From Candidatus Didemnitutus sp. (GTDB taxonomy: Bacteria; Bacteroidota; Ignavibacteria; Kapaibacteriales; Kapaibacteriaceae), in contig DATGWS010000268.1 in NCBI GenBank assembly GCA_035299365.1, forward strand, positions 1 through 53,392: DNA of 53,392 nt. Direction: 5' to 3'. Shown here piece by piece: positions 1 through 53,392 of this stretch; within the stretch, counting starts at the first letter, position 1; each line of letters opens with the position of its first letter. The position numbers and the translations under genes are program-made. The notes below the pieces were generated by a model. That model was not told the origin of the DNA and searched no databases. It worked only from the letters and a program-made list of their open reading frames with translations.

Positions 1-77
1 ATGCTACGGCCATCCGCTACCATTCTGACGGCATTCCGTTTGAATTCTTCATCAAATGTTCGTCGACTCTTTGCCAT
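1..77 (-). mobile_element. IS3-family transposase orfA, 5' part only (gene runs off the left window edge)
   Basis: The reverse strand from the ATG at 77..75 reads MAKSRRTFDEEFKRNAVRMVADGRS, a typical IS3/IS911 OrfA HTH N-terminus. GGAGG (87..83) lies 5 nt upstream. It is absent from the ORF track because the window edge truncates it. Confidence 0.6.
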
Positions 78-124
78 TTGAACCTCCAGGATCCTTGAAA
101 TTATGGATTCCAGAGTGTCCGTTT

Positions 125-1264
125 TTACCTGACCAGCTCAATACCACCCTTCCCAACAACAACAGTCCTTGCGTTAGGAAATGTTGCTTGAAAAGCTTTA
201 AGTCCGCGCAGGTGATGAGTGCTTCCGCTTTTCACTTCGATACCAAGTATGCTGTCTCCGCGTTTAAGTACAAAGTCAACTTCGTCATCTCCTTGTCTCC
301 ACCATTGCAATTCAGAGCTCGACCCTTCAACGATACATCGCAGATGTGTTCCTACTGCGCTCTCAACGCACTGACCTCGCATTGTTTCGCTCATTGAACG
401 TGACCACCCAACGCCCATTGCCGTTGGTACTGCATTAGCAAAGGCGAGGAGCTTGGGACTGGATCGTCTTTGCCTGACCATGTTGCCAGAGAACTTGGAG
501 ATTCCACACAAGAGCCCGGCATCTTCCAAAAGTGAAAGGTAGTGGGCAATGGTGGTAGTGTTTCCAGCATCATGCAAGGTTCCAATGAGCTTCGTATACG
601 TTACTTCTCGAGTTGTCATGCGTGAGGCGATCTCCACGAGTTGTCTCAGGAGGTATGGCTTGTCGATACGGTTCATCTGCAGCACATCGCGGCTGATGAT
701 GGGCTCGATGATCGATGAGCGCACATACTCCGTCCATCTATCTACATCGTGTACAATGTCTGCCGGCCCGGGATAGCCCCCATAGATCAGATACGTATCG
801 AGGTCCCATGAGAAGGCGCGTTCCATTTCCGAGAAAGTCCATGGCATCATGCAAATGCGTTCGAATCGTCCGGCGAGACTTTCGGTAAGCCCCCTATGAA
901 TGAATGTTGTTGACGAACCCGTGAGGATCACCCGGATGTCTCGGCCTTCAAAGGTGTCTTGATCCCAGAACTTCTTAACGCATTCACTCCATTGAGGAAT
1001 CTTCTGGACCTCATCAATGACAAGAATAACCGGCCCTGTATCGTACGCCTCTCGAGCAGATCTCCACACTTGTTCTAGCCATTCCGTCGGGTTTGTGAGT
1101 GCTCCATCTGCAATCTCGTATATCACAGGGACCTGTACCCCAATAAGGGCCTGGCGGACCACAGTTGACTTTCCTATTTGCCGCGGTCCGGTGATGGCAT
1201 GAATGAATCTTCTGGGCTCATTGAGCCTTTTCCGAAGAACATCAACCTCTTTACGTTCAAACAC
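125..1264 (-). CDS. AAA-family ATPase (AAA_14 / DUF4143-type)
   Basis: 379-aa ORF with a GTG start. It has Walker A GPRQIGKST and Walker B ILVIDEVQ. The C-terminal half has the DUF4143-like layout seen in stand-alone ATPases. Confidence 0.8.
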   Translation of the reverse strand: MFERKEVDVLRKRLNEPRRFIHAITGPRQIGKSTVVRQALIGVQVPVIYEIADGALTNPTEWLEQVWRSAREAYDTGPVILVIDEVQKIPQWSECVKKFWDQDTFEGRDIRVILTGSSTTFIHRGLTESLAGRFERICMMPWTFSEMERAFSWDLDTYLIYGGYPGPADIVHDVDRWTEYVRSSIIEPIISRDVLQMNRIDKPYLLRQLVEIASRMTTREVTYTKLIGTLHDAGNTTTIAHYLSLLEDAGLLCGISKFSGNMVRQRRSSPKLLAFANAVPTAMGVGWSRSMSETMRGQCVESAVGTHLRCIVEGSSSELQWWRQGDDEVDFVLKRGDSILGIEVKSGSTHHLRGLKAFQATFPNARTVVVGKGGIELVR

Positions 1265-1282
1265 TTAGTCGTTCCTGGACAA

Positions 1283-1327
1283 TTAACTCAATTCATTGAG
1301 TAAAATAACTCAATACGTTGAGTTAAT
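1283..1327. promoter_or_regulatory. Two adjacent AT-rich palindromes sharing an AACTCAA half-site (operator- or terminator-like)
   Basis: The sequences are TTAACTCAAT-TC-ATTGAGTAA and ATAACTCAA-TACG-TTGAGTTAAT. They sit between the tyrosinase stop (1327) and the ATPase start (1264). On the minus strand the second hairpin is followed by TTTT. Confidence 0.45.
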
Positions 1328-2451
1328 CAAGGAACAACATCATATTGATAGTTCAGTACTGACTCATCAAGCACAGAGGCCGGAGTGTTCTTTCCGTTGG
1401 TTTTGAAGGAGAATGGCTCCATCACATCATTGAGATTTGAGCCGTGCGGTCCGCCGGTTGTGGGTGCATAGGTCTTGCCGTGACGTTTCATCCAGGCCGT
1501 CCAAAGTCTGTCGATGTTCGCATGATGTATCCAAAAGCAGGGATCGTTCGGAGACGTAGACTGCGTCATGTTTCCCGCTATCAATCCGCCGTTGTATGGT
1601 ATAACGCCCCCTACCCAAATGTGGACCACGTTATGCATCTGACTTCGACGACGGGCCGTAGGAATCACGTCCATGATGCCATCATCACACTCTTCCCCTG
1701 CCGTACCGCGCCAACCTTCGAGTGAGTTGCGGAAACTGATTGCTGTGTCTACTGAGCTATCCCACGGTGCAGAATCGTATGTGGCAATACCGAGAGTATT
1801 CTCGATCTCAGCAGCCGATGGAAGTACTACCGTGCTATCCTTGAAGATCGTGAAGCCCCGTACCAGATATGGCACCGGGTTGGGATTGTTATCAGCATCG
1901 TCAAAGAGGGAGTCAATGTCTCCTGTATCGAAGATTCGAACGATAAATGAGTCCTTTTGAAAGGGGCCTGTGGTAACGGCATACCCTTGCGATGGATCTC
2001 CGTCTCCCCCCATAAAGTCCGGCGCAAAAATGGTACCTACACTATTCGGATCTATCCAGTCCCAATAGGGAATGGCGATGTCCTTGCCCGACACCTCTTT
2101 TAAAGCACTTTCGAAAAGATCGAGGTAGACACGGTGCCACGGTAGGAAGGCCGGATTCATGTGGGCGGGATACATCCCTTCGAGACCGTGTCCCGAGCCT
2201 GATGTGCAATAGAAGGCCTTCAGGTGCCAGTACACAAACTGGTCGTAGTAGTTCATTGATGCATCGTAGGGCGATGGTGTTGCCTTCAATTTTTTCAGTG
2301 CAGATACAAAGTCTGCTTTCTCCTGTGCACTTAATGCCAATACGTTCTTCCGCACACGAACGGCTTGTTCTGTGGCTGGGTCCGTGGTAGAGCAACCTAT
2401 CACAAGGGCAAACACTGCAATGGCTATGGCAATCCCGTAGCGTTGAGTCAT
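1327..2451 (-). CDS. Tyrosinase / type-3 copper oxidase, predicted lipoprotein
   Basis: The CuA region reads HLKAF..GHG..AHMNPAFLPWHRVYL. The CuB region reads HNVVHIWVGG...FWIHHANIDRLW. The N-terminal signal carries the lipobox LVIGC. Confidence 0.85.
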   Translation of the reverse strand: MTQRYGIAIAIAVFALVIGCSTTDPATEQAVRVRKNVLALSAQEKADFVSALKKLKATPSPYDASMNYYDQFVYWHLKAFYCTSGSGHGLEGMYPAHMNPAFLPWHRVYLDLFESALKEVSGKDIAIPYWDWIDPNSVGTIFAPDFMGGDGDPSQGYAVTTGPFQKDSFIVRIFDTGDIDSLFDDADNNPNPVPYLVRGFTIFKDSTVVLPSAAEIENTLGIATYDSAPWDSSVDTAISFRNSLEGWRGTAGEECDDGIMDVIPTARRRSQMHNVVHIWVGGVIPYNGGLIAGNMTQSTSPNDPCFWIHHANIDRLWTAWMKRHGKTYAPTTGGPHGSNLNDVMEPFSFKTNGKNTPASVLDESVLNYQYDVVP

Positions 2452-2505
2452 GCTCGTACTTTCTTATTGTTTTCTGAATCTACTGCAATCTTCGGCTCAG
2501 TCTCC

Positions 2506-2513
2506 TATGTTTG
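2506..2513 (+). promoter_or_regulatory. Candidate Bacteroidetes-type -7 promoter box (TAnnTTTG)
   Basis: TATGTTTG lies 53 nt upstream of the multicopper oxidase ATG at 2566, in the divergent intergenic region. Confidence 0.35.
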
Positions 2514-2565
2514 TCGCACCCGAGGGGTTCGGGAAATCTACGCATGCATTCAAGGGGCTCCTGCC

Positions 2566-4380
2566 ATGTCCGTCCGCTCTATCATTGTTGGTGTGGTCTT
2601 TACACTCACATCATTCTCTGCTCTCTTTGCACAAGAAGAGCTTGTTCAACCCGAGGAGGTCCTTGCCGTTGATGGTGTTGTCAGCGACACACTTACGTTG
2701 GCGATATCGCCGATCACGGTTGCGGGGAAAACGCTTACATCCCGACTCTATAACGGTTCATCACCTGGACCTACCTACAGGCTGCATCGCGGTGAACTTC
2801 TTCGGGTTCTGCTGAAGAACCAATTGCCCCCTAACCCAGATCAGGATAGTGCAGACCAAGGGAACTTCCCACAGCGACTGAATACCACCAATCTTCATAC
2901 CCATGGTTTGAATGTGTCTCCGTCAGACAGCTCTGACAATGTGCTGTTGGAGATCCTTCCTGGAACGGACTTCCAGTTTCACATCCAACTTCCAACAGAT
3001 CATGCAGCGGGTACGTATTGGTATCATCCGCATCACCATACGTCAACCTACGGTCAGGTTGTGAGTGGCTTAGCTGGCACGATCATCGTTGAGGATGTGA
3101 ATGACCCACTGGTAACGGACCCGGCACTTCTGGCAATCGAAGACCGCATCTTTGTGTTCTCGCTCTTCCAGTACGATACGGCAACGAACACACTTCCATA
3201 TCCGGTACGAAATACGAGTGCTGCAACAGCATTCAGTCCATATGGCACGGTCACAGACTCCCCTGTTCTCGTCAATGGAATGCTCAACCCAAAAGTCACC
3301 TTCCGTCCGGGCGAGATCCAACGCTGGCGGATGATCAATGCCACGTACGAGATGAACATCGACGTTCGTTTCTTGAAGATCATCGAAGGAGACACAACGC
3401 AGGTAGTCCATCAGGCCATTGCAAATGACGGACTCTATTTCAACACGATGAAACCTTCGTCGCACGAGATCATACCAACAGGTGCACGCTTGGACTTCCT
3501 CGTTACGGCCCCGTCCGAACCGGGAGAATACGTGATGCAGGTGCTCACGCGTGATCGGCAACTTGTTGCACAACCCGATCCGCAGTTCATCACCATCGTT
3601 GTAGCCGGAGACCCTATTGTGCCGGCGATGTCCATGCCCACGAGACTACCGATCCCTATTGCGCAAGGTGATATTCGTGACGATGAGATAACAGGTAGCC
3701 GTACCATCGTTTTCAACGTTGGAGACTTTGCAGACCTTGCCACGGATCCTACAGTTGTCTCGCGCTCATTCACAATTGACAACGCGCCGTTCGATCATAA
3801 CGTTGTGAATATCACGTTGCAATCCGGTGCCGTAGAAGAATGGACTATCATCAACAACAGCACAGACTTCCATCCCTTCCATATCCACGTGAATGAGTTT
3901 CAGGCAATTGAGAAGAATGGTGTAAAGTTTGATCCGCCCATCTGGTGGGATGTGATGCTGCTCGATACGATGAGCACCTATAAGATTCGTCATCGTTTTG
4001 GTCCAGCAAGTGGCAAAACCGTTATGCATTGTCACTACCTTCCTCACGAGGACTGGGGCATGATGAATCTCATAGACATTCTTCCGAAGTCTACGAGTAT
4101 CGATGAAGCACCATGGACAACACCCGTAGCCTTCCCCAATCCCGTAGTTGGCAGAATTGATCGGGTGAACGTGAACATCCCTGAGTTCCTCACGGGTAAA
4201 ACGCTGAACATTTCATTGCACAACGTAGAAGGAAACCTTGTTTCATCGCAGACTATTGATCCTTCGTTGAAGCGTCAAGCATCTATCGACGTGTCTGCAC
4301 TTCCTGCCGGGACGTATTACCTCCTTGTGAATGACGGGGGCGTATACCGCGAGTCCGACATGATCGTGCTTGTTCGTTGA
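2566..4380 (+). CDS. Multicopper oxidase (laccase-like) with T9SS C-terminal sorting domain
   Basis: Copper motifs are LHTHG, WYHPHHH, HPFHIHVN and HCHYLPHEDWGMM. The signal peptide starts at the internal ATG 2566 (MSVRSIIVGVVFTLTSFSALFAQ). The C-terminal about 85 aa (AFPNPVVGRI...LPAGTYYLLV...VLVR) look like a T9SS CTD. The ORF-track start at 2365 overlaps the tyrosinase gene and was rejected. Confidence 0.85.
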   Translation: MSVRSIIVGVVFTLTSFSALFAQEELVQPEEVLAVDGVVSDTLTLAISPITVAGKTLTSRLYNGSSPGPTYRLHRGELLRVLLKNQLPPNPDQDSADQGNFPQRLNTTNLHTHGLNVSPSDSSDNVLLEILPGTDFQFHIQLPTDHAAGTYWYHPHHHTSTYGQVVSGLAGTIIVEDVNDPLVTDPALLAIEDRIFVFSLFQYDTATNTLPYPVRNTSAATAFSPYGTVTDSPVLVNGMLNPKVTFRPGEIQRWRMINATYEMNIDVRFLKIIEGDTTQVVHQAIANDGLYFNTMKPSSHEIIPTGARLDFLVTAPSEPGEYVMQVLTRDRQLVAQPDPQFITIVVAGDPIVPAMSMPTRLPIPIAQGDIRDDEITGSRTIVFNVGDFADLATDPTVVSRSFTIDNAPFDHNVVNITLQSGAVEEWTIINNSTDFHPFHIHVNEFQAIEKNGVKFDPPIWWDVMLLDTMSTYKIRHRFGPASGKTVMHCHYLPHEDWGMMNLIDILPKSTSIDEAPWTTPVAFPNPVVGRIDRVNVNIPEFLTGKTLNISLHNVEGNLVSSQTIDPSLKRQASIDVSALPAGTYYLLVNDGGVYRESDMIVLVR

Positions 4381-4895
4381 TGACACGATTCATTCTCGTT
4401 GCCTGCATTCTTGCAGGTCTCTGCATTACCACTACATACGCACAGCGGGCGGTGGGATCTCTACCGCCCGTTCTGTCTGCGGACAGCGTGTCCGTAGACA
4501 TCGTGAAACGGTCGTATGATCAGCCCCTTATCGTGATACGGTTTTTGGGTTCGCTGTGTAGTCACTGCATGCAACAGCTCGTTGCCCTAAATGAGAAGGC
4601 GTCTACGTTCAAAGACCTGAACACCCGCATCATTGCCTTCTCGAACAACCCGCCTACTAAGTGTGCCGAGGTTATGCTCGACTATAACATCGACACGTCG
4701 GTCATTGATATCTGCAGCGACACAGACAACACCTGTTCCCGAGCTCTCGGCACAACCATCACCGAGAAGGATGGCTCCACTACCGATCTGCATGCCTTTC
4801 TTATCCTCGATAAGGGGCAAGTAGTGCTCGAACACTATTCGGCTACTCCGCTTATGGGCTTTGCATCTGTGATGGACGTTCTGAGGCGCTTGTAG
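4380..4895 (+). CDS. Secreted thioredoxin-fold (TlpA/redoxin-like) protein with CxxC
   Basis: It has a signal peptide (MTRFILVACILAGLCITTTYAQ) and a CSHC motif after a beta-strand (VIRFLGSLCSHC). The ATG at 4380 overlaps the oxidase TGA by 1 nt (TGATG). Confidence 0.65.
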   Translation: MTRFILVACILAGLCITTTYAQRAVGSLPPVLSADSVSVDIVKRSYDQPLIVIRFLGSLCSHCMQQLVALNEKASTFKDLNTRIIAFSNNPPTKCAEVMLDYNIDTSVIDICSDTDNTCSRALGTTITEKDGSTTDLHAFLILDKGQVVLEHYSATPLMGFASVMDVLRRL

Positions 4896-4903
4896 GGATG
4901 AAC

Positions 4904-4963
4904 ATTGTCCATAGGATTGTCCATAGGATTGTCCATTGAATTGTCCGTATTAATGTCCAGAAT
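4904..4963. repeat. Five tandem 12-bp units (ATTGTCCATAGG-type iterons)
   Basis: The units are ATTGTCCATAGG x2, ATTGTCCATTGA, ATTGTCCGTATT and AATGTCCAGAAT, head to tail. A sixth copy, ATTGTCCATATG, lies at 5007..5018 and overlaps the fic start codon. Confidence 0.8.
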
Positions 4964-5015
4964 GGCAGTTAGTCGTTATGATACATAGGGATACGGAATT
5001 CGCTATATTGTCCAT

Positions 5016-6218
5016 ATGAGCGTCCAGATCGTATACCCAACGCCCTACATTCCAGAAGATCATTCGATAGGCATTCTTCAGGAGAGGGCCTCCGACGTTA
5101 TCGTTAAGTCGCATGGCATAACAGGCATTGTTCCATCCGGATTGCAGGAGCCCCTTACCGTCCTTCTGCGAGCAATGAATTCGTATTACACGAATCGGAT
5201 AGAGGGACAAACCACCACACCCAATGAGATCGAAAGGGCAATGAAGAGTGACTATTCTGGCGACAGGCGAATAGCTCAGCTGCAACGTTTGGCCATTGCT
5301 CACATGGAGGTGGAACGAATGCTTGAAGAGGAGAGTGCCGGGCTTGCGATTTCAGATCTATACAACCCAAGCGTTGTCCAGAATATCCATCGAGCACTCT
5401 ATACTAGGCTGGAACCAGACGACAGAGTAACGACGGACGGCGCCCAGATTGAACCCGGGGCATTCAGAGATGTCACGGTTTACGTCGGCATTCATGTATC
5501 ACCAGAACCTCAAGAGATCAGCGACCAGCTCCGTCGGTGGTCTGAGATGTATGGTCAACAGCGTGGTTTGGAGCGGTCATTGATCGCTGCTGTTTGTTCG
5601 CACCACAGATTGGCTTGGATCCATCCATTTCGTGATGGAAACGGCCGCGTTGCACGTCTTCATATGCATTCGGTTCTTCACTCGCTCGGTCTTACAAATG
5701 GTTTGTGGACGCCGGTTCGAGGTTTTGCTCGCGACGTTCATCAATATTATGCAAGACTAGCTGGCGCTGATCAACCTCGATGGAATGATCTCGACGGGCG
5801 TGGCAATCTGTCTCAGAAGGAACTCGTTCTCTGGGGGGAGTATGTTCTTGATACGTGTCTTGATCAGATATCATTCATCGAGCGTTTGCTACAGCTACGC
5901 TCTCTTCGTGACAATCTTGGACTCCTACTTCGGTCACTTGAAGCACGTCCATGGCAGATGGGTTCTGAACGATCCGTTGTTAGGATCGATGCACTCGAGC
6001 CATTGCTTTACTCCGCATACACAGGCGAGGTTGATCGAGCTCGTTTCATAAGCATGATCGGTCTTCCGCAAAGGACCTCCCGTAGAGTGTTGGCGTCGCT
6101 AATAGACTACGGTCTTCTAACATCAACAACACCAAAAGGTCCGGTACGTTTCGCTCTTCCGTTCTCGGCCCTCAGCATGCTTTTCCCTCGTCTTTGGCCA
6201 GAAGCCGGCGGTTTGTGA
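5016..6218 (+). CDS. Fic family protein (AMPylase-type) with intramolecular inhibitory motif
   Basis: The Fic active-site motif is HPFRDGNGRVARL. An N-terminal TNRIEG matches the (S/T)xxxE(G/N) inhibitory helix. The C-terminal about 80 aa look like a winged helix. Confidence 0.85.
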   Translation: MSVQIVYPTPYIPEDHSIGILQERASDVIVKSHGITGIVPSGLQEPLTVLLRAMNSYYTNRIEGQTTTPNEIERAMKSDYSGDRRIAQLQRLAIAHMEVERMLEEESAGLAISDLYNPSVVQNIHRALYTRLEPDDRVTTDGAQIEPGAFRDVTVYVGIHVSPEPQEISDQLRRWSEMYGQQRGLERSLIAAVCSHHRLAWIHPFRDGNGRVARLHMHSVLHSLGLTNGLWTPVRGFARDVHQYYARLAGADQPRWNDLDGRGNLSQKELVLWGEYVLDTCLDQISFIERLLQLRSLRDNLGLLLRSLEARPWQMGSERSVVRIDALEPLLYSAYTGEVDRARFISMIGLPQRTSRRVLASLIDYGLLTSTTPKGPVRFALPFSALSMLFPRLWPEAGGL

Positions 6219-6222
6219 TTGA

Positions 6223-7734
6223 TCACATCGTTCCACTGTTCTGCGTCGCAGCAACGCCTGAAACGCTGAGTTTCCTCAGGAGGGAGCGTTTCTTTGAGTG
6301 GTGCTCTGCCATGCGATGAAGGATGTCGCTGAGAAACTGGACGGTGTCAACGATGTACGGACCTTTGTTCAGCATCACACATTCTGCTCGTACAGACATC
6401 GCGGCATCACTGACCTCTGCGCGAGAAGGAATGCCTTTTTGCGCCATACCTTCAAGGACCTGAGTAGCCCATATCACCGGTACGTGGGCGGCTTCACAAA
6501 GCCAAAGGATCTCTTCTTGTACTTCTGCGAGACGTTCGAAACCGATCTCAACGGCAAGATCTCCGCGTGCAACCATTATCCCGAATGGTGGGTGACGAAG
6601 TCCTTCAAAGAGGATCTGTGGCAGATGTTCAAATCCGTCCTGGGTTTCGATCTTAGCCACTACTCCTCGATCCGTAAGACCAAGTCTCTCCATTTCGTTG
6701 AAGAGCGAAGCAATATCACGTGCTGATCGTACGAAGCTCATGCCGATGATGTCGGCAAACTGGCCGAGCTGCTCGAGATGTTTCACATCGTCGTTCGTAA
6801 GCGCATCGATCTGTAACGGTGTATCGGGAAGATTGATCCCTTTTTCGGCACGTAGCCATGCTCCGCCGTGTTTTGTACGAACGATCTCCACTTCAAAGCC
6901 ACCTTCGTTGACGTCGATCACACGTGAGGAGACCTTGCCATCATTGATCCACAACGGATCACCGATTCGAATAGCATCGAATACCTCTTCCGGTTCACAC
7001 GAGAGCAGGATCCGTTCTTCTGAGGGAGATCGCAGATCACAGGCGTAACCATGGAGCCCCTTTGCAAATCGAATGATGTCACCTTTACGAACCCTTACAC
7101 GCTCCATCGGTCCGAGACGGAACTTTGGTCCACCGAGATCGATGTAGACCTTGCACTTCTTCCCGGTCTGTTGTTCAGCTGCACGAAGATTGCTGATCAT
7201 CGCCTTCCACGCACCAACGTTGTCGTGTGCAGTATTGATCCGCATGATGTCCATGCCCGACCGTACAAGTTCTAGCAAGTGCGACGGGTCCGTTGCTGCC
7301 TCGCTCGACATGGTAACCATAATACGCGCTGACCTCTCACCGTTCGGTGTTCCCATCAACGTGCGAGCGTGATCTGAGAGGTACAGCGGACCGGTTCTTG
7401 CATTCACCGTAGTCGTGACCAGTTCCTCTGAAGAGTATTCATCTCCTGCCATGCATTTCAACGCTGCAATGACGTTTGCAAGCGTGCTAAGAACACATGG
7501 TTCACTTCTCCCTAAGGCGCTCAGACCTAGGTAATGCAGTTCATCCTGCAACTCCCGAACATCTGACCGACGGAGAGCCAAATAGTGTGCAAGGTTGCAG
7601 GCCGAATCACGATAGTTCGGATGCACTCTCTCTATTGAGCCGGCAAACTCGTTCTCGGTCTCCAGGGCACTCGTACGTAACTCGGAGAGAGCATCGATCA
7701 GATCAGCAAGGTTGGATCTGGGTTCAAAGGTCAT
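6223..7734 (-). CDS. Pyruvate kinase family protein (barrel domain, N-terminal extension)
   Basis: Motifs are MDIMRINTAHD, GGPKFRLG, MSFV and MVARGDLAVEIG. The ATG at 7734 is preferred over the TTG at 7740. Confidence 0.75.
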   Translation of the reverse strand: MTFEPRSNLADLIDALSELRTSALETENEFAGSIERVHPNYRDSACNLAHYLALRRSDVRELQDELHYLGLSALGRSEPCVLSTLANVIAALKCMAGDEYSSEELVTTTVNARTGPLYLSDHARTLMGTPNGERSARIMVTMSSEAATDPSHLLELVRSGMDIMRINTAHDNVGAWKAMISNLRAAEQQTGKKCKVYIDLGGPKFRLGPMERVRVRKGDIIRFAKGLHGYACDLRSPSEERILLSCEPEEVFDAIRIGDPLWINDGKVSSRVIDVNEGGFEVEIVRTKHGGAWLRAEKGINLPDTPLQIDALTNDDVKHLEQLGQFADIIGMSFVRSARDIASLFNEMERLGLTDRGVVAKIETQDGFEHLPQILFEGLRHPPFGIMVARGDLAVEIGFERLAEVQEEILWLCEAAHVPVIWATQVLEGMAQKGIPSRAEVSDAAMSVRAECVMLNKGPYIVDTVQFLSDILHRMAEHHSKKRSLLRKLSVSGVAATQNSGTM

Positions 7735-7841
7735 AGCCAAACCTAGGACTACCTAAAGGATTGGACTATGACTTTTGACAGGTTATGGATACTTCATATA
7801 GGGCGTATTTTGTCTGCGTAACACCGTTGATGCAGTGAATC

Positions 7842-8495
7842 ATGCAAAACCTGCTCCGCAAATACGTCCCACCATCAGACCGCTTCGCAGAGATCCTGTG
7901 CGGCCTGATCATGCTGCTCACCTTCACCTTGGCGGGCGGGGTGATGGAGGCGTCACCGGATGAGCTTGTGCTTGGAGCTGTGAGCTGTGCGCTAGCATGG
8001 GGAGTGATCGATGGTGCGATCTTCATGCTGAACTCACTGTTCCAGCGTGGACGTCAGGAAAAGCTGGTTGCAGAGATCCGTTCGCTTGATAGAGCTACAG
8101 CTATTGCCCGACTCCGCGAGGGATTCGATCACAAATATTCCCGGGTTATCAGCCCCGAGATGCGCGAAGAGATCTATCACGACATCGTTGATGTGGCTCT
8201 GGAGACCGAACCTCATCGGCCATGGTTCACACGGGAAGAGGTCTATGGCGGACTTGGTCTTTTGGCCATCGAAGCCATTTGTTCTATCCCAGCCATCCTT
8301 CCACTCATCATTCTCGAAGATGATCTGAGAGCACTTCGATTTTCAAACGCTCTCTTGCTTGCCACGATGGCCGTGATCGGATATTACTGGGCCGGGTGGT
8401 CAGGATGGCAAGGGGCTATGCGGCTCGTCATCGCAGGTTTTGTCCTCGCACTAGGACTGGTAATGGTAGGTGTTGCTATTCTGATGGGCGGTTGA
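7842..8495 (+). CDS. VIT1/CCC1-like integral membrane protein (tentative)
   Basis: 217 aa with several TM helices and a central soluble helix region. The layout resembles VIT-family proteins. The call is from memory only. Confidence 0.45.
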   Translation: MQNLLRKYVPPSDRFAEILCGLIMLLTFTLAGGVMEASPDELVLGAVSCALAWGVIDGAIFMLNSLFQRGRQEKLVAEIRSLDRATAIARLREGFDHKYSRVISPEMREEIYHDIVDVALETEPHRPWFTREEVYGGLGLLAIEAICSIPAILPLIILEDDLRALRFSNALLLATMAVIGYYWAGWSGWQGAMRLVIAGFVLALGLVMVGVAILMGG

Positions 8496-8499
8496 ATAC

Positions 8500-9129
8500 T
8501 CACAACGCTATGTCGAGCGTCACGATCCAATACTGATAGTCTGAGCCTGGACCAAGCCAGTGTACTGCTGCATCAACGGAGTAGACATTCACACCAAGCA
8601 GCGGACCATATGATAGATCCAACGCTTCATGAAGAACGCGGGTACGCTGTAGAACGGCGCCGACTCTAAGATTATCCGTTATAGATCCAGTGAGCTCTGT
8701 CCAACTATAGAAGAACGTCCCATCCGACGATCGCACATCAACAACGAATTCGTTCTCGATATAGACGTTCAATATCCCATACGTTGCTTCGGCCTCCACG
8801 CCAACACCCCATCCCATTGTGTTGCCGACCACCACACCTAGCATTGGAGTGACGTAGCCACTCACAGCCCCTTCCCAACTGAAGACCGGTCCAGCCCACA
8901 AAGAAGCGGTTTTGAAGTCCTCATAGTTGTAGCGCAACTCCAAATGCCATCGGTCATTCTCCATCATCGCCACCGGGATCATAAAGAACCCATCATCTGG
9001 CGTGAAGTAGGCATACGCCATGGCATGAGGTTCCCACGGTGCAGACTTGACCGTGTCCAAGGAACCTTCGGCGAGAAGGGGCGAGGAGTAAAGAACGACC
9101 GCAATGAAGGTGGAGAACAACGTCTTCAT
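8500..9129 (-). CDS. Hypothetical secreted / outer-membrane beta-barrel-like protein
   Basis: The signal peptide starts at the internal ATG 9129 (MKTLFSTFIAVVLYSSPLLAEG). The sequence has an alternating aromatic/glycine beta-strand pattern. Confidence 0.55.
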   Translation of the reverse strand: MKTLFSTFIAVVLYSSPLLAEGSLDTVKSAPWEPHAMAYAYFTPDDGFFMIPVAMMENDRWHLELRYNYEDFKTASLWAGPVFSWEGAVSGYVTPMLGVVVGNTMGWGVGVEAEATYGILNVYIENEFVVDVRSSDGTFFYSWTELTGSITDNLRVGAVLQRTRVLHEALDLSYGPLLGVNVYSVDAAVHWLGPGSDYQYWIVTLDIAL

Positions 9130-9184
9130 ACGGCAACTTACCAAGGAGAAAACCACGTCGTTCTACGCACCGTAATTTGCCGCA

Positions 9185-11152
9185 ATGAGAACTCTCATGT
9201 ATGCCCTTGCAGCCTCTATTCTTTTTTGTGGCAGTGTGGTAAAGGGATGGGCTTCGCCGACCGATTCATCCGGCCGCATGGTTGTGAACGAAGGAACATT
9301 GTTCCGCGTGATCGGCATCCCGCCTGCGCTTGCGCCGGGAGAACTGGCAACGCCCCCTTTCCAGAAGCTCATTCTCACAAGTCGATACAACGCAACAGTT
9401 GTGGTCAATGGTAACCGCATCTCTTTGAAGGCGGACTCCATCGTTGTCCTGAACGCAGATGATGATGGACCGATCACGCTCGAAGGAGATCTGGCACCTT
9501 TCTCCGTCTACACGTATCAAGATCTCTACGGGAACGGGGAGATGGCCTATCACCTTCCATTTCATCCGGGATCAACGGAGTTCTTTCCGTTCTCGTGGTG
9601 GCAAGATTCCTACAGCGTAGAAGGCACAGCACGCACAACCATTGGTGCCAAGACCTATGTAGTGCCACTTACATCACAGGAGACGGTGGTACGCATCAAT
9701 AGGCACGGGAGTACACAAGACACAACGATACGTGTTGACGAATACCTCGAGATAGACGAACCGATCGTAGAGAATGGTACGCGAAACACCGTCACCGACC
9801 CAACGGGCTTCTCGATCACTGCTTCATTGCCTGTTTCGGTTGTGAGCGGACATCCCAAGGCAGCAGTTCTCCGATATCCGGACGGATTGCCGTACACAGG
9901 ACCATATGCACGTCCTGCCTCTCGGTCGCGAGGCAATCTCCATGATGCGATGCTTCCGTCGATGTATGCCGGTGTGACGTTTGTGACCGTTCCGTTGCTG
10001 TACACACCAACGCGTATTCGCGGTCTTGATATGACTGACCAAGGTATCGAAGATGATAGAGGTGATGTGGTTCGCTTTATCGGGCTCCATGATTCAACGC
10101 TGATCTACAAGCTTACCTCAACAGACACCGTGCTCATTGATACAATCCTTGGCCGTGGCGACACATGGTATTCGTCGCGAGTAGAGGTCCCATCCGTTTG
10201 GACCACCTCCCGTCCGGTGCTCTGCGCGCAATACGGCAAGTCCTACGGACGCATCACGTCACAAGCTACCGACCCGGCCGACGATCCGTCCGTGGATGCT
10301 GGTCAGCCCCTTCTTCAGGTGGTTCCCAACGTAGAGCGATGGACAGACCACAGTGTATTCCTCGCTCCGGAGGAGACATCGAACTTTCTCAATGTTGCCT
10401 GTCGCGTAGATGATGCGAATACGATCTTTGTTGATGGCCGTGCCATCGGCTCGGTGTTGCGCAGACACGACATCAGCGGCACGCCGTACACATCCTTCAG
10501 CGGACTTGTCTCGAGCGGTAGGCACATCATTACCACCACTTCGTCCGAGGCTCGCTTTGGTGCTTGGACGTATGGTTCGCTTGATGGACTCCAGCTGGGC
10601 AAGATCTACGGCTCCATGACGGGCATGGACTATGCAGTTGATTGTGACGATTCCCTGGTGGTTGATGTCACGGTTGTTGATGCAGACAGTGTTCGCATAA
10701 CCTATCGTGCAGAGCCGCAAAGTCTATCATGCGCAGACATCGCCTATGCCGTAGTTGAGCATATCACAGGGGGCTCCTACCGTTCCAACGGATCGGTGAT
10801 TATGATCCACCGTGATTCAACCTTTGCTGTTGACGGCAACGTTTTGGTTGTAGCACGCAGCGGTCGATTCGTTCGACGTTCATTCCACCTCGATGGGGTC
10901 ACGTCGGTTCACGAGCAGGTGCCATTCAACGCATCGATCAGACCGAATCCTGCACCGGATATCTGTCATATCGCTCGTGCCGATAACCAACTGCTCACAG
11001 GTACGGTGGAGATCCTCTCCGTTCTTGGATTGAGGATGATGAGCTTTGATGTACGTGGTGTACATGAGCTTGTTGTTGACGTACAGTCTCTCCCACCAGG
11101 TGCCTACATTGTATCAGGAGCCGGCCTCAACGGTGTGATTCTGCATCCATAG
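9185..11152 (+). CDS. Large secreted protein with T9SS C-terminal sorting domain (possibly IgGFc-binding-N-like core)
   Basis: It has a signal peptide. The C-terminus reads IRPNPAPD...LPPGAYIV. The central FGAWTYGS..YGSMTGMD region resembles IgGFc_binding-type domains (memory only). Confidence 0.6.
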   Translation: MRTLMYALAASILFCGSVVKGWASPTDSSGRMVVNEGTLFRVIGIPPALAPGELATPPFQKLILTSRYNATVVVNGNRISLKADSIVVLNADDDGPITLEGDLAPFSVYTYQDLYGNGEMAYHLPFHPGSTEFFPFSWWQDSYSVEGTARTTIGAKTYVVPLTSQETVVRINRHGSTQDTTIRVDEYLEIDEPIVENGTRNTVTDPTGFSITASLPVSVVSGHPKAAVLRYPDGLPYTGPYARPASRSRGNLHDAMLPSMYAGVTFVTVPLLYTPTRIRGLDMTDQGIEDDRGDVVRFIGLHDSTLIYKLTSTDTVLIDTILGRGDTWYSSRVEVPSVWTTSRPVLCAQYGKSYGRITSQATDPADDPSVDAGQPLLQVVPNVERWTDHSVFLAPEETSNFLNVACRVDDANTIFVDGRAIGSVLRRHDISGTPYTSFSGLVSSGRHIITTTSSEARFGAWTYGSLDGLQLGKIYGSMTGMDYAVDCDDSLVVDVTVVDADSVRITYRAEPQSLSCADIAYAVVEHITGGSYRSNGSVIMIHRDSTFAVDGNVLVVARSGRFVRRSFHLDGVTSVHEQVPFNASIRPNPAPDICHIARADNQLLTGTVEILSVLGLRMMSFDVRGVHELVVDVQSLPPGAYIVSGAGLNGVILHP

Positions 11153-11172
11153 GTTCGTCCGCAACTACCTTC

Positions 11173-12246
11173 ATGTCTCTTGGCTCCGTCCTCACCGCAC
11201 TCATTCCCGCTCTCGGCGGTTCCCTCACCACTGACCTCATCGCTCGCTATGAGCAGTCTCCTCAGTGGCGTGATGGTGAGTTTCGAAACGCAACACCTAC
11301 GGAACTTAACGTTCATCTCCGCGATGCGCCGGGCCTTCTCAAGGCCATGCTCGCCCGCAATACAAAGCGTGAGCCGTCCGGTGATCTGCCGGTTGTCCGC
11401 ATAGATCCCGCTTCACTACGTATACCGCCAACCGAACCTCGTCTCACCTGGTTCGGACACTCTGCAGTAATGCTCGAGATCAGCGGCATGTGCGTCCTGC
11501 TCGATCCGATGTTGGGTCGGGTGCCTGCCCCCTTCCCCTTCCTGGGAAGAAACAGATATAGCAAGGTTTTACCGATTGAAATAGATGATATGCCGGAGAT
11601 CGATGTTGTGGTGATATCTCATGATCACTACGATCATCTCGATCACGGCTCGGTGTTGAAGCTTCTTCCAAAGGTCAAACAGTGGGTTGTATGCCTTGGT
11701 GTTGCTCGACATCTCATTCGTTGGGGTGTATCACCATCGAACATCATTGAGCTGGATTGGCGTGAGGCTGTGCAGATCAAGGATGTGACGTTTACGTGTA
11801 CACCAGCCCGACATTTCTCCGGAAGGGGCTTCTGGGATCGTCACAAGTCGCTGTGGAGTTCGTGGGTGATCTCTTCACCGCAAGCACGCATCTTCTTCAA
11901 TGCGGACAGCGGATACGGTCCACACTTTGCAGAGATCGGTCATAGGTATGGACCGTTCGATCTTGCTCTTGTGGAATGCGGCCAATACAACGCCAAGTGG
12001 CAAGCGATACATATGATGCCCGAAGAGTCCGTTCAAGCAGCGATTGATCTACATGCTGGTGTTGCCATGCCTATTCATTGGGCAGCCTTCACGCTAGCTC
12101 TCCATCCATGGTTTGAACCCGTGGAGCGGTTTACTGCAGAGGCGCAACGTAAAGGGCTTCAAGTGACAACACCGCGCATCGGTGAGCCGGTTGTTATTCG
12201 AGCAGCAATGCCCACTACTCCGTGGTGGGTTGACGTTAGCGTGTGA
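11173..12246 (+). CDS. MBL-fold metallo-hydrolase (NAPE-PLD-like)
   Basis: It has the VVISHDHYDHLD (HxHxDH) motif and a downstream conserved His/Asp pattern. Confidence 0.8.
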   Translation: MSLGSVLTALIPALGGSLTTDLIARYEQSPQWRDGEFRNATPTELNVHLRDAPGLLKAMLARNTKREPSGDLPVVRIDPASLRIPPTEPRLTWFGHSAVMLEISGMCVLLDPMLGRVPAPFPFLGRNRYSKVLPIEIDDMPEIDVVVISHDHYDHLDHGSVLKLLPKVKQWVVCLGVARHLIRWGVSPSNIIELDWREAVQIKDVTFTCTPARHFSGRGFWDRHKSLWSSWVISSPQARIFFNADSGYGPHFAEIGHRYGPFDLALVECGQYNAKWQAIHMMPEESVQAAIDLHAGVAMPIHWAAFTLALHPWFEPVERFTAEAQRKGLQVTTPRIGEPVVIRAAMPTTPWWVDVSV

Positions 12247-12901
12247 TCTTGATGATTCGACTCATTGTTGTTCGTTCTGGAATGTTGGTTGTTGAGGGAG
12301 TGTACCAAGATTCCCTTTGGATCAAGCCAACACGAGGGGCATACCAGTAAAATTCGCGTGGCATCAACTCCATAGATGCGCCTTCTCTCGTGAACCACTC
12401 GTGAACGTACGAGGCGCACCGAAACGAACCGGCAGGTGTTGTAATCACCGTATCTGCTGTTACAGTCCGTATACGCAGATAGATAGTTCTGAGGGCCTGA
12501 CCTGATTCATTGGTCAATATCATTGAGTCAACTCGATCCCAAGATTCGCCTCTGGACGTTGGGTAATATCCTTGAACTCTCCAGTTCGAATTCCCCGTTT
12601 CTAACCGAACGGCAAGCGTTCTACCCCACTGTCCTTTTGGGAGATGATTAGTCCATTCTTCAATGGTTGTATCTGCGTTCTTGAACGTGCGGAGAAACTC
12701 CTGGGTCGTTGTATCCAAATCAGTCTCCTCCGGATCCACGCTCGTGGACTCCCACGTCATTGTATTGCCCGCCACCCATGAGAATGAGTTGGTATTGACA
12801 ATGTCTTCATCAACCGGGACCGGATCCGTTGTGCACGAAGACAGAAGTGCCATGACCAGAATGATCAGTAAATAACGAGGCGATGATTGGTGAGTACCCA
12901 T
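12236..12901 (-). CDS. Hypothetical lipoprotein
   Basis: The ATG at 12901 gives MGTHQSSPRYLLIILVMALLSSC with a lipobox Cys. The 3' end overlaps the convergent MBL gene by 11 nt. Confidence 0.55.
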   Translation of the reverse strand: MGTHQSSPRYLLIILVMALLSSCTTDPVPVDEDIVNTNSFSWVAGNTMTWESTSVDPEETDLDTTTQEFLRTFKNADTTIEEWTNHLPKGQWGRTLAVRLETGNSNWRVQGYYPTSRGESWDRVDSMILTNESGQALRTIYLRIRTVTADTVITTPAGSFRCASYVHEWFTREGASMELMPREFYWYAPRVGLIQRESWYTPSTTNIPERTTMSRIIKITR

Positions 12902-12952
12902 TGTCAAACATAAAGAAAGCAACCATCCACCACTACAACCCGATAGTTATCC

Positions 12953-14644
12953 TTAGGGGGCAAGCAGAGTAACGATGATTGAACCACCGAGAGCAAGGAG
13001 GATACTGCCTAAGGCATACGTAACACCATAGCCGAGAGTAGGAACCTTACTCTGTGCTGCTTCTTGCACTGCTGCTAGTCCTGGGGCAGATGTGCCGGCT
13101 CCTGCACAGATACCAAGCAACACGCCTGGGTGCACCTTAAACACATACCGACCGATCAAGATCGTAACAAGGTGCGGAACGATCGTCACAGCGACGCTTC
13201 CCACAAGAAGCGCGATGCCGGATTGTTGAATCGAAGTAATGAAACTATAGCCAGCTCCAAGAGCTGTAACTGCGACGAATCCGGTCAACCCAACAGAATC
13301 AAAGAACCAGAGTACCGAGTCGGATATACGTGCACGTTTTGGATGTGTCGAATTCCACCATCCAAGGAATAGACCTCCAATAAGTATTCCAACACTCACA
13401 CCGAGTCCAACATTGATCCCGGCGATATGCATGGCGGGAAGTCCGATGAGTCCGCCCAGGACGATTGTCAAACAAACCACGACCATATCTGTTGCAACGG
13501 ATGTCTCCTTGATCGTACCAAGGAGTCGGGCAACTCCATCAACAGCCTGGGCTCTTCCTGATATCGTAAGCACATCTCCTAACAACAGTTGTGATGACAT
13601 CGCAATAGGTAGGAGCTGACCGGCACGTTCATGCGCTGCGAGGAACACTCCACGCGCGCGCGTTTCTTTGGCCAGCTCACCGAGTTGCCTACCGCTATAG
13701 GTTGTTGACGCAACTACAACGCACACTTGTCGTGTAGGAATATCCAAAAGCCTTTGATTGCTGACTTCGCTCTGTACGAGGGGGTTTGCTGCACTCACCA
13801 GTACTTCGTCGCGTCCTGATAGTCCAACGAGATCACCCTCATGGAGTATAATCGTTGGTTGTGCATCAAACTGCACGCCATCAGCGATCACACGTTCAAC
13901 AAAGACTCTGCCTTCAATGTATCGTGCTTCGAGATCGGCAACGGTGATGCCCGACATGGAGAGGGGTATTTTATACCCACGCATGACGATTGCACGATAG
14001 GCTGACTCTTCTTCTCGATTTGCAGACATAACTCCCATCTCGTCTTCGAGGGCATTGCAATCACGAGAAAGATCTGAACGCATGATCACCGGGCCAACAC
14101 GCGAGAGAAACCACGTGGTAATCAACACACCAATAAGGTAGCTCGCTGCAAAAGCACTCGTCATGCTCGTTAACAGTGCTTGCTTCTCAGATTCGGCAAG
14201 GTGCATTTTTGCAACCACATCACCAGCAACACCAAGCGCAGCAGAGGCGGTTAGTGCGCCGGAATAGAGACCTGCACCAGTTCCGGCATCAAATCCAAAG
14301 ATGATGGTGCACAGATAGGCCATGGTTAATGCCACACCAAAGAAGATCACTGTTAGTCCGATCTGCACAGCGCCACTTGTGCGGAGACCGTGGACGAACT
14401 GAGGACCACATTTGAAACCGATGGCAAACAGGAAGAGGTAGAAGGAGATCCACTTCACCTCATTGGCAATGGAAATACCTACCTGCCCTATAACAAGTCC
14501 AACAACAAGAACGCCGAGAACCGCACCGATGGGTTGTCCGCCAACCCTGATCTTGCCCACAAGGTATCCTCCTCCGAGTGTAAGAAAGAAGGCTAGCTCT
14601 GGGGTAGAGCGGAGAATATCCATGAGGTTATCGAGAATGAACAT
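12953..14644 (-). CDS. AAE-family transporter (AspT/YidE/YbjL-like) with central TrkA-C/RCK_C domains
   Basis: 563 aa with two hydrophobic halves separated by a soluble segment of about 170 aa. The N-terminal LGGGYLVGKIRVGG motif is typical of the family. Confidence 0.7.
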   Translation of the reverse strand: MFILDNLMDILRSTPELAFFLTLGGGYLVGKIRVGGQPIGAVLGVLVVGLVIGQVGISIANEVKWISFYLFLFAIGFKCGPQFVHGLRTSGAVQIGLTVIFFGVALTMAYLCTIIFGFDAGTGAGLYSGALTASAALGVAGDVVAKMHLAESEKQALLTSMTSAFAASYLIGVLITTWFLSRVGPVIMRSDLSRDCNALEDEMGVMSANREEESAYRAIVMRGYKIPLSMSGITVADLEARYIEGRVFVERVIADGVQFDAQPTIILHEGDLVGLSGRDEVLVSAANPLVQSEVSNQRLLDIPTRQVCVVVASTTYSGRQLGELAKETRARGVFLAAHERAGQLLPIAMSSQLLLGDVLTISGRAQAVDGVARLLGTIKETSVATDMVVVCLTIVLGGLIGLPAMHIAGINVGLGVSVGILIGGLFLGWWNSTHPKRARISDSVLWFFDSVGLTGFVAVTALGAGYSFITSIQQSGIALLVGSVAVTIVPHLVTILIGRYVFKVHPGVLLGICAGAGTSAPGLAAVQEAAQSKVPTLGYGVTYALGSILLALGGSIIVTLLAP

Positions 14645-14655
14645 CAGGTTGAATC

Positions 14656-15720
14656 TCAGTAGGTATCAAAGATCTTTTGGATAGTCAACGGCTCGTTCGT
14701 CTTCAGCAATGCAAGCATCAGAAGAACGCGCGCCTTGGCCGGAAGGAGTTCGCCAGCCGCTACGAAGCCATACTTGTCATCGTCCACTTCGGAATTGCGC
14801 CACGTATGACCTGATGGTACACGTGAGGAACGTACAACAACAACGCCTGACTTTGCAGCTCGGGACAGCGCTTCGAGTGCGGGCGTGGTCATGTTTCCAT
14901 CACCAACACCAGCGATGATAAGCCCCTTAGCACCATTCTTAACAGCAGCATCGATGAGATCGGGTGACATGTTGGCATGTGCATAGATCACGTCTACGCG
15001 CGGGAAAGCCGTAACACCGTCGATGGTGAATTCTGATGACGTGGTGTTCTTGCGGAAGGGGTAGCGGAAGAAGCTTTGTTTACCGTAGAGGGTTGTGCCG
15101 ATGAGGCCGTATTGGGGCGACTCAAACGTTTGCACAGAGGTGGTGTTTGTCTTGGTGATCTCTCGTCCGCCATGAATGTTATCGTTCACTGCAACAAGAA
15201 CGCCACGTCCGCGAGAGCCTGTATCACCGGCAACGGCTACAGCATTGTAGATGTTGAGTGGACCGTCTGCGCTGAGTGCTGTTGACGGACGCATCGAACC
15301 GGTGAGGACAACCGGTTTACGGCCCTTCACAACAAGTTGGAGGAAGTAGGCCGTTTCTTCCATCGTATCTGTGCCGTGAGTGATGACGATACCATCAACG
15401 GTATCGGCCTTGAGGATATCATTGACGCGTTTGGCGAGTTTCAGCCACACCTCATTGTTCATGTCCTGACTACCGATGCTGGCAACCTGCTCGCCGGAGA
15501 TGCGAGCGATCTTTGTGAGGCCCGGTACGGCCTTGATGAGCACATCAACCGTAACAGCACCGGAGGTGTACCCAACCGATGTTTGACTCTCTGCTGAACC
15601 GGCGATAGTGCCACCCGTTGCCAGAATCATCACGTGCGGAAGTTTCGTTGTTTGTCCAAGTAGAGGTGTTGCATGTATGGACAGGACTAGGGCCAACGAA
15701 ACGAGTAGTGTATTCTTCAT
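14656..15720 (-). CDS. ansB: Periplasmic type II L-asparaginase
   Basis: A signal peptide is followed by ILATGGTIAG and HGTDTMEETA. Confidence 0.9.
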   Translation of the reverse strand: MKNTLLVSLALVLSIHATPLLGQTTKLPHVMILATGGTIAGSAESQTSVGYTSGAVTVDVLIKAVPGLTKIARISGEQVASIGSQDMNNEVWLKLAKRVNDILKADTVDGIVITHGTDTMEETAYFLQLVVKGRKPVVLTGSMRPSTALSADGPLNIYNAVAVAGDTGSRGRGVLVAVNDNIHGGREITKTNTTSVQTFESPQYGLIGTTLYGKQSFFRYPFRKNTTSSEFTIDGVTAFPRVDVIYAHANMSPDLIDAAVKNGAKGLIIAGVGDGNMTTPALEALSRAAKSGVVVVRSSRVPSGHTWRNSEVDDDKYGFVAAGELLPAKARVLLMLALLKTNEPLTIQKIFDTY

Positions 15721-15740
15721 GGTCTGATTTCCTTAGTGAA

Positions 15741-17045
15741 TTAGAAGTCGAAGAACATTCCAAAGCTGATCCGGTGGGCCGGACGAGACTGATCGATAGA
15801 TGTGACCACTTCGGTTGGTGTAGTGATGGATCCATCATGTGTGGACCGCTTGTATCCATAGTTGTACTCGAGACCGAGAATGAGATTCGGCACAGGATCG
15901 AACATGAGGTTTACGAGTCCATAGAGCATGTCGAGTGAGACCTTACTATCAATCGCTGTGTATCCCGGACCCGGGATCTCGTACCCAGCTATCTCTGCAG
16001 TTCTGAAGAGCGAGAATCCGCCAATGAGGTTGAAGTGCCATTTCTTGGAGAGGTAGTGTTCATAGGCAGCCCAGCCGCCAAAGGTTGGGATGGTCTCGAT
16101 CTCGCCTTTCGCATTCGGTGCTGCATCGAAGTTGTATCCGCCGAATGAGGCGAGATACGTACCGATGCCGGCACCACCAACGAACTGGAACTGCAAGGTA
16201 TTCGGTAACACTGAACTTGTTTTGATAAGACCGGAGACAGTAGCCCCATATCCCGGAACAGATCGAATATCTGTTCCACTGGTGTAGGTAAGGTTGCGGA
16301 AGATAGCTGTAGCGCGTAGGTGACCAAAGGATGTGGTTTGTTTCCACGCTGCAATGAAGTCGGGCAACCGTTGTGATGCGGATGAGATCGTTGGATCTAT
16401 ATCGCTACTCGAATACACTTCTGCCCCCGGAGAACCCAGACCTATATCAAAGCGAGAGTGTTCCGCCACATCAAAGTAGAACTTCAGTTCAGGTGCTCTG
16501 CGCCAAACGCCTGACGGAGGACCGTCCCAATCGAGCACATTCGGCCAGATGTCTTTGTCGCCAAAGAAGCTCCAGTCTTGACCGAAGTGAATGAACTTGA
16601 AGTCCACCCATGCATGGCGGAGTCGGAAGTGTTTACTTCCGCCCCAGAAATCGCCTTCGACATATCCGATCAGCGTACCCGCTTCTGTTTCACGTTGGCC
16701 GCGGAATCGGATCTGCGTTTGATGCATATCCATCCAGAAGCGGTTCTCATTGTTGGTGCCCCACACATCGATCTGTCCAACATTGAACGTTTCGTAGTTC
16801 TGGAGTCCACCACTGATGTCATAGACACCATTCAGTTTGGCCTTCACAAGCAGAAAGAAATCGAACGCCGGTTTTCCATTGATGGAGTCGTTCGATAGCA
16901 ATCTGAGATTAGGGGGCGTAACGAATGAGACCTCGTTCCCAAAAGTCTTGCCCGTTGTTTGGGCAGTCAGCGTGGACGTGGCAACGGTCATCACCGCTGC
17001 GATACTCATCGTCCACAAGAAGAGTCGTACCAGTGAAGTCCTCAT
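15741..17045 (-). CDS. Outer-membrane porin-like beta-barrel
   Basis: The signal peptide starts at the ATG 17045 (MRTSLVRLFLWTMSIAAVMTVATSTLTAQ). The sequence has an amphipathic beta pattern and a C-terminal FGMFFDF with a terminal Phe. Confidence 0.65.
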   Translation of the reverse strand: MRTSLVRLFLWTMSIAAVMTVATSTLTAQTTGKTFGNEVSFVTPPNLRLLSNDSINGKPAFDFFLLVKAKLNGVYDISGGLQNYETFNVGQIDVWGTNNENRFWMDMHQTQIRFRGQRETEAGTLIGYVEGDFWGGSKHFRLRHAWVDFKFIHFGQDWSFFGDKDIWPNVLDWDGPPSGVWRRAPELKFYFDVAEHSRFDIGLGSPGAEVYSSSDIDPTISSASQRLPDFIAAWKQTTSFGHLRATAIFRNLTYTSGTDIRSVPGYGATVSGLIKTSSVLPNTLQFQFVGGAGIGTYLASFGGYNFDAAPNAKGEIETIPTFGGWAAYEHYLSKKWHFNLIGGFSLFRTAEIAGYEIPGPGYTAIDSKVSLDMLYGLVNLMFDPVPNLILGLEYNYGYKRSTHDGSITTPTEVVTSIDQSRPAHRISFGMFFDF

Positions 17046-17200
17046 TCCAAGCCTCACGCAGTGATTTCACACACAGCAACCTAGCCCACGCGGCATTTGC
17101 CTTCTATGATGAATATCATGCTCAGCCCCTTATCCTTACGGGGCAACGTCTGTGATCCACGTCACTGTGCGAAGGTACTACGAAATGCTACTTTCGCATT

Positions 17201-17557
17201 ATGAAGACCCTCCTCATACTCAACCGCCCACCGTATGACGCAACGGACATTACGTGGAATGCCCTTCGTCTTGCCGGTACCCTCCGCGACCAAGGAAACA
17301 CCGTCAGACTCTTCCTCATGAATGACGCCGTTGATCTTGCCAGAAATTCCTGTGTGATGCCCCCGAGTTATGACCAAGACCTCGTTGGAATGGTCAAGTC
17401 TCTCATCGCCACCGGCGTAGAGGTGAAGGTCTGCGGCACATGTATGGCTCGGTGCGGGATGTACCGCAATGAACCCTATTACGAAGGGGCTCAGAGATCC
17501 ACGATGGCCGAGCTTGGTGAATGGGTGGTCTCGAGTGATAAGGTATTGACGTTCTGA
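17201..17557 (+). CDS. DsrE/DsrF-like family protein
   Basis: 118 aa. The sequence MKTLLILNRPPYD...VKVCGTCMARG...ELGEWVVSSDKVLTF matches the DsrE-like family end to end. Confidence 0.8.
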   Translation: MKTLLILNRPPYDATDITWNALRLAGTLRDQGNTVRLFLMNDAVDLARNSCVMPPSYDQDLVGMVKSLIATGVEVKVCGTCMARCGMYRNEPYYEGAQRSTMAELGEWVVSSDKVLTF

Positions 17558-18618
17558 AGAAGGCCCTTGCCATAGGCACGCACATCAAACAATCCTGTCC
17601 GCTCATAATGGCCAAGATCGATCCCATCATCATCGTGAAGTCTGTGGCGTAGGAAGCTCCGCAGAACGGCAACAGAACCCGGGTGACGGGTGGCACGCGC
17701 CACGATATCAACGCAGTTCTCGTAGGCGAGGAAACTCGTGATATCCGAGAGGCTGCTAAAGACAGGGCGATCTCCACCGGCCCAGCGGAGTTCTGCATCA
17801 AAGGCTGGATCCGTAAGATCGGCATGCACGTATTGTATGCTGATCTCATTGAGTCGACTCTTGACCTTATGCAGCACATCCGTTCTGAACGACACCGGAA
17901 GGTATTGCGGCAGCATGCCTCGTAGATGTCCGGCAAAGATGAGGTGAGCCGTAGGATTCTGTCCGATGGTTCTATCTCGGATGCCCTTCTGGATCGAGAG
18001 TGCAATGCGACGATATTGAGCCCCTTCTCCAACAAAGGCCAGGTCTTTGTTCCCTGTTACGCGATAGGCAAAGGGCGTGGTAATGAACCATAGAAGGATA
18101 CTGAGTCTCCGATGCGGAAAGCGTTTTGGCAGGTCGGGCGGCATACCCTCGTTCACCCACAGTGTGAACACGCTGCCCAGCCAGAGTCGAAGAGACGGTC
18201 GTATGGCATGGAGCCATTTTTCAAGCGCGCCCAGATTGACGAATCCGTGATCGGGGACAAGGGAGCACGGTCGTGGGTTCTCATTGGACGGGATAGGGCT
18301 GAGGGCCTTTTCTCCTACAGCAGTACAGACCCTGCCAAACAGCCACCGTCTTCGATCCGCAGATGCATGCAAGAACCCATTGAGTTCAAGATATTCATGC
18401 ACGCTCAGGGCCCGCAGCGATTCGATCTTTGCCTTTGCCAGCTGCAGAGCGTGAGGGTTGTAGTCCACAATGATCACTTTGTGTATCTGGGGCGCATCCA
18501 AAAGAGCGATGAGCCTCTCTCCGCTACCGGCCACTGTCAGAAGTGTCTCGCCAGTCCATGTCGACAGCAATTCTCGTTCAGGAGTGCTGTCTTCGTTGAA
18601 ATGACTGTACCAGATCAT
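17491..18618 (-). CDS. DUF3419 / BtaA-like SAM-dependent enzyme
   Basis: It has the N-terminal WYSHFNED..E signature and the length typical of DUF3419. The ATG at 18618 is preferred over the GTG at 18624. Confidence 0.6.
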   Translation of the reverse strand: MIWYSHFNEDSTPERELLSTWTGETLLTVAGSGERLIALLDAPQIHKVIIVDYNPHALQLAKAKIESLRALSVHEYLELNGFLHASADRRRWLFGRVCTAVGEKALSPIPSNENPRPCSLVPDHGFVNLGALEKWLHAIRPSLRLWLGSVFTLWVNEGMPPDLPKRFPHRRLSILLWFITTPFAYRVTGNKDLAFVGEGAQYRRIALSIQKGIRDRTIGQNPTAHLIFAGHLRGMLPQYLPVSFRTDVLHKVKSRLNEISIQYVHADLTDPAFDAELRWAGGDRPVFSSLSDITSFLAYENCVDIVARATRHPGSVAVLRSFLRHRLHDDDGIDLGHYERTGLFDVRAYGKGLLQNVNTLSLETTHSPSSAIVDL

Positions 18619-18790
18619 AACCACCTCAGATCTGTTGGTAACAGTTCAACAACCTGTTTGCCAACTTAGCTGGAATTCCGGCAGATTGTTCCCACCCTGC
18701 CTACGGTCTTGTTGCACCGTCTCATCGTCAGGGGGCATATTTTCTCGATCAATGAATTTCCGATGAAGCGTCAGATATTATGCTTCTCAG

Positions 18791-18798
18791 TATATTTG
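18791..18798 (+). promoter_or_regulatory. Candidate Bacteroidetes-type -7 box (TAnnTTTG) for tRNA-Phe
   Basis: TATATTTG ends 10 nt before the first tRNA nucleotide. Confidence 0.5.
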
Positions 18799-18808
18799 TA
18801 GCCCTTCT

Positions 18809-18881
18809 GGTCAGGTAGCTCAGTTGGTAGAGCAATGGACTGAAAATCCATGTGTCGGGGGTTCAACTCCCTCCCTGACCA
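18809..18881 (+). tRNA. tRNA-Phe (anticodon GAA)
   Basis: A manual cloverleaf fits. The acceptor stem is GGTCAGG/CCTGACC and the D-arm is GCTC-AGTTGGTA-GAGC. The anticodon stem ATGGA/TCCAT carries the loop CTGAAAA. The variable loop is 5 nt. The T-arm is GGGGG-TTCAACT-CCCTC. The discriminator is A, and the 3' CCA is not encoded. Confidence 0.95.
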
Positions 18882-18895
18882 CCCAGATAAATGCT

Positions 18896-18930
18896 AAGCC
18901 CCTTGTAGGTCAATGACTTGCAAGGGGCTT
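18896..18930. terminator. Hairpin between tRNA-Phe and the convergent flotillin operon (possible bidirectional terminator)
   Basis: AAGCCCCTTG-15 nt-CAAGGGGCTT forms a perfect 10-bp stem. The T-tract is weak on both strands. Confidence 0.5.
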
Positions 18931-18969
18931 TGTGCATGTGGGGGACATTCTGGGGTGACTTTGTCTAGG

Positions 18970-19209
18970 TTAGTTGAGGTCGTTTTGACATTTGTGCCAC
19001 GACCAGGATTTAACTTCTGTAGGATCGAACCAGGTGTCTGCGTCCTTGTAGAGATCAATGTCTGCTGTACAACACCAATCGGTTGTGAAACTGATCCTGA
19101 TCTTCAGACGTTCGATCTTAGGATCAGCGGAAGGTATCAAGTCCAAGATGTCGATGGATTCTGGCTTCCAAATTGGTCGAGATACTTCCAGATCCCTACG
19201 CTGGTTCAT
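18970..19209 (-). CDS. Small Trp-rich hypothetical protein downstream of flotillin (tentative)
   Basis: The ORF has its ATG at 19209 and overlaps the flotillin stop by 14 nt. It ends 40 nt before the hairpin at 18930. I recognise no family. Confidence 0.35.
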   Translation of the reverse strand: MNQRRDLEVSRPIWKPESIDILDLIPSADPKIERLKIRISFTTDWCCTADIDLYKDADTWFDPTEVKSWSWHKCQNDLN

Positions 19210-20695
19210 CGCTGTTCGACTTGTCAACTTCACCCTTTAGGTACGAAGGTAGATTCAATCCGGCCATGTTGAAGAGGTCATTAAGGGGCGGTACGGTTTT
19301 CATCATACCTGATATAAAGTTCGCAGTTGAGGTGCTTCCGTTATCGCTCTGTCCGTTGGCCGAATCCCAGACAGTAATCTTATCAATCTTGATATTCTTG
19401 ACGGCTTCAACTTGGGTCTTGACAAGTTCAGGGAGCTTCTCAATGAGGAGGAGCTGGAATGCTTTGTTTGGATCGCCACCCGCAGCTGCTACAACTTCTT
19501 TGTAGCCCTCTGCCTGCTTGGTTAGGATCTCGAATAGACCCTTGGCTTCAGCTTCCATCTTTGCAAATATGGCGTCGGCTTCACCCTTAGCATTTTCTCG
19601 AATGGTCTCTGCGGCTGCCTGTGCTTCGATAATTGCGCGCTGCTTAGCGATCTCGGCGGGCACAACAATGTTTGCGATCTGCGTAGAACGCTCGCGTTCA
19701 GAACGAGCCAACTCAGCACGCTGTTCGGCAACATAAGATTCTTCAAGGGCCTTGGCCTGTTGCACTTTCTCAGATGCGAGTGCAATACGCAATGCTTCGG
19801 CCTCCTTCTCGCGTCGGTTTGCTTCAGATTGAGCAATTGCGATTTTCGCTCCATTCTCACCTTGGATGGCAAGGGCATTGGCTTCCGATGTTTTTACCCG
19901 CGTTTCCTTCTGCGCTTCGGCCTTGCCAATCGTCTCGTCCTTCAACGCGGTGGCAATGCTGATCTCTTTGTCCTTTTGGGTAATGGCAATCTTCACATCG
20001 CGATCACGATGTGTTTCTGCAATCTGTGTATCCTTCTCTCTGTCGGCTATGGCCTTTCCGGTTTCGCCTATCTTCTCTTGTTCTGCAACGCTGATCTTTG
20101 CTTCGTTAATTGCCTTGGCCGCAGCTTCTTTACCCAGGGCCTCGATGTAGCCGGATTCATCCTTGATGTCGGTTACGTTAACGTTAATCAACTTCAAACC
20201 GATCTTCTTCAGTTCACTGTCTACGTTTTTAGAGATGTTATCCAAGAACTTGTCGCGATCGGAGTTGATTTCTTCGATCGTCATTGTTGCGATCACCAAA
20301 CGCAGCTGACCGAACAAGATGTCTTTTGCCAATTCTTGAATCTGCTCAGATGTTAGACCCAAAAGTCTCTCCGCAGCAGCATTCATGCTGTCCGGTTCGG
20401 TGGAAATGGCGATCGTGAACCGACACGGTACGTCTACTCGAATATTCTGTCGACTCAATGCATTGGTAAGGTTTGCTTCGATCGACAAAGGCTTTAGATC
20501 TAGGAAGGCATAATCCTGAATGACCGGCCAAATGAAGGCACCACCCCCATGCACACATCGTGCAGAGGTTCCGCCGGTGCGACCATAGATCACCAAGATC
20601 TTGTCGGATGGGCATCGCTTGTACCGTGAAATCAATGCAGTGATCGTTACAAACAGAACGACTACTGCTACTACGATAATGATGATTGGCGTCAT
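19196..20695 (-). CDS. Flotillin-like SPFH/Band-7 protein
   Basis: An N-terminal TM helix is followed by an SPFH domain and a long Ala/Glu/Lys-rich coiled coil (EAKISVAEQEK...AEALRIALASEKV). Confidence 0.85.
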   Translation of the reverse strand: MTPIIIIVVAVVVLFVTITALISRYKRCPSDKILVIYGRTGGTSARCVHGGGAFIWPVIQDYAFLDLKPLSIEANLTNALSRQNIRVDVPCRFTIAISTEPDSMNAAAERLLGLTSEQIQELAKDILFGQLRLVIATMTIEEINSDRDKFLDNISKNVDSELKKIGLKLINVNVTDIKDESGYIEALGKEAAAKAINEAKISVAEQEKIGETGKAIADREKDTQIAETHRDRDVKIAITQKDKEISIATALKDETIGKAEAQKETRVKTSEANALAIQGENGAKIAIAQSEANRREKEAEALRIALASEKVQQAKALEESYVAEQRAELARSERERSTQIANIVVPAEIAKQRAIIEAQAAAETIRENAKGEADAIFAKMEAEAKGLFEILTKQAEGYKEVVAAAGGDPNKAFQLLLIEKLPELVKTQVEAVKNIKIDKITVWDSANGQSDNGSTSTANFISGMMKTVPPLNDLFNMAGLNLPSYLKGEVDKSNSDEPA

Positions 20696-20705
20696 GCTGG
20701 TGGTT

Positions 20706-21272
20706 TCAGATTGTTTCTACGATTAATATGTTCTTGTGTTCAATACGGACGACCTTTACGAATGAACCCGTTTGGATCGTGTCGTTCTCTGTCATGGCTT
20801 CGAGTTCGTGGAAAGCCCCCTTCACACTTATCAGGATCTTCCCTTTACCTGTTTTATTACCAGGTATGGTGAGATAGACCTCTGCGGTATTGTGAAGTGT
20901 GCTGTCAAGTCTAAAGGAATTGTCTTCTGCTAGCTTCTGTACCACGCCGATGATCATGAAGAACGCATACACGAACAATGCGCCAACTGCAACCGACAGC
21001 ACGACCAGTATCGATGTGTTGGTGACAGTTGAGTACAATGAAATGCCCGTCCAGCTAAAGCCCAGAAGGAAGTTGATCAGGTTGCGGAACGAAAAGAGTT
21101 GAAACGGTGCGTCGGCACCGCTCAGATCACCATCAAAATCGGCTTCTAGTCCGTCCGTGGCATCGGCACCGATAAAAGTCATCACTGTTTGAATGATAAA
21201 GATCAAGCTTGATGGGATAGCGATAAACCACAAGGTCCTTAACACGATGTCTAGATTGTTCAGTGCTTCCAT
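20706..21272 (-). CDS. NfeD/YqiJ-like membrane protein
   Basis: TM helices are followed by a C-terminal OB-like segment (GKGKILISVKGAFHELEAMTE...VKVVRIE). It lies directly upstream of flotillin, the classic pairing. Confidence 0.7.
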   Translation of the reverse strand: MEALNNLDIVLRTLWFIAIPSSLIFIIQTVMTFIGADATDGLEADFDGDLSGADAPFQLFSFRNLINFLLGFSWTGISLYSTVTNTSILVVLSVAVGALFVYAFFMIIGVVQKLAEDNSFRLDSTLHNTAEVYLTIPGNKTGKGKILISVKGAFHELEAMTENDTIQTGSFVKVVRIEHKNILIVETI

Positions 21273-21491
21273 AGTTTCCTCTGTGTTTACCCTCGATCAA
21301 TTGGAATATAGTGAAATGGGGTCAACGAGTTTCCATAGCCACATTGCAATTCCTGAAATGCGATAGTGACTCGTATTATTAGTTCACGATAGGCATCATC
21401 GTCCGAGCACCATCAACCCATCATTCCGATAGTTTTTCAAGTTCATGTGTATGAGACAATACACCAATCGCTGCTATAGCGCCGTTGTGAA

Positions 21492-22037
21492 ATGCGAGAG
21501 GTAAGTGTCATTGTATCTTGCATTCACGAGCAGTTATTTAGCCATGTGTCTAACAATTCATTGCCAGCCCACCTCAATACCGCCCACCCCTCCACACTCG
21601 ATGACACATTCACTCACGATGTTCATCGTATCGTGTGCTCGCGGAGCTACGACTCAGCTGTTGATGCGATCATGCGGTATGAGATCTTTCCGCCATGGGT
21701 TCTGTCCTATCAGATTGATACCAACGATGGACGTCTTTGTGAGAAGGCGATCATTACCCAGTGGTTCCATCTGCCGCTGATCAAGATCAAGGCTTTTGTG
21801 CGCGTGATTGAGGTGCGCGAAGAGGCGCACGTTACGTCTGTTACATACGTGACGACAACTGGACATCCCGAATGTGGCGTGGCCCGTTTCGAAGTCCGCC
21901 GAGTGTCGGAAGGTGTGGAGTTCACTATCGAAACGTGGTCAAAGCCGGGGAGCCCCTTATCACGGATCGGCAGGCCTTTCATGCGATGGATGCAAAAGAG
22001 ATCAACCGCCAAGGCGTTGGAGCTGTTCTGTCGGTGA
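21492..22037 (+). CDS. DUF1990-like protein (tentative)
   Basis: AIMRYEIFPPWV and VTYVTTTGHPECGVARFEV resemble the DUF1990/UPF0548 signature (..GHPE.GEE.F). Confidence 0.45.
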   Translation: MREVSVIVSCIHEQLFSHVSNNSLPAHLNTAHPSTLDDTFTHDVHRIVCSRSYDSAVDAIMRYEIFPPWVLSYQIDTNDGRLCEKAIITQWFHLPLIKIKAFVRVIEVREEAHVTSVTYVTTTGHPECGVARFEVRRVSEGVEFTIETWSKPGSPLSRIGRPFMRWMQKRSTAKALELFCR

Positions 22038-22085
22038 CACATCCTTGTATTTTAGGAACCTACCTCCTAAATAACATGGTTGTCC

Positions 22086-23204
22086 ATGCTCTCCCTCCTC
22101 ATCGCCTCCTTACTCACTCTCGCTGCCGATGGGCCAACCGCAGAGCAACAAGCGGTGAACCTGTATCGACTTCGTGTGGCCTATGGAAAGGCAACGGAGC
22201 AGACTGTGCGAGATAGTATCCGACAAGAGGTTCTTCATGCTATCCCCAATCTGCGCGTGGATCAAGAGCATGGAGCGCAACAGGTGGAATTGTGGGATGC
22301 GTGTTGTTCGATGTGGGATGTAGTTGAGGTGTTCGAGGATGCTGCACATGTTGGTGCCTCCACATTGCCAAAGCTCACGATGTATGAAGTTGACGGTATA
22401 GAATTCTACCGTTCGGATACTACATACAATCAGGCACACGACACAATGTACCTGGCATCGAATGTTTTGCCAGGACTCGGCGGAGTGGATGTGTATTACT
22501 TGCCCCTTCACTACTACGCATTCATCAAACAGTACAAGTGGTTGTCTCCCTATAACTATGGCGACGGGATCAATACCGGCGCCGATGAGTATGGACTCAC
22601 CAAGGAAGACTCTACTCTTACGTTCTTTCGTGCTACCAATGGCACTGTGCGTAAGTACCGAGCAACACCACGGACCATTGTGCGCAATGTTGAGTTGGAC
22701 CTTACATGCTCAAACACGTCCTATATCTATCTCAACATTCTGAACTGCCGGGACGTAGCGGTTGGTAGTCTTGTCTTTGACAATGCCTCTCAAAACACTC
22801 TCCCGCAAGAGACTGCTACCATGCAGTTTCGGTGCTGTAAGGATGCCCAGCCACGTACGTTTGTTCGATGCAACGTTGCCGTCAACACGCTCTCATTGCT
22901 CGATACAGATATTCGAACGCACCATTGTAGATCAAGCGGTATCACAACAGTGAAAGGGGGCGAGCAGGTCTTTGGCTTCTCTGTTTACGAAGATCCTGTA
23001 TCATCAGAGACTGCTCTACGGACGGTGATATCAGAAATGTTTGAAGGGGGCTCCGCACCCACACGTATACGTATAGAACGTGTGCCCGGACATCTCACAC
23101 AACAGATAGACGAACTCCTGAACGTGCTTGCGATGCGTAAGGTAAAGGTAGACGTGTCTTCGTCCGATAAGGCGAGAACAACCATAGCATTGAAGATGGA
23201 CTAA
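22086..23204 (+). CDS. Hypothetical secreted Cys-containing protein, no recognised family
   Basis: The ATG at 22086 gives the signal-like MLSLLIASLLTLAADG. It is a long uninterrupted ORF with ordinary composition. Confidence 0.5.
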   Translation: MLSLLIASLLTLAADGPTAEQQAVNLYRLRVAYGKATEQTVRDSIRQEVLHAIPNLRVDQEHGAQQVELWDACCSMWDVVEVFEDAAHVGASTLPKLTMYEVDGIEFYRSDTTYNQAHDTMYLASNVLPGLGGVDVYYLPLHYYAFIKQYKWLSPYNYGDGINTGADEYGLTKEDSTLTFFRATNGTVRKYRATPRTIVRNVELDLTCSNTSYIYLNILNCRDVAVGSLVFDNASQNTLPQETATMQFRCCKDAQPRTFVRCNVAVNTLSLLDTDIRTHHCRSSGITTVKGGEQVFGFSVYEDPVSSETALRTVISEMFEGGSAPTRIRIERVPGHLTQQIDELLNVLAMRKVKVDVSSSDKARTTIALKMD

Positions 23205-23246
23205 ACAACGCTCTTCATCCATTGTTCTATGCGAACAAGAATCATC

Positions 23247-23307
23247 GCATTATGGCAACTCTGATGCCATTTTGCAATGCATTATGGCAACTCTGATGCC
23301 ATTTTGC
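23247..23307. repeat. Tandem duplication (period 32 bp) of a 29-bp hairpin-plus-T-tract unit
   Basis: GCATTATGGCAACTCTGATGCCATTTTGC occurs twice (23247..23275 and 23279..23307). Each copy contains ATGGCA-ACTCTGA-TGCCAT followed by TTTTG. The site lies between convergent gene ends. Confidence 0.8.
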
Positions 23308-23320
23308 GACATACAGCCCC

Positions 23321-24181
23321 CTACAAGCCCTTTCTTTCGATCCTGACGAGGGACTCTTGCATTTGGCGGAGTTGCTCCTGCATCAGCTGGATGTCTGTGG
23401 TTTGTTCGGATTCTTCTTCCCGAACCGACTCCAACTCGGAGAGAATGGTGCCCACAAAGAAGTTCAGAATGGTGAGTCCGGCAATGAGGACAAATGAAAG
23501 GAAGAATAGCGGAGACAGGATGGGGAATCCCTCCGGACCGTTCATCTGTGTGTGCATGATTTCGGCAAAATCCCCAACTGCACACTGACACATGGCCAGG
23601 AGACTCAACCCAAGCGAACCAAAGTTCTCCGGGTCATTTGTGTGGAAGAGATTATAGCCCATCACGGCATAGGTGTAAACAATACAGCCAAGCAGGATAG
23701 CCACCACCGTGAGTTGCGGTATGGAGCGTAACAAGGTCTCGATAACAACACGCACACCCTTGAGCTCGGATGCGAGACGTAATACGCGGAGGGCTCTGAA
23801 CGAACGCGCTAGCCTGAGGGCACGTAGGGCCAGTGCGGACCCAACTGCCCCCTGATCGTCCATCACGAAATAGGGAAGTAGGGTGAGTGCAAAGATCACC
23901 GCGTCAAATATGTGCCAGGCATCCTTAAAGTAGTCCCACGGACGCGGCCAGCGAAACGCCATTTTGAGGCCGATCTCCAAGCCAAAGGCGACAACGATGA
24001 AGACATCGAGCCAGGCGAAAAGTCCGGGCAGTGCGTCCGTGATCTGCGGACTAGTCTCTAATCCAACAACTACCGTTGAGATGAGGATGAGTATGATAAC
24101 AACCGTATCAAGCAGGTTGCTCTCCTGTGCATTAACTGCCCTGCGAAGTTCCGCCAGCCAGGATCGTGAAGTCATTCGCAT
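23321..24181 (-). CDS. Voltage-gated ion channel, single-domain BacNav-like (6TM) with atypical pore
   Basis: S4 has Arg at every third position (ALRALRLARSFRALRVLRL). The pore region reads FGSLGLSLLAMCQCAVGDFAE. A C-terminal coiled coil is present. The start was taken at MRMTSRS (24181) to avoid overlapping the divergent GNAT gene. Confidence 0.75.
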   Translation of the reverse strand: MRMTSRSWLAELRRAVNAQESNLLDTVVIILILISTVVVGLETSPQITDALPGLFAWLDVFIVVAFGLEIGLKMAFRWPRPWDYFKDAWHIFDAVIFALTLLPYFVMDDQGAVGSALALRALRLARSFRALRVLRLASELKGVRVVIETLLRSIPQLTVVAILLGCIVYTYAVMGYNLFHTNDPENFGSLGLSLLAMCQCAVGDFAEIMHTQMNGPEGFPILSPLFFLSFVLIAGLTILNFFVGTILSELESVREEESEQTTDIQLMQEQLRQMQESLVRIERKGL

Positions 24182-24242
24182 CCCCCTCGTGATAGAGTGT
24201 TCAACCGAAAAATACCTTAAAACAGAGGATAGAATTGACGGG

Positions 24243-24773
24243 ATGATCTTCGTAGGTTCTACCGTCGTGATACCTCGTGTTACCATTCGCCCCTTTCACC
24301 GTGAAGATGACCTAGAACGTATCACAGAGGTCATCCACAGGGGCTATGCTGTACTGGCAATAAACGGACTTCGCTTCTGGGGAACACATCAGTCACCCGC
24401 AGACACCCTTGAACGACTCAACAAGGGGGCTGGGTTTCTTGCCATACTCGAGGGTGAAATCGTTGGCACGGTTACGATCCGTCCGCCAGACCCGGAATCA
24501 GAGGTAGAGTTCTATCGTCACGCAACCACATGGATCGTTAACCAATTCGCCGTGATACCAGAACATGCCGGAAGGGGTATTGGCAGTGCATTACACAACT
24601 ACGCACTGGAACATGCAATGCAACAAGGTGCAACACGTGTTGCATTGGACACAGCCAATGGCGCAGAACATCTCATTGCGATGTACAAGCGATGGGGGTA
24701 TGCAGTTGTTGGAACCTGTGATTGGCGACCGTTCACAAATTATGAGAGCGTTGTGATGATGCGCACGCTCTAA
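24243..24773 (+). CDS. GNAT family N-acetyltransferase
   Basis: The acetyl-CoA-binding motif is QFAVIPEHAGRGIGSAL. The internal ATG at 24243 is preferred, because the 23964 extension runs antisense through the channel gene. Confidence 0.75.
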   Translation: MIFVGSTVVIPRVTIRPFHREDDLERITEVIHRGYAVLAINGLRFWGTHQSPADTLERLNKGAGFLAILEGEIVGTVTIRPPDPESEVEFYRHATTWIVNQFAVIPEHAGRGIGSALHNYALEHAMQQGATRVALDTANGAEHLIAMYKRWGYAVVGTCDWRPFTNYESVVMMRTL

Positions 24774-24778
24774 CTCCT

Positions 24779-25207
24779 ATGAATGCAGAACTCACTCTCG
24801 CAGTGGAAACTCTCAAAGCAGCCAAGAATATTGCTGTTGTAGGTCTTTCTCGAAATCCCGGCAAGTCTGCTCACGATATACCCCTGTTCATGGCTAGTGC
24901 CGGGTACAACATCATCGGTGTTAACCCCCACGCCACACCTGCAGTAGCCACCGTTCCCGTGGTGGACACTCTACTGGATGTCCCCTTTACAATCGATATC
25001 GTTAATGTTTTCCGTCCTTCTGAAGACACAGATGCCATTATTGATCAAGCCATCACACGTAAATCACAACGTGGAGACGTGTCCTGCATCTGGCTTCAAC
25101 AAGGGATCACAAGCAAACACGGCGCTGTCAAATGTGCTGCAGCAGGCATCACGTATCTCGAGGATACGTGTATCTATGTCATTCAGCAATATGTGCATGC
25201 CCTCTAG
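24779..25207 (+). CDS. CoA-binding domain protein (YccU-like)
   Basis: It has a Rossmann-type IAVVGLSRNPGKSAHDI motif and the typical length of about 140 aa. Confidence 0.75.
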   Translation: MNAELTLAVETLKAAKNIAVVGLSRNPGKSAHDIPLFMASAGYNIIGVNPHATPAVATVPVVDTLLDVPFTIDIVNVFRPSEDTDAIIDQAITRKSQRGDVSCIWLQQGITSKHGAVKCAAAGITYLEDTCIYVIQQYVHAL

Positions 25208-25209
25208 GT

Positions 25210-25228
25210 CCCATGACATCGTCATGGG
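25210..25228. other. Hairpin CCCATGAC-ATC-GTCATGGG (module hairpin, copy 1)
   Basis: Perfect 8-bp stem with a 3-nt loop. It starts 2 nt after the CoA-binding gene stop and ends 9 nt before the heptamer array. Confidence 0.8.
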
Positions 25229-25237
25229 CCACCAACT

Positions 25238-25342
25238 CTATTCGCTATTCGCTGTTCGCTGTTCTCTGTTCTCTGTTCTCTGTTCGCTATTCGCTGTTCT
25301 CTGTTCGCTGTTCGCTGTTCTCTATTCGCTGTTCTCTATTCA
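25238..25342. repeat. Heptanucleotide tandem array, 15 x CTRTTCK
   Basis: A hand parse gives 15 phased units: CTATTCG x2, CTGTTCG, CTGTTCT x3, CTGTTCG, CTATTCG, CTGTTCT, CTGTTCG x2, CTGTTCT, CTATTCG, CTGTTCT, CTATTCA. Apart from the final CTATTCA, only positions 3 and 7 vary. Confidence 0.95.
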
Positions 25343-25356
25343 TGACTTTCGTCATG
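25341..25356. other. Hairpin CATGAC-TTTC-GTCATG closing the array
   Basis: 6-bp stem with the same CATGAC/GTCATG arms as the hairpin at 25210. Confidence 0.7.
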
Positions 25357-25408
25357 GTATGCCCCCTCCCAACTCCCTAGATTCCCTTTGTCATCTAGGA
25401 GACCCCTC

Positions 25409-26176
25409 ATGAAACGCATTTTCACTACCGCTTTCGTATCACTTGCCGCGTCCGTATTGATCGGCTCATGTGGGCTGACAGATTCAGACCCCGCAGATCC
25501 CAATGATCCGGTAGGGGGCACTACAGAACTCGAGGACACAGAGCCCGGGGCACGGCACTCAGCCTATCCGGAATTGGGAGACTGGTTGCCGGATGAAATG
25601 ACGCCTCGAGATAGCATCATCATCAAGTCGAGGAATAACGGCGTAGTGGTGGTGGATTTTAATGTGACCTTTGACACAGCATTCACCCTCCGACTCGACA
25701 CGCTCCTGGGAACAACCATTCTACCCGTAGATGCCAAAAAGTCCCTGATCGATACCTACCTAGCTCAGTATGGGGCTACCCTGGATACCACCAACAAAGA
25801 CCGCATGATCATTCATGCAGAACCCAAGTTCCGCGTATCCTCAGAAGGCATCCAAGACTTTGTAGCATCCAAGGGCGATGAGTCCAAGCCTTTCACTATC
25901 ATCAAATACAACATGAACGTGGGAGACAGCTGGTCATTCACGCGCTCCGATGGCGTGAAAATCACTCGCAAGGTTGTGTATCACTCAACAGATGATGACT
26001 ACGAAGTGATCTTCTGGAGACTCAAGGTCTTCAAAACCGAACAAGTTCAAGAGAACGACCCGCTGCTCTCAAAGATCATCTGGGTTACCAACCATAAATA
26101 TGGCCTCGTTGGCGTTCACATCTTCGATAAAGCTGGCAAGGAGATCCCGATAACGATCGCTCCCCCATCGCTTTAA
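25409..26176 (+). CDS. Hypothetical lipoprotein
   Basis: The ATG at 25409 gives MKRIFTTAFVSLAASVLIGSCG with a lipobox. AGGAG lies 8 nt upstream. Confidence 0.6.
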   Translation: MKRIFTTAFVSLAASVLIGSCGLTDSDPADPNDPVGGTTELEDTEPGARHSAYPELGDWLPDEMTPRDSIIIKSRNNGVVVVDFNVTFDTAFTLRLDTLLGTTILPVDAKKSLIDTYLAQYGATLDTTNKDRMIIHAEPKFRVSSEGIQDFVASKGDESKPFTIIKYNMNVGDSWSFTRSDGVKITRKVVYHSTDDDYEVIFWRLKVFKTEQVQENDPLLSKIIWVTNHKYGLVGVHIFDKAGKEIPITIAPPSL

Positions 26177-26180
26177 ATGT

Positions 26181-26199
26181 CCCACAACTTCGTTGTGGG
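26181..26199. other. Hairpin CCCACAAC-TTC-GTTGTGGG (module hairpin, copy 2)
   Basis: Perfect 8-bp stem with a 3-nt loop, 4 nt after the lipoprotein stop. It has the same architecture (CCCAYRAC-N3-GTYRTGGG) as the hairpin at 25210. Confidence 0.8.
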
Positions 26200-26201
26200 C
26201 T

Positions 26202-26257
26202 CTGTTCTCTGTTCGCTATTCGCTATTCGCTATTCGCTATTCGCTGTTCGCTGTTCA
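26202..26257. repeat. Heptanucleotide tandem array, 8 x CTRTTCK
   Basis: The units are CTGTTCT, CTGTTCG, CTATTCG x4, CTGTTCG and CTGTTCA. The last unit contains the stop codon (26255..26257) of the convergent minus-strand gene. Confidence 0.95.
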
Positions 26258-27202
26258 CCAGGGTGTCCACGACACGGCCAACGCCGGCGCTACATTTGGA
26301 CCGGGCAGGAGTGTAAGCCCAAAGTCGAACGTCATTGCAGTGTTGCACTGGCGGAGTCCAAGGAACAACGCGCTTTGAGATGGCCGTGTGAGATCTGCGT
26401 TCCACAACTCACCTAAGAAATGCAGGTCATGCATCTCAGGGAATCGCACGTCCATCATAAAGGCAACGCCGATGGTACCGTTGGCGTAGGGGAACGTAAA
26501 GGGATCAAAAAGAGTACCGCCACTCACAACGTAGGACTCCTTGCCGGCAACCTTGGCATGAATCATTGTGCTGATGCGCGTGCGTTTACCAGTGAATGTG
26601 GCAACGCCGTAGATGTGACCCATGAAGTTCACATCGTTGATCCACGAGCCGTTTACGCCAAAGGCATAGATCTGCTTGCCCCCTTCCACCAATCCATTCT
26701 TGCCCTCATACACAGTGCCCTTGATGTTCACGGTGCTGAATTGGTTCTGCCATCCAATGCCGGGCACAACTGTTCGCCCGCCGGTGATGCTCATGAAGTT
26801 TGCAATTCCTACGCCAAGAGTTGGCATCACACCTTCTACGAGCGCGATATAGTGGTCGCTCTTGATAGCCTCGGCTGTAGGCAGGATCAAACCTCTGTTG
26901 CGTGCACGATACGATTCTTCCAACAAGCCGATCCATGAGATTTCTGCTGCATAGATCTTCGCTCTACCAAACGGAGTCTTGATGCGGATATAAGCGCCAA
27001 CGGAATCAGATGCTGTTTCGCTTACTGGACCCGAAACCACATCGCCGTTCACAAGACGTACGTAGTAGTCTAACTCGGTATCAAACTCATACTGCTCAAG
27101 TGCGTCGTCTGACATGCCCTGCTGTGCCGTGAGTGGTGGTGCACCTACAAGTGTGCATACCAGCACGATACATCCGAGTATGAGTTTGTGCAGGGGGCTC
27201 AT
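26255..27202 (-). CDS. Hypothetical secreted protein
   Basis: The ATG at 27202 gives the signal peptide MSPLHKLILGCIVLVCTLVGAPPLTAQQ. The start overlaps the rlmN stop in an ATGA arrangement. Confidence 0.55.
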   Translation of the reverse strand: MSPLHKLILGCIVLVCTLVGAPPLTAQQGMSDDALEQYEFDTELDYYVRLVNGDVVSGPVSETASDSVGAYIRIKTPFGRAKIYAAEISWIGLLEESYRARNRGLILPTAEAIKSDHYIALVEGVMPTLGVGIANFMSITGGRTVVPGIGWQNQFSTVNIKGTVYEGKNGLVEGGKQIYAFGVNGSWINDVNFMGHIYGVATFTGKRTRISTMIHAKVAGKESYVVSGGTLFDPFTFPYANGTIGVAFMMDVRFPEMHDLHFLGELWNADLTRPSQSALFLGLRQCNTAMTFDFGLTLLPGPNVAPALAVSWTPW

Positions 27203-28308
27203 TGGCCCGCCCCTTCTTGAGAGAATGCGAGCTGACCGCATGCTGCGTCGATGTCGAGTCCGGCAGACGAACGTACATTCACTTGGACATCTTCTGCACG
27301 TAGACTATCGGCAAACCATTGAAATTGCTCCGGTGTAGACGGCTTGAGCGACATATCAAACCCTTCCGGGAGTGCGAAGTCGATCTCATGGAAGGGGATC
27401 AAATTCACACGTGTTGGCATCCGTCTTGCCAGCTTACCCAACCGCTTCACATCGGCAAGGCTGTCATTGATCCCATTGAAGAGAATGTACTCATAGGTCA
27501 CAGACTTGCGTGTCTTCCGATAGTAGTACTCAAGTGCCTCGATCAATTCCGGCAGTTGATGTTTCTTTGCAATAGGCATGAGTTCTGCGCGCACATCCTG
27601 CACCGTTGCGTGCAAGGACACGGCGAGCTTGATGATCTGACCTTCGTCGGCCATACGCACGATCCCAGGCACAACACCTGCCGTAGAGATGGTTACGCGA
27701 CGAGGCGCTACCATCTTTGTTCGCTGATCCGTAAAGATCTGTGTTGCACGCATCACTTCATCATAGTTATTCATCGGCTCACCCATCCCCATGAACACAA
27801 TGTTCGTGATGGGCTTGGTAGAGAATTTTTGCGCTTGGAGAAATTGATCTACGATCTCACCCGACGTGAGATTACGCGCCAATTTTAGCGACGCTGTGGC
27901 ACAGAACACACATCCAAGATTACATCCTACTTGAGTAGAGACACAGAGCGTAAGTCTTCGAGGGTGCTCACCATCCGGTACCATCTCACTTGGGATAAGT
28001 ACACTTTCAACTGCTCGCCCATCCCAAAGCTCAAAGAGAAACTTCTTTGTTCCATCAGCAGACTCTTGCACGGTCTGCAGCTTCACACTTTGCGTACGAT
28101 ACTCAGATCCAAGTTTCTCACGCAACGCATGCGGCAATAGCGCCATCTCCTGCACAGTGTCCAGCCGCTGGATGTAGATACCATCGTAGACCTGCTGCGC
28201 ACGATACTTGCGCTCGCCCGCATCCACGAACATCTTCTCAAGCTCACCTAGGGGATGCCCCTTGAGCTCAATCGGTCCGTCCACTATGTCCCGCTTTGCT
28301 TTTGCCAT
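27199..28308 (-). CDS. rlmN: 23S rRNA/tRNA adenine-C2 methyltransferase, radical SAM
   Basis: It has the CxxxCxxC cluster GCNLGCVFCATA, GMGEP and the C-terminal DIDAACGQL. Confidence 0.9.
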   Translation of the reverse strand: MAKAKRDIVDGPIELKGHPLGELEKMFVDAGERKYRAQQVYDGIYIQRLDTVQEMALLPHALREKLGSEYRTQSVKLQTVQESADGTKKFLFELWDGRAVESVLIPSEMVPDGEHPRRLTLCVSTQVGCNLGCVFCATASLKLARNLTSGEIVDQFLQAQKFSTKPITNIVFMGMGEPMNNYDEVMRATQIFTDQRTKMVAPRRVTISTAGVVPGIVRMADEGQIIKLAVSLHATVQDVRAELMPIAKKHQLPELIEALEYYYRKTRKSVTYEYILFNGINDSLADVKRLGKLARRMPTRVNLIPFHEIDFALPEGFDMSLKPSTPEQFQWFADSLRAEDVQVNVRSSAGLDIDAACGQLAFSQEGAGQ

Positions 28309-28333
28309 TGTTCTTCCTCTTCACAATTTCACT

Positions 28334-29467
28334 CTAGCACATTAGCACACTAGCACATTGCACGGCCACATTCGACGAAATCGCTACACCCATTCCATTG
28401 CATCCAAAGGCTACCACACAGTGCGGTGAGACGTTCCCAACATACGGTTGTTTTGTTGCCGTAAACGCCATCGTACCCGCCCAGCGGTGCTCGATCTCCA
28501 GTTCCGGATGGTTTGGCAGGATCACCGTGCGAAGCATGTTCTCCAACACCGCCTGAATATGCTCCGTTGTCTGGTGCGACGTAGTGCGTTCCCCTTCAAA
28601 GTCCAGGTTCCGCCCGCCCCCTAACAACACCCTGTTTCCAACCGATCGGAAGTAGTAATAGCCCTCATCGGCATGAAAGGATCCCTTGAGTTTTAGGTTG
28701 GTAAGGGGCTTGGTGACGATTACTTGACCTCTTCCGGGGAGGATCTCAGGTAGAGTTGCAGCGGGAACGAGACTCGGAATCATTGCGTTGGTGGCAACTA
28801 CTGTTTGTCGGGCAGTAATCACAATATCCTGATGAGCAGTGCGAACATCAAGTTCTACAGTCGTATCAGTATCACGTATGGACACAACCTCTGCGCCGGT
28901 TCGAATGTGCACACCGGCACGAGTAGCCAAGTCCCACAAGGCACTGATCAGTTTGCCGGAATGCAGCGTTCCCTCAAAGGGAGTGAACATCAACGTAGAG
29001 ACTGCCGGGGTTAGACCATACGCTGCAATGAGGTCATTACGTTGTGTGAACGCAGCACAACCAAAAATTGGAGCAAGCAGATCATTCACTTCTTCTAGAC
29101 GAGAGAGCGACGGATGATCTTCGAGGAAGATCTCCGAGCCACCATCCTCAGTATACCCAACATCATAACCAGAGCACCGTTCTCGTAGGAGTGTAAGTCC
29201 ATCAAGACGTTGTTGCACGAGGTTGCGTGCGGCATCGGTGCCCATGAGGTCGATGTCCGAGGCGATCTCGCTCAACGAACCTACACAGGCAAAGCCTGCA
29301 TTGCGCGTTGAAGCTCCTGTAGGCAGCAGATTGCGCTCTAAAAGCAGAACGCGCCACTCGGGGTGGCGCGTTGCACATTCAATTGCTGTGTTGACTCCGA
29401 TGATACCGCCGCCGATGATAACTACGTCATACGTCAGCCACGATTCATGTTCCCAAAAACTTCTCAT
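28334..29467 (-). CDS. FAD-dependent oxidoreductase (DAO family)
   Basis: N-terminal dinucleotide fold YDVVIIGGGIIGVNTA, with length and pattern typical of the DAO family. Confidence 0.8.
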   Translation of the reverse strand: MRSFWEHESWLTYDVVIIGGGIIGVNTAIECATRHPEWRVLLLERNLLPTGASTRNAGFACVGSLSEIASDIDLMGTDAARNLVQQRLDGLTLLRERCSGYDVGYTEDGGSEIFLEDHPSLSRLEEVNDLLAPIFGCAAFTQRNDLIAAYGLTPAVSTLMFTPFEGTLHSGKLISALWDLATRAGVHIRTGAEVVSIRDTDTTVELDVRTAHQDIVITARQTVVATNAMIPSLVPAATLPEILPGRGQVIVTKPLTNLKLKGSFHADEGYYYFRSVGNRVLLGGGRNLDFEGERTTSHQTTEHIQAVLENMLRTVILPNHPELEIEHRWAGTMAFTATKQPYVGNVSPHCVVAFGCNGMGVAISSNVAVQCASVLMC

Positions 29468-29476
29468 GCGTATGTG

Positions 29477-30136
29477 TTACTGTGGGTTTGTTGGGCGCAC
29501 ACGCGAAGGGCTTCGGGTTTTGAAGACTGCGCTATGCAAGGTGAGTGTTTCACCAACAAGCGTTGGACTTGCAATGTTGAAGCCGGGTGGAAACGGTTGA
29601 GCAATGGAAGGTGTGAATCCACGTGGGAACATAGCCTTGAGCTTACCATTGACATATCCACTGTAGCCAATGATATCCTCACCGTTCTTGCGGACTTCGG
29701 TGATCGTAATGGTTCCACTGACTGGGGCGTAGAGATTTCCGGAAATGCTAACAAATGCGCCTTGATCGCTTGTTGGAACGAAGGTACCAGCTCCAGGAAC
29801 AATCGTAGCAGCAGTAAATGCAAACGATCCAGGACCCGTTGGTAGCGTCTTAAAAACGAGACGAAGTGTAGGCGTGGAATTAATGTTGATGTTAGCTGTG
29901 CTCAAATGAATCTCATTACTGAAGATTGAATCCTTCGGCAACGCCGTTGATGTCATCGTCACCACGGGTCCTTGAACGATCATCTTGCCACTAACTTCAA
30001 CTAGTATGCCCGTCACCGGAGGCGCATCGTAGATGAGGCTCAGTTCTAGTGATGGATGTGGTCCGGTCGGTCCGTCTTCGCAAGACGTCACGAAAAGAGC
30101 AAGAACGCACATCGAAAGTATGGTCATCATCTTCAT
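29477..30136 (-). CDS. Hypothetical lipoprotein
   Basis: The ATG at 30136 gives MKMMTILSMCVLALFVTSCEDG. Confidence 0.55.
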   Translation of the reverse strand: MKMMTILSMCVLALFVTSCEDGPTGPHPSLELSLIYDAPPVTGILVEVSGKMIVQGPVVTMTSTALPKDSIFSNEIHLSTANININSTPTLRLVFKTLPTGPGSFAFTAATIVPGAGTFVPTSDQGAFVSISGNLYAPVSGTITITEVRKNGEDIIGYSGYVNGKLKAMFPRGFTPSIAQPFPPGFNIASPTLVGETLTLHSAVFKTRSPSRVRPTNPQ

Positions 30137-30165
30137 AGTTGTTGCCTTGATTGTTGATGTAAAGA

Positions 30166-30945
30166 TCACAGACCGAGCTTGAACTGATAGCTCAGGCCAA
30201 GATGAACCGAGATCGGCGTGAGATTGATCACGTCTGAGGGAGTAGCACTAGGATCTGCATTACCTACGGCCGTTACTGGGACCCCATTGGTATACATTCC
30301 GTCCTCATAAAGACCAGTTACCCAGTACTTGGCAAGCAGATCGATCGTAAGGATGCCAAGTTTCGAGTTCCAGACGTTGATCGCACCACCCAGGCGAATA
30401 TCAATCGCCATCTTCATCGTGTTCTTATCGACGGTGAATTTGTTATCTGCACGCTCAGGATGCCAGATCTCGCCCTTCATTGGAAGGTTGAAGCCGGCAC
30501 CGAACATTATGCCATAGAGACTTACCTGGGGAGCGATAGAGAAGTACGTGTAACGCTCAATCGTGTACCCCTTCCAATCAGTCTCACTGTCGTAGAACTC
30601 ATAAGGCCTTGTGCGCGTACCAACAGTCGCGATGCCGATATCAAGCCGAGCACCCATCGAAGAGCCCTTTGTGAAAGGGGCAAAGATCATCACACCATAG
30701 TTTTGCATGAACCAAACATCCGGGTTCACCTTACGTCCGTCGGCATTCTCCATAGCGATACCTCCGGAAACGAGGCCCAAGGTGGGGCCTACTCGAAGAA
30801 CATACTGCTCCTTCGGTGGTTCAGCTGGAACAATCAATGTTGTAGAAGGTGGCTCTGTTGAGTCAACGGCATTCACCGAAGACTCCATTGCAAAGGCACT
30901 CACAGCAAAGACCAGACTCGCAAACACGAGAACCATTGATCTCAT
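30166..30945 (-). CDS. Hypothetical outer-membrane beta-barrel protein
   Basis: It has the signal peptide MRSMVLVFASLVFAVSAFA and alternating hydrophobic beta-strand periodicity. Confidence 0.55.
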   Translation of the reverse strand: MRSMVLVFASLVFAVSAFAMESSVNAVDSTEPPSTTLIVPAEPPKEQYVLRVGPTLGLVSGGIAMENADGRKVNPDVWFMQNYGVMIFAPFTKGSSMGARLDIGIATVGTRTRPYEFYDSETDWKGYTIERYTYFSIAPQVSLYGIMFGAGFNLPMKGEIWHPERADNKFTVDKNTMKMAIDIRLGGAINVWNSKLGILTIDLLAKYWVTGLYEDGMYTNGVPVTAVGNADPSATPSDVINLTPISVHLGLSYQFKLGL

Positions 30946-31067
30946 AATCCCTCTCCGTTGATTTAGTACGTATTTTCTCGTAGCCCCTGCAAAAATACGA
31001 TGGAATTGGACCTGTAACGCATATGGGGCTCGGGGTTTCTTCCCATTGTCACTGTGAACGATTGGAC

Positions 31068-31616
31068 ATGACGTATACCCTCCTAACCGATGAAGAGCTG
31101 TTTGCGCTTGTTCGCGACGGCAATGATGAACAGGCCTACAGGACTCTGTTCAAGCGATATGACAAGCGGGTCTACGCCTACTGTTTGCGGGCACTTGGTT
31201 CTCATGACGATGCCCAAGACATGTTTCAAACGATCTCTTTGACGGTCTTTGACAAACGGGCGTCATTCTCTGATGGATCATTCGCAGCATGGTTGTTCAC
31301 GATCGCTCGCAATTTCTGCCTCAAGGCACTGCGAGGACGGAAACATACAACTGAGCTCACCGATGACATCCTTCCGATCGAAGAGGATGAGAGCCGAAGT
31401 CAGGACTTCTTACTCCGACAAGCTCTTCACAAGGCGATCGGTGGTTTGCCTCAAGAATTTCGAGAGGCCTTGGAATTGAAATACTTTGAAGACCTACCGT
31501 ATGAAGACATCGCCAAGGCCCTAGACATCACGGTCTCACTTGCAAAGGTGAGGGTGTTTAGAGCAAAAAAACTGATCCAGCAATCAATGTCCACGATAAT
31601 TGACGAACTACGATGA
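31068..31616 (+). CDS. ECF-type RNA polymerase sigma-70 factor
   Basis: Region 2 reads FKRYDKRVYAYCLRALG..DAQDMFQ and WLFTIARNFCLKALR. Region 4 reads LPQEFREALELKYFEDLPYEDIAKAL. Confidence 0.85.
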   Translation: MTYTLLTDEELFALVRDGNDEQAYRTLFKRYDKRVYAYCLRALGSHDDAQDMFQTISLTVFDKRASFSDGSFAAWLFTIARNFCLKALRGRKHTTELTDDILPIEEDESRSQDFLLRQALHKAIGGLPQEFREALELKYFEDLPYEDIAKALDITVSLAKVRVFRAKKLIQQSMSTIIDELR

Positions 31617-32506
31617 CGAATCAAGAACTACTCGCCGGTTTCCTCGATCGCTCTCTGAGCGAAGATGGCCTTCTCGAGTTCGAAGCACGCAAGACCGCGT
31701 CGCCCGAATTCGCGAGCGAAGTACGTGAAATGCTTGCCGTTGAGGATCTCCTCACTGCTGCTGCCCCTCGCGTACGGTACCCGGTTGAGTTCCTCGCCTC
31801 GGTCGAATCAGCCATTGCCACCAAGGTAGCGGCCGGTGCAACTGCATCAGGATTCTTTGCAAGTCTGGCACAAAGTGCCTGGACGTGGATCGCTGGCGGA
31901 ACGGCAGCGGTGGTGATCGGTGGCGGTGCCATCTATCTCGCCACTACGTCCACCACAGTGCCAATTCCTCCAACACGTGCAACGATCTCAGCGCCGGCTA
32001 CGGTACCTGGCAGCGCACAAACGACGGCAACTCCAAAGCCTTCGACTGTTGTTGCAACTTCTCCGGTGGTTTCGCGCCCGAGCGCAAAGACGCAACAAGC
32101 TCTCGCTCCTACGGAGACAACTCAGAGTAGTGTTGAGCTCAATGCGAACACGTCAGAACCCGACCCAGTAACGAAGCAAATCATTGCGGAATACGAAAAG
32201 TGCAAGGGTTCGAATGATCAGGTGCGTTGCGCACAACTCGCATTACAGATCGGTATCAAACTGCGTAAAGATGATCATGCTTCAGAATCTCGCCAGTACC
32301 TCGAGGCTGCTATCGGACATGCACGAGCACTGAAGCTTGCAGAATTCGAAATGGATGCAAACGGCGAGCTTGGACTGCTTGCTCGCACCGAGGGTGATGA
32401 GCAGCGTGCTGCAGCAGCGTTCCGCCGCGCAATCGACATCGGCCAGGCGCAACAGAAGAATACGCGACGCTGGTCAACAGCTCTTGAGGAACTAGAAAAA
32501 CGATAA
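31613..32506 (+). CDS. Anti-sigma factor (single TM, low-complexity linker, TPR-like C-terminus)
   Basis: ATGA overlap with the sigma gene. It has an N-terminal zinc-finger-less anti-sigma-like helix region and the TM helix WIAGGTAAVVIGGGAIYLA. Confidence 0.6.
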   Translation: MTNQELLAGFLDRSLSEDGLLEFEARKTASPEFASEVREMLAVEDLLTAAAPRVRYPVEFLASVESAIATKVAAGATASGFFASLAQSAWTWIAGGTAAVVIGGGAIYLATTSTTVPIPPTRATISAPATVPGSAQTTATPKPSTVVATSPVVSRPSAKTQQALAPTETTQSSVELNANTSEPDPVTKQIIAEYEKCKGSNDQVRCAQLALQIGIKLRKDDHASESRQYLEAAIGHARALKLAEFEMDANGELGLLARTEGDEQRAAAAFRRAIDIGQAQQKNTRRWSTALEELEKR

Positions 32507-32546
32507 ATGCCCTGTTATGTGTGTTCCAAGGACGGCGCCCGGATCC

Positions 32547-34565
32547 CTACGGTCGCCGTTCTGCTTTTATGTAAAGCTCTGCGCGCTGGTAAAAGTCTTT
32601 TTCTGGACCAATAAGTCCGCGACGGAACCACACATCTGCATTTACAGCCTTGCGCGAAACAGGTGCAGAGGATTGCAGATACTCTGCTTCATCATTCGGC
32701 GCAGCAGGATAGAATTCAATGGATGTAAAGGCAGGAGCCCCATAGAAGAGCTCTGCATCGGGCGTTGCTAGGAAGTCAGGGGGCAATACCCGAAGTACTT
32801 CAACACGTGTGGATGGTACACCGGTTGCATCTGTCACAGACTGTGAACGAACAACAACCCTGCCTGGCTCACTCTTTGTAGTAGCACCCTCTTTGTCCTG
32901 AAGCTTCAGCTCTACGAGAATCTGCTGCGATAACACGGCATCAGTCTCGAGGTTATCGTTCATGTTCCAAAGGATGGACTGAGGAACAGCTCCAGTATCG
33001 GCAAAGGTGCGCACTGCACGTCCGGATTGGAACATCAACACAGACCACTTTTCTATGCCCGCTTCACTCACAACATCGGGCATTACTCGCACACTTGGAA
33101 GCCGTGTCTCATTCTGAATGTTGGTGGCAGAAAGTGGTCTCACCAACAAACGACTTGGTTCAACAAACATCACCCACGCTGGTTGTGATGCTTGTCCGCG
33201 TTTGACTTCAACTGAGAGTCTGCGTGCGGATACATTGAAGGTCTCTGTGAGATAGGCTCGAACGGCTTCGCACCTACGTTCTGCTAGCCCCCTACCCTGA
33301 TCCGTACCATCGTCATAGGTAAGCAGGGTTACGGTTGCCGATGGATTCACCCGCAAGCGAAATCCAATGATATTGAGAACGTTGTATTGCCAATGTGTTG
33401 CAGCGTCTACAAGTGCAGATGTTTCCTTCCAGGTATTGGCAGCAGCAGCGGAAAGCTGTACATATCGAGCTGGTAGTGTTGAAGACGTATCATCGAAGAT
33501 AACGAGCGGCATAAAGGGCACCGTCCGTTCCAGTCGCACACGCTGAGCACTTAGTCGTGCATCTTCGCTTACCGTTCCATCATCGTGGACAAATGACAAT
33601 CGCAATGATCCACGAAGGACAGAAGGGGGCTTTGGTAACAACGTGCGATAACTCTCGCGTACTGTTACGCGAACAACAGAGCCATCAATAAGAGAATCCG
33701 TTACTGTTGATGCAAGGGAGGTAACTGGCTCGCGAACTTGGGCACTGAGATCTACAGTTGTATCTCGAATAACAGTTACGAGACGTTCTCGAACCGGTAT
33801 CACTTCCGACGTTTCGATGTTGGTTGTTGCTCCAAGTATGTAACGAACACCAACACCAATGGTGAGACTCTGCGCCGTGAACGCACCATCAGCATTGATA
33901 GAGTTGAACATACTTGTAAAGCCAACGTGCGGAACGAGGAAGAGATTCTCTGCAGAGCTGAGCGGGAGTTTTCCTTCGGCACCGAAGCTTACACCAAAGA
34001 TCGTTGAGGTGTTGGGAATTTGACCCTCACCCGACACTTGTTCTATTGACCCGTCTACAAAGGGCAACCCCTCGGGATCGGTGAACCGAACCGTTTGCAT
34101 GTAGTCTGTAGAAAGCGCAAACGATACCGGGATGCCAACTCGAAGGCTGAGCCATGAAAGTGGTTCGAACCTCAAATACGGCTGAATCTCAAAAACCGTG
34201 AATGTGCCACGAAGTTCGTGGGCCAAGGACGCACGGTATATCCCTCCATCTTCGGTAGCAATGGGAACCGTCTCTCCTGCCTGATACGTAAGCGACGCAT
34301 ATGCTAGGTTGAGACGCAAGCCCCCTCGCAACTCGTTCACAACAGGTAGGTCTGCACCCACACCAAACCACCAACCTAGTGATCCACTTGTTGGTTCAAA
34401 CGTGAGTTGTCCTGGCGAAGATATCCCAGGCACCGAGAGGAAAGTGCCGCTTGGAGCCACAACACTAACGCCTGCAAGCGCATCGAATGCAAGAGGAAGT
34501 GGTGCTTCCTGTGCAGCAATTCGAACCGTGGCTATGGTGAGGAGGACAAAAAGGAACCGTGGCAT
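32547..34565 (-). CDS. Large outer-membrane protein with an OmpA-like peptidoglycan-binding segment
   Basis: It has a signal peptide and an N-terminal beta-barrel-like half. The segment LTYDDGTDQGRGLAERRCEAVRAYL..RRLSVE resembles the OmpA_C motif. Confidence 0.6.
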   Translation of the reverse strand: MPRFLFVLLTIATVRIAAQEAPLPLAFDALAGVSVVAPSGTFLSVPGISSPGQLTFEPTSGSLGWWFGVGADLPVVNELRGGLRLNLAYASLTYQAGETVPIATEDGGIYRASLAHELRGTFTVFEIQPYLRFEPLSWLSLRVGIPVSFALSTDYMQTVRFTDPEGLPFVDGSIEQVSGEGQIPNTSTIFGVSFGAEGKLPLSSAENLFLVPHVGFTSMFNSINADGAFTAQSLTIGVGVRYILGATTNIETSEVIPVRERLVTVIRDTTVDLSAQVREPVTSLASTVTDSLIDGSVVRVTVRESYRTLLPKPPSVLRGSLRLSFVHDDGTVSEDARLSAQRVRLERTVPFMPLVIFDDTSSTLPARYVQLSAAAANTWKETSALVDAATHWQYNVLNIIGFRLRVNPSATVTLLTYDDGTDQGRGLAERRCEAVRAYLTETFNVSARRLSVEVKRGQASQPAWVMFVEPSRLLVRPLSATNIQNETRLPSVRVMPDVVSEAGIEKWSVLMFQSGRAVRTFADTGAVPQSILWNMNDNLETDAVLSQQILVELKLQDKEGATTKSEPGRVVVRSQSVTDATGVPSTRVEVLRVLPPDFLATPDAELFYGAPAFTSIEFYPAAPNDEAEYLQSSAPVSRKAVNADVWFRRGLIGPEKDFYQRAELYIKAERRP

Positions 34566-34580
34566 CGGTGCAAAATAGGT

Positions 34581-36332
34581 CTACTGCACCACGAATAAGC
34601 GAACAACACTATTGATCGTGTTCCCCGCAGCCCCCTCAACCACTAGTCGGGCATAATACGAGCCGGCCGGAAGAGCTATATCTGCCGCACCGGAAGAACT
34701 AATTGAAAACTCTCGGATACCTGACCGGAGTTTTGTGGTAAGGTCTACACGGACCTGTCCAAGTGCATCAATTACATCCAGTCGCCCATTCTGTGCCGGG
34801 ACATTTGCAATCCTCAGAGTCGATTGCGAAACAACCGGATTAGGGTCCACATCCGCCACAAGCGTCCCCTGCATCGGGTTCACATATCGCGGACGTCCAT
34901 CCTGATATCTCCAGACATTGGTAACGAGTACCACGGATGAATGTGGTTCTACGGGCCTAATTCCATTGTTCGTTGTGATGGAGGCTTCGGTGATGGTAAG
35001 GGGCGTGCGGTCCGCATCACCCAGGACAATTACACCACGAGCCTGACCTATCACCTGTCCGCTGCTTCCGATAAGCACGGAACCATTAAGCCCCGTCTTA
35101 CCCACTTTGAGGATGGACCTATCATCAATCACATCACGTTGTTGGCCGCTTTGCAAGAGCGCAACGAACATCGTGGGGTTGTAGGTAACGTCGCATACAA
35201 AGGACTGCAAAGAAAGGGGCACATCAATGGGGTCATCTGTGGTAACCACTACGTCAAACGTAGCAGTGTCCCCAATCCGATGGTAGAACGTATCTGCTAC
35301 AAAACCCATCGAAAGGGTAACCGGACGGGGTACCATCGTGAGGTTCACAACAATATTCGTAGAGTCTATGGCATCTCTTCCGGGCAGTGTTCTGCGCAGG
35401 ACAAAGCCATATCGTCCGTCGCCAAAAGTTGTTGGCGCACACGTTACCTCTACCAATATCCGGTTCTCCTTTGTAGGGTTCTTTGTGAGGAGGAGGGCGG
35501 TAGTAACTGTACTCTGTACTTCTTTTGGCTCAATGGCGTACGAAAACTCCTGCGAATGCACCTGTGTACCAAGTTCAACGGCAATTGTATCCTTGCGTAC
35601 TTGACCCACCATCATGTTGGTAAATACTGTAGCCTTCTCTGCGGGCATCCGAACACCATTGCCCATAAAGTAGACAACGATGGTGTCAAGGGGCTTCCCT
35701 GTCTGCCTATGAATCCGAACTAAACCAAGAGAATCAATTCTCCGCCCTACGGTATCTGGCTGGTAAGAGAAGGCAAAGGCCAGTGTGTCACCTAGTTCAG
35801 CAGGAATGCGGTTGAGGAGTTGGAATGGCTCTTCCAATGATCCATCGATCTCCCATCGGGATTCATCAGCCAGATCTTTGCGGATGAAGACCAGCCTTCG
35901 ATTAGAGTCACCGATAAGCACGTTCCCAAATTCGATCTTCTCATCACGAACCAATCGGAAGGCTGTGCCAAAGAGTCGGAGCCGGATCTGGTCATTAGGG
36001 GGCGGAACAGCCGGACGTCTCTCGAGAATGATCTCGTCACGGTAATCCTTTGGATCGAGAGGAGCAAACTCAACACGTATCCGAATCTCGCCGTCGGATA
36101 TCATCAGATCCTGGGGTTTGGTCTTCATCGTGTACGGTGAGCGACAAGAATCCACAACGACAAAACCACCGGTGCCCACAAGCCCGCCAATCCGCACCTC
36201 AAGCTCCTTCCGCGTACCTATAGGCATCGGCGGGAAGTTCATGGACTCATTGATGACCCTAACCGGCTGCGCCTCTACAAGGGCCGGAAGGGCGCTCAGA
36301 ATCAAGAATAGAATGATGATGTGTTTTTGCAT
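34581..36332 (-). CDS. Secreted protein with T9SS C-terminal sorting domain
   Basis: It has a signal peptide. The C-terminus reads VDPNPVVSQSTLRI...LPAGSYYARLV...RLFVVQ. Confidence 0.65.
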   Translation of the reverse strand: MQKHIIILFLILSALPALVEAQPVRVINESMNFPPMPIGTRKELEVRIGGLVGTGGFVVVDSCRSPYTMKTKPQDLMISDGEIRIRVEFAPLDPKDYRDEIILERRPAVPPPNDQIRLRLFGTAFRLVRDEKIEFGNVLIGDSNRRLVFIRKDLADESRWEIDGSLEEPFQLLNRIPAELGDTLAFAFSYQPDTVGRRIDSLGLVRIHRQTGKPLDTIVVYFMGNGVRMPAEKATVFTNMMVGQVRKDTIAVELGTQVHSQEFSYAIEPKEVQSTVTTALLLTKNPTKENRILVEVTCAPTTFGDGRYGFVLRRTLPGRDAIDSTNIVVNLTMVPRPVTLSMGFVADTFYHRIGDTATFDVVVTTDDPIDVPLSLQSFVCDVTYNPTMFVALLQSGQQRDVIDDRSILKVGKTGLNGSVLIGSSGQVIGQARGVIVLGDADRTPLTITEASITTNNGIRPVEPHSSVVLVTNVWRYQDGRPRYVNPMQGTLVADVDPNPVVSQSTLRIANVPAQNGRLDVIDALGQVRVDLTTKLRSGIREFSISSSGAADIALPAGSYYARLVVEGAAGNTINSVVRLFVVQ

Positions 36333-36368
36333 GGTGGGCGTGGAGGAGAAACCCGTGAGGGAGAGACA

Positions 36369-36431
36369 AGTTACTAGTTACTAGTTACGAGTTACGAGTT
36401 ACTGGTTACGAGTTACGAGTTACCAGTTACT
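36369..36431. repeat. Heptanucleotide tandem array, 9 x AGTTACK (second family)
   Basis: The units are AGTTACT x2, AGTTACG x2, AGTTACT, GGTTACG, AGTTACG, AGTTACC and AGTTACT. The last unit contains the ftsI stop codon (TAA at 36429..36427, minus strand). Confidence 0.95.
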
Positions 36432-38490
36432 CAGCGTAGACGATACAGGTTTCGCCTTCCCATTGTTGGCGAACGACTCGCCCGGATCCTTTGATCCGTA
36501 CATCGTAGCCGGCGGCATGGAGGACGGTAACTGCGCGTCTGAGGGGGAATCCGAATACATCGGGGTGCTGGTGAGCCCCTTGTTGTGCTTGGCCTTCAAC
36601 CTTTACGACTGAGCCGCGCTCGAGTCTGGAGCCGTTGGCGGGGGTTTGGCGCATGATAAGGCCATTGCCGGTGGGCATCTCTGCGCGAAGGCCGAGTCTG
36701 TGGAGGACGCTGTCTGCCGTTTGGAGAGCAAGGCCCCGCACGTCAGGAACGATAACAGTGTCTGCCTCGGCTGAGGCGGCAATCCGTTGTTGAGTAGCTG
36801 CGTCCAACTTCAGCATCGTCATGGTCTTCTGTACGATACGCCGAAAGATTGGTGCCGCTGTTGTTCCGCCATAGATGCTGGTTGTAGGTCTGTCCAACAT
36901 CACGATCATGGCCACGCGAGGTTTATCTGCCGGGTAATAGCCAACAAAGGAAGCGGTATAGTTCTTTCGGCCGTATTCGCCCTGCGTTAACTGTTGGGCT
37001 GTGCCTGTTTTTCCCGCGATTCGCACTCCGGTAATTCGTGCTTCTTGACCTGTGCCTCGTTCAACAACACCAACAAGCATTTCTGTGAGGATGCGAGCAG
37101 TCTCTGTGCTAACAACTCGACGTATCTGTTGCGGTGGTATCTCTGATGTGACCTTACCATCGCTGGCCAACAAGGCCTTTACAACGCGTGGCTGCATCAG
37201 CACACCTCCGTTGGCAATAGCCGCATATGCGTCAAGAACCTGGAGTGCCGTAGCACTTACCTCGTATCCGAAAGACATGTATTGTTTTGTTGATTGATCA
37301 AACTCATTCGGACGTTTGAGTCTGCCTCGCACCTCACCCGGAAGGTCTATGCCACTAGGAATGCCGAAGCCGAAGTCGCGCACGTATTTGTAGTAGACGC
37401 GGTCATCAAGCTTGCGCGACAACGTGGCGAAAACAACATTGGACGATTGCTCCATTGCACCGGCAAACGTTGTTTGACCCACGGGGTGGTCGTCCTTGAT
37501 CTGCACGCCCCCTGACATCATCAGAATTCCATTTCCTCCATCCACCTTGTCTGTTGGAGCAAGTTTCCGTTCCTCCAACAGGGCAGCAGCGGTTATGGCT
37601 TTCATCGTTGACCCGGGCTCGTATTGGTCTGTTACGGCACGAATACGAATGGCATCGTCATTAGCCTTATCCAATCTGTTGGGATCGAAACTTGGATACG
37701 AAGCCATTGCGAGGATCTCACCTGTTGATGGCTCGATGGCTATCACTGTTCCGGAGAGAGCGCCGCTTTCTCTAACACCACGTGCGAGTTCTTGCTCGGC
37801 AACACGTTGCATTTCGAGATCAATCGTGAGTTGTAGTCCCTGACCGTCTCGAGGTGCTTCGCGTTCGGGATCTACGCCCGGACGGAGTCTTCCCCTACCG
37901 TCGCGTTGCATAACAACAAAGCCGCTCTGTCCACGGAGAATGCCATCGTAATGGAGTTCAAGTCCCGTCAACCCATTGTTATCTACATCTGTTGTTCCTA
38001 TCACCTGCGCGGCTAGCGGTCCATGAGTGAAGGACCGTTTTGGTTCCTTAACCCGGATAAGCCCCCTATCACGGATCGTATCGAGAACAGGAAACATCAC
38101 AGTGTTCACACCGCGTGCAAGCCATACAAATCGAGCCTGTGTTGAGCGGAGGCGGTCCAGATAACTCTGTGCAGATTCACCGGCGGCAGCTGAAAGAAGC
38201 TGAGCACACATCTCCGGATGTTCTATCATGCTTGGGTCTGCAGCAAACGACGTGGTCTTCATCATCGTTGCCAGGTCTCGCATTTCGCGGTCGAGCAGTC
38301 TACCGCGCTCTGCACGCAACGGTACCCTGCTCTCGTATTGCTTCTTTGCAAGATCTCTATACCGAGCCCCTTCTACAACCTGCACCCAGAAGAGTCTTCC
38401 GAGAATGATCATGAAGGCTACAGAGAAGACCAACGTGAGCAGGCCCGACTTCCATCGAATGGGTTCGTATGGTTGGGACTGTTCGTTCAC
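36427..38490 (-). CDS. ftsI: Penicillin-binding protein / peptidoglycan D,D-transpeptidase FtsI with two C-terminal PASTA domains
   Basis: Motifs are GSTMK, SSN and KTGT. The two C-terminal repeats of about 60 aa (VPDVRGL...VKVEG and PDVFGFPLRRAV...) look like PASTA domains. The GTG start overlaps the ftsL stop. Confidence 0.85.
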   Translation of the reverse strand: MNEQSQPYEPIRWKSGLLTLVFSVAFMIILGRLFWVQVVEGARYRDLAKKQYESRVPLRAERGRLLDREMRDLATMMKTTSFAADPSMIEHPEMCAQLLSAAAGESAQSYLDRLRSTQARFVWLARGVNTVMFPVLDTIRDRGLIRVKEPKRSFTHGPLAAQVIGTTDVDNNGLTGLELHYDGILRGQSGFVVMQRDGRGRLRPGVDPEREAPRDGQGLQLTIDLEMQRVAEQELARGVRESGALSGTVIAIEPSTGEILAMASYPSFDPNRLDKANDDAIRIRAVTDQYEPGSTMKAITAAALLEERKLAPTDKVDGGNGILMMSGGVQIKDDHPVGQTTFAGAMEQSSNVVFATLSRKLDDRVYYKYVRDFGFGIPSGIDLPGEVRGRLKRPNEFDQSTKQYMSFGYEVSATALQVLDAYAAIANGGVLMQPRVVKALLASDGKVTSEIPPQQIRRVVSTETARILTEMLVGVVERGTGQEARITGVRIAGKTGTAQQLTQGEYGRKNYTASFVGYYPADKPRVAMIVMLDRPTTSIYGGTTAAPIFRRIVQKTMTMLKLDAATQQRIAASAEADTVIVPDVRGLALQTADSVLHRLGLRAEMPTGNGLIMRQTPANGSRLERGSVVKVEGQAQQGAHQHPDVFGFPLRRAVTVLHAAGYDVRIKGSGRVVRQQWEGETCIVYAE

Positions 38491-38849
38491 TTCTTCTCTG
38501 TGTCTTCCAACACTGTAGGCGCTTGAGGGGGCGGAATGAGTCCGAGTTTTTCTTGCGCGATACGGGTGATGCGCTCTGCTGACTGGAGTCGATACGACTC
38601 CGTTCGCAGACTCTCGTTTACCGTACGCAATGAGTCGATGCTTCGCTTGAGTGCATCCGTTTCAACAAGAAGTTTCTTCACTGCAATTACATTACTCACG
38701 TACAACACAGTGAAGATGGCACTTACGAAGACCAGCGCGAATATGCTCCAGCGGTTGAGGAGCCGACGCTGTTTTACAAGTGCCGTTGGCTCCTTGGTAG
38801 GCAATAGCTCATCGATCGGCGGTTCGGGTATGATCCCCCGTGCTGCCAT
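38487..38849 (-). CDS. ftsL: FtsL-like cell-division protein
   Basis: 120 aa with a single TM helix followed by a coiled coil. Its position immediately upstream of ftsI fits the call. Confidence 0.6.
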   Translation of the reverse strand: MAARGIIPEPPIDELLPTKEPTALVKQRRLLNRWSIFALVFVSAIFTVLYVSNVIAVKKLLVETDALKRSIDSLRTVNESLRTESYRLQSAERITRIAQEKLGLIPPPQAPTVLEDTEKK

Positions 38850-40951
38850 CAGCGAACCTCTGCTCCTGCACCTATGCCGGCATCCGATGGAGTGACCAGA
38901 GTGAGCTTACCTTCTGCATTGGATGCAGCCAGAACCATGCCCTGCGATTCCATACCCATAAGTTTGGCTGGCTTGAGATTGGCAACAACAACAATGGTCT
39001 TGCCAATAAGATCTTCGGGCGCGTAGTGTTTTGCTATTCCGGCAAGGATCTGCCTGCGTTCAGTGCCGATGTCTACCTGGAGCTTGAGCAGCTTCTCTGA
39101 CTTTGCAACTCGCTCTGCTTCTATGATCACTGCGGTGCGCAACTTTACCTTTGAGAAGTCATCGATGGCGATGCGGTCATCCGACTCTTCTACCACGCTT
39201 GGCGTGACGGGTCCGCTCGGAGTGACGGAGCCAACAAGTTTTTCGATTTCGCGTTCAACCACGTCGTTCTCCACCTTCGTGAACAGGATAGTAGGCTCGG
39301 CAAGGGGCGAACCTGCCGTTAACTGAAACTCGTGGGAGTGCGACCATAGATCTACGCCAATCTGGCCCTGTTTTGGTGCGCCTACATTCTCCGGAAGACC
39401 CAACATGGACTGCATGGTTGCTGATGCAACCGGGCAGAAGGGGGCAAAGGCCATGGATAGTGTTCGAATAGCCTGGAGACAGACATTCATCGTTGAGGCG
39501 CAATCAGCGGGATCACTCTTTATGGTCTTCCACGGAGCTTTGTCATTGAAGTACTTGTTGGCAGCACGTGCAATGTTCATTGCCTCCGTTGCAGCATCGC
39601 GGAAGCGATACGCATCAAGGTTTAGTCCTACAGCGTTGTGTCCATCACGTAGGGCCGCAAGCAATACTGTTTCATGTTCACCGTGCTCAAACCCGCTAGC
39701 AAGATCGGGAACAGTGCCATTGAAGTTCTTTTGCACGAACTGCATCACACGGTTGACGTAGTTGCCAAGGATTGCAGCCAACTCGTTATTCGTGCGTGCC
39801 TGATAGTCTCTCCACGTAAAGTCACTGTCCTTTGTCTCGGGCATGTTCATTGTGAGCACATATCGCACGATGTCTTTATGCTGCGCGTCGGGAAATGCAG
39901 CGAGATACTGCATCACATCAATGGCCCAGCTTCTACTTTTTGAGAACTTCTTGCCTTCGAGATTCAGAAATTCATTGGCCGGCACGTTCTCCGGAAGTAT
40001 GTAGCCTTCTTCGCTTCTTGTGTTGAGGAGAATCGGAAAGATGATGGTGTGGAAGACGATGTTGTCCTTACCAAGGAAGGCTGTGTATTCCGTTTCTGCA
40101 TCACACCACCATCTGCGCCAATCATCCGGTTTTCCTTCGTTGATGGCCCATTGTTTTGTGATGGAGATATAGCCGAGGACGGCTTCGAACCATACGTAGA
40201 GAACCTTCCACTCTGCACCGTTCACCGGTACAGGTATTCCCCAGGTCATGTCTCGTGTTGCAGAACGTTCTGCCAGACCCTGTTTGAGCCACGATCTGCT
40301 TTGCTGAAGAACATTGTCCTTCCATTGTCCGGCATGTGATTCGATGTACTGCTCACACCACCGCTGGAATTCATTGAGCTTGAAGTACCAGTGTTTTGTC
40401 TTTCGAACAACCGGTGTCTTACCGCTTACAAGAGAACGTGGACTCTTCAGATCCAGCTGATCGTAGTAGGCACCACAGTTGTCGCATTGGTCTCCACGCG
40501 CCTTATCGTATCCGCAGTTTGGGCAGATACCTTCCACATATCGATCAGGCAGGAAGATCTTTGATTCATCATCGTAGAATTGGTCGTCCTCGCGTTCAAC
40601 AAGAAGCCCCTTCTCCTTCCATACAATAAAGAACTCTTGGGCTGTTGCTGCATGGATCGGGTTGGACGTGCGATCATAGAGATCGAAGTTGATATCAAGA
40701 CCCATCAATGCACGTGCATTTGCCTCGTGATATCGATCAATCACTTCCTTAGGTGAGATCCCCTCTTTTTCGGCAGCGATAGTAATTGCAACGCCGTGCT
40801 CGTCCGAGCCGCATATGGAGAGCGTGTCTCTCCCACGAAGTCTGCAATAGCGTGCATAGATATCCGCCGGAAGTGTTGAACCCACAACGTTTCCGAGGTG
40901 GGTCACTCCGCTTGCATACGGAAGTGCCGAGGTTATGAGGTATCGTTTCAC
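38849..40951 (-). CDS. metG: Methionine--tRNA ligase with C-terminal tRNA-binding (Trbp111/EMAP-like) domain
   Basis: It has a HIGH-type motif (PYASGVTHLGN), KFSKS, a CPNC...CDNC zinc knuckle and a C-terminal OB domain (VANLKPAKLMGMESQGMVLAA). Confidence 0.92.
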   Translation of the reverse strand: MKRYLITSALPYASGVTHLGNVVGSTLPADIYARYCRLRGRDTLSICGSDEHGVAITIAAEKEGISPKEVIDRYHEANARALMGLDINFDLYDRTSNPIHAATAQEFFIVWKEKGLLVEREDDQFYDDESKIFLPDRYVEGICPNCGYDKARGDQCDNCGAYYDQLDLKSPRSLVSGKTPVVRKTKHWYFKLNEFQRWCEQYIESHAGQWKDNVLQQSRSWLKQGLAERSATRDMTWGIPVPVNGAEWKVLYVWFEAVLGYISITKQWAINEGKPDDWRRWWCDAETEYTAFLGKDNIVFHTIIFPILLNTRSEEGYILPENVPANEFLNLEGKKFSKSRSWAIDVMQYLAAFPDAQHKDIVRYVLTMNMPETKDSDFTWRDYQARTNNELAAILGNYVNRVMQFVQKNFNGTVPDLASGFEHGEHETVLLAALRDGHNAVGLNLDAYRFRDAATEAMNIARAANKYFNDKAPWKTIKSDPADCASTMNVCLQAIRTLSMAFAPFCPVASATMQSMLGLPENVGAPKQGQIGVDLWSHSHEFQLTAGSPLAEPTILFTKVENDVVEREIEKLVGSVTPSGPVTPSVVEESDDRIAIDDFSKVKLRTAVIIEAERVAKSEKLLKLQVDIGTERRQILAGIAKHYAPEDLIGKTIVVVANLKPAKLMGMESQGMVLAASNAEGKLTLVTPSDAGIGAGAEVR

Positions 40952-40982
40952 TGGTTCAGGTCAATTGTTCAATGTGGTGATG

Positions 40983-41534
40983 TTATTCGTACATCACAAT
41001 GTCGGTAGCAATTCTTGTTGCTGTTGCTTCATCGGCCAGTTTCCGAATAAGTGCAAGACAGAACTCAAAGGCAGTTCCGGCACCTCTGCTCGTAACAATG
41101 TTTCCATCGATTGCCACACGCTCAAGAGTATAGGTGTAGGGGGCTAGCACATCCGCAATGGACGGATGGGATGTTACCACAGCCCCTTGATGAAGTAGTC
41201 CAAACTCATGCAACACCATTGGTGCAGCACAAATGGCACCAATAAGACCCTTCTTTGCCATGTGACGAAGAAGGATCTGCTCCAAGGCATGATTGTTCAG
41301 AAAATTACCAACACCTTGACTGCCGCCAGGGATGATGATCGCATCATAACGCTCATCCTCTGTGATGTCCTCGATGATAATGTCCGGCACCATTCGTACG
41401 CCACGCGAGCACACAACAACATTTCCGTCTCCTGCAATGGTCACCTCCATCGATGCACGCCGTAACATGTCGATGATGATCACTGCCTCCATCTCTTCCG
41501 TGCCGTTGGCTATCGGAACTAAGATCTTCTTCAT
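40983..41534 (-). CDS. DJ-1/PfpI family protein
   Basis: It has the nucleophile elbow IGAICAAP and the length typical of DJ-1/YajL. Confidence 0.8.
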   Translation of the reverse strand: MKKILVPIANGTEEMEAVIIIDMLRRASMEVTIAGDGNVVVCSRGVRMVPDIIIEDITEDERYDAIIIPGGSQGVGNFLNNHALEQILLRHMAKKGLIGAICAAPMVLHEFGLLHQGAVVTSHPSIADVLAPYTYTLERVAIDGNIVTSRGAGTAFEFCLALIRKLADEATATRIATDIVMYE

Positions 41535-41536
41535 GG

Positions 41537-42013
41537 TCAGTCGTTATCCTCTGCAGCCGCTGGAGCTGCTACATTGGACGTCATATCCGGACGCCGGATC
41601 TTGCCCCCTTCATGTCCTGTGAGACCGATCTGAATAAAGGCCCCGATGGCCACAAGAACAAAGAGTATGGAGAGTGTGCTGGCTATACTCTTGCCCTTCC
41701 ACTGTGTGAACAATGCCGCTGCACCTACCGCGGCTGCAACCAACATAATCCACAGAGAGAGCTCTGCCATTTCTTCGTGAGACTCAATCACTGTCTCGCT
41801 AATGCCGGCAATGTTCTCAATACGCTCTTCTGCACCTTCCCCACTGAGATAGGTAGGGATTACTGCTAGGGCCATCACGATGTAGACAGCAAGGCCGGAC
41901 ATCCGAACGGTGTTGTTCTTGATAACAACGCCGATGATCACCACAAGCAATGCAGCCAAAGCGCCGAGGATCGGCACGTGGTTTAAAAACAGGTGGATCT
42001 GTAGCTCATTCAT
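41537..42013 (-). CDS. Hypothetical 4-TM membrane protein
   Basis: Four hydrophobic helices. It is tightly packed between guaA and the DJ-1 gene. Confidence 0.55.
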   Translation of the reverse strand: MNELQIHLFLNHVPILGALAALLVVIIGVVIKNNTVRMSGLAVYIVMALAVIPTYLSGEGAEERIENIAGISETVIESHEEMAELSLWIMLVAAAVGAAALFTQWKGKSIASTLSILFVLVAIGAFIQIGLTGHEGGKIRRPDMTSNVAAPAAAEDND

Positions 42014-42016
42014 GAC

Positions 42017-43558
42017 TTACTCCCATTCGATAGTGGCAGGGGGCTTCGACGAGATGTCGTAAACCACTCGATTGATACCTCGAACTTCATTGATGATGCG
42101 ATTGCTCATCCGTGCAAGCACATCGTAGGGCATGTGATACCAGTCAGCTGTCATACCATCGGTACTTGTTACAGCTCGTAGTCCACATACGTGCTCATAC
42201 GTGCGCTCGTCTCCCATCACACCAACGGTGCGAACGGGCAGCAACACGGCAAAGGCCTGCCAGATCTCGTTGTAGAGTCCGGCATTACGAATCTCCTCTA
42301 GGTAGATCTCGTCGGCTTCGCGGAGAATGTTGAGCTTCTCCAGAGTGATTGCTCCGGGAATACGGATGGCCAATCCAGGTCCCGGGAAGGGATGGCGCTC
42401 AACGAACCAATCCGGGATCCCCAGTTCTCTTCCCACAGCACGTACCTCATCCTTGAAGAGCTCTCGGAATGGCTCGATGAGTTTGAGGTTCATCTTTTCC
42501 GGGAGTCCACCAACATTGTGGTGCGTCTTGATGGTCTGACTCGGCCCCTTGGTGCTTACAGATTCAATCACATCCGGATAAAGGGTTCCTTGAGCAAGGA
42601 ACTTTGCATCGGCGAATTTCTTGGCTTCTACATCGAAGAGATCGATGAATGCACCACCAATGATTTTCCGTTTTCGTTCTGGATCTTCAACATCATGCAG
42701 ACGAGATAGGAACATCTCCGTTCCATCAACGAGGTCAACTGTCATCGAAAAGTGCTGCTTGAACATCTCTATGATATTCTCACTTTCACCCTTTCGCATC
42801 AGACCACTGTCTATGTGAATACAGTGAACCTTGTCACCGATGGCTTTGTGCAGGAGAACTGCGGCAACAGTTGAATCAACACCACCGCTCAACGCGCAGA
42901 TCACACCACCGTCTCCAACCTTGGAGCGGATCTCTGCAACAGCAGCATCGATGAATGATGTAGCATTCCATGTTGTTGCACAGCCACAGATCTGCGTTAC
43001 AAAGTTCCGGAGGATGCTTTTTCCTTCCGTGCTGTGATGCACTTCGGGATGGAATTGGACGCCCCAGATCTTCCGCTGTACGTCTCGAATAGCACAGATG
43101 CCGGCGTTCTCTGTGTGAGCGATCCGCTCAAAACCTGGTGGGATCTCGGTTATGTGGTCACCATGACTCATCCACACTTGTGTTGTGGAATTGAGTCCCG
43201 TAAAGAGGTCGCCCTTGTCATCAACTTCCAACATAGCTCGGCCGAACTCACGTCGTGCAGCCTTATCTACTACTCCACCGAGTTGATGTGCGATCAACTG
43301 CAGACCGTAACAGATACCAAGTACCGGAACACCCATGGCAAAGACATCAAAGTCTGGGATTGGCGCACCATCTGCATATACACTGGAAGGTCCACCTGAT
43401 AAGATGATTCCTCGTGGTGATAGATCAGAAAGGTCTTGACGGGAGATGGAGTATGGATGGATCTCTGCATAGACGCCAACTTCGCGCACCTTACGTGCTA
43501 TAAGCTGTGTGTACTGCGATCCGAAGTCGAGAATGATGATCCGTTCTGCATGTGTCAT
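42017..43558 (-). CDS. guaA: GMP synthase (glutamine-hydrolysing)
   Basis: It has the GATase motif GICYG, the PP-loop SGGVDS and the C-terminal PPATIEWE. Confidence 0.95.
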
Positions 43559-43601
43559 AATGCAAAGTTACCACCTTCGCACTCTGCTTGCAGTATCTCG
43601 T

Positions 43602-44855
43602 CTACTCCTCCACGTAGTCAAGTTCCTTACCATATGTTTCTTTGAGGAACACAAGTCCGATAAAGGCAATGAGCATTGTTACACTGCCCACAATAACGGC
43701 ACTGGAAACAAGGGGCTGACCGGCAAACAACACGGCGTCTCCCTTGCGCAGGGCAGCAAAGACCAGCAAGGCCGGAATCAGGCCGCCACGGACCACATTG
43801 GGAATGGTGGTGGCAACGGTCGCACGCAGATTGGTGCCAAATTGTTCAGCCGCCGTGGTTACGAATACCGCCCAATACCCAACCGTGAAGCCCAATACTC
43901 CGGTTTGCAGATAGGTAAGCGTTGCAGATTTGGCAGGCGTGAAGAGGTACCACGCAACAGCGGCCGAGGTGAAGACAAGGAAGAGGAGTATTGTTCGGCG
44001 TCTGCTCTTGAGGAACTGACTGATGAGTCCACTTACAAGGTCGCCCGCCGCCAGCCCAACGTAGGCCCACATCACTGCCTGTCCGGCTAAGATCTCTGTG
44101 GAGCCCCCTCCCTCCTTTGTGAATTCCGGGGCAAAGGTCACAAGAATGCCTATCACGTACCAGATGGGAACGCCGATGGCTACACTTGAGAGATATGTTC
44201 CGATGCGTTTCCGGGTGAAGATCATGAAGACATTTCCGCGGGAAACGGGTGCGTCTTCGATCTTGTTGAACATGCCAGACTCTCTAACCCGTACGCGCAT
44301 CACAAGCAAGCACAGACCCATCACACCACCGATGATAAAGGCTACCCGCCAATCCGAGAGCTGGTGCACTACGTAGGCTCCTACAGCGCCAAGAATACCC
44401 ATGGAGGCAACGATGGTGGTTCCATAGCCGCGGGAGTGTTTCGGCATCACCTCGCTAACAAGGGTGATGGCTACTCCGAGTTCTCCTGCTAGACCTATCC
44501 CCGACAAAAAACGAAACATCGCATACATTGGCACACTGGAAACAAAGGCGTTTGCAATGTTCATTACGGAATACATGAGGATGCTGGCGAGCAGTACGGA
44601 AAGCCTGCCTCGCTTGTCGGCCAAGGCCCCAAAGATCAGACCACCCAGGAGCATGCCCACCATCTGTGCATTGAGAATGATCTCGCTGGCGTCCTGCATC
44701 TGCGTAGGTAATACGCCAATGGCCCGAAGAGATTCGGGACGTACAATGGAGAAGAGGATCAGGTCGTAGATATCTACGAAATACCCAAGGCCACAGACGA
44801 GTACTGTTAGCCAGATACGCGATGATGTTTCAGAATCCTGTGAACGAAGGACCAT
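43602..44855 (-). CDS. MFS transporter
   Basis: 12-TM pattern with an MFS loop motif GALADKRGR between TM2 and TM3. Confidence 0.8.
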   Translation of the reverse strand: MVLRSQDSETSSRIWLTVLVCGLGYFVDIYDLILFSIVRPESLRAIGVLPTQMQDASEIILNAQMVGMLLGGLIFGALADKRGRLSVLLASILMYSVMNIANAFVSSVPMYAMFRFLSGIGLAGELGVAITLVSEVMPKHSRGYGTTIVASMGILGAVGAYVVHQLSDWRVAFIIGGVMGLCLLVMRVRVRESGMFNKIEDAPVSRGNVFMIFTRKRIGTYLSSVAIGVPIWYVIGILVTFAPEFTKEGGGSTEILAGQAVMWAYVGLAAGDLVSGLISQFLKSRRRTILLFLVFTSAAVAWYLFTPAKSATLTYLQTGVLGFTVGYWAVFVTTAAEQFGTNLRATVATTIPNVVRGGLIPALLVFAALRKGDAVLFAGQPLVSSAVIVGSVTMLIAFIGLVFLKETYGKELDYVEE

Positions 44856-44873
44856 AGGTGACGGTTGTGATGA

Positions 44874-45284
44874 TCAGAGAGAATCGGGACCAAAGGCATG
44901 AGGAAGCAGATCGGACAGATCGTACCACACGTCGTTTCTCTGGAGTGTGGTGCAAAGGATGGATAGAGAGCCGGAACACTCGCTCAGGACCTGTCTGCAT
45001 GCTCCGCAGGGGGCTGTGGGGGCCTCCGTATCGGTAACAACCACACAGAGGATCAGATCTCGACGTCCGGCTACCGTTGCAGCCGCCACGGCGGCTCGTT
45101 CCGCACAATTCGTAAGTCCATAGCTTGCATTTTCTACATTGCAGCCAACATGGATACCGCCATCGACATCAACAACTGCTGAGCCAACGCGGAATGCAGA
45201 GTACGGAGCATAAGCTTGCTCTCTGGCGTTCTGCGCCGCGGTAACGGCGGCTTCCACAAGTTGCGGATCTATCTCCCTCTTCAT
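44874..45284 (-). CDS. cdd: Cytidine deaminase (small homotetrameric type)
   Basis: It has the zinc motifs CAERAAV and PCGACRQ and is 136 aa long. Confidence 0.85.
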   Translation of the reverse strand: MKREIDPQLVEAAVTAAQNAREQAYAPYSAFRVGSAVVDVDGGIHVGCNVENASYGLTNCAERAAVAAATVAGRRDLILCVVVTDTEAPTAPCGACRQVLSECSGSLSILCTTLQRNDVWYDLSDLLPHAFGPDSL

Positions 45285-45299
45285 TTTGCCAATCTACGT

Positions 45300-46187
45300 A
45301 TGGATCATGCACGTTCGCTTCTGCGTTGGTATAGGAAAAACGGGAGAACGTTTCCATGGCGTTCTGGAAAGCTAGACCCATATGTGGTACTCGTATCCGA
45401 GATAATGCTGCAGCAAACGCAAACGTCGCGCGTTTCGGAAGCACTTCCGCGGTTTCTCCGGCACTTCCCAACGGTGTTTGATCTGGCCCGTGCAGGCAAT
45501 GGAGAGATTATCCGACAATGGCAGGGAATGGGCTATAACTCGCGCGCTCTCCGGCTTCGAGATGCAGCTAAAACAATCGTCCTGGAATATGATGGGGTAA
45601 TCCCGTCCTCCCCTGAGACCTTGATAGAACTTCCGGGCATTGGCCCATACACATCTGCTGCCGTGGCGTGTTTTGCATTCAACGCACGCGTAGTGGTGCT
45701 CGATGTAAACGTCAGGCGGGTTTACTCGCGTCTGGTAAAACGTCAGAAGTATACAACGGACGTGGAGCCAGACGATGTGCTGACACGCTTTGCCGAGTCC
45801 GCAATACCCCAACGCTACGCTGCGCAGTGGCATCATGCTGTAATGGACCTTGGAGCAACGATCTGCACTGCACGCGCTCCGCGATGCACAGTGTGTCCAC
45901 TTGGAGGACTGTGTCCATCCAACAACGCCCTCCACTCGGTTTCGCGTACGCGCAAAAAGGAACCTGAGTTTCGTGGAGAACCACAGAGAATCTGGCGCGG
46001 ACGATTCGTTGAGGTTTTACGAGGGCAGAAGAGTCACGCGCATCTACGTCCTGCCCAACTCTTTGCACAAGCAGCACAAAGCCCGTTATCAGCGCACGAA
46101 GAGGAATGGTTCACGGCCGTCTTGAACAGACTTGAAGCAGATGGATTGATCGTCCGGACGCGGTGGGGGGTGCGCCTTGCCGATTAG
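45300..46187 (+). CDS. mutY: HhH-GPD adenine DNA glycosylase (MutY-like) with Fe-S cluster, short C-terminus
   Basis: WYRKNGRTFPWR is followed by the HhH motif LPGIGPYTSAAV and the cluster CTARAPRCTVCPLGGLC. The start was set at the ATG 45300 (MDHARSLL). Confidence 0.75.
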   Translation: MDHARSLLRWYRKNGRTFPWRSGKLDPYVVLVSEIMLQQTQTSRVSEALPRFLRHFPTVFDLARAGNGEIIRQWQGMGYNSRALRLRDAAKTIVLEYDGVIPSSPETLIELPGIGPYTSAAVACFAFNARVVVLDVNVRRVYSRLVKRQKYTTDVEPDDVLTRFAESAIPQRYAAQWHHAVMDLGATICTARAPRCTVCPLGGLCPSNNALHSVSRTRKKEPEFRGEPQRIWRGRFVEVLRGQKSHAHLRPAQLFAQAAQSPLSAHEEEWFTAVLNRLEADGLIVRTRWGVRLAD

Positions 46188-47464
46188 AATTGGAAGGACA
46201 GACCCGCTGAGAAGATATTGAACGTGCTTACGTTATAGTCGAGCGCTAAACGTACGGGACCATAATACACGGATGCGCCAATGGTCCACTTCACGTTCGT
46301 ATTGCCGGCGGTAACCACAGACGTTTGTGGGTTCTGATCTCCGGGCTGTTCTGCTGTTGGTACAGCTGGCTCACCGGGTGGGGGTTTGGGTAGCAAACCC
46401 AATTCGATCTGTGTTTCCTGCGGAAGAACGTAGGTATAGGTGCTGGTAACAGAAATGGTTTCCCATGCTAAGCCTGTATAGACATCAACCGCATCCCAAA
46501 GATTCTTGCTCGCGTGGATATTTGCGCTGAAGATCGTGGCATCAGCCTCAAGCTTTGATTCCGTGAAGCCTACGGTGTTACGAAGAGACGTGCCTTGATA
46601 GATACCCTGCACGGCAAGATCGAAGTATCGTTCGGGGAAATACTGTGAAAGGCTATGCTTGAGTCCAATTCCCCAGAATGAGAATTTTCCAACGTTTGGA
46701 TCGAACTCAACTGGAGGCACGTACCGAAGAAGGAGCTCCGTTCCAAAGATGGAACCGATCTCTATCTGAGGCACGGCAGCAATGATTTTTGACATGTCCA
46801 CACCGGGAGGCAACGTAAGGAAGCCAACCAATTTTACGTTGGATACAAGTCCCTCGAGTCCGGCCTGACCAGCGCTGTCGAGGAGTTTGTATTCAGGTCG
46901 GTTACGCAGTACCGTCAGCAACTGGTCATTCGTTGGGAGTAACACCTTGTTATCGGGTTTATAGCCAAAGAGCGTAGCAGCACTATCCGGCGTAACGATG
47001 TAGCCACTGTCTTGGCAGTCCCTGAAGAGCTCCTTTACGAGCATTGTAGCAAGTCCGAGTGTGTCCTGATAGGAGTTTCCTATCTCAAAGCGCGGACCGC
47101 TTGGGCCTATGATAATACTACCATACTTCGGGAGTTCGGTGAAGACATTCACACGTGGACCGAGATCTATGGTTGGTACATACCAACGTTGATCTTCGTT
47201 GATATAGCCAACCATGCCATTCACACTTACACGTATGTATGGTTTTTCAACAGACTTCGGAACAAAGGCCCTATCGTAAAACCGCGCATTCGATGTTGCA
47301 TTGATCGTATTTACCATCGGCTGGATATACGGAACAGCATTACTCTCAAAAAGATCTTTGAGGATGGCTCGCGTCAGATCCACTGCCAGCGGGTTGTACA
47401 ATTGTTGTGCATTGGCCGAGATGGCCACCGCTAACAGTACGAGTATGGAAAGGGGCCTACGCAT
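46184..47464 (-). CDS. Hypothetical outer-membrane beta-barrel protein
   Basis: It has a signal peptide (LLAVAISANAQQ) and a C-terminal FSAGLSFQF with a terminal Phe. Confidence 0.55.
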   Translation of the reverse strand: MRRPLSILVLLAVAISANAQQLYNPLAVDLTRAILKDLFESNAVPYIQPMVNTINATSNARFYDRAFVPKSVEKPYIRVSVNGMVGYINEDQRWYVPTIDLGPRVNVFTELPKYGSIIIGPSGPRFEIGNSYQDTLGLATMLVKELFRDCQDSGYIVTPDSAATLFGYKPDNKVLLPTNDQLLTVLRNRPEYKLLDSAGQAGLEGLVSNVKLVGFLTLPPGVDMSKIIAAVPQIEIGSIFGTELLLRYVPPVEFDPNVGKFSFWGIGLKHSLSQYFPERYFDLAVQGIYQGTSLRNTVGFTESKLEADATIFSANIHASKNLWDAVDVYTGLAWETISVTSTYTYVLPQETQIELGLLPKPPPGEPAVPTAEQPGDQNPQTSVVTAGNTNVKWTIGASVYYGPVRLALDYNVSTFNIFSAGLSFQF

Positions 47465-47466
47465 CG

Positions 47467-47649
47467 TTATCGCAGCAGTTTTGCTCGAATGACAAAGTAG
47501 ATCGGAACTGCGATCAATGCAATGAGCACAAATCCCATCAGATCAAGCGCAAGCGCAAATACGTGTCGAACAATCCACCACAATACTTTGAGAACAATAT
47601 ATCCTACGGCGAGAGCGAGGATGATTGCGAGGATCTTCTTGAAGTTCAT
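47467..47649 (-). CDS. Small 2-TM membrane protein
   Basis: 60 aa with two clear hydrophobic helices. It sits 2 nt from the downstream gene and overlaps the upstream gene by 4 nt. Confidence 0.55.
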   Translation of the reverse strand: MNFKKILAIILALAVGYIVLKVLWWIVRHVFALALDLMGFVLIALIAVPIYFVIRAKLLR

Positions 47650-48959
47650 GGACGTTGTAATTCGTGTAACATGCTTCCGAGCTGATGGGCTGCCGCACGG
47701 CGTTCATACTTGACGATTTCCGTCGTGTTCGGGTGTGTGATCTGCTCGCCCCTTTTCCATCGATCAAGAAACGTGCCGATGATCTTGGCAATGCCTTCAA
47801 TATCGTCTTGTGATGCGCTGGCACCGGCGGATGTTTCGTTGATCAAGGTTGCAATGGCGCTTTCTTGTGGGGCAAGGGCAATGATTGGACGCCCAACGCC
47901 TAGGTATTCGTAGACCTTTCCGGGCACGATTTCGGCGCTTTCCTTTGCATCATCCACAATCAGGAGCGATGCCTCACTCTGCATGAGGTATCCAATGCTC
48001 ACATCGTGTGGCACATAGCCGATCCTCTCTATGGAGGGGGCAAAACGCGACGTATCAAGCATTTCGTGAACCTCATCTCCAAACCGTCCAACAAATCTGA
48101 TGTGAACATCTTCAGGATGAACGTGACCTTGGTCGAGGAGTCTGTCCAAGGCTGCAAGGAAGGACTTTGGCGTGCGACGTCCATACATTGAACCGGTATA
48201 GGTCACGGTGAAGCGTTCGTTGCGGGAGTAGGAGACCTTTGGGAAATCCGAGGCATCGAAACCATTGGGTACGTGCCTGAAACGCCTACGGTCGAGCTCG
48301 GGATACTTCCGCAGCGCATCATCGATGATTCCGGTCCAGGCGCATTCTATGAGATCGGCTTCCCGAAAGACCGATCTCTCGAGTGAACGGTCGATGGCCG
48401 CCGGAAGAAACCATCTGTCGGGGGTTGTGAGAAACTCAGTCCATGGGTCTCTGAAACCAGCCACCCAAGGCAACCCGGTTTTGCGTTTGATAGAACGTGC
48501 GATAAGTGCACATGTGTAGGGTGGTGATGAGCTATAGATAGCGTCCACGTGATGTTCTTCCACCATCTCCAGCCCCTTCTTTACTGCAGTTAGGAGCCAG
48601 CCTACGCGAGCGTCGGGAATAAAGAGTGTGGCCCTGATCCAGTTGGTGACGTGTTCCTTCCAGCCCCGTTGCTCAGATCTTGCCTTGTTTACGTTGACAT
48701 CGATCGCCGCACTCTTATTACCCATGAACCTGCGGTAGAGGTCATAAGGCTCAAGGATGGGTACACGAACAACCGTGATGTCAGAAGGAATCTTTGCAAG
48801 GAGTGATTCGTCCCGCGCCGGGAAATCGCCATTCTCAACGGTTAACACAACCGGACGCCATCCGGCTTCTCGTAGGTAGGTAACGTGTTTCAGTACGCGT
48901 TGGACGCCCGGACCGCCGCCCGGGGGGAAATGGTAGGCAATAACGAGAACGGTTTTCAT
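47646..48959 (-). CDS. Glycosyltransferase family 4-like
   Basis: The ATG at 48959 (MKTVLVIAYHFPPGGGPG) overlaps the upstream stop in an ATGA arrangement. It has a GT-B pattern with a C-terminal E..G...E-type motif (VPGKVYEYLGVGRPIIA). Confidence 0.75.
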   Translation of the reverse strand: MKTVLVIAYHFPPGGGPGVQRVLKHVTYLREAGWRPVVLTVENGDFPARDESLLAKIPSDITVVRVPILEPYDLYRRFMGNKSAAIDVNVNKARSEQRGWKEHVTNWIRATLFIPDARVGWLLTAVKKGLEMVEEHHVDAIYSSSPPYTCALIARSIKRKTGLPWVAGFRDPWTEFLTTPDRWFLPAAIDRSLERSVFREADLIECAWTGIIDDALRKYPELDRRRFRHVPNGFDASDFPKVSYSRNERFTVTYTGSMYGRRTPKSFLAALDRLLDQGHVHPEDVHIRFVGRFGDEVHEMLDTSRFAPSIERIGYVPHDVSIGYLMQSEASLLIVDDAKESAEIVPGKVYEYLGVGRPIIALAPQESAIATLINETSAGASASQDDIEGIAKIIGTFLDRWKRGEQITHPNTTEIVKYERRAAAHQLGSMLHELQRP

Positions 48960-49783
48960 GCAGGCAACTGAAAGACAAAGGCTGCTTCCATCGCAAGTGC
49001 GCGCACGCCGGGTATTGATCGAAGTGCTGTGATCTCTAAACTTGGAATGGGACGCTGGTACTTCCAACGGAATACTGGACGAAGTCCGAAATAGCGTTCC
49101 GAGAGGACGCGGAGTCCGGACGCATGGGCAGAGGACAGAACCTTACGCGCAGAACACCTGATGGTGTGAAGTCGCTCGAGCTCTTCTTGATTCACAGGGT
49201 CTCCGCCCTTTACAAAGCCCCCAAACACGGACCACGGCAACATGTGAAGGAAGGGTACGGAACCAGCCTTGGTTCCCATCAATTGTTGATGTCCGCCAAA
49301 GGCCGAGGTATACGGTGGAAACGTCACAAGCACAACGCCGCCCGGCTTGAGTAGACGCGCAATATTTTTCAAGGCAATGGCTGGATCATCCAGGTGTTCT
49401 ATCACATCACGTAGCAACACAATATCAAAACGAGCTCGCCATTCCTCCGGAATTGCCTCGTAGATCACATCGTGCTGCGTGAACACCATATTCAGTCCAA
49501 GCCCCTTCCACAACGGATCACTGATCTGTGTAAGAAGTGCCCCTTGAATATCAGTCCCCAGCATATAGGAAGCGCCTTGCTCTGCAAAGGCAGCAAGTAC
49601 TCCACCCTCAGCACAACCGATCTCGCACACTGCGGCCGCGGCCGGCATATGTCCAAGGTCCTTCAGCCAAGGAATTAGAGTGTGTTCTGCCAGTCGGTAC
49701 TGCATTCGCACATTACGGATCGTGCGGGGGTGCAGATCCATCTGTGCTACGAGGTTAACAAGGTCTTGAGGTAGGGGGCTCAT
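48956..49783 (-). CDS. Class I SAM-dependent methyltransferase
   Basis: Motif I reads VCEIGCAEGG and motif II reads DIVLLRDVIEHL. Confidence 0.75.
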   Translation of the reverse strand: MSPLPQDLVNLVAQMDLHPRTIRNVRMQYRLAEHTLIPWLKDLGHMPAAAAVCEIGCAEGGVLAAFAEQGASYMLGTDIQGALLTQISDPLWKGLGLNMVFTQHDVIYEAIPEEWRARFDIVLLRDVIEHLDDPAIALKNIARLLKPGGVVLVTFPPYTSAFGGHQQLMGTKAGSVPFLHMLPWSVFGGFVKGGDPVNQEELERLHTIRCSARKVLSSAHASGLRVLSERYFGLRPVFRWKYQRPIPSLEITALRSIPGVRALAMEAAFVFQLPA

Positions 49784-49814
49784 GTAACGTCAAAGATAGC
49801 ACGGAGCGCCACCG

Positions 49815-49822
49815 TATCTTTG
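49815..49822 (+). promoter_or_regulatory. Candidate Bacteroidetes-type -7 box (TAnnTTTG)
   Basis: TATCTTTG ends 10 nt before the GT2 start codon, which implies a very short leader. It sits in a 49-bp divergent intergenic region. Confidence 0.4.
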
Positions 49823-49832
49823 CGCACCTTCT

Positions 49833-50834
49833 ATGAAGTACTCCATCATTGTGGCCGTCTTTAACAGGCCGGACGAACTCGACGAGCTCCTTGAGAGCCT
49901 TACTTTTCAGTCGTTCACGGACTTTGAGATCATCATCGTCGAGGACGGCTCTACGGTAAGCTCAGAAGCCGTGTGTGCCCGATATGCCGGACGGCTTACC
50001 ATCCGTTACTTCTTCAAGGACAATAGTGGTCCTGGACCATCCCGGAATTATGGTTGTAGGCGTGCCTCGGGTGACTATTTCCTTTTCATCGATTCCGATT
50101 GCACCGTGCCCCCTCACTACCTCTCCTCAATAGATGCAGAGGTTTCTGAGAAGGGGCTTGACGCATTTGGGGGTCCGGACAGGGAACACGAGCGTTTCAC
50201 TCCCGTGCAAAAGGCCATAAGCTATGCGATGACATCGTTCCTTACCACCGGTGGTATCCGAGGTGGCAAGGTTCGTGTTGGCGGTGTCTTTCACCCACGC
50301 TCATTCAACATGGGTATCTCACGCGAAGTCTTCAATGCTACGGATGGCTTTGCCCGCATGCGTTTTGGGGAAGACGTGGAGTTCAGTATTCGCATGATGT
50401 CCATGCGATACAACGTGCAACTCATTCCCAACGCATGGGTCTACCACAAACGGCGTACAGATCTCAAGAAATTTTTCAAGCAGGTCCACAACAGCGGCAT
50501 AGCGCGTATCAATATCACGCTGCGTCACCCCGGCACGTTAAAGATTACCCACTTCTTCCCAACTGCTTTTACCCTCTACGTGGTACTCGCACTCGGCTAT
50601 ACCCTCTTTGCGCCATACGGCTGGATAACACTGATTCCATTAGGCGTCTACACACTTGCCCTCTTTATCGAGAGCTCACTTCGTTATCACTCTGCCATAT
50701 CCGGACTTCGATGCGTCCAAGCATCCTATGTGCAACTCATCGGCTATGGCACCGGCTTCATCCGCGGCATGATCTGGCGCGTTATCCTAAACAAGCCTGA
50801 GCAAGGGGCTTTTGAGAAAACGTTTTATGAATAG
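49833..50834 (+). CDS. Glycosyltransferase family 2 with C-terminal TM helices
   Basis: The sequence reads YSIIVAVFNRPDEL...IIIVEDGS...FIDSDC (DxD). The C-terminal third is hydrophobic. Confidence 0.8.
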   Translation: MKYSIIVAVFNRPDELDELLESLTFQSFTDFEIIIVEDGSTVSSEAVCARYAGRLTIRYFFKDNSGPGPSRNYGCRRASGDYFLFIDSDCTVPPHYLSSIDAEVSEKGLDAFGGPDREHERFTPVQKAISYAMTSFLTTGGIRGGKVRVGGVFHPRSFNMGISREVFNATDGFARMRFGEDVEFSIRMMSMRYNVQLIPNAWVYHKRRTDLKKFFKQVHNSGIARINITLRHPGTLKITHFFPTAFTLYVVLALGYTLFAPYGWITLIPLGVYTLALFIESSLRYHSAISGLRCVQASYVQLIGYGTGFIRGMIWRVILNKPEQGAFEKTFYE

Positions 50835-50924
50835 CGAATAGCGAATAGTGAATAGCGAATAGTGAATAGTGAATAGTGAATTATAAATTTGATTCTGAAT
50901 TCGCTATTCGCTATTCGCTGTTCT
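50828..50924. repeat. Inverted pair of heptamer arrays filling a convergent intergenic gap: 7-8 x YGAATAG, a 15-nt spacer, then 3 x CTRTTCK
   Basis: The left arm (50828..50883) is the reverse complement of the CTRTTCK family, and its first unit contains the GT2 stop TAG. The right arm (50899..50924) is GAATTCG-CTATTCG-CTATTCG-CTGTTCT, and its last unit contains the stop of the minus-strand gene. Confidence 0.9.
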
Positions 50925-51687
50925 ACAGGCGTACCTGCACCATGAACGTAAAGTTCAAGTGATAGACGATGCTTTCTGCTGGTTCGTTCAGGGAGACGGG
51001 GGTAAGGAGTTCACCACGGCCGCCTTCTGAGGTAGGTCGATCGTCTCTACCGAGGATGTTCATGGCTCCCCAGCCTACGCTGGTATTGATGAACACCGGA
51101 TAGTATACTTCGCCTTCGATTCCTAAGCGGGCAAGAGCGCCGAAGCGTGTTGCAGAAGGCTTGCCGTTATACATTTGCGAACTGGATTGAATAGTATCGC
51201 CAACAACTACATTACGAGTGGAAGAGATCGTGTTTTCCCCTACAATCAAAACACGAGCTTCAGCGCCGATGTATGCACGAGCGAATGCCCATGGGAATTC
51301 AATGAATGACCATTCAAAGCCCGTAAAGCCGGTATAGAGTTGATTCGAATGTGTCACTCGAATGTTGAATAGTTCGCTATTGACGGTCTGTGTTCCACTG
51401 AAGGAGAAGAAGTCGAAGCCGAGCGGGATGCGGAACTTCTTTTGTTTGTCGAGATCGGCATAGGCACGTAGACCCCAGCCCATTTGAGCACCGTCAAATC
51501 CGCCCCCTGCCGTCACCTTATCGTCGGGGAGTTCTTCTCCGGCGCTAGCGATACGCTGAACGGCGGGATTATCATTCGTGATCCAGTCCGTGGAGAGTCC
51601 GGCTGCAATGCGGAAACGTACTTGACCCTCAGCGGAGGTGGCAAGTATGAGCGTAGCAACAAGCAGGAGAAGAAGATTTCGGGTCAT
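50923..51687 (-). CDS. Hypothetical outer-membrane beta-barrel protein
   Basis: It has a signal peptide (LLLLVATLILATSAEGQ) and a beta-strand pattern. Confidence 0.55.
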   Translation of the reverse strand: MTRNLLLLLVATLILATSAEGQVRFRIAAGLSTDWITNDNPAVQRIASAGEELPDDKVTAGGGFDGAQMGWGLRAYADLDKQKKFRIPLGFDFFSFSGTQTVNSELFNIRVTHSNQLYTGFTGFEWSFIEFPWAFARAYIGAEARVLIVGENTISSTRNVVVGDTIQSSSQMYNGKPSATRFGALARLGIEGEVYYPVFINTSVGWGAMNILGRDDRPTSEGGRGELLTPVSLNEPAESIVYHLNFTFMVQVRL

Positions 51688-51741
51688 GTGTTTTCCAATA
51701 TCGGGCGGAGTTTTTGAATTGACCGTTCGAATGGAGGAAGG

Positions 51742-52989
51742 TTACGTGAGTCGTTCGCGGACGCTGAATCGTTGGTGTTCGAGGTTATTCTTCACAATAA
51801 GCTCACCGATGAGACCGATCGAGATGAGTTGCACACCTACGATGATCATGGCAATTCCAAAGAGGGCAAGAGGACGATTACTGAGGGACGTAAGCCCCAG
51901 GAACCACTCAACAACAAGATAGAGGTCCGTTACCAATCCAACGATAGCAAAAAGGGAACCAACAGCACCAAAGAAGTGCAGGGGGCGCTTAATATACCTT
52001 GTGGTAAACATCACGGTCAGGAGATCGAGGTACCCTTTCAGGAATCGGCTCATTCCAAACTTCGAGGAGCCGAACTGGCGAGCGCGATGTTGAACAGGAA
52101 TCTCGGTTACGCGAAATCCCTCCCAATGTGCTAGAGCCGGAATGTATCTGTGCATCTCGCCGTATACCTGTACACTATTCACAACGTCTCTACGATAGGC
52201 CTTGAGACCACAGTTGAAGTCGTGGAGCTTTATGCCACTCATGCGCGAGGTAACGGAGTTAAAGAGCTTCGACGGTATGGTCTTGTGCCAAGGGTCGTGA
52301 CGTTTGCGCTTCCATCCCGACACGAGGTCGAAGCCTTCTTCGAGCTTCGAAATCATAGCCGGAATTTCAGCCGGATCGTCTTGGAGATCCGCGTCCATAG
52401 TGATCACGATGTCGCCCTTGCTCTCAGCAAAGCCAATCGCTAATGCGGCAGACTTTCCATGATTTGTACGGAATCTAATGGCCTTGAAGCGGTTGTTTCG
52501 AGTATGCAGGTCTTGGATAACACCATATGAATCATCCGTAGAGCCGTCATCGATGAAAAGAACCTCGTAGCGTCCGCGGGCAACTCGTTCAAGGACCGTT
52601 TCTAGTTGTCGGGCCAATTCGGGAAGTGACTCTGCTTCGTTCAATAGCGGTACTACGACCGACACGGATGAACTACCAAGGTGTTCTGTCCTAGTACGCC
52701 GATCGCCCCGTTGGTTCTGCGGCCGGGATTGCTCTCTACGCCCATGATCGTGACGTGACGGTTCAGAACGTGGTTGCTCGGAACGCTGCTGTTCGGAACG
52801 CTGGTGTTCAGAACGCTGGTGTTCAGAACGTGGTTGTTCGGAACGTGAATACTCAAATCGCGATTGTTCTACGCGCGGTTGTTCAGGACGTGGGTTCTCT
52901 GCTCGTGGACCTTCGGAAGCTGCACCGTCCGGTCTTCTACGTGGTCTACGCCTGCGCGATGGTCTGTGGCCTTGTTGTTCTTCACTCAT
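51742..52989 (-). CDS. GT2 polyprenyl-phosphate glycosyltransferase (DPM1/GtrB/ArnC-like) with a repeat-built disordered N-terminus
   Basis: The core reads VSVVVPLLNE...FIDDGSTDDS...TMDADLQDDP and is followed by two C-terminal TM helices. The ATG at 52989 (MSEEQQGHRPSRRRR) is preferred. The N-terminal about 100 aa are RSEQP/RSEHQ-type repeats. Confidence 0.8.
   Translation of the reverse strand: MSEEQQGHRPSRRRRPRRRPDGAASEGPRAENPRPEQPRVEQSRFEYSRSEQPRSEHQRSEHQRSEQQRSEQPRSEPSRHDHGRREQSRPQNQRGDRRTRTEHLGSSSVSVVVPLLNEAESLPELARQLETVLERVARGRYEVLFIDDGSTDDSYGVIQDLHTRNNRFKAIRFRTNHGKSAALAIGFAESKGDIVITMDADLQDDPAEIPAMISKLEEGFDLVSGWKRKRHDPWHKTIPSKLFNSVTSRMSGIKLHDFNCGLKAYRRDVVNSVQVYGEMHRYIPALAHWEGFRVTEIPVQHRARQFGSSKFGMSRFLKGYLDLLTVMFTTRYIKRPLHFFGAVGSLFAIVGLVTDLYLVVEWFLGLTSLSNRPLALFGIAMIIVGVQLISIGLIGELIVKNNLEHQRFSVRERLT
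52761..52895. repeat. About 9 tandem 15-bp units (GTTCRGAACGYKGKT-type), in frame inside the GT2 N-terminus
   Basis: The units include GTTCAGAACGTGGTT, GCTCGGAACGCTGCT, GTTCGGAACGCTGGT, GTTCAGAACGCTGGT and GTTCAGAACGTGGTT. On the minus strand they encode the pentapeptides RSEQP/RSEHQ/RSEQQ. Confidence 0.85.
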
Positions 52990-53011
52990 GATTATTGCTT
53001 CCTTTGATTCA

Positions 53012-53392
53012 TCACTGACGCATGATGATGCGTGAAGTGATGCTTCCGTCCGGACCAACAACGCGAACCCCATAGGCTCCCGGCGCAAGTGTGGAAAGAT
53101 CCAAACGAACCACACTCGACGTGGCCTGATTCGTTGAATGTGTCACACCATGCAAGCTAAAGACCGATATAGTGGAGCCTTCAGCAACGCCATTCAACAC
53201 TACAACGTCATTTGTCGGGTTAGGGAAGAGTGTAAGTTTTGACTCTTCGAACTCGGCTACGTCAGAAGTAGTACCGTTGTACCAAACCAAAACCTTGAAT
53301 CGGGTGAGAGCCGGATTGTCTGTAGAAAAAGACGTTCCAGCCTGAATTTTCACCTTAATAAAGTTGTCTGGGAAGTCCGTGATTACGTCAAC
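53012..53392 (-). CDS. C-terminal part of a T9SS-sorted secreted protein (5' end beyond the window)
   Basis: The reading frame stays open to the right window edge (VDVITDFPDNFIKVKIQ...). The C-terminus reads LFPNPTNDVVVL...LAPGAYGVRVV...IIMRQ. Confidence 0.65.
   Translation of the reverse strand, partial: VDVITDFPDNFIKVKIQAGTSFSTDNPALTRFKVLVWYNGTTSDVAEFEESKLTLFPNPTNDVVVLNGVAEGSTISVFSLHGVTHSTNQATSSVVRLDLSTLAPGAYGVRVVGPDGSITSRIIMRQ

Follow-up and report, generated by a model that had tools for sequence, protein, structure and literature searches.

An intergenic array of the heptamer CTRTTCK joined to a REP-like palindrome in a clade of Kapabacteria

A module composed of a hairpin, a linker and a tandem array of the heptanucleotide CTRTTCK recurs at several intergenic sites in a clade of Kapabacteria, and can form the entire spacer between two convergent stop codons. 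The element is, on balance, best described as a lineage-specific mosaic intergenic repeat, in which a GTAG-tagged REP-like palindrome is combined with a hypervariable heptamer repeat of the LSSR/STRR class. The arrays belong to a known class of bacterial intergenic heptamer repeats, with the unit CTRTTCK and its link to a REP-like palindrome representing the new features. Three CTRTTCK loci and one array of another heptamer are present in the window, i.e. the whole stretch of 53,392 nucleotides (contig DATGWS010000268.1) that was analysed. The locus downstream of a CoA-binding protein gene, which the original prediction had described as a single composite, is thus one copy of a dispersed family.

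Organisation of the array locus

The fifteen-unit CTRTTCK array in the window is flanked by a CoA-binding protein gene and a gene coding for a predicted lipoprotein, and the following features could be distinguished:

24779-25207, plus strand: CoA_binding_2 gene, 142 aa, from the ORF list (PF13380 on the identical protein; TAG stop codon at 25205-25207)
25210-25228, no strand: hairpin H1, CCCATGAC-ATC-GTCATGGG, a REP-like palindromic unit with an 8-bp stem, 2 nt past the stop codon
25229-25237, plus strand: 9-nt linker CCACCAACT between H1 and the array
25238-25342, plus strand: heptamer array of 15 units (105 nt), 14 perfect CTRTTCK and CTATTCA
25341-25356, no strand: hairpin H2, CATGAC-TTTC-GTCATG, sharing 2 nt with the last array unit
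25357-25408, plus strand: conserved leader 5' of the downstream coding sequence, whose ATG (25409) is preceded by AGGAG at a distance of 8 nt
25409-26176, plus strand: downstream gene, a predicted lipoprotein with a signal peptide ending in LIGSC and no Pfam family

This layout agrees with the original prediction, where an 8-bp-stem hairpin 2 nt past the stop codon, a fifteen-unit array with a deviant last unit and a closing hairpin with CATGAC/GTCATG arms had been proposed. The fourteen perfectly phased CTRTTCK units (25238-25335) vary only at positions 3 (A/G) and 7 (G/T) and are followed by CTATTCA (25336-25342), and TRF assigns the array a period of 7 with a score of 132. The three-unit CTRTTCK pattern, when allowing at most one mismatch, is matched 23 times in the window, against no matches in 100 dinucleotide-preserving shuffles. 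The linker opens with CCAC, which reads as GTGG on the minus strand and represents a degenerate form of the CTAC/GTAG tag of relatives, while at the other end the left arm of H2 runs on from the last repeat unit. The array is separated from the ATG of the lipoprotein gene by 67 nt. All four arrays in the window are intergenic, located between ORFs, and two ORFs, 24978-25412 and 25132-25380, pass through the fifteen-unit array. Both share sequence with the CoA_binding_2 gene in a different reading frame and are artefacts, which bears out the earlier view of a non-coding array.

Additional arrays in the window

Four further elements were identified in the window:

26181-26199, no strand: second H1-type hairpin, CCCACAAC-TTCG-TTGTGGG, with an 8-bp stem, 4 nt past a TAA stop codon
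26202-26257, plus strand: second CTRTTCK array of eight units, which fills a convergent spacer
36369-36430, minus strand: array of a different heptamer, about nine units, reading AGTTACK (plus) or TAACTNG-type (minus)
50828-50924, no strand: inverted array pair of the CTRTTCK family, with (GAATAGY)n at 50828-50881 and (CTRTTCK)3 at 50904-50924

The separate CTRTTCK loci share the same three unit variants. The hairpins at 25210 and 26181 differ by two base pairs, with the changes compensated on both sides of the stem. The last unit (CTGTTCA) of the array at 26202-26257 provides the TGA stop codon of the minus-strand gene at 26255-27241, and the inverted pair at 50828-50924 constitutes the entire 88-nt spacer between two convergent genes, with the TAG of the preceding plus-strand gene lying inside the first array unit. 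At both of these sites the stop codon of the flanking minus-strand gene touches or lies within the last unit. Most arrays are found at the 3' ends of genes, and their neighbours are ordinary housekeeping genes (acetyltransferase, CoA-binding protein, lipoprotein, RlmN, glycosyltransferases and PBP).

Distribution of the module among relatives

The best named relatives of the lipoprotein (25409-26176) occur in 'Candidatus Kapabacteria' and 'Ignavibacteria' MAGs and Por_Secre_tail (T9SS sorting) domains are present in window proteins, both of which support the FCB-group host suggested from the sequence letters. The original prediction had also called for a scan of relatives. In L125 (JADJFS010000002.1) and L128, whose loci are syntenic with the window at ~80-84 % nucleotide identity, the hairpin-linker-array module is present at both orthologous sites. 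The module in L125 consists, in order, of CCCATGAC-N3-GTCATGGG, a CTAC(T/A)GA(C/A)TTCATTC linker, (CTGTTCK)n, the core CCTCGACTACGCTCGGCATGAC and (CTATTCK)n, with its first locus also incorporating the 5' leader and a closing hairpin as in the window, the H2 counterpart reading CATGAC-TTTC-GTCATAG. The L125 site orthologous to the hairpin at 26181 reads CCCATGAC-TTC-GTCATGGG. H1 units are located at 9448, 9794 and 10799 and CTRTTCK arrays at 9861 and 10856 of L125, and the array that comprises 15 units in the window has ~10 units at the orthologous site. The metagenome contig L231 contains the module twice, with one module starting with four tandem copies of a 43-bp hairpin and linker. Overall, two copies of H1 were found in the 53 kb window, three in 20 kb of L125 and six in 3.8 kb of L231, all of which are extragenic; the portion of the array-bearing genomes covered (window, L125/L128 and L231) amounts to ~90 kb, such that a 'high copy number' is an extrapolation. 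The setting is convergent at 5/8 hairpin or array sites, and two modules in relatives are located between divergent genes. When seven copies from three genomes were aligned, H1 and the following C(T/C)AC formed the only invariant block. A candidate core motif, CCTCGACTACGCTCGGCATGAC, was rejected, as it occurs in L125 and L231 and is missing from the window. A metagenome scan for the hairpin yielded 120 matches, mostly unrelated palindromes, some of them beside a TnpB-like ORF; only L128 and L231 clearly belong to the H1-array family, and L168, L172 and L205 carry the hairpin with the CTAC tag and no arrays.

No heptamer arrays were found in the more distant relatives L124, L126, L247, L250, L251 and L252. 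In L124 the same two genes have conserved C-termini and stop codons only 2 nt apart, where the corresponding spacer is 78 nt of hairpin and array in the window and 205 nt in L125. Given the missing module in the distant relatives and the adjoining stop codons in L124, the module was gained in one clade and does not represent an ancestral required signal. The array-free L251 contains only GTCATAG, an ancestral 5'-UTR sequence equivalent to the right arm of H2 (GTCATRG), which indicates that H2 arose where the element meets the native leader.

Variability of the arrays and recombination between modules

The populations represented by L125 and L128 are 99.7 % identical, with 30 substitutions in 11.2 kb and only three indels. 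One of these (1 nt) mends a frameshift in the L125 lipoprotein gene, and the other two fall within arrays, one of heptamers (21 nt, three units) and one of octamers (8 nt). The arrays are indel hotspots, whose length changes in multiples of seven between near-identical populations. Among the uses proposed for the array in the original prediction was that of a slippage-prone spacer, the slippage component of which is borne out by the 21-nt indel. The copy number comparison proposed alongside it likewise revealed variation, in this indel, in the difference in length between the window and L125 and in the order of units, which in metagenome contig L003 differs from that in L001, L002 and L004.

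A role as recombination substrate, which had also been put forward, is suggested by a small gene flanked by the module in a relative. In L125, a gene coding for a 78-aa membrane protein is situated between two identical copies of H1 and linker. The array-free L251 has this gene in the same place, and no part of the window contains it. If the two direct H1 and linker copies recombined, exactly the arrangement observed in the window would result, and the comparison of these loci suggests that repeat recombination probably deleted the 78-aa gene in the window lineage.

Relationship to known heptamer repeats

Among the long simple-sequence repeats of prokaryotes, heptamers predominate, according to Mrazek 2007 as cited in two later studies (PMC4679880, PMC4692102). 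Slippage has been proposed as their cause, and several heptamer families are known without proven function (PMC4679880, PMC4692102), including the cyanobacterial STRR, GGGNATC of Xanthomonas and Nostoc, and TAACTGA of Beggiatoaceae, Cyanobacteria and Bacteroidetes (PMC4692102, PMC4679880). The CTRTTCK arrays resemble these LSSR/STRR repeats in their head-to-tail 7-nt unit, in a copy number of two to more than twenty, in their intergenic location and dispersal over many loci, in the co-occurrence of several heptamer families in one genome, and in their sporadic phylogeny, with close relatives lacking arrays and the contigs of relatives breaking in the repeats. The cyanobacterial STRR heptamers are CCCCAGT, TTGGTCA and CAACAGT, and CTRTTCK is neither a rotation nor a complement of any of these, so that the earlier assessment of an STRR-like format with a different sequence holds. 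CTRTTCK matches no described unit, and neither the exact repeat strings nor the hairpin-array composite were found in the searchable literature. The arrays further differ from the known families in their host phylum (Ignavibacteriota/Kapabacteria) and in being physically joined to a conserved palindrome. The array at 36369-36430 partly resembles the TAACTGA repeats. Its minus-strand units (TAACTCG, TAACTAG or TAACCAG) represent TAACT with two variable bases, and it precedes the start codon (ATG at 36332) of the minus-strand gene at 34581-36332 by 37 nt. Direct TAACTGA repeats are found in forward orientation within ~40 nt upstream of a start codon (PMC4679880), and the array thus agrees with them at 5/7 positions of the unit and in its placement.

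Leaving aside the matches to the search pattern, heptamers with other units formed 22 arrays across unrelated genomic loci totalling 831 kb, compared to four arrays of period 8 and none of periods 5, 6, 9, 10 and 11. A period of 7 is therefore generically favoured, in agreement with Mrazek 2007 as cited (PMC4679880, PMC4692102). Stretches of (CTRTTCK)4 occur in at least 119 genome stretches from many phyla. CTRTTCK gave 46 viral-contig stretches, against 41, 9 and 16 for three permuted heptamers of the same composition. As some permuted heptamers are about as common, the CTRTTCK unit is not special, and CTRTTCK was rejected as a special cross-phylum motif, with the permuted controls arguing against horizontal transfer or a universal function. 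A universal rule by which a hairpin precedes the array was similarly discarded. Perfect stems of at least 6 bp were found upstream of nine and downstream of ten of 108 arrays from the 119 pan-bacterial loci, with no difference in flank folding energies (Wilcoxon p 0.73), and this lack of side bias across phyla indicates that the hairpin-array composite is specific to the present lineage. Array orientation relative to the flanking genes was unbiased in the 119 loci (21 vs 29 among co-directional pairs) and divergent spacers were the least frequent class; the gene calls for these loci are crude and ORF-based, and the flank classes are thus indicative only.

Relationship to GTAG-tagged REPs

The GTAG REPs are stem-loops of 20-40 bp, with stems of 6-9 bp, short loops and an unpaired GTAG, for which GTGG is an accepted variant (PMC3733652). 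They follow ORFs, in spacers between unidirectional or convergent genes, and form tandem clusters that carry flanking DNA as well as sub-families with complementary stem changes (PMC3733652). The general form of H1 is CCCAYRAC-N3-GTYRTGGG followed by CTAC, which reads GTAG-CCCATGAC-N3-GTCATGGG on the opposite strand. H1 is a perfect palindrome of ~19 nt whose stem (8 bp) and loop (3-4 nt) fall within the limits of the REPs, and in most copies an unpaired GTAG or GTGG is found at one foot. CTAC follows the stem in 3/3 copies in L125 and 5/6 copies in L231, and the window copies are followed by CCAC (GTGG) at 25229 and by CTCT, which is not a GTAG-like tag, at 26200. Further likenesses include the extragenic location, for the most part shortly after ORFs and in convergent spacers, the complementary stem changes, the head-to-tail tandem clusters with flanking DNA and, as in REP/BIME mosaics, the combination with other repeat motifs (PMC3733652; RAYT-associated REPs, PMC8266576). 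Unlike the known examples, H1 occurs in a phylum outside those reported, with no GTAG REPs described from Bacteroidetes, Chlorobi or Ignavibacteria (PMC3733652), and BIMEs are not built with heptamer arrays. A Pfam scan of 20 window proteins and the gene lists of L124-L126, which cover a small part of any genome, revealed no RAYT/Y1 transposase. The mobility of H1 is thus hypothetical, and its membership of the GTAG-tagged REP family, judged from sequence features, is plausible.

A more far-reaching interpretation is that hairpin and array together form a single, undescribed kind of non-autonomous mobile element in Ignavibacteriota, i.e. a GTAG REP mobilised by an HUH/Y1 enzyme. This is considered unlikely. 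If it were true, the 7-nt array would be both produced and exploited by REP processing or by a binding protein dedicated to it, and many bacterial heptamer arrays would have spread inside small palindrome elements, rather than through slippage in place. Arrays in Saprospiraceae are always joined to the conserved sequence CTGTTAAAGTTTAACTGGCAAAGATAAG and those in Alphaproteobacteria come as inverted pairs, which hints at spread by mobile elements.

Secondary structure and relation to transcript ends

The RNA of H1 is predicted to fold at -12.3 kcal/mol (z -3.5), that of H2 at -7.3 kcal/mol (z -3.8) and that of the second H1-type hairpin (26181-26199) at -11.5 kcal/mol, while the inverted array pair (50828-50924) gives a predicted RNA hairpin of -45.8 kcal/mol on the plus strand and -32.6 kcal/mol on the minus strand. 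In contrast, the direct array reaches -2.0 kcal/mol, against -7.4 +/- 2.1 kcal/mol for its shuffles, and is less structured than 200/200 of these. The gap had been considered 'almost entirely structured'; as the array folds worse than its shuffles, the gap is instead patterned, with two hairpins around a structure-free pyrimidine-rich stretch. CTRTTCK is not G-rich and no G-quadruplex is thus expected. An Rfam search of the whole window at the gathering threshold identified only a tRNA, and a permissive scan of 25100-26400 yielded no match.

The array hairpins are located 2-4 nt past stop codons, and in this position a GC-rich hairpin resembles an intrinsic terminator. In a scan for the terminator consensus the hairpin at 26181, with its T-rich tail, passes, whereas H1 at 25210 fails because its tail is CCACCAACT. 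The lack of a canonical U-tract at 25229 (CCACCAACU) sets H1 apart from intrinsic terminators and makes such a role uncertain. The inverted arrays likewise resemble terminators in forming a long hairpin between convergent genes. Unlike terminators, however, the H1-type hairpin is also found between divergent genes in relatives, and is missing at the orthologous sites of relatives in which the genes themselves are conserved. The hairpins probably mark the 3' ends of transcripts, as an analogy with REP/BIME elements suggests. Stable hairpins beside stop codons may thus act as 3'-end structures, serving as terminator or as exonuclease block, inverted array pairs may act as long bidirectional hairpins between convergent genes, and the direct array may constitute a structure-free pyrimidine-rich spacer with no sequence-specific role. 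REPs of E. coli within 15 nt of a stop codon can interfere with translation termination.

Alternative functions of the array

The strict phasing of the array, in which 5/7 positions hardly vary and TTC is almost always retained, could be explained by a cooperative protein-binding platform on DNA or RNA, with copy number setting occupancy. The omega heptads of pSM19035, whose consensus is WATCACW, offer a precedent. The ribbon-helix-helix protein omega/ParB of this plasmid binds contiguous 7-bp heptads (PMC9499535, PMC2441792), with functional arrays requiring at least four contiguous repeats and tolerating either orientation (PMC9499535). The CTRTTCK arrays equally comprise four or more contiguous, gap-free 7-bp repeats, are found in both direct and inverted arrangements, share 7-10 copies as a likeness with the omega heptads and, at 7-15 copies, are similar to functional heptad arrays (PMC9499535). 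The same three unit variants at separate loci also favour such a platform, which in its RNA version would resemble a proposal made for the TAACTGA repeats. However, the consensus differs, and the omega heptads lie at plasmid promoters and a centromere, adjacent to their cognate omega and delta genes, whereas the CTRTTCK sites are spacers at chromosomal gene 3' ends that lack genes of this kind in their vicinity. Specifically, no ribbon-helix-helix protein with a ParA and arrays at their promoters was found near the arrays, and no candidate binder or ParA-type gene adjoins any array in the approximately one third of window ORFs scanned with Pfam. The arrays are missing in relatives with the same genes, and their orientation in the 119 loci is unbiased, as judged from crude gene calls. 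Furthermore, viral contigs contain control heptamers at a similar frequency and other bacteria have arrays of many unrelated heptamer units, which makes a cognate protein for each improbable. A binding platform is therefore viewed as doubtful.

The weak structure of the array RNA, its pyrimidine content of 71-86 % with a UC dinucleotide every 7 nt, and its length of ~100 nt starting ~30 nt past the stop codon are consistent with a rut-like Rho-loading zone, which would effect termination or polarity between the CoA-binding protein and lipoprotein genes. A sigma-70 promoter scan revealed no site at or past the array, as would suit this scenario, and no Bacteroidetes-type TAnnTTTG promoter was observed by eye. 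The content of C (~29 %) only modestly exceeds that of G (~19 %), however, such that the richness of the array is in T and not in C. Where the flanking genes converge, the purine-rich complement is read by one of them, two modules sit between divergent genes, and pan-bacterial co-directional pairs show no strand preference. Rho loading is thus rather improbable.

A contingency locus is a still more doubtful proposition. Here, slippage would tune lipoprotein expression by phase variation, through spacing or leader length, which would fit with an array situated 67 nt upstream of the ATG of a surface-type gene, with a copy number that varies between populations and species and with a sole observed heptamer-array indel (21 bp) equivalent to two helical turns. 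However, other arrays lie between convergent stop codons, where there is no promoter to tune, no promoter element spans the array, and heptamer arrays in free-living bacteria are generally unlinked to surface genes (PMC4679880).

Finally, an assembly artefact, in the form of a collapsed or expanded repeat, is extremely improbable. Short-read assemblers typically break at repeats, and the contigs of four independent metagenome assemblies all stop inside the array, ~30 nt in, so that the exact copy number in the window is not verifiable from these contigs; yet all four share an identical CoA-binding protein gene, H1 and the first 4-5 array units, an 886-kb MAG contig and an independent JGI contig of 12 kb both run through homologous arrays and agree bar one 21-nt indel, and the order of the unit variants within the array is non-periodic. 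The independent assemblies thus confirm a genuine array.

Proposed origin and implications

Under the preferred reading of a mosaic intergenic repeat, the palindrome module would have been gained by insertion or dispersal, the arrays would expand and contract through slipped-strand mispairing from a short seed (..CATTCGCTATTC..) in the module tail, and the module copies would recombine with one another, with the module DNA being largely neutral or selfish. A point against this reading is that array variation is found mainly at positions 3 and 7, with TTC nearly invariant. Such a pattern can be the result of either neutral slippage or selection for a binding motif.

No other long simple-sequence repeats are as over-represented in bacteria as heptamer arrays. 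The locus described here provides a clean comparative case, in which two species of one clade carry the module at orthologous sites and their relatives lack it, and in which a three-unit indel between near-identical populations and a probable repeat-mediated gene deletion can be observed. In practical terms, short-read assemblies of Kapabacteria/Ignavibacteriota genomes are interrupted at the arrays, which also give rise to spurious ORFs. That the arrays are joined to a REP-like palindrome with a GTAG tag, in a phylum from which no GTAG REPs were reported, suggests a testable route for the dispersal of heptamer arrays.

Intergenic tandem repeats of the window

Tandem repeats are generally abundant in the spacers of this genome, and further ones in the window, with their counterparts in the syntenic metagenome-assembled contig L125 (JADJFS010000002.1), are as follows:

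4904-4959: intergenic tandem repeat of the 12-mer ATTGTCCATAGG, 3.6 copies
23245-23311 (L125 7386-7452): perfect 32-nt tandem, GCATTATGGCAACTCTGATGCCATTTTGCAAT, 1.9 copies, between convergent genes
28326-28363 (L125 13051-13084): octamer array, TAGCACAT, ~3.8 copies, between rlmN and the next gene
36369-36430, read on the minus strand: second heptamer family, ~9 units of TAACTCG, TAACTAG or TAACCAG
50828-50924: inverted heptamer arrays, forming the whole 88-nt spacer that separates a glycosyltransferase gene from a convergent gene of unknown function
52761-52847: intergenic tandem repeat of a GTTCGGAACGTGGT-like 15-mer, 5.9 copies

The 32-nt tandem shares 98.5 % identity with its L125 counterpart, as opposed to only ~80-83 % for the flanking coding DNA, and may encode a conserved small RNA, contain a binding site or be the scar of an insertion. 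The L125 copy adjoins an extra AAA_14/DUF4143 gene. L125 and L128, a JGI contig 99.7 % identical to it, differ by a single 8-nt unit in the octamer array orthologous to that at 28326-28363.

Both the unit and the placement of the second heptamer family resemble those of the TAACTGA repeats of Beggiatoaceae, Cyanobacteria and Bacteroidetes (PMC4679880). This array starts directly after the stop codon of a PBP/transpeptidase gene (36430-38490), and 37 nt separate its end from the ATG of the downstream gene at 34581-36332. By computed folding, the inverted arrays at 50828-50924 form a ~25-bp hairpin, at -45.8 kcal/mol for the plus strand and -32.6 kcal/mol for the minus strand, with the first GAATAG unit containing the TAG of the plus-strand gene.

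Small membrane-protein and lipoprotein genes in relatives

Upstream of the lipoprotein gene, two relatives encode a predicted membrane protein of 78 aa, with 55 % identity between them, no gene for which occurs anywhere in the window:

L125 9510-9746: 78-aa membrane-protein gene
L251 (a more distant relative lacking heptamer arrays) 1936-2169: 78-aa membrane-protein gene

Two identical copies of the hairpin and linker bracket this gene in L125. Relative to L128, a 1-nt deletion at position 10465 divides the L125 lipoprotein gene itself into parts of 168 and 87 aa; this probably reflects an error in the long-read assembly, not a pseudogene.

Hairpins and heptamer arrays in other genomes

The hairpin and linker also occur as a head-to-tail, REP-like cluster in one metagenome contig:

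L231 775-930: four tandem 43-bp units, each a hairpin (CCCATGAC-TGC-GTCATGGG) followed by CTACAAAATCATTCGCTATTCCAA

Here, 1.5 heptamer units are already present within the linker. Two unrelated metagenome contigs (L213 and L237) carry CCCATGAC-TKMA-GTCATGGG hairpins in inverted orientation, ~4.1 kb apart, adjoining a 377-aa ORF that is TnpB-like in appearance (MVKLNPNKKQYQIL..). Stems of this kind therefore have a further use, as end hairpins of the IS200/IS605 type.

Among Saprospiraceae metagenome-assembled genomes (L005, L009, L016, L037, L039, L074, L109 and L118), (CTGTTCT)n is regularly followed by the conserved CTGTTAAAGTTTAACTGGCAAAGATAAG and then by inverted heptamers; inverted pairs of (CGAATAG)n and (CTATTCG)n are found in Rhizobiales-type genomes (alphaproteobacterial loci L040, L054, L056, L062, L096, L107 and L119). 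Heptamer arrays are components of larger, genome-specific composite repeats in other phyla too.

Follow-up and report, generated by a model that had tools for sequence, protein, structure and literature searches.

Several kinds of short repeat already described come close to the locus analysed here. The foot of REP hairpins is said to obey a GT[AG]G tetranucleotide rule, reportedly set out by Nunvar in 2010 and Ton-Hoang in 2012. The attC sites of integrons have the core sites RYYYAAC ... GTTRRRY in an imperfect palindrome of 57-141 nt. STRR proper consist of CCCCAGT, TTGGTCA or CAACAGT units and occur in heterocystous cyanobacteria, and Elhai et al. in 2008 reportedly found small dispersed repeats (SDR) nested in the heptamer arrays of Nostoc punctiforme. 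REP/BIME elements and REPINs are mobilised by RAYT (Y1 HUH) transposases (PMC3116915). Heptamer arrays are a known and abundant class (PMC4679880, PMC4692102), with TAACTGA arrays in Beggiatoaceae, Cyanobacteria and Bacteroidetes (PMC4679880) and GGGAATC arrays in Xanthomonas (PMC4692102). Haemophilus influenzae hmw1A/hmw2A carry a phase-variable (ATCTTTC)n tract, which is transcribed as part of the 5' UTR (PMC12721329).

In the 53,392-nt stretch of DNA analysed here (the window), two modules combining a hairpin with a heptamer array lie on either side of a gene for a lipoprotein of 255 aa (25409..26176, + strand). Module 1 follows a CoA-binding gene (24779..25207, +; Pfam CoA_binding_2, E=1.4e-27), the TAG stop of which occupies 25205-25207. 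After 2 nt comes hairpin 1, CCCATGAC-ATC-GTCATGGG (25210..25228, +), with a perfect 8-bp stem, a 3-nt loop and a folding energy of -12.3 kcal/mol as RNA. A 9-nt linker, CCACCAACT (25229..25237, +; aligned with CTACTGACTTC in the relative L005), leads into array 1, which comprises 15 head-to-tail CTRTTCK units (CTATTCG, CTGTTCG and CTGTTCT) over 105 nt (25238..25342, +). Bases 1-4 of this linker are CCAC, giving GTGG, a REP-like foot, on the opposite strand. Module 2 starts 4 nt after the TAA stop of the lipoprotein gene (26174-26176) with hairpin 2, CCCACAAC-TTC-GTTGTGGG (26181..26199, +; -11.5 kcal/mol), which differs from the orthologous L005 hairpin, CCCATGAC-TTC-GTCATGGG, in two stem pairs, each changed on both sides. 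Array 2, eight heptamers over 56 nt (26202..26257, +), begins 2 nt further on; in strain L001, ~27 nt of non-array sequence separate hairpin 2 from the regular array. The last unit of array 2, CTGTTCA, holds the TGA stop of a convergent 328-aa gene without a Pfam match (26255..27241, -), which together with RlmN (27199-28308) and DAO (28334-29467) forms a conserved neighbour block of the lipoprotein gene. Convergent gene pairs in the window overlap or are 4 nt apart. The sequence-only reading that preceded this analysis had described the two modules and their common orientation, and it was accurate in every coordinate. It had also placed the start of each module 2-4 nt after a stop codon; this is true of both modules in the window but is not a rule of the family, as module B of L005, the second module of L145 and the module of L218 show. 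The TGA stop inside array 2, the palindrome at 25341-25356 and the arrays at 36369-36430 and 50828-50923 had escaped it.

The arrangement is far beyond chance. With up to two mismatches allowed, the hairpin pattern matches the window three times against 0.17 expected, a number reached in 0/100 shuffles, and the two exact matches are hairpins 1 and 2. A double-heptamer pattern gives 28 matches against 0.24 expected. The 53 kb contain six perfect hairpins (at least 8 bp, 3-6-nt loop); three are intergenic, and two of these are the module hairpins. The same hairpins and arrays recur in independent assemblies, namely Logan contigs (L001-L003, L252-L255), an NCBI MAG (L005) and a JGI contig (L127), so the modules are not an assembly artefact. 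A search of the region against Rfam returned no match, at gathering thresholds, nor did one at E<=1, and a known RNA family was dropped as a candidate. The species of the window is present in the samples SRR22387823, SRR5823600, SRR23217750, SRR22388094 and SRR5823603.

Comparison across the lineage shows the two modules to be homologous, members of a single oriented repeat family and not a coincidence. The family parts are a REP-like perfect hairpin, CCCAYRAC-N3-GTYRTGGG, a linker that is usually CTAC, and a CTRTTCK heptamer microsatellite. Among the matches listed, the family is seen in one small Kapabacteria/Ignavibacteria-like clade only (the window, L005/L127, L256 and other contigs). The hairpin CCCATGAC-N3-GTCATGGG was found elsewhere in L005 (three copies), L132, L145 (five copies), L191, L195 and L218. 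At least eight distinct loci were seen in the lineage, the genome of the window being covered here by 53 kb with two copies. A metagenome scan for the hairpin gave at least 120 matches, most of which apparently reflect an unrelated 16-base palindrome; among the matches listed, those in the Ga0154020 contigs and L218 carried information. The side and strand of the array are constant in 15/15 lineage copies, and CTAC comes next to the hairpin in 10 of the 15. Read on the reverse strand, the foot tetranucleotide is GTAG in those 10/15 copies, GTGG in module 1 of the window, CTAG in three copies, and AGAG or TTAG in module 2 of the window and of L001. Modules A and B of L005 are identical over ~35 nt of hairpin, linker and first partial unit, and L145 has four tandem 43-nt units of hairpin plus seed. 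Orientation tracks the chromosome and not the genes. In L005 the gaps holding modules A and C are convergent and the gap holding module B is divergent; in L145 the first module lies in a convergent gap and the second (position 1624) in a divergent promoter gap; and the L218 module is antisense to its genes. Small elements of 22-45 nt (GCCTCGA...GCTCGGCATGAC) are nested together with the hairpin in heptamer arrays of L005, L145, L191 and L218. This recalls the SDR of Nostoc, although the sequences are unrelated and the phylum is different.

The modules resemble REP and BIME elements in several respects. They have a short, extragenic, hairpin-forming palindrome (19 nt, always intergenic) with a GT[AG]G-type foot on one strand in most copies, they form mosaics with other small motifs as BIMEs do, they cluster in tandem in L145, and they lie mostly at gene 3' ends. 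Moreover, a RAYT-like gene adjoins the lipoprotein gene at the orthologous intergenic site in L006 and L257. There are differences as well. The module stem is perfect and the hairpin only 19 nt long; the 15 copies are singlets or direct tandems (L145), with no inverted doublet of the REPIN kind among them; and a heptamer microsatellite is attached to each copy, invariably on the same side. The RAYT-like ORF matches NCBIfam NF047646 (E=1.3e-14) with 54 bits, below the cut-off of 80, and the repeats next to it in L006 differ from the module hairpin. A tblastn search with the L006 protein found no Y1 transposase or RAYT in the window or in the other lineage loci, and of the seven homologous proteins recovered, none could be traced to the L005 genome. 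A RAYT linked to the module hairpins was thus sought and not found in the window, the other lineage loci or the traceable homologues. The 15 copies also lack target-site duplications or duplicated flanks and have no terminal inverted repeats beyond the single palindrome, which removes a MITE from consideration.

The product of the lipoprotein gene has the signal peptide MKRIFTTAFVSLAASVLIGSC and no Pfam match. The 58 homologues, where the organism is named, come mostly from Kapabacteria/Ignavibacteria MAGs, and Cys21 is invariant in 56 homologues. The AF2 model (pLDDT 91.4) predicts a helix-plus-beta-sheet/barrel fold, but its matches in the PDB are weak, the YmcC-like 3fzx at E=7.6e-4 and TM 0.38-0.44 and calycin-like folds at TM <=0.44. 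A profile search of PDB sequences gave no match. Assignment of a function from the fold was dropped, as the model is confident and the matches are not.

Directly 3' of array 1 lies a palindrome, CATGAC-TTTC-GTCATG (25341..25356, +), overlapped by a final array unit, CTATTCA. Its core, TGAC-N4-GTCA, recurs upstream of the lipoprotein gene in 7/8 loci (the window, L004, L005, L246, L248, L249 and L250) and is absent in L251. It stands ~50-85 nt upstream of the homologue, and these loci are in unrelated contexts. L257 has a degenerate copy. Judged by this conservation, the palindrome belongs to the lipoprotein gene as an ancient cis element and is no part of the mobile module, and TGAC-N4-GTCA is probably an operator or promoter-proximal site. 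The palindrome and the module hairpin have a CATGAC core in common, and because of this the hairpin may be of local origin rather than an arrived mobile element. Closer to the gene, predicted folds include a small hairpin (25374..25402, +) pairing CUCC with the GGAG ribosome-binding site; L005 has the same stem, CTAGAT/ATCTAG, around a different loop.

The lipoprotein gene is present and syntenic in L004, L005, L006, L256 and L257, and in L004, L005 and L006 the synteny extends to the convergent 315-aa/RlmN/DAO block. L004 has neither hairpin nor arrays, and the stop codons of its lipoprotein and 315-aa genes are 2 nt apart. In more distant homologues (L246, L248, L249 and L251) the genomic context differs, and classical terminator hairpins follow the lipoprotein stop in L248 and L251. 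Because the gene is syntenic in module-free relatives such as L004 and has its own conserved upstream palindrome, it is, on this comparative evidence, an old resident and not a mobile cassette. The machinery for a cassette is likewise missing. When all 47 large ORFs in the 53 kb were scanned against Pfam, no integrase, transposase, recombinase or RAYT came up, and the gene content is ordinary and chromosomal (MetRS, GuaA, PBP2/FtsI, pyruvate kinase, RlmN and others). No integrase or recombinase lies within 6 kb of the locus in L004 or L005. Integron or transposon machinery at the locus was rejected for the 53-kb window.

A gene does appear to have been lost, next door. ORF78, a real family with 63 homologues, is bracketed by direct modules in two sister species (L005/L127 and L256), in the order module-ORF78-module-lipoprotein. 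In L250 and L257, ORF78 adjoins the lipoprotein gene divergently and without a hairpin module; the gap in L250 holds an unrelated five-unit CWGTTCC array. In the window, one module and no ORF78 stand between the CoA-binding and lipoprotein genes, the pattern expected from a deletion between direct modules. Nucleotide identities give the branching ((window, L005), L256), L257, L004. By parsimony over five taxa, with a tree built on 525 nt of a single gene, ORF78 was apparently deleted between two direct modules in the lineage of the window, leaving module 1 as the scar. The sequence-only reading had proposed that gene loss could leave a single fused module behind. Comparison gives this pattern for the neighbouring ORF78 but does not support it for the lipoprotein gene, for which it had been suggested. 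Its question of whether other genes are bracketed in the same way finds a positive answer in L005 and L256, around ORF78, and in L145, around an OMP-like gene. The genes bracketed in the lineage all encode envelope proteins, namely the lipoprotein, the small membrane protein ORF78 and the L145 OMP-like protein. The last is not an orthologue of the L004 OMP gene, and the idea that the modules mark the break of an ancestral ORF70-OMP block was dropped. An apparent pseudogene in L005 was also dismissed, its frameshift being a GG/GGG homopolymer difference absent from the independent contig L127.

Heptamer arrays are not confined to the modules. TRF reports period-7 arrays at 25241-25334, 26212-26256, 36369-36430, 50828-50881 and 50899-50923, all between ORFs. 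The last two form an inverted pair of the same heptamer family (50828..50923, -45.8 kcal/mol), GAATAGY x7.7 and CTATTCG x3.6 with a 17-nt spacer. This pair fills a gap between convergent genes, overlaps both stop codons and has no CCCATGAC hairpin. The array at 36369..36430 (TAACTNG x9, - strand) is unrelated, lies between two co-directional genes and overlaps the TAA stop of the upstream one. The order of units differs from that of the window in L001 and L254, which are of the same species and have identical proteins; the polymorphism seen is one of unit order, short-read contigs breaking inside the arrays.

These features are those of STRR and other heptamer LSSRs: 7-nt units that run head to tail in intergenic DNA, with several loci in a genome, mixtures of related units, indels and unit changes between close strains, repeat-free relatives with the same neighbourhood (here L004), inverted pairs between convergent genes, and breaks of short-read assemblies at the arrays. 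STRR proper differ in unit (here CTRTTCK) and in phylum, the named homologues here being Kapabacteria/Ignavibacteria MAGs. MacGregor's heptamer arrays mostly sit immediately 5' of start codons, whereas the modules abut stop codons, and the physical coupling of one family's arrays to a specific hairpin and linker also sets this locus apart. A genome scan found CTRTTCK arrays in many phyla, flanked by ~80 other heptamer types. In viral contigs, the one collection with a permutation control, CTRTTCK forms 46 stretches, and two composition-matched permutations of it form 41 and 9. With one control nearly as common, CTRTTCK was rejected as a heptamer specially conserved across phyla. Coupling to hairpins in other phyla was rejected too, as among 103 listed arrays a hairpin lies upstream of 7 and downstream of 11, none of them CCCATGAC.

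The best explanation, which we consider probable, is that the modules are a lineage-specific, oriented, REP/BIME-like mosaic intergenic repeat with a slippage-prone tail, lying around a resident lipoprotein gene, and that ORF78 was lost between two of them. The unit would consist of the hairpin CCCATGAC-N3-GTCATGGG, a linker that is usually CTAC (GTAG on the opposite strand) and a seed, ATTCGCTATTC, which replication slippage would have expanded into the CTRTTCK arrays. The family would have entered the ancestor of a small Kapabacteria/Ignavibacteria-like clade, spread at the DNA level, possibly by a Y1/RAYT-type enzyme, and settled, with one and the same chromosomal orientation, in three successive intergenic gaps that were tiny to begin with: one 3' of the CoA-binding gene, one separating ORF78 from the lipoprotein gene and one 3' of the latter. 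In the lineage of the window, the first two modules, being direct repeats, would then have recombined or undergone slippage, with the loss of ORF78. The hairpin might have a side role as a 3'-end or insulator structure in a genome whose convergent genes are otherwise 2-4 nt apart. Against a mobile, REP-like nature stand the unproven mobilising enzyme, the lack of inverted doublets and the GTAG foot missing from module 2 and the three CTAG copies.

It is somewhat doubtful, though conceivable, that the ~43-nt unit of hairpin, CTAC and seed ATTCGCTATTC is a miniature element of a new kind, perhaps born from the operator palindrome of the lipoprotein gene. It would insert copies of itself, always in one chromosomal orientation, into adjacent gaps between genes, possibly by means of a Y1/RAYT-type enzyme working on single-stranded DNA at replication forks; its tail would then grow into heptamer arrays, and the direct repeats so formed would repeatedly prune or reshuffle single envelope genes. 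A little less likely is an expression rheostat like that of hmw, in which the number of units in array 1 would tune expression of the surface lipoprotein and the hairpins would be ordinary terminators. As at hmw, a pyrimidine-rich heptamer array, polymorphic between isolates, lies upstream of a surface-protein gene; array 1 stands directly upstream of the conserved palindrome, 66 nt from the ATG, and the distant L250 has its independent array at the same spot. The envelope character of the bracketed genes also suits such a role, and for hmw expression is inversely proportional to heptamer number (PMC12721329). However, the hmw arrays belong to a 5' UTR that has been mapped, where they pair with a G-rich arm, whereas array 1 is upstream of the likely operator or promoter and not between promoter and ATG. 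Arrays of the same kind also occupy convergent gaps, a setting in which a promoter would not be expected (array 2, 50828-50923, L005 module A, the first L145 module), and L004, L246, L248, L249 and L257 have the gene family with no array at all. The polymorphism between samples is one of unit order.

A fortuitous meeting of unrelated intrinsic terminators and neutral microsatellites, both accumulating in 3' intergenic DNA with neither family nor spread, is improbable. It would fit the position of the window hairpins just after stop codons, the classical terminators of L248 and L251 and the abundance and diversity of heptamer arrays in many phyla. Hairpin 2, with its T-rich tail CTCTGTTCTC, is flagged by a terminator scan, and a plain terminator fits it too. 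The scan, however, gives two sites in the window against 2.7 in shuffled sequence, and hairpin 1, which has no T-tract 3' of its stem, is not flagged. Nor would chance account for the association and orientation in 15/15 copies with a linker in common, for the identical hairpins and linkers that lie away from terminator positions (L005 module B and L145 position 1624) or for the tandem 43-nt units of L145. Least probable is a true cassette, with module-gene-module as a unit of site-specific, integron-like or circle-forming exchange in which the lipoprotein gene moves. The stop-module-gene-stop-module geometry with directly oriented, hairpin-forming repeats does recall integrons, the layout recurs in the lineage, and distant homologues occupy other contexts. 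Yet neither CCATGAC/GTCATGG nor CCACAAC/GTTGTGG, the arms of the module hairpins, matches the attC core sites, the palindrome is perfect and 19 nt long, and the bracketed genes face either way. The absence of integrase or recombinase, the synteny in module-free L004 and an upstream palindrome that points to a self-contained transcription unit rather than a promoterless cassette all argue against it, and ORF78 is apparently ancestral at its site, not imported.

With the modules read as an oriented, REP/BIME-like intergenic repeat, the locus is a comparative example of how short intergenic repeats shape the gene content of a compact, uncultured genome: three modules would have settled where genes were a few bases apart, and a gene for a small membrane protein would then have been lost between two of them. 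Short-read assemblies break at the modules and so leave single genes as isolated contigs of ~0.9 kb, which can mimic excised cassettes. TGAC-N4-GTCA provides a conserved candidate operator for a lipoprotein family known mainly from Kapabacteria/Ignavibacteria MAGs. REP-like hairpins and heptanucleotide microsatellites, which are usually treated apart, are here joined in one oriented composite, and this may help to explain how heptamer arrays are seeded.

A CoA-binding gene (Pfam CoA_binding_2) ends in a TAG stop codon (25205-25207) 2 nt before the hairpin of module 1 (CCCATGAC-ATC-GTCATGGG, 25210-25228), from which a 9-nt linker leads to array 1 with its 15 CTRTTCK heptamers (25238-25342). The lipoprotein gene (25409-26176) follows, its TAA stop codon 4 nt before the hairpin of module 2 (CCCACAAC-TTC-GTTGTGGG, 26181-26199), and array 2, of eight heptamers (26202-26257), starts 2 nt past that hairpin. 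Every part of this stop-module-gene-stop-module geometry reads exactly as the sequence-only reading gave it. Overlooked there were a palindrome, CATGAC-TTTC-GTCATG, immediately 3' of array 1 (25341-25356), and a convergent gene (26255-27241, minus strand) whose stop codon sits in the final unit of array 2. Hairpins and heptamers are both well above chance in the window, with 3 matches to the hairpin pattern against 0.17 expected and 28 to a double heptamer against 0.24; only six perfect hairpins of module size occur in the 53 kb, three of them intergenic, and two of these are the hairpins of modules 1 and 2. The structures are no assembly artefact, since they are also present in seven short-read contigs (five runs), one NCBI MAG and one JGI contig. 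Every short-read (Logan) contig of the locus (L001-L003, L252-L256) terminates within the heptamer arrays, which leaves the lipoprotein gene on an isolated contig of ~0.93 kb, an assembly effect that could be misread as an excised cassette.

All the modules belong to a single repeat family with a fixed orientation. In a close relative, L005 (GCA_016708405.1), whose lipoprotein gene has 83% nucleotide identity to that of the window, module A lies 3' of the CoA-binding gene, module B between ORF78 (78 aa, opposite strand) and the lipoprotein gene, and module C 3' of the latter. From the hairpin and its loop through the linker (CTACTGACTTC) to the first, partial heptamer unit (ATTC), modules A and B are identical, and in the 570 nt before the lipoprotein gene L005 differs at a single position from L127, an independent JGI contig. 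The lineage has more copies at further loci (L132, L145, L191, L195 and L218). In 15 of 15 copies the array keeps one side and one strand relative to the hairpin, and CTAC directly follows the hairpin in 10. Two stem pairs of hairpin 2 differ between the window and its L005 orthologue (TG/CA to CA/TG), and pairing is preserved because both sides of each have changed. Four tandem 43-nt units at L145, each comprising the hairpin, CTAC and ATTCGCTATTC, look like an unexpanded form of the module, and some copies contain a nested GCCCCTTCGGGGC hairpin. None of 103 CTRTTCK arrays of other phyla has the CCCATGAC hairpin, and hairpins of any kind are rare there; the hairpin-array composite appears specific to this clade. 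A 22-45-nt insert, GCCTCGA...GCTCGGCATGAC, sits within the arrays of L005 (5836-5857, 6908-6929), L145 (937-958, 1650-1693) and L191 and is reminiscent of the small dispersed repeats that Nostoc has inside its heptamer arrays.

The lipoprotein gene had been proposed to be a cassette bounded by the modules, and this is contradicted by its constant neighbours where modules are lacking and by a palindrome of its own; it is a resident gene. Its neighbours are alike in L004, L005 and L006, namely a convergent 315-aa gene, RlmN and DAO, and in L004 (76% protein identity) there is neither hairpin nor array in 12.7 kb, the stop codons of the lipoprotein and 315-aa genes being 2 nt apart. More distant homologues stand in unrelated neighbourhoods (L246, L248, L249 and L251), with RlmN still nearby in L250. 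The palindrome core, TGAC-N4-GTCA, lies ~50-85 nt upstream of the lipoprotein ATG in seven of eight loci. Its longer form, CATGAC-N4-GTCATG, is found in the window, L246 (4920-4935), L248 (4921-4936), L004 (about 5914-5929) and the upstream regions of the L249 and L250 genes, with no second copy within about 10.8 kb in L246 and L248. Its recurrence in unrelated contexts therefore points to an old cis element travelling with the gene. The palindrome at 25341-25356 is not part of the mobile module, with which it has a common core (spacing N4 in the palindrome, N3 in the module hairpin), and it is most likely an operator of the lipoprotein gene.

Translation of the lipoprotein gene may be controlled by a small hairpin at 25374-25402, in which CUCC pairs with the ribosome-binding site GGAG; L005 and L256 retain its stem, CTAGAT/ATCTAG, and differ in the loop. 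The lipobox cysteine is invariant, and the predicted fold is confident (pLDDT 91.4), with weak structural matches towards YmcC-like or calycin-like lipoproteins. In L005, the NCBI MAG, the gene is split (168 + 87 aa) by a GG/GGG homopolymer difference at 6466; a pseudogene was rejected, as the gene is intact in L127, the JGI contig from that species, and the split is probably a sequencing error. Tandem repeats also lie on both sides of the gene in L250, a distant relative with 53% protein identity (2900-3000 and 3799-3890): CWGTTCC x5 shortly ahead of the palindrome and, past the stop codon, a 13-nt repeat. These may represent parallel colonisation of the same gaps.

ORF78 encodes a small, widespread membrane protein (63 homologues). 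In L250 and L257, which lack the hairpin module, it is the divergent neighbour of the lipoprotein gene; the gap holds no array in L257 and the unrelated five-unit CWGTTCC array in L250. ORF78 is near a GNAT gene in L004, and between two direct modules in L005/L127 and in L256. Lipoprotein gene nucleotide identities give the branching ((window, L005), L256), L257, L004, on account of which the ancestor of the three module-bearing species would have carried module-ORF78-module-lipoprotein. The window lacks ORF78 and has one module only before the lipoprotein gene, the left flank of module 1 matching that of module A and the right flank that of module B. We infer that ORF78 was lost through deletion between direct repeats, with module 1 left as the scar. 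Gene loss leaving a single module, as had been predicted, thus applies to the neighbour and not to the lipoprotein gene, and what stands of the overall proposal is the modules and repeat-mediated loss at ORF78, but not the cassette. Other module-gene-module units do exist, enclosing ORF78 in L005/L127 and L256 and an OMP-like gene in L145.

The modules are oriented with the chromosome, whatever the direction of the genes beside them: the gaps that hold A and C are convergent and that of B is divergent, L145 has the same pattern and the L218 copy is antisense. This argues for DNA-level spread over a purely transcript-level role. The arrays behave as slippage-prone microsatellites, with unit order varying between samples with identical proteins. 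The hairpins (-12 kcal/mol) may also act as 3'-end structures, a role that is plausible for hairpin 2 with its T-rich tail. Alternatively, array 1 might work as a rheostat that sets lipoprotein expression, like the hmw array of H. influenzae (PMC12721329), and the independent L250 array at the same spot hints at such a role, but the arrays between convergent genes would be left unexplained and we regard this as unlikely. The reverse strand of most copies has GTAG followed by a palindrome, which is the REP layout. Membership of the REP family is tentative, since no RAYT (REP-associated tyrosine transposase) was found accompanying the module hairpins and no REPIN doublets occur among the copies. 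A RAYT-like ORF with HLH and Y-x-x-x-NP motifs (NCBIfam REP_Tyr_transpos, E=1.3e-14, under the family cut-off) occupies the orthologous intergenic site beside the lipoprotein gene in L006 (811-1260, minus strand) and L257 (87-608, plus strand); in L006 its place is precisely that of module 2 in the window, with other repeats alongside (GGGTCGACGACCC palindromes).

The gene content of the window is that of an ordinary chromosome (MetRS, GMP synthase, PBP2/FtsI, pyruvate kinase, RlmN, asparaginase and glycosyltransferases), with no integrase, transposase or RAYT in the 53 kb, and the named among 58 lipoprotein homologues are mostly from Kapabacteria or Ignavibacteria MAGs. Genes are densely packed, convergent pairs typically overlapping or 4 nt apart, and intergenic space, where present, consists largely of repeats. 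Two further heptamer arrays had been overlooked. At 50828-50923, between two convergent genes, an inverted pair of the same family as the modules (GAATAGY x7.7, 17-nt spacer, CTATTCG x3.6) folds at -45.8 kcal/mol, contains both stop codons in its outermost units and looks like a bidirectional terminator or cruciform. At 36369-36430 (minus strand), nine TAACTNG heptamers unrelated to CTRTTCK overlap the TAA stop of a PBP2/FtsI-like gene and end 36 nt ahead of the next start; they closely resemble the TAACTGA arrays of Beggiatoaceae, Cyanobacteria and Bacteroidetes (PMC4679880). In another convergent gap (23247-23307), a 32-nt direct repeat (x1.9) with a strong fold (-29.7 kcal/mol) is kept in the sister species (L005 3388-3448), where a 28-mer x5 array adjoins it (3455-3595). 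An octamer array, TAGCACAT, between the RlmN and DAO genes (28326-28363) has more copies at the orthologous L005 site (9037-9096).

Among long simple repeats, heptamer arrays rank first in frequency in many bacteria, and those of cyanobacteria have been described as STRRs (PMC4679880, PMC4692102); GGGAATC arrays of Xanthomonas include inverted pairs between convergent genes (PMC4692102), and REP, BIME and REPIN are known hairpin repeats (PMC3116915). (CTRTTCK)4 is present in many phyla. The idea that this heptamer is special was rejected, since in viral contigs its count of 46, against 41 and 9 for two permuted controls, makes it no commoner than one of them. In Rhizobiales, an inverted CTATTCG array pair lies directly upstream of atpC (Pfam ATP-synt_DE_N in L073), a placement shared by three species, R. 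palustris BisB18 (L073), M. loti (L078) and that of L116. In seven Saprospiraceae MAGs (L007, L011, L018, L039, L076, L111 and L120), (AGAACAG)n arrays, read on the coding strand, run directly up to start codons and appear to form the 5' leader, with a related inverted array upstream, about 25-35 nt past the far end of the main array. What is new here is that two repeat types are coupled in fixed fashion as one oriented module, that such a hairpin-heptamer module occurs in Kapabacteria-like bacteria, and that comparison of relatives would document the loss of a gene between modules.
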